Origin: Parasitella parasitica NRRL 2501
Lineage: Eukaryota; Fungi; Mucoromycota
Direction: 5' to 3'
DNA length: 64,000 nt
Assembly: GCA_025201805.1 (NCBI GenBank)
Contig: MU619364.1
Coordinates: 1-64,000, forward strand
This document shows, piece after piece, positions 1 to 64,000 of the stretch. The notes under the pieces were generated by a model that had not been told where the DNA came from, did not search any database, and saw only the letters and a program-made list of their open reading frames with translations. The translations under genes were made by a program, and so were the position numbers. Each line of letters opens with the position of its first letter. The stretch's first letter is position 1.

Positions 1-81
1 GTGTTATAGTTTCAAGTTTATTGAACACCTCCTCCATATTTTTTTGGATCTCTAACAATTTCTAAAAAAATAATCAGCAAT

Positions 82-999
82 ATGCCCGAGTTTCAGCACC
101 CAACCGACATGAATCAGGTTACTGTTATCATGCAACAGTTACAACAACAACTTGCCTCTCTCTCTGAACGTGTTAATCAACATGATGGTATTTTGGCTCG
201 TCTCGATGCTTTGGAAAAGGAAAACCAAACATTGAAAAAAATTTTACAAGACAAGGATCTGGTCATTGAAAAATTGCAGGCTACGTCACAAGAATATGCT
301 AAACACACACCCATCAAGGGGGGATCTGGATCCACCACTACTGCTACTGCCACTACTGATCCTGCTACTATTAGCTATACTGCTATAGCTAAGAAGGCTT
401 CTCATCGCCCTGACCCTACCAAAGCTGCCAAGAGAAAGTTGGCTGCTGGTCGTCTCTTCAAAACGTCTGCTACAAAGGGTCCCCAAGGATATCAATATGT
501 CTATATTGGTAGATCTGGTAAGATTTTACGCTCTGAAATTCGACGCACACTCAAACAACTTGGTGTGGATACCTCTCGTATCTTGGATATCAACTTCCCT
601 GCATCTGAAGCTATTGGTATTCTTCTACATACCCAATATGTAAATGAATTCTTGTCTCTGCTCCGTGAAAGTGGATCGGAAATCTTGGCTGATTTTGACC
701 CATTCAATCCTGCTAATATTGCCGATCCCAAGTACGCTGACTACACTGAACACGATCGTATGGAACTCACTGCTGAGATGGTCAATACTCGTTGCGTCGA
801 TGCCCTGTCCCACATCCGCCCACTCAATGTGAGTAGTGTTGGCCGTTGGTTCTTGGAGCTCGGATGGATTGGTCAAGCCGAACTGGACGAAGCTGTTGCT
901 GATGCTATGGACCGACTCAAGAAAAAAGACCCCACCAAGGCTGCTTTTCTGTTCAAGCGTCGCCGTGGTACTTCCACTGATTCTGAGATGGAGCTTTAA
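82..999 (+). CDS. LINE ORF1 protein (N-terminal coiled coil, basic central region)
   Basis: Intronless 305-aa ORF with heptad-like QQLQQQLASLSERVNQHDGILARLDALEKEN, directly upstream of RT-bearing ORF2. Confidence 0.8.
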   Translation: MPEFQHPTDMNQVTVIMQQLQQQLASLSERVNQHDGILARLDALEKENQTLKKILQDKDLVIEKLQATSQEYAKHTPIKGGSGSTTTATATTDPATISYTAIAKKASHRPDPTKAAKRKLAAGRLFKTSATKGPQGYQYVYIGRSGKILRSEIRRTLKQLGVDTSRILDINFPASEAIGILLHTQYVNEFLSLLRESGSEILADFDPFNPANIADPKYADYTEHDRMELTAEMVNTRCVDALSHIRPLNVSSVGRWFLELGWIGQAELDEAVADAMDRLKKKDPTKAAFLFKRRRGTSTDSEMEL

Positions 1000-3900
1000 T
1001 GTCTCTCATCAATGAATCATGGTCTGGTAATGTAAGTAATGTATCTGTCCCCCCAGTTTTTGTCTCTCTCTCCCTATGGAATGCGAATGGTCTTCGTCAA
1101 ACAACAGTTCATGATGTTATTTCTCATATTCTTGATACTCATGTTCTGTTTGTCACTGAAACTTGGCTCACTTCTGGTTCTTACCCAATTGACTGGTCTC
1201 AGTATCACTTGTATGGTTCGAAAGTACCTGGTGCTTTCAACCGTGGCTCTGGTGGTATCTCTGCTTTTGTCTCTCCCTCTTGTCCTTTTATGGTCTCCCA
1301 ACTCCCGTCCTACAACCCGCACACTCTGTCCCTCAAGGTTGGCACCCTTACGGTTCATTGTGTTTACCTACCACCACCCCTATCATCTGATAGGGTGCTC
1401 TCGACTCTCAACTCTCTGCCTCTGACTCAAGATACTGTTCTGTGGGGCGACTTTAATGCTAGGTTGGGTCCTTTGACTGGGGATTCTACCTCCAATGCTC
1501 GAGGAAATGCTCTCAAACCTTGGTTTGATGAACATTGTTTGTCTGTACTCAATGCATCTTTAGCGTTTGGTGTGAAGACATACTCTTCTTTCCGGCAGCA
1601 GCAGGAATTGAGTAGCATCATTGATCTGTTCTTGACAAACATTGGGGAGTCTGCCTTTTTGGATGCTCAGCTGGTGGTTGAGTCTGACTTGTCTCTTGGT
1701 TCTGACCATCGATTGATGACACTTACTTTTGGGTATGTGGCTGATGTTGGTGAAACTGTGGCTCCTGGTGATACTGGTCTGGCTCCTAGGCGTCAGTGGA
1801 AGCTCTCGAAATTGACGAAAGAGAAGCCTTTGGGCTTACTCTGTGAATCCTTTCGATCTTCAGTGTCTCCTCTGGTTGGTACTCTGTCTGGTTTGGTGTC
1901 TGCTCCCCCTGGCGTTCGTCCTGACATAGATGCACTCAACGATTCTTTGAATCAATGTTTGTATGAATGTTTGGATAGCTCAATAGGTGTGAAATCTGGT
2001 CGTCCTGGCCATTGGAAGAAGTACTGGACCCAAGAAATCCAAGATGCTGCTACTGAACGGGATCGTCTTTACAGTCGATGGCGGTATGCCTTAGGGTATA
2101 CTAAGATTGATTGCTGGGTCTTATACAAGCAAGCCCATCGACGGTTTCGCTCTCTGATACAAGCTGCTAAGCGCCGGTCGTGGCAAGCGTTCTGTGGTGC
2201 TCTGGAACGAGACTTTTCAAAAGCTACTGCTGCAATCAAACGCATTAAACGCAATAAAGAGTCTTCATCTACATACAGTCACCCCGACGGTCCTGCTGCT
2301 TCTGTTGCTACTATGGGCTCCCATTTGGCTACGGTCTACGATGGTGCTCTATTAGATACTGCTTCTCGTCCTGCTTCTGTTACATCAATGGTCTCTGATT
2401 TGCCTTTCTGCCTCCCTGCGGACATGTCCTTGTTTGATACTGATACCTTGGTATCATGTATTAAACGTCTGCCGACGCATAAAGCTCCTGGTCCCGACCA
2501 CATCAAAGCTGAGATGTTAAAAGCTCTGGTTTCAGAAATTGCCCCCGTGCTCTCTCTGCTGTTTAATCTCTGCTACCAATGGTCGTATACTCCTGGTTTA
2601 TGGCGACAAGCTCAGGTGTTTCCCATTTTCAAAAAGGGTGATGCTTCAGATCCTGGTAACTATCGACCAATTTCGCTCACTTCGGTGGTGCGTAAGTTGT
2701 TTGAATTCTGTCTCATGCCGGCTCTGGATGAACACTCCCCTGCTCTGGATATTGCTCAAGGTGGCTTCCGTCCTCAACGTAGTCCTCTGGATCAAGCCCT
2801 CTGCCTGCATGACTTGATGCATGATTACTTTCTGACTCACCGTCGCTATCCTGTGGTGGCTTTCTTGAACATTAAGTCAGCGTACGATACTGTCGATCGA
2901 AGGGTCATTTGGAAAGCTCTCTCTGGTTCTACACTACCTCGTCCTGTTCTTGGTCTTTTGATGAACATGTTTGACGATGTCTCGGTCTCAGTCTTGATTG
3001 CCAATCATACCTCTGCTGCTTTCTCTCCTGTTACAGGTGTACTTCAAGGCTCGGTGCTCAGTCCCCATCTGTATTCGTTGTATATCAACTCTCTACCGAA
3101 TCTTTTGCGTTCTGTTGATACTGGTGCTACGATGGTGACTCCCCCTGGTGCTAGTGGCCCTATTGCCATTAATAGTTTGCTCTTTGCTGATGATGTTGCT
3201 ATCTTTGGGTCTTTGTCTAGTGTCCAGTCCATGTTGGACCTTGCTGCCGAACACTCTGTCTGTCTTGGATATAGGTGGAACCCATCTAAATGTGCTGTGC
3301 TTGGGTCTCCTGCTGCCCTCTCTGATGCTAGTCTGACTCTATACGATGAACCGCTACCTTTGGTAGACGAGTTTGTGTACCTTGGCATGCCTTTTAGATA
3401 TAAAGGATTACATGCTCCTAGTATCTTGTCTCTGCGGTCTGCTGGTGCTGTTAAGGTTATGGCCCTGTTGAATTCTGTTGGTGTCAACCGTAATGGTTTC
3501 TCTCTGCTGCTCTGTTCTCGTCTATACAAGGCTTTCGTTAGACCCAAGATTGAGTATGGCCTCGCTATATCTCATCCTGACTATCGTACCTTTGAGGCTT
3601 TTGATAAGCTCCAAAACCGGCTGGTTGGTATGTTCGTGGGTGGTTCTTGGTTCCATGTTGCTAAACACATTACCTGTCTCCCTTCAATGAAGCATCGGTT
3701 TAATGTCCTGGCAACTAGGTATGCCCTTCGTTCTGAGACTCTACCTGAGGATAGTCTTGTGGTGGTTCTGCGTGGTCCGCTGTCGTACACTCGACTGGAT
3801 CGGTACATCTGTGAAAACAGTTTGTATAGATCTCTGCCTGACCCTGTTCCTTCTATTGCTGGTCTCAAGACTCACTTCTCTGACTACTGGCAAGATCAGG

Positions 3901-4358
3901 TGGATCAACAACTGGCTGCTGCTGCTACTACTGGTAAACATGTCTTGCTTCGTGCGTGCCGTCCCTCTGTCTCTCGCCCTGATCCCATACTGTATTTAAC
4001 TATTGGTAGATCTGCTCGCAGTCGTTTGGTTCGTTGGCGTCTTGGTCGTTTTGCAAACATGCGTGAGGATTGCCACTGCATGGATGGATCTTTTATCTCT
4101 CGAGATCACTTCCCTTACTGTCGTGCTTTGGATTGTAATCTTTGGGATGCTCTGCCTGCTGCTCCTCCTGGTGTTCATGTCATTGACAATGCTCTTAACA
4201 TGCTGCCTCTACGTGGTTCTGCTGATCCTCCAGTCTACTGGCCTGCGTTGCTCTCATTGCTCCATGCAATTGACTGTCTAGTACACCCTTTGGCTACTAT
4301 TGCTCCTGATCCCGACCCTGGATCATTGTGGTTCTATCCTCCTCCCTCTCGCGGCTAA
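999..4358 (+). CDS. LINE ORF2: APE endonuclease, reverse transcriptase and C-terminal CCHC knuckle
   Basis: APE motifs WNANGL, VTETW, GDFNA, IDLFL, SDH; RT motifs KAPGPD, YRPISL, QGGFR, GVLQGSVLSP, FADD, YLG; C-terminal CHC...H...C. Confidence 0.95.
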   Translation: MSLINESWSGNVSNVSVPPVFVSLSLWNANGLRQTTVHDVISHILDTHVLFVTETWLTSGSYPIDWSQYHLYGSKVPGAFNRGSGGISAFVSPSCPFMVSQLPSYNPHTLSLKVGTLTVHCVYLPPPLSSDRVLSTLNSLPLTQDTVLWGDFNARLGPLTGDSTSNARGNALKPWFDEHCLSVLNASLAFGVKTYSSFRQQQELSSIIDLFLTNIGESAFLDAQLVVESDLSLGSDHRLMTLTFGYVADVGETVAPGDTGLAPRRQWKLSKLTKEKPLGLLCESFRSSVSPLVGTLSGLVSAPPGVRPDIDALNDSLNQCLYECLDSSIGVKSGRPGHWKKYWTQEIQDAATERDRLYSRWRYALGYTKIDCWVLYKQAHRRFRSLIQAAKRRSWQAFCGALERDFSKATAAIKRIKRNKESSSTYSHPDGPAASVATMGSHLATVYDGALLDTASRPASVTSMVSDLPFCLPADMSLFDTDTLVSCIKRLPTHKAPGPDHIKAEMLKALVSEIAPVLSLLFNLCYQWSYTPGLWRQAQVFPIFKKGDASDPGNYRPISLTSVVRKLFEFCLMPALDEHSPALDIAQGGFRPQRSPLDQALCLHDLMHDYFLTHRRYPVVAFLNIKSAYDTVDRRVIWKALSGSTLPRPVLGLLMNMFDDVSVSVLIANHTSAAFSPVTGVLQGSVLSPHLYSLYINSLPNLLRSVDTGATMVTPPGASGPIAINSLLFADDVAIFGSLSSVQSMLDLAAEHSVCLGYRWNPSKCAVLGSPAALSDASLTLYDEPLPLVDEFVYLGMPFRYKGLHAPSILSLRSAGAVKVMALLNSVGVNRNGFSLLLCSRLYKAFVRPKIEYGLAISHPDYRTFEAFDKLQNRLVGMFVGGSWFHVAKHITCLPSMKHRFNVLATRYALRSETLPEDSLVVVLRGPLSYTRLDRYICENSLYRSLPDPVPSIAGLKTHFSDYWQDQVDQQLAAAATTGKHVLLRACRPSVSRPDPILYLTIGRSARSRLVRWRLGRFANMREDCHCMDGSFISRDHFPYCRALDCNLWDALPAAPPGVHVIDNALNMLPLRGSADPPVYWPALLSLLHAIDCLVHPLATIAPDPDPGSLWFYPPPSRG

Positions 4359-4631
4359 CTGAGATGAAAGTTTGGTAGATTGCCTTCTTTGTGCGGTGCC
4401 TCGGTGGTAAGTCCAATCAAAGTTCCCATCCGTTGGTTCATCCCTCAAGATCAATCGTACCACTACAAGTAGTCTTCTGCTCTTTTACCACCATCTCAAA
4501 CCTTTTCCCTCATCTTTCCGTCGTCTCTGTTGAGGTTTTCTTTCTTTAGTCTAGATAATTATTACTAGTTTTATGGCATATGCTCATATCGAGTGCCCAA
4601 TTATAAAACATTGTATAATACAAATAAAAAA

Positions 4632-5661
4632 CAATCTTAAACTGAGCTATACCCGCATTTCTTTCGTTTTTTCTTCACTTTTCGCCACCCTATCCTGGTA
4701 GAAACACTTTCACTTCAACAAAAAACGTATTTTCTCGACAGTCAGCAACGCAATCAACTCGAAATTATACCAATATACTTGCCTTATATTAGAGTATCTT
4801 GCTTTATAGTTTCAGCCTTGTCGAACAACTGCTTCATATGATGTGTCAATTTCCCAACCGGAAGTCAAACTCAAGTAAACTCAATCCTGAACACAATTCA
4901 GGAACATATCCCAATGAATCATGTTCCTTATTTATAACTCAAAATGACATGTTCATGGACAATAGATACAATCTATTATTCCATTCTCTAAATCACATCA
5001 TGTCTCACACTTGTATCTTATCCTCCCATCAGTCCACTTAGATTCACTAGCATATAAACCATCATTTTTCCATGTAATAAACGAGATCTTTACCTGATTA
5101 ATTCACAACCGTTTTATTTGAATAATTCTCATTCTGATAAATCACCGTCCAAGTGTAGTTTGATCCATTGCTCCTTTTTTCTACCTGCTGCTGTCTCCTC
5201 TAATACGCTTGTTTCGTTTGTCTTTTCTTGTCTTTTCCTTTCTTTTGTTTCTTTCTCTTTGGTCTCTGCTCTCCGTTCTTTCGTTGCATTTCATATGTAA
5301 TAATCTGTCCGTCTCTCCTTTTTCTCTCGCTTTTTTGTGCTTTCCCAGGTTGCGTCTGTTAGTTTTGTTTGTGCTGCTGTATGCCGGTCGAGGTCTCCTC
5401 TATTGCACTTTGATAATACACGACTACTTCTCTTTCAGCCCTCCTTCTTCTTTGTTCTCGTACTCCTTTTTCCTGACATTACAAATTTTTGTAAGATTAT
5501 TTCTTAGGACTGACCGTACTTTTTTCTTTTTTGATATCATGCCGACGATGCCTGATCGGATCAGTATCTTATTTTTTAATCTTTTTTTATTGTAATAGAT
5601 TCTCTTAGTATAGCAACTTATGATCATATCGATTCCTGCATTATATACTATTAGTAAAATT
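4632..5661 (+). mobile_element. Degenerate, internally deleted LINE relative (about 1 kb) retaining 5' and 3' ends
   Basis: Starts with caatcttaaactgagctataccc; 4801-4850 resembles 1-50; its 3' end (tatgatcatatcga) resembles the LINE 3' end (tatgctcatatcga, about 4580). Confidence 0.6.
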
Positions 5662-6030
5662 CAATCTTAAACTGAGCTATACCCATTTTTTCGTTTTTTC
5701 ATCACTTTTGTTTTACTTTTCGGTTAAACGTTTTACTCTTCTACAAAAACGAATTTTCTCAACCTTAGTGATAGTCTATGTGTTATATTTTCAGTATCGT
5801 CGAACACCTGCTTCATATTTTTTTAAATTTTAAAAATTTATAAAAATACACCGCCATGGACAACCATTTACAGCATTTGGACATTAATCAGTTTTCTTTA
5901 TTACTGCAACAACTTTGAAAACAACTTACTTTGGTAAGAGAGAAAGTTAATAACCATGATGAGCTTCTCGGGCTTACTCTGAACACTAACATTGAAAAAA
6001 GATACCTTTTCTCAGACGATGACGCATAAA
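5662..6030 (+). pseudogene. 5' fragment of a third LINE copy with decayed ORF1 start
   Basis: Same 23-bp start motif and 5' UTR homology. From 5856 it reads MDNHLQHLDINQFSLLLQQL*KQLTLVREKVNNHDELL, against ORF1 MPEFQHPTDMNQVTVIMQQLQQQLASLSERVNQHDGIL. Confidence 0.7.
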
Positions 6031-6992
6031 AGCAATATAAATCTTATTTTTTCCAATTTACCGACAATCAAGAGAAATATAATTTATTGATGTTATCGTA
6101 CCCTAGTACAGCACCAATAAGGGTCATACTGTTCTGATTTTATGGTGCGTAGTTAATTTTATCTACCACTTTGCCAAGGTAATATAACTAAAAATAGAAA
6201 CCGTTGTAATACTAGCATGTCAAGCATGCTACGCTGCGGTAATGGTGCCAGCAATCGTATATGAGATCTAGCTGCAGAAATGTAGAGTAAAGAGGACATC
6301 TGTTGGAATGGTAAGTTCCTAAGCAATAGCGATGATAAACCCTAGTATCTATAGTATCTACCGTAGCATTCTGTATCATCGCGAATATCAATACTAATGA
6401 AAAGGAAATGTATAATGCTGCAGTGCAATACGGTACGAAAATAAATAATAAAAACCAGTTTTTATGCCTAAAAAATCAAAATATTATGCCCAGAAATATG
6501 CTATTTAATGGGGAAAAGAAGCCTGACGTTTTAATAATTAGATATTCTCATGGCACCCTCGACACTCTCATATGAGCGGCTGTTCTCATGAGAGCGTCGA
6601 TGCTCTGAATTACCGTTACATTGAGCGCATCGTAAAAATAGGCTCATATGAGACCCATCTAGAACATCCATTGGGCCATAGTGCTCACACGTTTAGCTGT
6701 TCTCGAGCAATAGATGCAATTTCTAGATGCAGTTTCGATCTTAAATAAAGTATCTTCAAGTATTTGTATCTCGTTAACCTTTGGTTTTTATTATCTTTTT
6801 TGATCCAACAAGGGATCAATGTAATTTTATATAGTTGGTAGTAATTTAGCATAAATAATCAGGCAAAACAAATGCTATCTTTTTGTTTCACTATGAAGAG
6901 AAGTTTTTTATATACTGGATATGAAATCAATGGATTTGGTGTAAAACAAGCACTACAGTTGGTTTTATTTGCCATAAGAAGAATCGAAGGGG

Positions 6993-8582
6993 TCAAGCGT
7001 ATTCCGTAAATCTAGTATGTCCTGTTGCCTAATAATAGTTAGTATATGGAGTGTATATTCAAGACAATAATTATGAAATCTTACTGTCGCATGGTTTTGT
7101 GCATCTGCAAATATAATAAAAAGCCAAGTGAATTCTCTGATCTATGATGTATACATGGTAAAATTACCTTTTTCTCCTTTCAAACCAGTATTGCATTGCT
7201 CACACTTTATTGTGAAATTTGCGATATCCGTGAATTTACGACTCTATTTGAATGTTTGCGATAAATGAATCCAATAACAATTCATCGAGTCCTTGGAAAT
7301 GATAAATACCTTCCTTAGCCCATCAGTCAATTCCTTGGCTGCATCCAGCATAAAATCTGCATCAACAGAAAATCTGGTCTGATCAAAATCGGAAGAACTA
7401 TCAACAGATGGTGCTAGTGCCAAAGCATCGTAATCTACCCAGATAATTAGATGCATGAACAACTTTTGAGAACATATATATATGCCAGCTTACGGATACC
7501 GCTGTAAACAATCAAAACTCGTTGCTCAAAAGATCCTTCTCCAAATTTATCAATGCGGCCAGTTTGGACATCGATACTATCAATTTCTTAAGGCATACGT
7601 GTCAAAATAAACAAGAAAGATATTGTATACATGCATTTACCAACACCAAAGTGATCAGAAAAGATTGCAAGCTCTGCTTTAGAACGAATTATTAGTACAG
7701 CCCATATTATTCAGAGCTTTCCCTACCGATTGCGCCGCCCCATGAAGTTGGTTTTTGAATCCATTCCATGTACTTTTCTAAAAATCTGTTAATACTTTGT
7801 TGGTTCAATGTGTCATGTCATAAGCTAACCTCTTGACTGTCCCAATGTGGCATCAGAATATATATCTGGATCATTATTTATACCGTCCACAATCACTGAT
7901 GAAAATTTAATAATGCTAATTTTAGTGAGTAAACAGTGTCATTGTACCTTTCCTTAGCTCTGGAGATATTGTTGTGTCCCTTTGCATTACATAGCTACAA
8001 TATATTGTTTAGATTTTTATTAATGCAAAGACGTCTCAGTTGTTACCCTGATTAGACTCATTAGTAAGTGCGGTTGCCAAAGTCCTGTGTCTATTACCTA
8101 TTGATCTGAACAAACATGAGTTATCATCATCCATAACCTAATTAATGCCGTTTAGTAAGAGCCTTTGTGTTCTGAGCAAAATAAATATACAAACTCTTAA
8201 TTGTAAAACTCCATCCGCCGTTTGCACGGAGCCTTCTTTAAGGGTTTTCGAAACGCCAGTAATTGGTTGCTGAGGCTGTTCAAGAGGAATTGCATCCAAA
8301 ACTTTGATATTAAGAGTATCACCGTCTCGTAATCCAGCATCTGTCAGTTTGATATTCATATCGGTAAATTGCTTTGGTGGATAAGCTCCTGAAACTATAT
8401 GGTGCAAAATATGCATTAATGACAATATTAATATCAATGAGATTCTTTTTACTTTGAATGTCTTGAGTATTATCGACATGAATTGTATTCCTAATAATGT
8501 CTTTCAAGGTGGAAACCGTTTGATTTTGATTCACATCCGGAAGAGTTACTGTTCCTTCAGAGTGTCTTATACGTAATCTCAT
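6993..8582 (-). CDS. OTU1: OTU1/YOD1-type deubiquitinase (UBL, OTU, C2H2 Zn finger), multi-exon
   Basis: Spliced translation gives MRLRIR (UBL), GAYPPK, DDDNSCLFRSIGY (catalytic Cys), WGGAIELAIF, YSGIHYDAL (catalytic His) and CEQC...AQNHATATGHTRFTEY. Confidence 0.93.
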
Positions 8583-8713
8583 AATACGAGCAAAAGAAGA
8601 GTCTCCAAATTACCATTTCTTCCGACACTGATTTGTCTTGTTGCTTTGGTGACGACGTGTATTAGTTACAATTTTTTTCCTTTGCCTCTCTACATTACTA
8701 TTATATCTTGAAC
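8583..8713. promoter_or_regulatory. Probable bidirectional promoter between OTU1 and RTF1
   Basis: Only 131 bp separate the divergent ATGs. Confidence 0.5.
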
Positions 8714-10581
8714 ATGGACAACATCGACGATCTTATTCTTTCATTAACTGATAAACAAGCCGAAGATGCTAGAAGAAAAGATCACACGTCAAATAGTTCC
8801 TCTAAAAAGTCAAAGAAATAGTATGTCTCTATTTTTTTTTCGTTTTTCGAGGTTCTTTAACTTTTGTAGTAGCTTATCCGAATCAGAAGATGACGAAGGT
8901 GGTTACTCAGATGAGGATGATGTAGGCATTGATGACGATGAAGATATGGAGGACATTGATGAATACGGCCCTGATTTGTACAAAGATGAAGAGGATCGCA
9001 GAAGGTGAGACAACACATCAAGGAAATCGCCAAAGTTACTAAATCTTGATAGATTGCAAGCACTTCCTGAAGTCGAAAGAGAGAGAATTCTTGCTGAACG
9101 TTCAGAAGAAAGACAAAGAAACCTCGAGCGTCTTGAAGTCAGAAAATTGCTTAAAGATGGACGTAGAGACGATGCCACAAGACGTAAGACGATTTGGCTT
9201 AATACGTTGTTTTGATATTCATGATAGAATTCTAGGTTCTACTCGTACGAAAGGAAGCGGTACATCGAATGCTCTTTCAGAATTGACCAGACGCAGAGAA
9301 GAGAAGAGCAAAATCAGAGGCAAACGCCATCGAGATTCGCCTAGTCCAGATCGAAAGAGGCGTAGAAGACATGGTAACCAAAGCGATTATGAATATAGCG
9401 CGGAAGAGTATAACGATTCAGAGGAAGAGACTGAAAAGAAGGTATTTTCACCTTTGCACTCAGAGATATCAGAGTTCTAACTTATTGCATAGGCCAAGAA
9501 GAGAGCACCCAACCTGGAAGAAATTCAATCTGTGTCTATTTCAAGAAATATGATTGAAAAGTGGATATTTGCTCCATTTTTTGAAAATACTGTCATCGGT
9601 ATAATCGCAGTGTACAATCATAGCCTTTTCGATTATTAACATATATTGCATAGGGTGTTTTGTACGTTTATATATTGGTCCTGATCCACAAAAAAAGACG
9701 CCTGTCTACAGACTCTGTCAAATTATTGATGTTGTTCCATGGCATAAGACATACAAAGTAACTGAGAACGCGTTTAGTAACAAGGCATTAAAAGTGAAGC
9801 ACGGTAAAGCAGAGAAAGATTTCTCCATGGACATTGTATCAAATCAGCCTGTAACACAGCAAGAGTTTTCTCGTTTCTTAACAACATTGGAAAGCGATCG
9901 TGTTCGTGCGCCGAGTATTGATCAAATTGAACAGAAACTGGTCGATTTAAAACAAGCCAAAGAGTACGTTTTAAATGACAAGGAAGTAAATGAGATGATT
10001 GAAAAGAAGAAGGCGGTCAAGGGCTCATCTGTAAACGCTGCTATGGAGAAAGCTCAATTACTGGCACGTTTGGAACATGCGAAGGCACACAACGAAGTTG
10101 ACAAAGTGTTGAAGTTATCAAGGGAATTAAAAGATTTGGACGAAAGAGTCGCACTTGCCGAAGGCGCACAACAAAATGTTTGGGCTGATATCAATAGTAG
10201 AAACAGAAACAGAGACAAGATTGAAGTCCATGAAGCTGAACGTCGTGCCACTGAGGCCAGAAGAAAAGCATTATTGGAAAACACAAAGGCTGCTGCTGCC
10301 GCTGCCGCCGCTGCCGCCGCCGCTACCACCGCTGGCACTACGATAGAAACGTAAATACATTATAATCTCTGCTTTAAACAATTGATTTACAAACTCATTT
10401 AAATAGAGCTTCTGATTCCTCCTTGATGCCCATGGAACAATCAACTAAGCCGTTGGCTAACTTGGTTACATTAAGTAAACATGCATTGAATGTTGGAGAA
10501 GCAACATCTCATCAAACTGAATATGAAAAGCTAGTGAGCAAAGTAGCATTAGAAATTCGTATCCAACTTTTGGATGAATGA
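8714..10581 (+). CDS. RTF1: RTF1 (Paf1 complex subunit, Plus3 domain), multi-exon
   Basis: YGPDLYKDEEDRRRLQALPEVERERILAER; Plus3 core GCFVRLYIG...VYRLCQI...HGKAEKDFSMDIVSNQP; WADINSRNR. Confidence 0.9.
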
Positions 10582-11136
10582 ATCAATATTTGGAAACATG
10601 TATGAAATAAAATGTTCTTCAAGTCTGTTTGGGTTTGGCTGTGTGTTATTTCACTCAGGCACACAATGCAAGGATAAGGTTCACCAAGTGAGTGAGAGAC
10701 ACCTGATATTTCATAAATGCTAGCCAAAAAGTCATGATCCGACAATGAAAGTGATGCTAGATTGATGCTTAATCCGTGTCGTCTGCATTGAATAAGCTAA
10801 AAAAACATAAGATTCAAGAATTTCTAGCACATGTTGTGATGTTTTATCTACATCGTAGAGTGTGTAATGGTTCAATGTCAAGGGTTTCTATGCCTATCAT
10901 ATACTGTAGGATGCGGGAGAGTTTAATCGCACTGCCATATATATGTGCCAGTAGTTTAAAGATACCAATTGACACGATTTTATCCATAATATCTCTTTGT
11001 GAACGCATGGTGGTGCCTTCGTATTTACGTGACTTTTTTAGCAACCAGACCAAAGGCCAACCATACTTTGTGAACGGGTATGTCTGTTGCTTCTTTCTTA
11101 CATTTTAAACCAAACGTCCTTGACTGTGGTAATTAA

Positions 11137-12776
11137 ATGGTAACGGAATATATTTGAGTGAAAAAAATTCAACACAACTCATCCTCAAGGGGAATAAAAC
11201 AGGCCGTAGTTACTCAAGATATTAAAATATCATGTCATAACAGCGTTATCAAAGGCATTGGCGCCAAGTCTAACGAAGGACATCCATGGAGAAATTGGAA
11301 AATAACGCTTGTTGCGATGGACGGTGAAAGAGAGGTGAAGGGCAAGTTGTCTATGATATTAGATCATGTCGAATATATTCTGCATCCAACATTTGAAGAC
11401 CCACGTAGAGGTTTGTGTGAAATTGATCTTTCTATTATATATCATTCGAGTAATAATCGCCAGACAACACTAGTTAAAACAGAAGAGCCCTACATTTTGC
11501 AGGAAAAGGGATGGGGAGAATTCGATATGCGTGTCGTGCTGTACTTTACAGACAACATCACTGATCCACAGGTTCTCTTGTTCGATTTGAATTTTGCATT
11601 AAGCAACTACTCAATTACACACAGCATTGAATTTCCCAATGCATCTCCAGAGCTTGTCAAATTGTTATCTAGAGGCCCTTCTTCAGCATCTACTTCCATG
11701 TCAGCATCATTAGCATCCGGACCACGCAAGGGAGGAAAAAAGCCTGCGCCTAGTTCCTCTATAGTAGACAGTAGACAGGCCAAAAAGAAACCCAGTAGCT
11801 CCAGCCCTTATAGCAAAACTGCAAAGAAAGCAAAGCCAGAATCAAAATCGTCGACATCTATACCATCAAAGAAGCTGAGAAAATCATCTGTATCTTCCTC
11901 TTCTTCGCCTGCACCAGCGTCTGCTTATATTGCGGCACCACAGTCTCCAGTATACGATCATCCATCGCTGTCTGATCATTCTATCCATTCTTCACCTTCC
12001 CTTATTGCTACATCCACTCCCGAATTGCAGCCTGAAGACGACACAAAACTGATACATAGCCGATCCTCTTCAGATAGCTCCAACAAAAACGTTGATCACA
12101 CTTACAGAATAGCAGACGTTTACAACCTTAATCCAATTCATCATGCCAAAATAGACAAACGGCTGCGAGACCAATGGGATATTCCTGATGTACGTAGCAT
12201 TTTTATATTGAGAAATGATTGAGCTAATTGTCTGGACAGATCAATATGATGGAGTTAGCCAAAAGAATATATAGAATGTCTCCAGATCAAGCTAAAGAAT
12301 TTAGAAACTTGATTTTTGACAATACCCCGGAGAGCATTAAAACAGTGGTTGATCCAGGCAAGTTTACTGTAGCATTGACTTTTGTGTAGGTAATTGTCTG
12401 ATATCTATGGTTTTTAGACGGTAGCATTGGTATCGATCTTTACTCTTTAGGGAAGCCATTGCTCGAGAGGCTATGGGATTTCGTTGCCGACATGGCATCA
12501 GACGATAACGAATCCTTTACATCGCAAGACCATCACGATAGCGATTTAGAATTTGCTAGCGATGCAGAATTAGGGGAATATAAGGCTGAGGACACCAATA
12601 CAAACTATTCAGATATTGATGAGCCTGGATTTCAACAAAGCGACATAGAGAGCGATAACGCAAAAAATTATACAGACCAAAGTACCAGACAAAGCAATGG
12701 ATATCATTATAGTACTACTGGGGATGGTTATCATGAGAACTCGGATATGGATATACAAGATGATGATGATTATTAA
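11137..12776 (+). CDS. YEATS and ET domain protein (Taf14/Sas5-like), multi-exon
   Basis: YEATS motifs WKITL, VEYILHPTF, PYILQEKGWGEFDM; ET-like MMELAKRIYRM...IDLYSLGKPLLERLWDFV. The coding part of exon 1 is probably only the ATG at 11137, followed by a GT-AG intron to 11202. Confidence 0.82.
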
Positions 12777-13740
12777 CTGTTTAATTTAATGTAATAAAAA
12801 CACACTACCTGTAGATGTCTTTAATCGTGTTTCGAGTTTGATAATAATAACAGGATACAGTGTATATGAACCGAACATGAGGAAACTGCAGAACTAGCAA
12901 ATGAATTTAGGTAAATAAAATGATTCATTGCTATGTCTAGATCCAAAATGTGTCAGCGTCGATGTTGATTTAGGCTGGTTGAACATCCTCCTTTTCTAAA
13001 TGATGTTTTTTCCCTTTGATGTCTTCAAACAGAACACGATTCATACATACATGAAAGTTTATATTCCTGTTGTTAATCAAATCTCATCTACGGTAAATGT
13101 TGAAATGGAGGTAAATACACCGAGAAGCCCATTAAGAACAGACATTTGAGAGTATTTGCCCTGAGGGCTTGAAAAGGAATGAAAGTTTGAGTATGTATAT
13201 TTGTGCATTAAATTGATATAAACAGAAATCAAGTTCTTTTTAACCGAGTGTGGTTTTTATCATATGTTTCCGTCATTACAATTATACTGCATACATGTAT
13301 ATACAGCATGCATGCTTTTCCTGTACTATTGAGCGCACAAATAGACATCTTCTTCAGGCCTCCGTTGCACTCACTAAAATGCAATACATAGGCAAAGTGA
13401 TTTATTCAGCATTCTTTTTTGTATACATTACAAATCATGGTAATAAAAGGGACCAGCCAAGAATGCAAAGCCCTGACAATAACCCTAATTGATACACAGT
13501 ACAAACAGTAAGGATGCAAAGCACGTTCTACAGAACACCCGTTAACCACCTTCCTCGCCAGCCAGTATCTCAATTCGAAATTGCAGTATTATTATAAGAC
13601 TTGATAACTCAATCTTTAACTGTTACAATAAAACTCAAGATGTAAGAAATTGAAGTTGAATAAAACTTTTTAATATATAGGTTCACGCATACGGACATAA
13701 CATGCTGGATACCTGCTTAATGGACATACATTGAAAATGT

Positions 13741-13803
13741 TAAATGGCACAAAAATAGTTGGCACATAAAATCGAGTTGTGCCAATTTTCTTTGTGCCAT
13801 TTA
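13741..13803. repeat. Short imperfect palindrome (possible MITE remnant)
   Basis: taaatggcacaaaaatagttggcaca ... tgtgccaattttctttgtgccattta. Confidence 0.55.
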
Positions 13804-14036
13804 TAGTGAAACAAGTTGCAAGAATGATGATTTTATCAAGAAAACTGCCTTTCTAAACAGGATGAGCACTAATGGTTTTGATGGCTACCCCTAAGATGAT
13901 GGCTATTCTTGGCAGTCTTTAAGACTCTATTAGAAATAAATTAGTTTATTAGACGCCTTCAAAACTATTTTTGACATGAAATCTATGAATGCTTTTACAG
14001 AAACCTGATTTCCCCTGCTCCAGAAGCGATGAAAAT

Positions 14037-14046
14037 NNNNNNNNNN
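14037..14046. other. Assembly gap (10 N) next to a poly(A) run
   Basis: N run in the sequence. Confidence 0.99.
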
Positions 14047-14097
<51 letters not shown>

Positions 14098-14716
14098 TAT
14101 TAACGTAAAAGTTTTGAATAAACCTTTTTGTTTTCGTTTGACATAATTTTTCGAATAAATACAACAAAAAACCGTTGTTTCTCGTTATTGCTACATTATT
14201 ACTCCCTGATAAGTCAAATATAAATATTTCTGTCTAGGAGATATATTCTAACATATTAATGTCAGACTGAATAATATTTGAATAAATAGAGCGTAGTGCA
14301 GAGTGCAAATGAGTGAGATGATCTGCGTTATTGTTTGATTTCCTACCGCTGATTTCGGCATCCATATATCAAAGAAGTAATCAAGCAACCGAAGATTACA
14401 TACATTAAAAACTCATGAATAATCAGTTTAAAAAAAAGTACTGTATACCATAATGGTATACTATTCAATGATATAAATGCAGCAAAAGTTTGTATCAATA
14501 ATGGGCTTAGGAATCGCGGTGCGAAACCACCAATAAACATTGTGCAAAGAACTCCTATCCAAGAAATATGTATAAAGGGGATCATGCGGCAAGGAGTTTA
14601 GTATATAAGGGAGAATTAGAGGGGCTCTACAGCAAAGCTGATCTATATAAATACGAGGAATACCTCTAAAAATTTTCACAGCCAACTTTATATTTGTAAT
14701 AGAGGATTGCTAACAG

Positions 14717-17700
14717 ATGAAGCTTCATGTAAATAATCTGTTTGCATTATTTGCTGGCCTCTTGACATGTAATATAGTCCAAGCAGCTATAGCTATACCC
14801 AGATCTTACATTGTAGAATATAGCCAGAATGATAAACATGATGCCATTGGTTCAGAATTACTGCCATACGAAGGCCTTTATGAAATTCACCATGTATACT
14901 CGTCTCGAATATTCCACGGCATGTCTTTCACACTTAAAGATGATCCAAGCAACGCCGCGACTCCTCTTCGGCCATTCCCGAGTCCAGTATCTTACTCCCA
15001 AACTGATAAACTTCATCCAGTATACAACCATTTAGAACAGCATCCAGTTATTAAAAAAATTTACCCTGTCTACGAAGTGCCCAGACCACAGTGGCAACCA
15101 AATCAACGCAATGTGACATTTCCCTATAGCAACAGCGATGTACAGATATACGATATCCATCAGCAATTAAATATCCAAGGCCAAAATGTATTAATTGGTG
15201 TTTTGGACTCAGGTAAGATAATCCCTTTGAGGGACCACGATTTCCTGGTTGATTCATATATGTATGCACACAATAGGTGTTGACTATACCCATCCGGCTC
15301 TTGGTAATGGATTTGGTCCCAAGCACAAAGTCAGTATTGGTAAAAACCTAGTCGAGCCAAGCGACGATAAAAAGTTTGGTGTTAAACCCTTAGGGAAAGA
15401 TGATCCATTTGATCCTTGTACTGGCGTGGATGCAGGTAATTTAATTTATGTCAATCACAAACACACACACATACCCCTTTTCTTACGAAGAGAATGATAG
15501 GCCATGGAACGCATGTCTCTGGAATAATTGCAGGATACGATCCTGCAAAGGTTGGATCAATATAAATCGCACGATATTTCGTATCTAACCGATGAATAGA
15601 ATTTTACCGGAATTGCTCCCAGAGCTAATTTAGCTGTGTTTCGAGTATTTGGCTGCGAAGGCGGTGCTGGAGAAGACACAATTATAAAAGCTATGGAGAT
15701 GGCATACGAGGCTGGTAAATTTATATCTGAAAAGCAAATTGTGTGGGATTTACTCATCCATGTCTATATAATTTAGGCTGCAAGGTTATTAATCTTAGTC
15801 TTGGTATAGAAAATAGCTGGCCTGAAGATACAATGTCTGTAGTTGCAGAGCGTTTGTCCAAGCGAGGTGTCCTTGGTAACCTGTTTTGTTCTTAAAGTCT
15901 TAATTTGGAGTATACTAACATGAATGACAGTGGTTGGCGTCGCCGGTAACCAAGGTAGCGATGGCGTTTTCACTCAAAATTCACCTGGCTCTGGAAAAGA
16001 CGTCTTGTCAGTAGCATCTATCGATAATTCATTTTATCTTTCCAAGGTTATACAGTTTGATTTCATTACTGACGAGTATTTCTGTAAGTTTACATACATG
16101 TATTAGTATTTTGAAAGCTCAAACTAACGCTATGCCTTTAAGCCTATGCTCCCTCCAGCACCACCGACTTTTTTCCTAATGGCACTATCGCTACCATTTT
16201 AATGCCGGATAATTCGATTCCATTTGGCTGTAAGAATGACACATTGATCACAAAAGAAAATGCCAACGGAAAAATCTTGTTTGTAAAACGTGGCAAATGC
16301 ACATTTAATGAAAAACTTGAGGTAGCCAAGCAAGTTGGTGCCATTGCTCTGTTGTTTTATGACCCCGATGTCACAACTAAAAGTGCCATTGTTGCTAAAA
16401 CTGAGCAGGGGGAGCTTCCTTGTGTTTGCATTGAACTCAAAGTAGCAACTCGTATCGTCCAGTATCTCCAAGAAAACGGCAATATCAAACCTGTCAGTCT
16501 GGATTTTCCCCTGGAGGAAAAAGTCATTTTCCCTGAAACTGCTGGCCGTATATCTGAATTTTCAAGCACAGGGCCCAATTATGAATTGGATTTGAAGCCT
16601 TCACTGACGGGCATAGGTGGAGACGTATATTCTTGTCTTCCGCTGCATGTTTCAAATGGCTGGGGTGTTCGATCAGGAACATCAATGTCAGCTCCCCATG
16701 TTGCTGGTGCTGCTGCCTTGTTGGTCAACTATTACACCGAACAAAAGATTAAAATCACGCCCAAGTTTATTACGGAAAAATTGCAAAACAACGGTAGATT
16801 GATCAAGTCTGACAATGGCAAATTTGAGAACCCTGTGGTGCAAGGAGCAGGCCTTATTCAACGTATGTATGGAATTTCTTGGCTTATGGATCCTTGAATT
16901 AATGTAAACGGATAGCATATGATTCTATTAGGAGCCAGCTTCACATTTCCCCTGCACAGATAAGCTTCAACGACACATCATCCGCAACTAACTACAAGAC
17001 ACACACCTTAAATATAGTCAATTCAGACAACACGCCTATCGAGATAATATTGGAAAACATTTCATCACAATCAATTCAGCCCTACTCCAATTCATCCAGC
17101 TACGTTCCAACAGAACCAGCAATCAAAGACGGCAATGTTACAGTCGACCTCATTTTCTCTTCTACCAACATAAGAATTCCAGCCAGGTCTAGTGTCAAGG
17201 TTAACGTCAAGGTCGTTTTACCCGACCCACGCAAGATCAAATATCACTATCAAATGTACGGAGGCTTCATTGCATTAACCAATGTCCAGACACAGCAACG
17301 CTTAGCAACTGTACCATACATTGGAGTTCTTGGAAGAATGATTGACATACCACTGTTTGATAAAGGGTATCCGTATCTGACCAGCTACAATGACGACGAT
17401 GACGCCAACACAAATCCTACCGATTCCTTCATTTACGACAAGAGCAAAGAAACCAAGACTAAACCAGCCATTGCGGTACGGCTACTGACTGGCTCTGCGC
17501 AAATGGAAATCAATGTTCATCGACTAGATGGCACACTCGTGGGCCCAATGGATAATGGATCGTACTCTTATAATCAGCGAAACAAACTGACAGAGTACGA
17601 CTCGATTATTGAGTGGAACGGCAAAATCGTAAAGGACTACAGAACAACACCCGTCTCAGATGGTGTCTACTATCTACATTTGAGAGCTTTAAAGCACTTT

Positions 17701-17766
17701 GGCAACCCAAAAAACGCTCAGGATTGGCAGGAATGGAAATCAGGACCGATACTAGTAAAATCCTGA
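14717..17766 (+). CDS. Secreted subtilisin-like S8 protease with PA and Fn3-like domains (paralog 1), multi-exon
   Basis: Signal peptide; catalytic triad IGVLDSG / GHGTHVSG / SGTSMSAPHVAG; PA motif VKRGKCTF; QGAGLIQ; ISFND. Confidence 0.93.
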
Positions 17767-17916
17767 GGTTCTCGATCGGAATTTTCTATTTTCCATGTTT
17801 CTTTCATCGAATGGCACTATAAATACAAGGTTGTTTGCCGAGGAAATAAAGCGCTCTTTCCTTTGCTTGCTCTGCTCTTTTCCAATAACAAATAAATAAT
17901 AATAATACTAATATTA

Positions 17917-20900
17917 ATGAAAATACCATTACTATCTACTGCCATGTTGCTGTGTGTAGCCGGCATACATGGTGATAAATTACAGCAGCAACAAAAAAGA
18001 GACGGATATCTGGACTCCATCTTGACAAATCCAAAGTTCAAACCAAATGCACTGGGCAACGTAATTCCCGGCAGATTTATCATTGAGTTTGAGCAAAGCT
18101 TCAGAGGCTCATCGCTGGAATTTGTGAACGACATTGAAGCCGAAATTGACATCAATCCGCGTGTAAAGATGAACATTGCTCAAGACTACAATTCGTCGCC
18201 ATCCTTGTTTCGAGGTGTGTCTATCTCAGTAGACCAGCCCTCCACCTCTCCGTTTGCAAGAAGATCTGATCAAGAAGAGGAGCTGCATATGCAATCCATC
18301 CAAAATACCGTGTTGCGGAAATTATTAGAGCAGAATCGTGTCAAGCACATCTATCCTGTCACTGAGATTGCCAGGCCCAATGTGCTCAACATGTCGCCCA
18401 ATATTGGAGCATACGCCATAGATCAAGACGGCCAGATTGTTCCAAGCGCCCCCAAACTGGAGCTGCCAGAGAACGGCAGCCCGTTGCCTTTTACTCATGC
18501 CATGACCCAAGTGGATAAAGTGCATGCCAAGTTCAAAGGGAATGGAGTACTGATCGGAATTATTGATTCAGGTATCGACTACCGCCATCCTGCCTTTGGG
18601 AGCGGATTTGGCCCAGGATACCAAGTTCGTTTTGGCTACGATTTAGTGGGCAATCAGTTCAACTCGAGAGACCCCTTTTCGAGAAAACAAAGAGAAACCC
18701 CTTTAGATGCCTGCGAAGAAGGAAACGGTAGCGTATAGATTGCTGGTAGCTGTACCAACGTGAGACTGACAAAAAAAGTAGGTCATGGAACACATGTTGC
18801 TGGTATCATTGCCGCCAATGATAAATTGTTTGTACGTACAGACATAATAATTGCCTTTATATCTCATGAGAACCCTGACGATTTAATCTTACTCATGCTG
18901 TAGAACTTTACCGGTGTAGCCCCAGAAGTGACGCTTGGTGCGTGGAGAATATTTGGCTGTGATGGCGCCACCTCCAATGACCTAGTCATTCAAGCGTTGA
19001 TTAGCGCCCATGAGGCGGGCTGCGATATTATCAACCTCAGTTTGGGCAGCTCCAGTAATTGGGCAGACGATCCCACAGCCATCATTGCTAATCGCATTGC
19101 AGCAAGTGGTTCAATTGGTAATGTTTAAAACCAGCAAACCGTGATTCGATTAATTGGCTCACATGAAAAGTTTGTATAGTGATCGCTGCTGCAGGGAATG
19201 ACGGTTCTGAAGGCGCATTTTTCATATCCTCGCCTGGCAGTGGTACAGGGCCTCTTGCTGTGGCATCTGTCGACAATGAATATAATCTCCAACAGGCTGT
19301 GCAGGTCGAAAATGGAGCAGAGTATCGTAAGTTTGGCAATTTTCTCTTTTAGCAGCCTGGCAAGAACTGAATGTCATATGTAGCCTACATGTTATCTAGC
19401 AGCACCAAAGAATTTCCATCAGGAAAACTAGTCAACTACATCAACTCTGAATCAACAGAAGACGCTTGTCAAGGAACTCGACCCAACAATTCTCTCAAGG
19501 ATAAGCTTGTCCTTGTCCAAAGAGGTAAATGTACTTTTGATGAGAAAGCTGCCATGGTCGCGCAGTATGGTGCTGCTGGCATTGTTGTTTACGATAACCA
19601 AGATGAAGCTGGCTTCAGACCTCAAGCACTAGAAACCAAGTTGCCGTTGGCCTCCATCTCTATGAGCGCAGGAAAAGAATTGAAGAAAATGCTGAATACA
19701 AACTCTACACTTGTCAAGGATGGCGTTTACCTCAACTTCAAAACAAATTTGACTCCCCAAAAAGTGCCCACTGCTAGGAAAGTGTCGAAGTTCTCTAGCG
19801 TCGGCCCCTTGTACGATATGAGCTTGAAGCCTGATATCTCTGGCCCCGGTGGCTATATCTTTTCAACCTTGCCTATCCCAAATGGCGGCTACGGTTTGTT
19901 GTCTGGTACCTCAATGGCTGCCCCTTACATTGCAGGTTCGTTTGCTCTGTTTTTGGAGGCTCATGGCAAAAATGTTACTTCGCATTACCTTAAAGAGCAC
20001 TTTCAGAACTACGCCAAGCCATCTACAACTACACAAGGCATTCATCTCGATAACCCAGCTCGTCAAGGCGCAGGATTAATTCAATGTAAGTGCTGCTTCT
20101 CAGGCTTCATAAGTAGAAACTGACTTTAGTTGTCTGATTAGTGCTGGACACTATTAATCAGCCTATGCATGTCTCTCCTGGGTCCCTCAGTTTTAATGAC
20201 ACTGCAAACATCAAGCCTCAGATACTGAAGATCTCCAATCCTTCCAACCAAACAGTAGCCTATAAAGTGCATCATCGCCCCAGTTTAGCCATTTCTCCCT
20301 ACAACACCACTTTGCAAGGTTATGCGCCGCTCAGTCCACCACAATACGCTGCTGAAAAAGTCAAGGCAGACATAGAGTTTTCATTCACAGAAGTGACATT
20401 GAAGCCTGGAGAATCTGCAGAGCTGAAGCTGAGAGTCAAACGCATTGGAGGCAACTACCGAGACCAGCCATACCCCATTTACGGCGGATATGTCCAGTTT
20501 GTGCCTGTCAACAATTCCGCATTAAAGTCGATCCAAGTTCCTTATGTTGGAATTCGAGGCTCGCTCTCTGAACTCCCCATCTTTGATGCCAGCTTTCCTC
20601 GTTTCATGCTGACCAACAGCACTCAGCTGTTTGAAAAGGACGTTGGAAAGGGCAAGAGCATCATAGGGTTTGTCATTCAGAGATCTAGCTTTGCGTCTTC
20701 TTTTGTCACATCCATGTTCCGTCTGCTTACTGGTACTCCTCATATCATCACTGAAGTGTTGGATGCTAATATGACAAAGATCGGCGTATTCTCAGAGGAC
20801 CATTATCTGTCAAGGAATACAATGCAGGAGCTTGATTTCATTTTCACTCAACGCTGGAATGGAACTGTTATTCCTGTCACTGCTACAGAGAATGAAAATA

Positions 20901-21034
20901 TTGTAGGCGAAGCTGTTGCCCTGAAGCCGGGTTTCTACTTTTTGAAATGGAAGGCTTTGAAACTGATGTCAGATGCGTCTCGTCCAGAGAGTTGGTTTAC
21001 AAAGGTGTCTCCACCCATTTTGATTAAAAATTAA
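17917..21034 (+). CDS. Secreted subtilisin-like S8 protease with PA and Fn3-like domains (paralog 2), multi-exon
   Basis: Signal peptide; IGIIDSG / GHGTHVAG / SGTSMAAPYIAG; VQRGKCTF; QGAGLIQ; several intron positions shared with paralog 1. Confidence 0.93.
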
Positions 21035-21473
21035 TGTCTTTGAGGAATAAAATGTCTTAATTGCAAAACTTTACATTTTTAAGATGAGTGCAGTATTTTT
21101 GATTGAAGAGGGACATGGGGGATGTTCTCAATGAAAATGGCGGTCCTGAGTCCTTGGGAGTACATTGTTGGATCAGAATGAGATTGTTGTTGAAACAATT
21201 GCGACTCACACTGATTACTTGGAAAACTTTGCTTCCAGCGAATCTTTGGCTTGCCCAATGCAAATTGAAAAGCCAAAAGATGATGACATTCATATGAAGG
21301 AGGCAAGCATAAAATGGGATTATGTTCGGTATACGATCCAGGATAAGGTTTGATTTTTCGATCTGAAGATTGAAAAGTGCAGCCAAGCAGTTGAGCATTC
21401 ACATATGAAATGCACTGTTTATAACATTATTATGAGAAATAAATGCAATCTTCCATTAAAAAGAGCAGATTTT

Positions 21474-23079
21474 TCATTCTGTCGAGAGGAATACAGTAGT
21501 CCAGTAAAGTCTTTGACAGAGACGATGAAACACATCAAGTAAAAGAAAGAGTTGTGGCATGTCCATGATCAGCTTTGATAAATCGCGAATGGAGTTTGGA
21601 ACCGTGATAGCAGCGAGCTCATAAAACATGTACAAACCAGCGAATGGAAGCGTCATAACGTAAAATGAGACCGTGTTTCCCACAACTTAGGGGCCAAGTA
21701 CACCATCCATGCCATATTCATCAAGAGCATTCTTGCAAAATATCGCCACACGCATGAGGTCACTGCAGAGCATCAAGTTGCTGTCGGATTCCACCGTCGG
21801 TTTGGCCTCCCTGTATGCGCTGCTTACCATCCAATGCACGCCTCGGGAACGCGTTATAGTAATTTCGGGACACACGTTCGTCAGCAGGTCCTTTTTCTTC
21901 ACCTCCATAGTGCATTCATCAAGCCAGCGGAAGAAGACGCCTTGAGATGGATTGTTAAAGAGGCCACACAAGAAAGGTTCCACAAAGCGGGTGTTTTGCT
22001 CCATTTCTCGAAGCCCTCTGTTAAGAGCAGCGTCAGGCAATTTGTGAATCAAATTAATAATAGCATCTCTAATTTGACGCTGCCGCTCATCCAGTTTTAA
22101 CAACATAAGCTGAAAAATGGCAGCATCACGATCGATCAGATGCTTGTCCAAATTGTCCAAGATTTCCACCATGCTTTTCATCAATTCCAATGGCATGGAG
22201 TCTCGTGTAAGCTTGTACTTGGACTGTATGCAACGCACCGTGGTGACAAGACCCGCGTCAGTGAAAAAAGGGGCCAGGTCATATGGGTAATGATGAGGGG
22301 ATAAAAGTAGAATGTGCGACGCTACCAGGGCAAGATGGACGTGATTTCCCAAGGTGTATTTCCACAGACGTCCAGGGATGGATATTTGCATATCATGAAA
22401 TGCTTGGGAAACGTCGAATTCGTCTGCCATCAAATGTCCGTCTGAATTCAGAGGATACACGGTGTATCCAGAACCACCCAGTTTTTCCTTCTCAAACTGG
22501 CTGTTATATCAGTAACATGGCGAGGTCTCACGTCAAGATCTCAGATCAGTCCCAGGGTCTTACAGTAAATCATGGGTAGTCATGATTTACATTATGCAGT
22601 TAGACAGTAGAAACCTAGTGTAGTTCTTTGGCAGATTTATTTTATCAGACTTTTGACATATCACTGGCCACCAATGTCATCATCGTTAGGTTTTTGTCTC
22701 TTCACAGGCACAGTTTTGGCGGGAGCGATTTTTCGGTGGACGCGGAATGAGTTGGCAATGTGCTTTTGGACAATGCAGCAGGAAGAATGGCTGAGTGCTT
22801 TTCATACAAATGCTCCTTTAAATCGTTGAGATTTTTACGATAAAATCGACAGACTGGACATTCATGATAGTATTCCACAACGTCAGGAAGCGTTTTATTT
22901 GCTTTAGCAGTGATGTAGACAATTTCATTGGTGTCTTGGCGTTTTGGCCTGTTGGAGGTAGCAGGAAAATCGAAGCTGTGTTGTGTTTCAAAGTGTGAAC
23001 GATATCGTTGCATAGAAGAAGCAGTGTGATTGCAACCATCTTCTAAACAAACAAGCTTATAAAAGCATACAAGCTTCAT
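21474..23079 (-). pseudogene. Cargo pseudogene: two C2H2 zinc fingers plus a PD-(D/E)XK-like (CR-REase-like) domain
   Basis: CLEDGC...HFETQH and CPVC...HLYEKH; FFRWLDE...CPEITI...AYREAK...LCSDLMRVAIFCKNALD...GLYMFYEL aligns with 48083-49756; stops and frameshifts present. Confidence 0.7.
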
Positions 23080-23117
23080 GAGAAGGAAAAAGGATGAAAA
23101 AGAGGCATGCAAAAATC

Positions 23118-23218
23118 TTAGCCATTGCCTAACAAATGTTAATCATTACCTAACAAATGTTAGCCATTACTTTACAATGTTAGCCATTGCCTAACAAATG
23201 CTAGCCACTGCCTAATAA
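23118..23218. repeat. About 21-bp tandem repeat, 5 copies (ttagccattgcctaacaaatg)
   Basis: Directly visible imperfect tandem array upstream of the cargo gene. Confidence 0.85.
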
Positions 23219-23339
23219 TTGTCATTTCGCAGTTTCTGAAAAAAAGTTCAAGTAAATGATAAAAGTCATGGTGCTTGTGATAATATATATTAGAGAAAAA
23301 GAGGAATAGCTTTGTTTCATTTATAATGAACATGCAAAG

Positions 23340-23770
23340 AGAATGTATTATGAATTAAGCTACGGTATCTACATCATATCTTCAAGTTCAAGGTAGTCTT
23401 CAAAAATGGTTATGACTATCTATTGACAAACATCTGTAAATTTGTCTGTCGACTTTGGATCAAAAACCTTTAATTGGATTTAGGAACAGAGAGAAAGGTT
23501 GAAGATGAACACATTTATGTCCTTAATTTTTATACAAAAAAAACAGTTTTCCTGAATGGGTGTGTTATCCTGGAGGCAGATTGTTTCATTTTCTCTGGCA
23601 TTTTCTGATACCCTCAGTTGATCCGGCATCTTCTAATGTGGAAGGTCTTTTCAGACAAGTCCCAAACTGGCTTCTCTATATCCAGTTGTACATTAGAGCA
23701 GCTAGTCAAACCTGTGCCATCTTTTCCATAATATCGGAATGGTTCTACAAAAAGTGTGTGTCTTTGCAAA
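23340..23770 (-). pseudogene. Decayed Tc1/IS630 transposase C-terminal fragment (family of the 46-kb transposase)
   Basis: Minus strand reads DNTPIQ...GHKCVHLQPFSLFLNPIKGF*SKV, against DNAPIH...GHKCIYLPPYSPFLNPIEEFWSKV. Confidence 0.6.
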
Positions 23771-25173
23771 GCCAGGTGTTTAGATTTTAGGCGCTTAATT
23801 TTTTGGTCCCCGCAAACTTCAGTGTGTTATCAGAAAGAAGACAAAAACTGTAAGGAAATAATGTTAAGCGATTTTGAACACAAAAACAAATAATTCAAAG
23901 TAATACATTAGACTATAAGGCACCTTTTGATTATACATTTGCATAGTTTTGAGCAAGTTTTTGTACTTTTTAAGTTGATATCAGATGAAGGTGGCGAGTT
24001 TTCGGAAAAATATTTCACAGAATCGGAGCGTGGGACCTTCAGACTAGGTACAGACATACAAGTAATATCATTAGAAAGCCAAGAGGCACAAAATTTAGAT
24101 GAACTAGGTTGCAAATGTTTTTTTCTTGAGTTGGGTAAGCTATGGCTTCTCAAAGCTAATGCTTTCTTAGAAAAAAAAAAACCCTCTTTTCTTCGATCGC
24201 GGAGATTAAACGCGTCCAAAATCAGGAAGCAAAAATTCTTTCAGAAACTCCATTTGGACAATTCGAAAACAAAATTACTCCTTTGAGGCAAGATATCATC
24301 TTCCGATACTATGTATACCACGGCTGTCAGTTAATGATCATAGATGTGTTTTTGGGCGCTCTACAAGCTGGTATCATTTTCATGAATCCCGTATGCTTAT
24401 GGAAGAAATTCTGTCGAGAAAATCTCAAAAGCAGATTAAGAGGTAAAAGTCAATATTTTGCTTAGTCAGAGCGCATTTTTAGTCTTTCAGATCAAGGAAT
24501 GGCCTTGTACGATCATTTTCCTCCAATATATACCATAGTAAAAAGTTGCATTTTTGGGGTCAAAATCGAGGATAATGCACTTTCAATGATTTTGGATGTG
24601 TAGACACAAGGAAAAAATTGAAAAAATTTGTCATTTTTGCATCGAAAAAAAAATCATGCTCAAATTGCACCAAAATCATATATAATATAGTCTTTTGCCA
24701 ATGTATACTATTTCTGGTATTTTCAGGGCACTTTTGATTATGAAAATCAACAAAAAAAATGGCACAAAAAGCTGAAGTTCTTGCTTTTAAGCTGTAAAAA
24801 ATATCTGTCTGAAGATGGTATCAAGTCAACATCAATTCTAGTACATGACACAGCTCTATAAAGTAAGCTTTTTGGTACCACAAGTATACCTTTCTTCATA
24901 GTAATATGATGAAACAGGTGTGGCCCATCGAGTTGAAAGCAGAAGAGGAATAATTTACAAGTCGCTAATTGCTAGTGACAGAGAAGCCATATACCATTGT
25001 TGCTTATAGTAATGCTCAATGTCAGTTCAAGAGTTCATTTTTTTGTAATCCTAATGTTGAACATGTAAAAATAGAAAGTAAAATAGAGGTTAGGATTGAG
25101 GTTGAAGGTAATTTTATTAACAAAAGTTAAGCCTCATAATAAGCTTCTGGTAGGTTCCAGGTTCCAGGCACTG

Positions 25174-25270
25174 TACTGTAGAGTATCAAATTCTGAATAG
25201 CGGATAACACTCGCTATACCAAACAAATTTTTGTATACCAACCTGTCCGTTATAACGAGTCCCGACTGTA
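25174..25270. mobile_element. Possible pogo/Tc1-type MITE remnant
   Basis: Right end cgttataacgagtcccgactgta (reverse complement TACAGTCGGGACTCGTTATAACG) resembles pogo-like TIRs; left end degenerate. Confidence 0.35.
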
Positions 25271-25868
25271 AATTCTCTCTTTGATATTGGATAAACTGAC
25301 TTGACTCAACAGATGTAACATAAAATGATAATGTAAAGTTATAAAAATAGAAATTCCCATTTGCTTGAATATGCTATGATTTTTGAAAAGACACATAATT
25401 AAATAATTGGTTTAAACCTAGATTCAGGGATAAACTGCCATTTTGTAAATGCAGCTTGATACTTTTAAACCTTTTTTAGTTTAAATGCCTATGCAGCTCT
25501 ATGGACTTGTCTAAATATTTGAGCTTATTTAGACGTCTAATTTCTAACGGGTATATTTGGAATAATTTATCAACATTTAAACATTATGGAATTCAAACAA
25601 TTTTGTATTCTGGTTAATTGATGATTGTTCAGTTTCAGGTTCTAAAGTACATGTCGTTAGTGTCGATAAAGAGTTTTCATTGCATGAAAAATGAGATAAT
25701 AAAAAACCCAAATAATCATTCATTTAAAAATACCTATTACTCCTGCACAATGGCTGTTTGATCAAAAATAAAATAATTAGAACGCCGCAATTTCGCATAT
25801 CATTATAAAATGTTCTCTATTCTTGGGCATTTTTAATCTAAAATAGAAATCTAAAAATGTGCTTGTAT

Positions 25869-26690
25869 TTAATACTTGTCCCTGCTTGAAATATTCTTAG
25901 GGGGACATTTCTCTTCTCTCAGAGACATCTCAGTTTTCATCAGAAATAAAAAGTTTGTTATCAGAAATCCTTCCGTAATTCCTTTTGATAATGTGTCTTC
26001 CTGCCACTGCCCAAACTGTTCTATTGGATTAAGCTCAGGAGAATAGGTAGGAAGATACGCTTTATTTATATCCTCGATACTCAACATACTTCTTTATGTT
26101 TTCATGTGTGTGAATGGGTGTATTATCCATGAACTACGCAGTGACCTTTCATATGTGAATGTTTACTCTTTTCAGTGAGAGTTGTTTTAAAGAAACTGAT
26201 GTAGTGGCCTGTCTTTTCAATGGAAGGCTGCATTTACTTTTCATAATAATGTTATAAACAGTGCATTTCGTATGTGAATGCTCAACTGCTTGGCTGCACT
26301 TTTTAATCTTCAGATCGAAAAATCAAACCTTATCCTGGATCGTATACCGAACATAATCCCATTTTATGCTTGCCTCCTTCATATGAATGTCATCATCTTT
26401 TGGCTTTTCAATTTGCATTGGGCAAGCCAAAGATTCGCTGGAAGCAAAGTTTTCCAAGTAATCAGTGTGAGTCGCAATTGTTTCAACAACGATCTCATTC
26501 TGATCCAACAATGTACTCCCAAGGACTCAGGACCGCCATTTTCATTGAGAACATCCCCCATGTCCCTCTTCAATCAAAAATACTGCACCGATCTTCGCTA
26601 TTTGGAATCACTGTGAACACCGTCATCTTTAAATTTACAGGCAATTTATATTAGTCGAACTGGGGTGTATCGAGTTGATCTTCAAACATG
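25869..26690 (-). pseudogene. Decayed, internally deleted Tc1/IS630 transposase forming and extending the right arm of element A
   Basis: N-terminal HTH remnant, GHYISFLKTTL and YLPTYSPELNPIEQF (catalytic E motif); multiple stops. Confidence 0.75.
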
Positions 26691-27315
26691 ATTTGTTGCT
26701 AGCTGAATTTTCTTTCTACTTGATTTTTTTTTTTTTGCCTTCTCATTACATATAGTGCATTAGTTTGCTATCATTTGTTGTGGCAACCATAGTATTTTTA
26801 TTTGAAAATTAGCAGCAATTATAATGTCTGATGGAGACAAGATGAGGACATCAGTGAACCGACTCTTTGTTGAGTCTGGCGAAAAGGATAGGTAGACATG
26901 ATGCATTTTATGCGTTTGATTTAATGCTGATTGAAACCAGACTTTTGCAATTGCTACGGGCTCGTCTCTCCGATTCTGGATGGACGGATAGTTTAGACGC
27001 TTATAGTCGAGGTAATGGCAGATATGATCCATAGAGTTGGCTCAACACTCACACAAGTTTGGCGTCCATCTAGACGTTATCAAGGCTAAAAATTTACAAG
27101 AAATTTCGTTTGAAGGTCTGATTAGAGAAATTGGAGATCATGGCAGATGTACTATATTGTGTTTCTTGTAAATATAACAAATTTCTAATATGTGTGTGTA
27201 TTTTTTTTTCCAGCAACTGTCAGCGAAACAATCAAAAAGGATTTATTAGAGAGCATAAAAAAGTTCTTGGATGATCATCTTGGATAAGTCTGCTTTTTTT
27301 TTTTTTTTTTTTTTT

Positions 27316-28067
27316 TTAGTGAGCAACAACCTCATTCACTTCCTCAACAACACCGCGTATGATCGGCTTTGTTTCCCTCAAATTCAAACGCATAGCTAAA
27401 GCATCCTCGCCATCGGCGTAATACTTTTTCTCGATATCATGCACACTAATCAAAATATCCATAAATACACGGTGAATAAACAAACACATCAAAGCAATCA
27501 CTTACTCAAATTTCAAGGTATCTCTATAAAGGCCAATGGCAGCACGGTTGGTTTTACGAACATGCAACGAGACATAGTGTGCTCCAAAGACTGTGGCCAT
27601 TTGAGCAGTGGCTTGAGTCATTAGTTTTTGAGCAAGGCCTAAGCGTCTATAAGTGCGCATAACAGATAAAGATGTGATATGACCATGGGGGGCATCTGAA
27701 GGCTCTTCTTCCCTGTTGGATTTCATATATTACTATTTTGCATTTTTCAACACATTATCAACCTGCATTTACATCTTTGCCAATACGTAGCCAACAACCT
27801 TCCCATTTTCATCTTCTGCCACAAAAGATAATTGAGGCCAAGTTAAAGCATGGTAAAGATCTAATGTTCGCAAAAGAGTCAGAAATCGCAATACAAAATG
27901 CAGGGTGTTTTTTACATGTTTACAATATTTCATTTGGTAGTTTTCGGGAAGGTCCAATAGATTACAGTTTTGGATATAGATCATATCGTCGACCTGTGTG
28001 AGCATGAGTTTCTCTAGATATCTGAAAAGCAATTATAAACACTTACGGTGGCCTGTCTAATATTCAT
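27316..28067 (-). CDS. ARD1: N-terminal acetyltransferase A catalytic subunit ARD1/NAA10, multi-exon
   Basis: MNIRQAT...[30 protein letters not shown]...GYVLAKMEE...[19 protein letters not shown]...[12 protein letters not shown]...KYYADGEDA. Confidence 0.96.
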
Positions 28068-28238
28068 GATGGCTATATTATGTTAGGTTGGAAAATAAAG
28101 AGAGAAAGCGAATGATGTTTAGACACAATCTTTTTAGACTAAAAGCCACTAGTCAACTCAAGTTTCGTGTCGCTTTTAAACAACCGCTAAAACATCTCTT
28201 CTCTCTTTCAAGGTCATTACTGGAACGATAGAAGAACA

Positions 28239-31200
28239 ATGTCAGATCCGAGTATTGTGCAAGTAGAAGGAGTAATTTAATCTGAAAGCTTGATGCGTTC
28301 TTTATTTTTAACGAGTACAGCAGCTTATAGAGGAACTGTATAGTTCAAATGACACTCTTCTCGCAAAACAAATTCAAGAACAGTTGCAATCACTTCAGAA
28401 ACAGCCTTATGCTTGGGAAATTGCGTCGCAGTTGTTGGCCTCACAGGTAATTCGCTACAATATTGAGAGGATATCCTTGACAAATTTCGCATAATTCAGT
28501 CAAAACAATGTCAATTCTTTGGAGCACACACCTTTCAAGTAAAAATTACTAGTCATTGGTAAAGAAAAAAAAAAAAGAAATAAATAATCATAGATATTTA
28601 TCGACTAAAACAGGGAAACGTTACCAGAAGATAAAGTAGAATGGCTGAAAAATGAATTACTTGGTTGGATAGTTCGACTTTGTGGAGGTCCTGCCTTTGT
28701 CACGACCAAATTGTGCGTAGCAGTAAGGTTACTGGGTCGGTTTCGAATCCTTGTAGATGTTGACATGGTTACTATAGCTGATCGCTTTTGCCTTTCATAC
28801 TGCATCTGGTCAATGGCCTCACTTTATACCAGCAACTTTGGAGGCATTGCAACTTTCATCACACACTTATGGAGTCCCTACCGATGTGGTCAATTCAGTC
28901 ATATTAGAATTCCTGACACTTGTGCCTGAAGAGGTGTCTAATTCCAACATTGCTGGAGGTCGTAGGCTTCAGTTGATCGGACAAGTTAAAGAGAGCATTC
29001 CACTTGTATTATCGACTATATTATCTAATTTACGGAATCGAACGTCAACAGAGATTCAACAAAAGACATTGCGATGCCTACAAAGCTGGGTTCAATATGG
29101 CTTCAGTCTTGAAGAAGGATATGCAATACTGCAAGAAGTCATGTCTTTATTAGGTGATCCTGACCTGTTTGAACCGGCAGTAGATGTGTTGTTAGAATCA
29201 ATGCAGCAGTCGAGCTGGGCCAAATATCACAACTATAGAAACGATTTATTAACTTGCTTTACAAGCAAGGCAATGAAGGAGAAATTTGAATCATGTATGG
29301 CAGAGGAGGATGAGGACACAGCAAGAGTGATTGCAAAGTTGTTGACAGCATTTGGAGAAACTTATACTGATTATATTGCGGTTCAATTAGCAAGGCCTGA
29401 TATCTATTGGATTATGACAATGATTATCCGATTAAGTGATTTCAAGGGTTTCTTTCCTGTTGATCAAGAAGTAACCGAGATTCCTCTTAACTTTTGGTAC
29501 AACTTGCAAGAAACTTTATTTGACGAGTGCATTTTACCTGTGAAACAGCTACCGCCTGCTGATCAGGAAAACAGTACAGAGCAACAATGGAAGTTCACTT
29601 GTGGACAGGCGGCTTTGGCTATCTATCGAGACTTGGTCGAAATTTGGGCCCAAGGCGCACGTTTCCCGGATGAGCTCACTTGGGTATCATGGAATAAAGG
29701 TACAGCAGACGGACCCAGCAATGGTAGGCATTAAGGAATTAACATTTTTCTAGATATCAGAGATAAGTTCAAGATTTGGAGAAGAGATTTAGGCGATACA
29801 ATGATCAACCCTTATTACGTTTTAAGAGAGGAGATGCTTGATATTTTATTAAATCATACTGTACGTATCATAAACCAGTGGACATCACTAACAAATCCAT
29901 CTCAGGTAAGTCTTTAATAGATGCATAGAGCAATGTTCCGCATATTTATTCATGTATTCACAGAGTTTGGAAGGGACTCTATTTTGTTTAAAGAGCATTT
30001 CCGAGGAAATTACCGCTGATGAAAACCTTCATGTTGCTCGATTCTTTGGACCTGAAATTCTGGGTAGATTGCCCATCGATTGCGGCAGTCGTTTAAAGGG
30101 CACAGTCTTGATATTAATGGGATCTTTTGCTGAATGGCTTAAAACACACCCACAATATCTCGGGTCTGTGATGAATTATATCGTACCCTGTCTTAGTGAC
30201 CCTCAATTGGCGCCGGCTGCTAGTTGCGCGTTTGCAGACATATGCGACACATGCCGAGAATTGCTTGTGGATGAGTTGGCTGGATTGATGCGCGTCTATG
30301 CAGCAATGACAAGCTCGAACATCAGGCCCAACATTATGCAAAAGGTGGTTGAAGCAGTCGCTAATGCTATTCAGGTGCTCCCTCCCGACAAAGCAATGGG
30401 CCCATTAATGGTAAATGTGTGCTGACACACAACGCAATTCAGCCAGGACTAAATGTTTTTAATATAGTCTTTAACAGGTGATATCCTTCAAGGCATTTCA
30501 AAGGCAATAGCAAATACTGAGAAGGATCCTCAAGGTTCTCGTGATACCGTCTTGGTTCAGCTGCAATACTTGTCAGCTTGTTGCCGTGGAATCCAGTCGC
30601 CTAATGACGATTATCAATCACTTGGTGTGCGTAACTCAGTATACGATGCCTTTGCTAGCGGACAGTTGTTGGCCATGTATGCCCATATAGACGGATTCAG
30701 CCAAGTAACCTACGCTATTCGAGAATCGTCGTCGCAAATCGCTAGAGTTTGGGGTACGGATGAACTCATAGCAAAGGCGCTATCCACTTTTTTGGAACAG
30801 GGCATACGCTCCACCAGTCCATTACTAAGTTTGGATTTCATTGATCTTGCAGCTCTTGTGGAGTCTAGCTACGTTGCTGCGCCATTCGCTTGTTGGTTGG
30901 ATGCAGCGTCTTTCATGATGACAGTATACGGTGGGCAACAGATGTATATTGAAAGACTAAGAGATTTATTGGGTGTGATTACCACCAAGACACTGGGCTT
31001 TATACATGGAGCTGAAGGTAACTACGACGGTGATGTTAGCACAGTGTAATTATTACTTGATTTACGATGTTTATAGCGATGGAGAACTACCCTGATGTTG
31101 TGGATAGCTATTATGGGTTATTATCAAGGGTAGGGTAATGCGGGCTCACACATCCACTGTTTATATTGCTAATCAGTAACAACAGGCCATTGCCCGCTGT

Positions 31201-31654
31201 CCATTAGCGTTTTATCAGTTGCCGCCCGATATGATCAATACTGTATTCCTATTCGTGATTGCAGGCATGGGATTGCAGGAAAAACTAGCGTTGAGGGCTG
31301 CACTGAATTTCATGGTAAACGAGAATAGAAGCCAAATGTAGAGCTGACTTACCCGACTAAAATACAATTCTTGTGCAGGCTGATTTTATCAACCAGGTTA
31401 CCCAAGAAAATTCGGAAATAGCAAAGATGATAGATACAATCATCGTGGATATGGGATTTCAAATTATGGAACAGCTATTATTGGCAAGTAGCATGCTTTT
31501 CCTTCCATTTATTTCAAGCTGACATGCCGTATAAATAGGGAATTGGTGGCCGTGTGCCTAGATCTTTCTTGGGCCCACTTGTGGATGTGCTGTTTAAAAT
31601 CATTGGAAAATACTTGCAACCTAGTCGACAGTGGTTACATACGTTACTATCGAT

Positions 31655-31712
<58 letters not shown>

Positions 31713-31887
31713 AGCCCACTGCAGGAACACCAATAAGATGATTTGTATTGATTCCTGTTCTTGTCATAGGATGGTTTTCCCTCGACCTTGGTCAGCGCAA
31801 GCGATAAGGAGATGTTCCTCAAAGGAGTCTTGGGGCAAGTATTTTTTGTTTCTATCATTTACAACGTTCTTGTGTAATATTAACTTT

Positions 31888-31933
<46 letters not shown>

Positions 31934-32016
31934 GAACAAGATCTTTCAAGAGATTCAAAGAGACTACGAATGCGTTTTCGATAAAATGTAGAGGTTTAGG
32001 AAATACATCGTTTTGA
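28239..32016 (+). CDS. Importin-beta family karyopherin (importin-13/transportin-3-like), multi-exon
   Basis: QLQSLQKQPYAWEIASQLL...QFFGAHTFQVKI; LEFLTLVPEEV; GFFPVDQEVTEIPLNFWYNLQE; LEGTLFCLKSISE; YPDVVDSYY; HEAT-like helices. Confidence 0.85.
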
Positions 32017-32191
32017 AAAGTTTGAATTTATTTAATAAATATAAATAATGTCATTAAAGAAAATCAAACATTACACTAAGTTTGTGTTAGTGCAACGCTT
32101 TATATATAATTTACTGAAGAACCATTTCTTTTGTCTTTTTCTCCTTACTTTTCTTTTTTCTTTTTTTTCTTTCTTTCTTTCTTTAAAAATA

Positions 32192-34153
32192 ATGGTAGGG
32201 ATAAAAGGCCCAAAATCGCCTCTGATCTCAAATCATGCTGTAGCATCACATAACCCGATTCAATTAGCTGCTATTTCAAACTACAAATTGGCTCAGCTTA
32301 CATTTGCTCCACCGGACCTTCATTCGCTGAGAAAGACTGCTGTGATCAAGAACATGCTGCACGATGTATACACATCCACTCCGCCAGAATGGCTGCAACA
32401 GATGACTAGATGGCAGTATTTCACTCCAGAGTAATTTTCCTACTTGTCGGTACCTGGCCCAGACATTTCGCTAACCCTCCTATTTAGATCATTAGAAGAA
32501 ATGACTCAAGCAGGGCTCGAGGAAATATTCCAACAGTATGTGCAGACCATTGAAGCTTTTCGACCTGTCAAGCCAACACATTCGTACCAATACGACGATG
32601 AACTGTTCGATGAAGAGGACGATAGCCAAGGGGACGATCTCTGGATTGCTGCTGAAGAAGAGCATGATTTGTCTCGTCCATCCTTCCAATTGATTGAGCA
32701 GCAACCACAGCTGCAGGAACAGGAACAGGAGCAGGAATCTTGTCAATCGAAAACCGACTCTATAGACTCTTCCACCTCCAGCATATTCTCGCAGCCTAAT
32801 GCAGCCATATCCAATGAATCCGTTGGCAACGATATGCCAGCTCGTGCACCTTCGCCGCTTGCTGAGAAACCTCTGCCAGCCAGCCCTGTTATTCTTGGCA
32901 ATGATACAGCAAAACAAGCAAGGAGAAAGAGTGGATTTGGAGGCAGCAAAAATAGACTGAGCTGGACCAGTGATACCGGTATCACCTCCAGCATTGTATC
33001 GCAGAATTTGGCAAATGAGATTATGAGTTTATTTGATATGGACTTTGCAATTGACATCAAGGTGGACACTGCACCCAAGCTGCCCGAGTTACCTTTCAAA
33101 CCTAGGCGTCGATCACAGCAGCGGCAATCGCAGGACATGCTGACAAGTCTAATGCCTGCTTTCGAGAAAATAGCCCTGGAACATTCTCTGTGTGCTTCCG
33201 GCGCACCTAATATAAAGACGAACCTGGTTGTTCGATCTGTGCCTCAAAGATCCTCGTCATTACGGCATAGACAGCAACTGCAACCCGGTGCCACCAAAAC
33301 CCCTATTTCTCCTCCAGCAACGCCTTCTGACTCGCCGCCAGTAGTGGTTGAAAAAACTCTATCAAAAAAGAAATCACTGCTTCGACTTGCTTCGCTGATG
33401 GCAGGTAAAAAGTCCTCGCACAAAGAGCTGCCAAACAGCCCTGAGCCGTCTCCCATCACCGCAAACGGAGCCTACTATCATGAACCTCCCACAGTACTCT
33501 TGTCGAATGGCCTAGCAACAGCCGTTGTTACAACAACGACGACAACAACGCCAACAAAGGCTACCAATACCCCAAGAAAAACAAGCACATCGACAGTCGA
33601 CTCATCGACGAGCTCATCTTCTTCTTCCTGGTCTTTTGCATCCGAGGATGGCGCATTGAAGACTGCAACTACTCGTCGGCCACAGAAGCCTCTACCTGAG
33701 CCACCAAGCTCGCCTACTTTAGCTCCTTCCAATGGCAGCAACATTAGATCAAAGCGCTCAGTCAAAAAGAAGAGAAAGTCCATCATGGAGAAAACTATAC
33801 CAAAACGTAAGAGCAGTGGTGCTTCAGGTAATGTCGATCCGAATCTGCAGGCGGAAAAGGGACTTGGTCGGTCGAAATCTGCATTCATCAAAATTGGCAA
33901 TGGCTTGAAATCGAGGAAGCATTTGAAGCAAGTTAGAAGAACATCGTCTGCCAAGAATTTCTCGCAACATCAGTTGCAGCAAGACATTGGCACCAACTTT
34001 CAGTACCACACATCTTCTGAATTGGACAACATATACACAGGCGTATCGGAAGAATCGATTGTGCCAATAAACGGATCGCAACAAAGCTTTGTGAAAAGAA
34101 TGGCTTCCTTTAATTGGCGTATGAAGCCTAAAAATAAAGCTGTTGCAGCCTAA
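32192..34153 (+). CDS. Uncharacterised Ser/Pro-rich protein with N-terminal SERTA-like motif (2 exons)
   Basis: Exon 1 MVGIKGPK...FTPE, a GT-AG intron at about 32431-32487, then a long low-complexity exon 2. Confidence 0.7.
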
Positions 34154-34181
34154 ATATAACCTCATAGCACGCAAGCATAGA

Positions 34182-34184
<3 letters not shown>

Positions 34185-34217
<33 letters not shown>
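34185..34217. repeat. (CT)n microsatellite
   Basis: Directly visible. Confidence 0.9.
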
Positions 34218-34221
<4 letters not shown>

Positions 34222-34512
34222 CTCCCCCCTCTTCCTCATTATCTCCTAGCTAATTACCATAAATAAAAATTAAGGCTTGGACTCGTTTTTGAACAGCTTA
34301 CAAATCCGCATTAGCTGCAATTCATGCTACAAGCATTGATCTAGTACAGCTGAGTCGATATGTATAACGAGTGCAACACAATGCAACGGCATAAGGTAGC
34401 ACCAATAACTGGTTTAATGGGAATCATATTAATATAAACAAACACTCTATCTCCCCTTTTCATTTTTTTTTTTTTATCTTATATTGTTCCCTTTTTGCAA
34501 ATCTCTTCTTAT

Positions 34513-36474
34513 ATGATCAAGGCTGAGCTTCCACCTGAATTTCTTCAGCAAGTGGCTAGGTACCTATCACAGCAAGATTGCTGCAGCGCCTTGTATGTTT
34601 GCAAATCATGGTTCCGCGCATTTCAAAGGTCAGTCTACAGGAAAATCTACATTGACTCTGACGCACAGCTGCAGAAGCTGCTCGATTCCTTGAGCCGGTC
34701 GTATGAGTTGTATCCGCCAGACTCGTACCATAACGGCCTGGTTATCCGAGAAATCCACTTGATGCGTGAGCAACAAGATACGCTGCCGCGCCCAGCAAGC
34801 CATCAAGACCGCGGACAGCACGTACGTCTGTCTCAAGAAAACTTTGACCTAATGGCAAAGCTATGTCCTGAGCTGGAGGTGCTGGACTTTGACATCGCAG
34901 AGTGGCAGCACATCAAACTGGACCCGACGACGACAAGCCCATGGAAGCACATGCGGCAATGTGCCCCCCTCAACTACTCAGACTTTAGCTCTCCATTTCT
35001 AGCCGCTTTCGACGGCTCGAGGCTATCGCATTTGCACCTGAATCATCGGCCAGAGGATTTGGGCCAGATTGTTGGCAGCTTGAAAAACGTGCCGAATCTG
35101 GAAGACGTTACACTTGAAATGAATGACACTGAAAACGACGCAGCTTCTTCCTTGTCGCTCACCAAATATTTGCAGCAGATGCATGCACAATTACCTCGTC
35201 TAAGGAGCTTCAACTTTATCCGTACAAAAACACCACATCAAGAGTCGTCTGCTCCATTGCACGACCCCCGCTTCTTGGCGGCCTTTACCGAGCCATGTCG
35301 CAACCTGCAATCACTCTCGCTGCACGGACACGTAGACTCTTTCAAGTGGTTCGAGTTCATCAGCTCCAGCTACCCGCAACTGCAGTCTCTGTCCTTGACT
35401 CAACTGACAACCAGTCGCTTTGGCACTAAATGGATGTGGCAGAATGCTCTTGTGCAAATGATCCAGTCGCTGCCACTGCTAAAGTCGCTTACATTAGGGG
35501 GTAAAAACGCGCCGCAGCTGTTCTCAAAGGCCTTTGCGGTGGAGCTTGGAAACCCCACGTGTTCGATCGACAACCTGTACATAGACTTTGAGACGTACCA
35601 AGCAATCGAGTCATGCCAGTTTCTGCTGCTCGTGCAATCGTGCGGTCTCAACCAGCTCAAGTTTTTGAGGCTACGCGTCTGGGAGCAGATCCCAGGCTGG
35701 TCGGGAGTGACGTCGAACCTGTTTCACTGCAAGCAGCTGCAGACGCTGGAGCTCTCGCTGTCAAAGGGCCTGATGGACCAGTTTCCATTCACGCCGTTTC
35801 TTGTGGATCATCTCTTGGGCCATCTACCTCTGCTGGAAAACTTGACATTGGTAGGCGCGAACGTGCAGGTCACGTACAACAACTTTGTCGACCTTGATAA
35901 GGGGTCCTTCAAGCTGCAGAGACTGGAGCTTCGTCAGTCTAAAATCGAAAACCACGAAGCCGTGTTCATGTATCTTTCCACTTGCTGCCCGCGTCTGGAT
36001 ACGTTGCTACTGGAAAAATGCGAGATTGAGAAAAAGAGGCAGCACCAAGCAGTCCTGCCATCATCCACATGGAACGCGTGCTGTATCTCTCTGCCTTACA
36101 ACACAGTCGCTCAAGTCAAGCTGAGCTCCTTTTTGATATATCTCGGCACTGTGCGAAGCAATGATTTTATTGGCGTTGAACTGCTCTGCGAGCAGCAAGG
36201 CTACAGCAGGGTTGTCTGGTGCGAAACTGCTAAATCGGAAAAAGGACAGCAAATTTACCCTTCGTACCGTCTTTGTGAGGACCAAAACAAAGTTGCAGAG
36301 TTGACCGATCTCTACAAGACTCACCACAGCTCGTCATGTCCGTCGTCCCCTCCGAGTCCCATGCCGGGTAATTTCAGCCCTAATATTGGCATTATCACTT
36401 TCAAGTGCAAAGCACTGCTATCTGGCATAGCATTAGATAACTTGATAATATCAGCAAAGCATTTTAACGAGTAA
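34513..36474 (+). CDS. F-box protein with RNI-like leucine-rich repeats (intronless)
   Basis: F-box ELPPEFLQQVARYLSQQDCCSALYVCKSW; repeated LxxLxL (CPELEVLDF, VPNLEDVTL, YPQLQSLSL, LPLLKSLTL, CPRLDTLLL). Confidence 0.85.
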   Translation: MIKAELPPEFLQQVARYLSQQDCCSALYVCKSWFRAFQRSVYRKIYIDSDAQLQKLLDSLSRSYELYPPDSYHNGLVIREIHLMREQQDTLPRPASHQDRGQHVRLSQENFDLMAKLCPELEVLDFDIAEWQHIKLDPTTTSPWKHMRQCAPLNYSDFSSPFLAAFDGSRLSHLHLNHRPEDLGQIVGSLKNVPNLEDVTLEMNDTENDAASSLSLTKYLQQMHAQLPRLRSFNFIRTKTPHQESSAPLHDPRFLAAFTEPCRNLQSLSLHGHVDSFKWFEFISSSYPQLQSLSLTQLTTSRFGTKWMWQNALVQMIQSLPLLKSLTLGGKNAPQLFSKAFAVELGNPTCSIDNLYIDFETYQAIESCQFLLLVQSCGLNQLKFLRLRVWEQIPGWSGVTSNLFHCKQLQTLELSLSKGLMDQFPFTPFLVDHLLGHLPLLENLTLVGANVQVTYNNFVDLDKGSFKLQRLELRQSKIENHEAVFMYLSTCCPRLDTLLLEKCEIEKKRQHQAVLPSSTWNACCISLPYNTVAQVKLSSFLIYLGTVRSNDFIGVELLCEQQGYSRVVWCETAKSEKGQQIYPSYRLCEDQNKVAELTDLYKTHHSSSCPSSPPSPMPGNFSPNIGIITFKCKALLSGIALDNLIISAKHFNE

Positions 36475-36487
36475 AAAGTTTTATTGC

Positions 36488-36521
<34 letters not shown>
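36488..36521. repeat. (TTA)n microsatellite between convergent stop codons
   Basis: Directly visible. Confidence 0.85.
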
Positions 36522-36522
<1 letters not shown>

Positions 36523-36525
36523 TTA

Positions 36526-36825
36526 TTAGCAAATAACAGATTTGAAATCTGCTCTTGGCATGCGCATTGTATAATGAGCTGGGACGACGTAAAGAGTCCC
36601 CTTGCAGCCTTCATCCGTCCACATGGCACAATGAGAGCCTCCGCTATTCTTGACATGAGCAGCCTTGAATTGGCTTGGAAAATTTGCGCATCTATGGTCA
36701 GAGCTGAGAACACCTGATCGGGTTTGTTGATCCGATGTGTACAAAATTAATCCATCGCCAGTTGCAAAATAGGCGTAAATATAAGCAGGTAATGCGACTA
36801 GTAAAAACATCAGCTCAAACTTCAT
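36526..36825 (-). CDS. Small secreted protein with 4 Cys (99 aa)
   Basis: Signal peptide MKFELMFLLVALPAYIYA; mature part CANF...VKNSGGSHCAMWTDEGCKG...SVIC. Confidence 0.65.
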   Translation of the reverse strand: MKFELMFLLVALPAYIYAYFATGDGLILYTSDQQTRSGVLSSDHRCANFPSQFKAAHVKNSGGSHCAMWTDEGCKGTLYVVPAHYTMRMPRADFKSVIC

Positions 36826-36964
36826 TTTGAAAGCATACGATTGAAATGGTAACAAGTAAAAAAAAAAAAAGAATTGTAATTTATACAGGTGTGTTTGCTT
36901 TATTTATATTTCGAGTGATAATATTTACAGTAGAAAACATGCTACATGGGTTTCTCAATAAAAT

Positions 36965-39900
36965 TTACAATCTGATTTGATGAGACTCTTCGACCACCTT
37001 TGGAGCCCTGTACAAACGCAACAACAAACTGGAACAAACGACGCTTACACTCGATGCAACCATGGCAATGCCTGCAATATAAGGCGGCAATCCTTGGCCG
37101 ACAGCAGGATACAGAATACCAGCAGCAATAGGGATAGCAACCACATTGTATAAAAATGCCCAAAAGAAATTGAACCGAATACGACGGACAACTGTGCGTG
37201 AAACATCATACATTGTCAACAGATCCATCAAGTTGTTTCTGATCAGAACAATACTGGCTGCTTCAATCGCAATGTCAGTAGCAGAACCAACAGAAATACT
37301 ATTGTAGAGTTCAATTTTTTTTTTTTTTTTTAGAAACAATCCATTCTGATCTTTACACATGTCCAACTTACCCAACGTCAGCTTGTGCAAGCGCAGGAGA
37401 ATCGTTGATGCCATCACCGACCATGGCGACAACAGCACGCTCATGTCTCTCAGTGTCTCTTTTCCAGCCTTTGAGAAAAAGCTTGTTTTTATACGGCGCA
37501 CGGACGCCACGGCGCTGCAGATTTCGGATCTTGTCGGCCTTCTGTTCTGGCTTGACCCCGGCCAAGACGAAATCTGCAGGAAGCCCCAATTGTGCGCCAA
37601 TAACGCGCCCAGTGCGTTCATTATCGCCGGTGATCATCCAGACTTCAATGTCGCGCTTGCGCAATTCAGCAATCAAATCGGCAGACTCGGGTCGAGGAAT
37701 ATCAGCAATAGCTAATTGAGAAATCATCATTGTCTGCGAGGCAGCACAGCACAGAGAGCCAGTCGCACAGCTACACACATCACAGGCACATGCATTTTTA
37801 CAGCCATCCTGGTGCGTGATGTCGCTTCCAAAAGGATCTTGATCATTTCCGCTGACAGGGGACGCAGCTACAAGGACAATGGATTGGCCCAGGTTTTGCC
37901 AATCCAACAAGAGACTGCGGCACATCTTGGTTTGGCTAGAGTTTTGATAACGTGCATGATTTTCATCCATCCACTCTTGGTTGCCCAGAAAGACGTTGAG
38001 CGCACGAACATTGCAAAGTTTGCCGGTCAAGTTTGCAGAAATATCGCGGGTCAATGTGATGGTGGCCAATAACCCACGGCCAGGCACTTCTTGAGCGTTG
38101 GTAATCGTAACGCCCTCAAAGACATTAGTAGATTCGTCTTGCTCGTCCTGTTCATCTTCGCGGTCCATCACATCAACATTGTTAGAGATCAGCTCCGTAT
38201 CAGACACGTTTGGGTTAGCCCGCAGTGCACGAACAATGTGCTTTGCCTTCTTTCCAATGGACTTGGACAGTGGATGGTTGCTAGCAGAGCCAACACGACC
38301 AAGGATCTTCCATATGGCAATTCTCTGTTCGCTATTGTTGTCCGCTAATTGCTGCTCAGTCGTTTGGTCAATCCAGCTATGAGTAACAATAGGCTTGCCC
38401 ATGGTCAACGTGCCTGTTTTGTCAAAGGCAACCGTTGTGATTCGATTAGCCATTTCCAAGGCATACCCTCCTCCCTTGACGAGTACGCCGTACTTTGCAG
38501 CAACACCTGTACCAACCATTACAGCTAATGTGTATATGTATGAGTAAAGAACAGTCTATTGTGTTGTTCCCATATATCTTTTACCTGTAGGACTAGCAAG
38601 GCCCAACCCACATGGACATGCAATCACAAGGACAGTAACAGCAAGCATAAGCGAGAAGATAGTCTTGTTCTCGCCCATAGGAACCCACTCGTCTGGGTAT
38701 GCGTTTTTGACGCTCATTACTTCCCATACGATAAATGTCGCCACAGCCAAAAGGATAACCACAGGCACAAATACACTGGAAATGTTGTCAGCCAGCTGTT
38801 CGATAGGAGCTTTGGGCGAAGCTTGGGCATCTTGTACCAACTGGATAATGCGTGAAAGGGTGGTATTAGAGCCAACACGAATTGCACGAATGTAGACGGG
38901 GGCACTAAGATTGATCGTAGCGGTTATGACACTGTCGCCCTCTTTCTTTGTAACAGGAACAGATTCGCCGGTGATCATGGACTCATCAGTAGCTGAGGAT
39001 CCTCTCCAGACTTTGCCGTCACAAGGAATACGACCACCAGCATTGATTTTGAGAATATCGCCCACTTGATTATAACGCATAAATACATAATTTTTTCGCC
39101 ACATCTACATGTGTATAGCAATACATACCTTGAATGTCTGTAGAATCAATCTCTCTCTCTGTAAGAATCTCCTCGCATTCAACAATGGTGTTTTCCTTTT
39201 CAGGATGGCTAGTTTTCGCAGACACAAAATCATCCATACTTGTTCTTGATGCACCCTTGGCAACCTCCACCAAAGTAGCCTTTTCTGGCTGTAGATCCAT
39301 CAGTTTTGTGATAGTTTCCGCAGTCTTACCTTTGGCAAGCGCCTCAAGCCATTTACCAAAGTGGATAAAGGTGATCAAAAGCACAGACGTTTCAAAGTAG
39401 TTTAAGCTGATAGCACCAGCTGTGTGACGAACCATGGAGGCAATCACAGACGCGACGGAGGCAAAATACGCCACAGTAGTACCCATAGCAACTAGGGTTT
39501 CCATGTTGGCAGTATGAGCGTAAACCAGCGACTTGTAAGCCTTTGTGTAGAAGGGCAAACCGAGCCAGAATTGTACTGGTGTGGACAACAAAAACAAGAC
39601 GAGATCGCCAACCGTCAGACCGTGGACAATCTCCTTCATGATAGCTTTATGCACGGGACTTGATCCAGGCAGAGCCATCATAAAAACCATGGAAATCAGT
39701 ACTACAGGAATAGCAAACAGAAGAGACCACAAGAACCTAGCCTTTAGCATCGCAAGCTCCTTATCCATGCTTTCTCTCATCGAAGCCCTTTGTTCTGCGA
39801 TAGTGTTGCCCTGCGTATCTTGAGCCAGTTCAGCCTTGTAGCCAATCTGTTCAATCATCTGAGCCAAGGAGCGTGCACCCACAACGATTGGGTCGTGTTT

Positions 39901-40666
39901 TATAACGGCAGACTTTGCAAGTAAATTGACCTGGCAGCTGACTACACCAGCTAGTTTTATGATGGTTCGTTCGATATTAGCTACACAGGACGAGCATGTC
40001 ATGCCAGTTACTACGAGGTGCGTATTGACAAAGCGGCTGCTTCTGCGGCTTGAGACACTGGCTGCATCATTATCGGTCTGATCATCACTGACTTTGGCAA
40101 TCTTGATGCTCTCAGCAGAGAAACCCAATTGCAGAATAGCTTGGTAAATTCTTTGGCGCGTGATGAGCTTTCCAGTGTACTCAAAACTGGTACGACCGCT
40201 CTCGAGATGGACTTGAATTGATTTGGAACGGATACCGTGTAGTTTGACAAGAGAGGAATGCACTTTGACGATGCAGTTGGCGCAGTACATGCCGGTAATA
40301 ATCATTTCAGCCCTATAAACTGCCGTTGTACCAATAGGTCCAGATTCGGGTGGGGTGTTGGAGATGAACACAACCTTGCTGGCAACGTAGCCCATGTCTT
40401 TGACAGCCTTGATAATCATTTGCTCGTCCAGCATATCGCCATATACAGAAAAAGTTCCACTGTGCGTCAACAGGTTGACTTGCACAGAAGACGGATCAAC
40501 GCCGGGTAGCTTGACAAGACCACGCTCAATCGTTCGTACGCAACTTGCACAGGTCATGCCAGATATTTGAAATACCACTTTATGAGGGGCTGATACTGCT
40601 TGTGTATCAATAGAGATGGTACCCAGAGACACAATTGAATCAGGTCTTTCCGCAGTACCTAGTGGC

Positions 40667-40698
<32 letters not shown>

Positions 40699-41967
40699 AG
40701 CGAGAAGCGCCGCTGGAGGAGTCAGATTGTGGATGATTTGAACATTTTCTATCTCAAATCCTCGCTCTTCGACAGCGTTGTGGATGAGGTCGATATTAGG
40801 GTCGGTGCAGATGAACATGGCCATTTCGGTCTGTATATTGACATACACAGATTCAGGCTCCACATTAGGCAATTCATGCTGCAGTGCGTCGGTTACAGAA
40901 GCAACACAGGAATCACAAGCCATTCCCAAGACACGCATCACCACCTTCCTTTTACCTCCATTTGGACCGTCATTATCATTTGGCCCTTGTAGCATTGACG
41001 AGCTTTCATTCGTAGCTGTTATGGTGATAGAAACTGGCTGGCTGTCGACAGGCGCTGCTAAATCCAGAGATCCTCTTGTCATTCCTGATCTAAAGCGTGG
41101 CTTTCCGTTCAAATCATAGCCAAGCTCCTCAATGACTTGCTGGATCATGCTGGCACTCACTATGCCCCCTTCAAACGAAAACGAGCCTTTTCTGTTCTCC
41201 AAGCTCATCGAAACTGACCCAGGAATAACCCCAGGCAGCTTTTGTAGAGCCTCTGATATGGTCCTGACACAATAAAGACATGTCATTCCAGAAATGGAAA
41301 ATACAGCGGTTTGAGTGCCGTCATTCGAAACTGTTTCCTCTTGTTGCCCTTGCAAGCCAGGATTAAAAGTAACTTGGCCAACGTTGTACCCAAGGTCTTC
41401 AATGGTTTCCCTTATTCTGTCCTTTGTGATGGAGTCATCAGGACTGATAAATTGCATAGTCGCTAGCTCATCGTCCAAGGATACTTGCACAGATCCAGGA
41501 TCAACAAAAGGCAATTCGCAAAGTGCCTTCTCGATAGCACTTGTGCAGTGTGAGCATGTCATTCCCGTAACAGAAGCTGATACAATGAGATTATCACTGC
41601 TGCTACTGCTGCTGTTGATGCCGCTGTTATTATTTGATTTGCTATCTGGTGTTGTAAGGATCGGTGTACCGGCGTCGTATCCTAGATCTTCAATCAGCTC
41701 TGAAATGTCATGCTGTAAATCTGATACGGCCTTGCTGTTCAAATCCTCAAAATAAAAGGATACTAGCGAATCTTGCAAGCTGACATGTATTGTGGATGAA
41801 TTGATCCCGGGAAACCCCTCTAAGGCTTTGGTAATGGTATTGACACAATGCTAAAAAAAAAAGTATAAATGGTGAATATCTCTTTGGGAAGAGTGGCGCT
41901 CTCATGGATATAAACTTACATCACAGGTCATGCCTCCCACTTTGACTTTGACTGAATAATTGCTCAT
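36965..41967 (-). CDS. P1B-1 copper-transporting ATPase (CCC2/ATP7/CrpA-like), multi-exon
   Basis: Seven GMxCxxC HMA motifs; YFETS, TGES, CPC, DKTGT, HP, MITGDN, GDGINDSPAL; YN and MxxSS Cu+ ligands. Confidence 0.96.
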
Positions 41968-43099
41968 TAGTCTATGTAAAATTTATATGTATAAGTGAAA
42001 GAGAAAGATGTCAATGTGATCCCTTAACCCCATCTGCGAACCTTTTATATACATGTCAAAAAAGGCAATCGTGACTCGAGATCACACGAAATGAGCAATT
42101 TCTGCTGCTGCACGCACAAAGTGATCATTCTTGGAAATCATAGGATTTCATGTTTAATACGGCCTGGCTAGTGAGTGCTGTCGGCCACAAAAAGTATCAA
42201 GAGAATGGCTGCTTCTGTTTATTTTTGCTAATATATCCTCTCTCTCATTTGTCTTTCTTTATTCATCACCTATATATGCACTCACAGTAATTCGACCTAA
42301 ATTGGGTTTTGCATTAACTAACAATATTAGACCTTGCTCCTTTGATTACTTTTTTTTTTTTGTAACCACCAATGTCCAATAGCCGGACTACATACCAAAT
42401 TCTTTCACTGCTATATGACAGTACTATGTAAACAAATAAATAAAGAAAAAATTGCATTGCACAAGCTTTTATCAGATGGGTTTATGCATTTAAAGATGAA
42501 TGAATGCTTGACTCTTGTTTTGACAGGTACATGTGGCATGCCACTGGAATCATCATACATCAACGGCCTATATACCGTACTGGACACGTAATGTTGAGCT
42601 TACAAGCAATATTAAAAGCAGAATCTGAGATTCAGGGTCCTTTCCTTTAAATCAAAACCGGAGCATGGACTTGTCTACTAAGTGATCCTGCAATAACAAA
42701 AGGTTTATAGTATATTAGCAGCACACTTCTGAATGATTACTGCAATGCCTTTCTACCTCACATCCTCAATGGATCCAATGCTGCTGCAGATGTTCATAAT
42801 TTTGTCACTGCGGAACTCGAACGAGCGTTGTTTTGCGATCTTATCAAATATGGTAAATCACATTTGTCGTGAAAGCTGCAAGAGCTTTTTGTTTACGTTT
42901 ATATTCAAACTATAAATGGTGGGGCGGAAAAATTGTTTGATTTATTTAAATAGATGATCACTATATGCAAAAAAAAAAAAAAGAAAAAAGTAAAAAGAAA
43001 AGTGGATGGCAGATGTATTTATGTACATGTTGTAGATAATCACCAAATGATGGGTGTTCAAATGAGGAGAATATTTAGGATCCGTAAGTTTGAGTGTGG

Positions 43100-44289
43100 T
43101 TAATCGCCTCCTCCGCCACCTTCATGAGCTTCCTTGCCTTTGACTGCTGCAGCAACATGTAGACCAAATTCAACAGCCGCATTAAAGATGAATTGCCATG
43201 CAAATGAAACGAGGAACAGGAACAAGGTCAAAGCCAATAAAACATAGACAAATTTACCAACTTCATAATCTACCAAATGCAGAGGGTTCCTGTTTAATAG
43301 CTTTTCAGCACCTGCAATGTATCCCACCCTGGCCAAGCAGTCGATGCCGAAAAAGAAGATGTAAGCTCCCACAAACGAACTTGTAAACAACATGATCGGG
43401 CGATGTGCAAAGTACACAACAATCGTAAATGCCAATGCCATGCCAGCCAAGAAGCAAGATCTTCCAATTAGCTATAGAGTCAACAAGAACAATCGTTAAT
43501 ACCTGTTATCGCTTCACTACGTACAATTAGCGACTTACATGGACAATCAATAAATCACTCCTCCATGTGCAGATGTACACTGCAAAAAGAAAACCGCCAA
43601 AGGCTAGAGGCTAGTGTTAGTAACAAAGTCGTTTGAATATGGGTTATCATCATATACCAGCACTAAGATACATGGCGATAGTCCAAAGAAGATAATAAGC
43701 AATCGCTCCAACGATACCGACGCCCACGGGAACGACAATCATGGTGATAGAGTCTCGGCTGTATCCCGCCTCTGGCCTGAGGTTTGCCAGTGCTATCCAA
43801 GTCATAGACCCGAGTGTCAGCAATCCCATGATAGCAAACATAACCTTGGCCAAACGGAACCCCATTGCAGCTAAAAATAACCCTAATACGATCAGGATCG
43901 CACCCAGCGATGCCATCTGAGGAGAAATTCCAGACTCTGTTCCGTAAACAGCAGCTAGCCGACAGTTTCATTTAGTTCAAACAATGAAATAAAGCAGTAG
44001 CAAAACAGCACTTACTATACCAAGCGGCTCCTCCAACCGCAATGACCATTGGCGCTGTATTTCCAGAGCCCTTGCCATCCGAGTGAGGCTTCCCTGTTGG
44101 TTTTGATGTCGATCTGGTTGTTTTTGTCGAGGTTGTCTTTGATCCGACGTTATGAAACTCGTTTACATCATTGTCCTCTTGCCGTCTAACAACCGCAATT
44201 GATGTTGGTGTGGGGTGCGAATCAATTGAGACGACAAGGAATAGCGCAATAACTGCACAGAAAAATGTCCATTTGATGAAACCTTTCAT
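43100..44289 (-). CDS. TMEM198/TM7SF3-like (DUF4203) membrane protein with signal peptide, multi-exon
   Basis: GAILIVLGLFLAAMGFRL...; LFTSSFVGAYIFFFGIDCLARVGY; several TM helices. Confidence 0.75.
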
Positions 44290-44779
44290 TTTTCCAGCGA
44301 AAAAACAAAAGAGAGAGAGAGAGAGAGAGAGTGGAAAAGAAAGGAAGAACGTTTTACTTGAAGATCATAGTTGACTTTGAAGGAAGCCCCCTTTTATACA
44401 CTGCAGCGTATATAAAAGGTATGTGGTACATAAACAACCTAATTATAGTAAACTGCTATAAACATCAGGGAATAAGAAAAGAGAATCTCGGGATTGCACC
44501 CATTTTCACTAAGAATAGATACATGGTGATTTACCCTTTGGTTTTTCTTCTCCAAGAACCGGCTAGTAAAGAACTGGAAATTCCGAGTTGGGATTATATT
44601 GCATATATATACGCCATAACAACAACAAATAGAGACGTAAAACGTTTATGATGGAATCGTCGTCTACCTGTTTCAACAAGGAAATGTCGCCAGCAGTATT
44701 ACTTTGTGTCCATATGTTTACGACACACATGGACATGCAATTGCATTAATAAAATACATATAATATTCAGAAGCTATAT

Positions 44780-45480
44780 TTGAAGAAATAATCCTCCAGA
44801 TGGAGACTAGTGCGCCCCATGGCCTTCAAATTCAGGTTTTGATCTGTCATGTATTGCAGCCTTATGGTTTTCATTGTGGCTTTGATTCTATTTGTTTTAG
44901 TAACAAAGCTATCAGACTTGCGGCTCCTTCCTTGCCGTGTTCTTGGAATAAAGACAGGCGAGATCATCAACTGACAAAGGTTACTCAGAGAACAAAAATT
45001 GCCACATTTCACTCAAAAGAAGGCGTACTAAAAATCATTGACTAGTTTAGAAAACGTAAGAATTGAAACATACTGCATACAGATCTTGTAGAGTACGGTT
45101 ACTACAGAAGCACAAACATTTGCTTACTTTTGCTCTCCTTCTATACTTCTTTGGAGCGTCTCTTTATCCATCTGGATTTATAAGTAGATTGTGAAGATTT
45201 TTTGTCTTGCAAAATGGCAAATTTTTTCGTCTTTTGAAAATAAAAGCATCAGTATAAGCTGGTGTACAATGCAGGCTAGAGTGTAGGCAACAGTGTGAAA
45301 GTGTGCAATTACTAGTTTGGATTTTCTGGTCTCTGCAAAAGTTTAGCCACAAAATACAACGGTTACCTAAGCGAAGGTTGAAGAAGTGGTACCTTTGGAA
45401 GCCGAGGCAAAGGCAGCAAGTATTGTATTAAGCACAACGTACATCCAAATAATGCGGTTTTTTCTCCCGCGTCAATAAAG
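44780..45480 (-). pseudogene. Possible highly decayed Tc1-type transposase remnant
   Basis: Weak fragments only (EKNRIIWM, TRKSKLV) in a gene-free interval. Confidence 0.25.
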
Positions 45481-46395
45481 GTAACAGTGAAAACCATGAA
45501 CTGAGATTTGTCTAGAATCAAAGACATAATAGAAATAATCAAGTTGTAGACCTCAAACGTAAGCTCAGTTGATGCAGTGGACGACACGCAAGGTAACCTA
45601 CGCCCAAGCACCTTTTTGCAGAAAACGACAACGTGAGATGCTTAATTGTAGACAGGGTCAATATCAGTAATTGCACCTAGTGTGTATGCTGGATCTTAAG
45701 CTCACTTCAAGTAATTTAGGATAATGAGAATACACAATCACACTTGACATTGACGATGTCAGTTTTATATGTAATGTTGTGTTTTACTTTAAAAGATAGA
45801 ATCAGCTTTTAGCTTTTACGAAAATACGTATATACGTATATGAATTAGGAAAAAAAAAAAAAAAAAAGGCGCCTATGTAGATAAATATTGGCATGATGTG
45901 CTCTAAACCCAAATAGTTTTTCGCCATTTCTCTGTTGATCCTGAATTGCAGCTGTATGGTATCATAATGTTTCCTTGTCCCAGCCACGCTTACAAAGTAG
46001 ATGTGAAACTACTCAAGTAGCATTGGACGTATAAATTTTCTAAATATTCTCTTTCAATTCTTTTGAGGACGATGTTTTTGACGCAACATTTATGATGAAT
46101 GAATCATGCTGCATTCATTGATGCCAGCATTATTGGTGCTCCAAGAATTAAGAAGTGGGGTTTTTTGACTGTGTTTGTTGGATGTACTGTTTTTTGAATA
46201 TGAGTTTGCGTTGAGATAAAAATTTATTTGCGCTGACATTAAAAGAATATTTACGTCAAGGTAAAAATAGTTTTGCGTTGCTTAGTAATAAATTTTGCGC
46301 CAAGAAATTAGAAAAAAAATATATAAAATAACCTAAAATATCGTAAAGGTTTCAACTCCTTTTTTCTTTTATTTAGTTTGAATATTAGAACAAAC

Positions 46396-47787
46396 ATGCA
46401 AAGCGTTAGTAAATTTATTACTAATAGTGAAATTATTTCAGATAACGATATGGACACTTCATCTGACGATTATATGGAAGATGACGAGCAAGAAGAAATG
46501 GAAATTGAGCATTTCAGTTTGAGCGAAGAATGGATGGAGAAAATAAGACGCATTGGGAATGATTCTCTATCATATGTACGTGAATATATGGAAGTAGATT
46601 TAATAGAGGAAGAGAATGAAGATTTTTTTGGAGATGCTTTTCTCTTCGCAGAGTCAATGCCATTGAGAAAAAGACATACGGCTTTGAATGTTAAAACAAG
46701 AGGTTCTTACAGAAAATATACTCCTAAACAAGTTGAGAAACTCTTCGACTTAATAATCGAAGAAGGATTCACGACAAAAGCTGCAGCTTTAGCCACTGGG
46801 ATTAATGTACGCACTGCCCAGAATTACGTTAAAACTTATAACAATGATCCTGAGAGACGACTTCCAGGATCTTATTCTAAACCTCATGGAAGACCTCGTA
46901 ATAAGTTGACTGAGGAGCATTCTAAATTTCTAGTTGACTATATCGAAAAGAATACCACTGCTATATTAGATGAGTTAAAGTTAAAACTTTGTGAGAAATT
47001 TGAGGGTTTAAAAATCTCTATTTCTGCCATCCACAAACATTTAGTACATAAGCATAAAATTACGTTAAAGAAACTTGAAAAAATACCAGCAGCAAGAAAT
47101 TCTGACAGAGTAATAGCATTACGAAAAGCGATTGTTGAACAATATAAGAGTGATGCAGATATGGATTTTTCTAAGAATTGTGTTTTTATCGATGAAGCAG
47201 GTTTCAATTTGCATACGCAAAGAAACCACGGCCGTTCATTAAAAGGCACACCTGCAAAGGGCACTGTACCAACTGGAAAAGGTGTAACATTTACAATTTT
47301 AGGTGCAATTTCTCAAGCAGGTATCATAAATATTGGAGTTAAAAAACCAGAATCAGCTTCTTCTAAAAAAAGAAGGGCAGATGGTAAGGAAGTAAAAATA
47401 AATGGCAAAGTTGGGACAAGAACTGAGCACTTTTTGGCTTATCTAAACAACGTAATGGATACACTGGATAAAAATAATATAAAGGGGCAGTATATTGTTT
47501 TGGATAATGCACCTATTCATAAGCCAAAAGTAATCAAAGCATTGATCGAAGAACGAGGACATAAGTGCATATATTTGCCACCATATTCTCCTTTCTTGAA
47601 TCCAATCGAGGAATTTTGGTCAAAAGTAAAGGCTGGTGTTAGAAGAACACCATTGACGACAGATGATCGTCTCACAGATCGTATATGTGAAGCGGCTGGA
47701 AAAGTAACAAAAAAAGATTGTGAAGGATGGATTAAGCATTCAATATCATTTTTCCAGAAGTGTTTGAATGAGGAAAGAAATCTTTAA
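46396..47787 (+). CDS. Intact Tc1/IS630-type DD34E transposase (left arm)
   Basis: HTH (AAALATGINVRTAQNY), GRP, second HTH; FIDEAGF, VLDNAPIH, YLPPYSPFLNPIEEFW; 34 residues between the second D and E. First ATG at 46396. Confidence 0.95.
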   Translation: MQSVSKFITNSEIISDNDMDTSSDDYMEDDEQEEMEIEHFSLSEEWMEKIRRIGNDSLSYVREYMEVDLIEEENEDFFGDAFLFAESMPLRKRHTALNVKTRGSYRKYTPKQVEKLFDLIIEEGFTTKAAALATGINVRTAQNYVKTYNNDPERRLPGSYSKPHGRPRNKLTEEHSKFLVDYIEKNTTAILDELKLKLCEKFEGLKISISAIHKHLVHKHKITLKKLEKIPAARNSDRVIALRKAIVEQYKSDADMDFSKNCVFIDEAGFNLHTQRNHGRSLKGTPAKGTVPTGKGVTFTILGAISQAGIINIGVKKPESASSKKRRADGKEVKINGKVGTRTEHFLAYLNNVMDTLDKNNIKGQYIVLDNAPIHKPKVIKALIEERGHKCIYLPPYSPFLNPIEEFWSKVKAGVRRTPLTTDDRLTDRICEAAGKVTKKDCEGWIKHSISFFQKCLNEERNL

Positions 47788-47854
47788 AATAGTCAGTAGG
47801 AGTGCAGCTTTCAACAGACGCACTCTGAATGCTCACTGAGATTTGAACAACATG

Positions 47855-47925
<71 letters not shown>

Positions 47926-48082
47926 AAAGGAAAAAAGAAAAACGATAAAAGCAAGAAGAAAAGTTAATATTGAAATTAAAGGATAAAAAAGCCCATCATT
48001 TAATAACATAAATGCAATACATATGAATAAATACTGTACAACCATTAATATCTTAAAGCTTAACATAAATATATCTACAGTA

Positions 48083-49756
48083 TTAAAATCGAACTGGGCA
48101 ACTTCGATTACGGTCCTTTGTTGGGTCTGTCAAATCAATCAAATCAGTAAGTTTTACTGATGTTCGGCGTCTTTGTTGCATAATACTTGGTATATCAGAC
48201 TTTTTACAGAACTTCCAAAAGACATGGCATACAAGTAGCAAGATATTCAAGTTTTTAAGGTTTGTGAAAACTGGAAGTTGTGCCAAAGAGGAAGGGAATT
48301 CAAGGTGGCCGACCTCATACATAACATAAAGTCCGTCATGGTCCAGTCTTGTTAGAAAAAATGTAATGGCAAATCCTATATTTACAAAATTAGCTACTCT
48401 CAAACACAAATCTATGGGTATAGTAGACATAAAAAAATTAAATTACCGTGGATTTGAAATGAAATTGAAGACTCCAGAAGGTGCAAGTCAATAGCTTCCT
48501 TGCTAAAACAAGCGACTCTCGCCAAGTCCATACATAACGCCGCTTTGTTACATGTTGGTTCCGCAATTTTAACTTCACCGTGTCCAAGGGTAGCACTAAA
48601 CTTTAGTTGGTCAACAATAGAAACTACAGCATCTGGTCTCAAAGGCAAACTGGGGCTAATAACTTTGTCTAGCCACCTTAACAATACTGATCTTTCTGAA
48701 TTAGCAAGAACACAAGACAACAACGAGTCGAAATAAGTATTCCAGAGCTCAGTTTCACTAATGGCGCTCACATCATTTATGGAATTCTTGGGCAACTTTT
48801 GAATCCTAAGGCGAAGATAAGAAGGTGAGAAGGTGAGAAGGTGAGAAAGGGAGAATGGTATTCAACGAGAAGAAACACTTACAACATAGCGAGACCCACT
48901 ATGACTCTCTGTTTTTCATATGGCATCTTTGATGCAATTTGTAATAATCCTGCAGTAGTTGACAGTACTGATGTGATTCCGGAGTCTAGGTTCATAATGT
49001 TTTCAACGATGCTCATAAATTCTGCTGGAGTAAACTTCATATCTGGAATTCAATTTTCTTCTGGAATTCATCATGTATTTTGGCTAACAAAGAATCAGTA
49101 AAGACTGAACGCATCAAGTGACTGTACTGAAGGGGTTGTAGCAAGAGGATATTATTTAATGACAATAATTCCTGAACATGTTCTTCCATCTTGAGAGTCT
49201 GGTTGCCCTGTATTATACGTTTCACTTCGTTTTTAAAGATTCGGAAACAATCTTGAATATCATTCAATGGCTCTTGTTGTACATGTTCGTGATGTGGAGG
49301 TTCTTGTGCCGGTTCATCGTACAGGAGTGTCCTTGCTTGTTCATCATTCAAATTGACTTCGCTTGCTGCTGCATCAGGTATAATTTCTCCAATTCTTGCT
49401 TGAGTCTGTGTTGACAGTTCTTCATCACCATTTCGTAATTCATTAGCTTCCTGTTCAGCAACATCTCCGACATAGTCAGCGCAGATTCCATGTATTCTAT
49501 CTCTTACAATATTTCGTCGTTTCTCCTTCCAGTAATTTTTGTAATCAGATGATAATTTGAATGCTGTAAATTCTCGTGTCAATTGTTGGACTTTCTCATT
49601 ATTAACCAGATATTTCTGTAAGATAGTGTTATATCTGCGATTAGCTTTTCGGCTGTCGGTAAAATTATATTCGTCAAAGAAGGCTTTTGCTGTTAAGGTT
49701 TGAATATTCTCTTTGCACCATTTTGCATCATCAGGAATCTTACGTGGCATTTTCAT
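48083..49756 (-). pseudogene. Cargo gene with PD-(D/E)XK-like nuclease motif; 2 introns and one frameshift near 49050
   Basis: Introns 48882-48806 and 48446-48376 (GT-AG) join SETELWNTYFD...LLRWLD...RPDAVV...LGHGEVK...LCMDLARVACFSKEAID...FQIHGFAITFF...DGLYVMYEV. Confidence 0.75.
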
Positions 49757-50399
49757 GTAAAAAAGACAAAAAAAAAACGCTGTTACTAAATGAGAATGCG
49801 GTCATTTACTCCGATTTCGGTCATTTAATGGTTTGGGTGGGAAAGTACTGATGACAAAGTGGCTTCGCGACATTTATCTCTGACGGCTTCAAAAAAAAAA
49901 ATTGTGCTTGTTTTTTTCTTTTTGTTTTTGTAAGTGCCAATCATGAAGATGCCCTGTGGCCAGTAGTTTGTGATTGTGATAGAATTGTATATTTCTTCTT
50001 GAATCATAAAGCGAAAAACCCCGGATACTGTCTCCCCTGCGATGTTTACTATTTTGCAAATGTCCCTGGAGATGGGTTGTTCATGTTTCTTGAATGCGTT
50101 GCAGCTAGTAGTCTGTGATTCCTTAATAGAAATATGTATTCACTGGCGAACCCTCCCGATATCATCTCTCTTGCGACATTCACTATATTGCGAATGTCCC
50201 CAGAGATGAGTTTCAAGAAGGCACTTACGCATTACTTTTAACTGTGAAGCTTTAAAATTTACTTCAGTAATTTTAAGTCAAGAAGATTCAAAAACAACGC
50301 TAAGTATTATCCTGATAACATTAACACACTGTTATTCTAAACGTAATTTAAAACTAATTATATTTTTTTTGAACTTTATAAGTATATTATTCAGCCAAT

Positions 50400-64000: not shown

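Follow-up and report, generated by a model that had tools for sequence, protein, structure and literature searches.

The OTU1 gene of Parasitella parasitica NRRL 2501 most probably contains an exon of a single nucleotide. With a probability that we put at about 0.9, the G at position 8047 (minus strand) is an exon that completes the codon for Gly124, and the two introns on either side of it are most likely removed sequentially. The gene lies in a window of 64,000 nucleotides (contig MU619364.1, positions 1 to 64,000), to which all positions refer.

The whole OTU1 model runs on the minus strand from an ATG at 8582 to a stop codon at 6995-6993, with 13 exons, 12 introns of 50-66 nt, and a product of 305 amino acids. 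Exon 1 (8453-8582) encodes a UBX-like (UBXL) domain (PF21403, E = 4.7e-08) and is connected by a contig joint (8394-8453) to exon 2 (8195-8394; 200 nt). Exon 3 (8098-8137; 40 nt), delimited by the gene model and homolog comparison, carries the DDNSC motif with the catalytic Cys118, and its last base is the first of Gly124. Intron 3 (8048-8097; 50 nt, phase 1), the one-base exon (8047; the middle base of the GGC codon), and intron 4 (7995-8046; 52 nt, phase 2) follow, splitting the Gly124 codon after its first and second bases, six residues past Cys118. Exon 5 (7948-7994; 47 nt) opens with the third base of Gly124. The remaining OTU domain (WGG174, His221) and a C2H2 finger are encoded by exons 6-13 (6993-7895), whose eight introns are joined in a spliced RNA contig; like exons 2 and 5, these are supported by the gene model and the contig together (exons 6-9: 7895-7830, 7777-7727, 7673-7641, and 7586-7494; exons 10-13: 7434-7310, 7243-7168, 7104-7085, and 7028 to the stop).

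The UBXL domain on exon 1 and the C2H2 finger on exon 11 (PF24560, E = 4.3e-08) identify the gene as OTU1, and the catalytic motifs DDNSC118, WGG174, and H221YD are all present in the one-base-exon model. Two intact relatives (P0011 and P0012) match the Pfam OTU domain PF02338, which two mis-spliced models (P0001 and P0002) do not, and P0011 matches solved OTU1 chains with E = 4e-35. These Pfam and structure matches belong to relatives or to single exons; the one-base-exon model itself was scored on a purpose-built homolog profile, described below. Deubiquitinase activity and Cdc48 binding of the encoded protein are predicted from the family, in which the UBXL domain mediates Otu1-Cdc48 binding (10.1101/2025.11.08.687396, consulted in part).

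OTU1 stands head to head with an RTF1-like gene with a Plus-3 domain on the plus strand. Their RNA contigs stop at 8584 and start at 8686, respectively, and the roughly 100 bases between them are a candidate shared promoter. Two arms of 2377 nt (46182-48558 and 50395-52771) are 100% complementary and 1836 nt apart; each contains a 486-codon DDE_3 transposase frame and an 88-nt poly(A) run, and a 254-codon frame without a Pfam match lies between them. They could be two inverted copies of one element that were paired recently, parts of a composite element, or an artefact of assembly. Two further inverted-repeat pairs (56749-57418 with 59664-60332, and 21081-21464 with 26212-26595), 97-99% alike, are probably transposon ends, and a LINE-like element occupies 25-4358 on the plus strand, with a 324-codon frame and, after it, one of 1123 codons that has endonuclease and reverse transcriptase domains.

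The splicing signals around G8047 are ordinary. Intron 3 reads GTAATA...CAG with CTAAT 13 nt before its end, intron 4 reads GTAACA...TAG with CTAAA 14 nt before its end, and a complete acceptor and a complete donor flank the single base (CAG-G-GTAACA, 8050-8041). The site scores (donors 7.1 and 4.5, acceptors 6.0 and 4.5, for introns 3 and 4, respectively) fall inside the range of 28 RNA-joined introns in the window, those of intron 3 in its upper part and those of intron 4 in the middle. The lengths of 50 and 52 nt likewise fit these 28 introns (48-66 nt, mean 56.3, SD 5.2). A preliminary description made from the sequence alone had proposed this layout, and its coordinates, its typical intron lengths, and the GT-AG ends all hold; the CTAA-type motifs are in place as described, their use as branch sites being putative. 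That removal of 8097-7995 as a single 103-nt intron shifts the frame into a stop was also borne out, the stop falling at codon 126. Retention of intron 3 or of intron 4 creates an in-frame stop as well, and with both introns out the sequence reads FRSIGYV in the 305-residue frame.

The preliminary description had further called the exon apparently obligatory. As a statement about the frame this was too strong: of the GT/GC-AG combinations tested, 10 out of 76 with one intron and many of the 354 with two also leave the frame open, so the frame alone cannot force the one-base-exon reading. What settles it is the spliced contig, which demands the removal of 102 nt between 7994 and 8097. The AG-N-GT motif is not distinctive by itself either, because a loose double-intron motif finds a mean of 2.8 matches per shuffled window (30 shuffles); within the 103-nt stretch, YAG-N-GTR with two introns of at least 40 nt arose in 325 of 20,000 shuffles, and the motif stands above chance only given its place. 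A window-wide scan for double introns was discarded as a detector, having missed G8047 through a donor pattern that excluded GTAAC, and its candidate at 9654 was a false site, the first base of a long RNA-joined exon. No special RNA structure was found across introns 3 and 4 (fold z 0.21).

Transcript evidence came from one public run (X1) of one study, in the form of contigs rather than reads and of presumed RNA type. A contig of 1170 nt at depth 226 spans OTU1, and it is spliced, because introns are skipped along the gene. Ten of its 11 joints in OTU1 coincide with predicted GT-AG sites. The eleventh connects 7994 to 8097 and removes 102 bases, the sum of 50 and 52, with one G kept, which is the mRNA junction that had been predicted. 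Positions 508-835 of the contig record (328 nt) equal the sum of the model exons including the one-base G, and the contig exons agree with the window without other letters or gaps in the four pieces listed. Taken as a single intron, the 102-nt joint would be TA...AG or GT...TA, both non-canonical; among 29 joints listed, a tally that includes 15 of 36 joints from a second comparison, 27 are GT-AG, one is GC-AG, and one is this joint. The GC-AG case is a 60-nt intron in a YEATS-domain gene (12358-12417, plus strand), joined in an RNA contig and containing an internal AG-GT at 12388-12391; it accounts for a joint at 12355-12416 that had appeared odd. G stands at 8097, 8047, and 7995 alike, and any of the three fits the contig as the kept base, so the transcript cannot name its source. 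Among the joints and pieces listed for X1, whose contigs hide rare forms, there was no 103-nt joint of the skipped form, no half-spliced intermediate, and no retained intron.

Comparison with homologous proteins favors the same model. Exon 10 is identical to the corresponding part of a deposited P. parasitica protein (BD408DRAFT_447322; P0001), and this record bears out the statement that gene predictors miss such exons: it is mis-spliced here, translating intron 3 as coding and omitting exon 5, and differs at the C-terminus too. The latter deviation lies at the last intron (7084-7029, minus strand), where P0001 goes without the second half of the C2H2 finger and the contig backs a 56-nt intron. 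In the one-base-exon model, the spacing from Cys to WGG is 56, as in most homologs. On a profile of 56 outside homologs, this model was the best of eight splice readings at 383.8 bits, followed by 368.8 bits for the next reading, 345.9 for the deposited P0001, and 73.3 for the skipped form; the profile was built from sequences picked for a spacing of 56-57, which favors the one-base-exon model. Other in-frame readings (donors 8111, 8057, or 8046 with acceptors 7995 or 7960) were ruled out by site scores, profile score, and the contig.

Orthologous DNA was sought in metagenomes with a degenerate motif ending at the Gly codon (DDNSCLF[RS]x[IVLM]G), which misses orthologs with other residues, such as the FNAIA of Mortierellaceae. 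It returned 60 loci, none of them Mucorales-like. In 56, the sequence reads through the Gly codon in frame to an LR/MR motif with no intron there; these comprise 29 distinct 20-residue peptides that appear ascomycete-, basidiomycete-, or alga-like by eye. Several basidiomycete-like loci share a neighboring intron at codon 140, and two also one at codon 111, without the Gly124 pair. Two loci (L038 and L058) look like chance matches and were set aside. The same pattern gave two chance matches only in prokaryote genomes and no match in viral contigs. In the other two loci, L019 and L052, an intron interrupts the Gly codon after its first base, with YAG-G-GTA following. The AG-G-GT arrangement that the preliminary description had suggested looking for in orthologs was thus found in Glomeromycotina-like DNA. 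L019 (28% GC; nearest named proteins from Funneliformis) has the complete layout, a 79-nt intron, G, and a 75-nt intron, and skipping of the G leads to a stop. In L052, which is closest to Paraglomus brasilianum (98.9% over 95 residues), a 107-nt intron precedes G and a GTA donor, and the contig is cut off 37 nt after the G, before the next exon. Each has a weaker alternative reading. L019 could be spliced with one in-frame 124-nt intron, which would add 10 residues and give a Cys-to-WGG spacing of 70, vs. 60 with the one-base exon and a typical 56, and it has AAG as its second acceptor; in L052, a further AG lies 50 nt into the intron. By chance, YAGGGTR arose in 130 (L019) and 373 (L052) of 20,000 shuffles. 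The AG-G-GT layout therefore probably exists in Glomeromycotina as well as in this Mucoromycotina gene, as judged from genomic sequence.

Public protein models carry traces of the same junction. Records were grouped by source name, with P0048 and P0122 placed by similarity. In pairwise alignments to the model, an indel starts within two residues of codon 124 in 14 of the 54 Mucoromycotina records that cover it, against 23 of 540 at ten other junctions (at most 5 of 48 at any one); Fisher's p for this difference is 6e-7, with the caveat that these records are related and have annotation pipelines in common. By a motif rule, 36 of the 57 Mucoromycotina records aligned are intact, 15 are broken at the junction (15 of 51 that bear the motif), and six are without the motif; the broken set includes the record of the Parasitella gene itself. 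Of 28 Glomeromycotina records, in which the rule was applied to this junction alone, three pass, 21 are broken (21 of 24 with the motif), and four lack the motif; one of those that pass, P0123, diverges straight after. Near-identical proteins fall on both sides: Thamnidium elegans is represented by an intact (P0011) and a broken (P0227) model, Mucor mucedo is intact and Mucor saturninus broken, and Mucor lusitanicus is intact and Mucor velutinosus broken. An intact model does not imply that the exon is absent, because such pairs differ only in annotation. For Rhizophagus irregularis, P0126 and P0213 are intact and seven others broken, and Gigaspora genome models are broken, whereas the Logan-derived P0122 of the same cluster is intact.

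All 13 Rhizopus-labelled models that bear the motif are intact, which suggests that Rhizopus lost at least one of the two introns. One further record, P0035, is labelled Rhizopus arrhizus yet clusters at 90% with M. lusitanicus, and starts just past the junction. A model from Conidiobolus coronatus (P0163) skips an exon after the same Gly codon, with a spacing of 40, as many Mucoromycota models do; this gap is a weak hint that the same layout may be present in Zoopagomycota, with a still older origin. The one-base exon explains the damage to OTU1 models six residues after the catalytic Cys, which affects most of those from arbuscular mycorrhizal fungi and many from Mucorales, and some damaged models lose their Pfam OTU match.

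A stepwise removal of the two introns would account for the mature transcript. Each intron of about 50 nt would be recognized across its own length (intron definition). The first acceptor overlaps the exon-side bases of the second donor, and the two introns would accordingly not be engaged at once, an argument that rests on the footprints of U1 and of the 3' splice-site factors. Whichever intron left first, the G would become joined to the neighboring exon and an ordinary intron would remain. Because the second donor is preceded by AGG both before and after removal of intron 3, either order would work. The same steric argument has been made for the one-base exon of APC11, as set out in the available part of PMC4674806. 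Inclusion of G8047 is probably constitutive. The exon's probable origin is a pair of intron positions separated by one base in an ancestor of Mucoromycota, rather than a regulatory device; we consider it likely that the exon predates the split between Mucoromycotina and arbuscular mycorrhizal fungi, and it is perhaps older.

Four other explanations were weighed against this reading. The one that survives best adds to it and does not replace it: the exon would be real but regulated, with conditional skipping removing a 103-nt intron and placing a stop at codon 126. The skipped mRNA would be degraded, or its product would be a protein of 125 residues that retains Cys118 and the Cdc48-binding UBX-like domain, lacks His221, and is predicted to be inactive. 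Skipping would pair the strong donor at 8097 (score 7.1) with the normal acceptor at 7995; if either intron were cleanly lost the protein would be unharmed, and still the pair appears to have been kept in two subphyla; and a condition-dependent fungal microexon is known from Trichoderma Xlr2 (PMC11121469, in part). Against this, a 103-nt intron is far outside the local range of 48-66 nt, the APC11 one-base exon is described as constitutive in the portion of PMC4674806 consulted, and many fungi appear to manage without the exon, judging from the read-through loci (56/60) and the Rhizopus-labelled models (13/13). The preliminary description had supposed that skipping would act as an on/off switch for the enzyme; neither a 103-nt joint nor a retained intron is listed for X1, which does not favor the idea but, since contigs drop rare forms, does not refute it. 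We regard regulated skipping as unlikely, and still more doubtful the specific proposal that an ancient one-base exon has been kept as a splicing-sensitive switch, with skipping turning OTU1 off or yielding a UBXL-only protein that occupies Cdc48.

The contig joint itself could be produced in a single step if one non-canonical 102-nt intron (GT...TA or TA...AG) were removed, the kept G coming from 7995 or 8097 and the AG-G-GT being incidental. In either placement, such an intron agrees with the contig no less well than the one-base exon. The shifted sites needed, a donor at 8096 with a score of -8.9 and an acceptor at 7996 with -13.9, are outscored by all 28 real sites, no other joint among those listed is non-canonical in this way, and the internal motif recurs in L019 and L052, rarely matched in shuffles of either locus; this explanation is very improbable. 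There is an equally slim chance that the assembly lost one base at an exon edge and that the true intron is a single, ordinary one of 103 nt. The GG runs at both exon edges would mask a one-base slip, but the contig exons match the window in the pieces listed, the 103-nt stretch resolves into a pair of normally sized introns whose four sites are all good, the same phase mismatch occurs in L019, and the break recurs at this residue in models from many other genomes. A recursive splice site is a zero-length AG/GT from which no base is kept between steps, and it was rejected here because splicing removes 102 bases instead of 103, leaving one behind. A stwintron, in which one of two introns sits inside a splice signal of its partner and no exon separates them, has next to no probability: two abutting short introns removed in turn do resemble the fungal stwintron layout, but both introns carry complete signals in the unspliced sequence, and the flanking bases are unfit for the [D1,2], [D2,3], and [A2,3] types as defined in the accessible part of PMC5587772, [D1,2] needing T after the first AG and [A2,3] needing A before the second GT and G after its AG, where the window has G, G, and C.

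The one-base exon of OTU1 is a new example of an already known rarity, and it involves no new mechanism unless regulated skipping is shown. The few published cases are joined by a transcript-supported one from an early-branching phylum of fungi, in which two subphyla apparently share it. With two introns of about 50 bases and tractable Mucor relatives, it is a compact system for asking how such introns are removed and in what order. Among the papers listed by a literature search in which few subscription papers were covered, none reported a one-base exon in OTU1 or in Mucoromycota. The preliminary description had called single-nucleotide exons very rare, which overstates the case: a genome-wide long-read count in Coprinopsis cinerea lists 13 one-base exons in 13 genes (PMC12230235), and OTU1 is not named in the five supplement text files of that paper that were searched.

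The comparisons that follow draw on portions of the published texts. Coprinopsis resembles the present case as an intron-rich fungus in which omission of the exon often leads to a stop (PMC12230235). The closest parallel in layout is found in the CYP621A P450 genes of Fusarium, where a one-nucleotide exon is supported by spliced reads (PMC12940212). Both are fungal, with AG-G-GT and a G that forms the second base of a Gly codon within a conserved stretch; both have a phase-1 followed by a phase-2 intron, conservation in orthologs, and support from spliced transcripts. They differ in gene and phylum, and the Fusarium case is confined to one genus, whereas the OTU1 layout appears in Mucoromycotina and probably in Glomeromycotina. 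Among plants, one-nucleotide microexons of APC11 and VPS55 are widely conserved (PMC8831610), and for that of Arabidopsis APC11 the proof came from base substitution in a minigene (PMC4674806). With these (PMC4674806, PMC8831610), OTU1 shares a frame-essential base between two canonical introns that is missed by annotation, long conservation with loss in some lineages, and a proposed sequential removal. The APC11 base is an A, behind an upstream intron of about 330 nt, and has the proof by substitution, whereas the OTU1 exon is known from the contig and the sequence. Stwintrons of Pezizomycotina are similar in having two short U2 introns at positions one base apart and consecutive removal under intron definition; in OTU1 the introns are each complete, with one base left between them, whereas a stwintron has an interrupted splice signal and no exonic base (PMC5587772). 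In its protein, the Parasitella gene is like other OTU1/YOD1 deubiquitinases, with a UBXL domain, an OTU domain with Cys118 and His221, and a C-terminal C2H2 finger, and only its exon layout is unusual.
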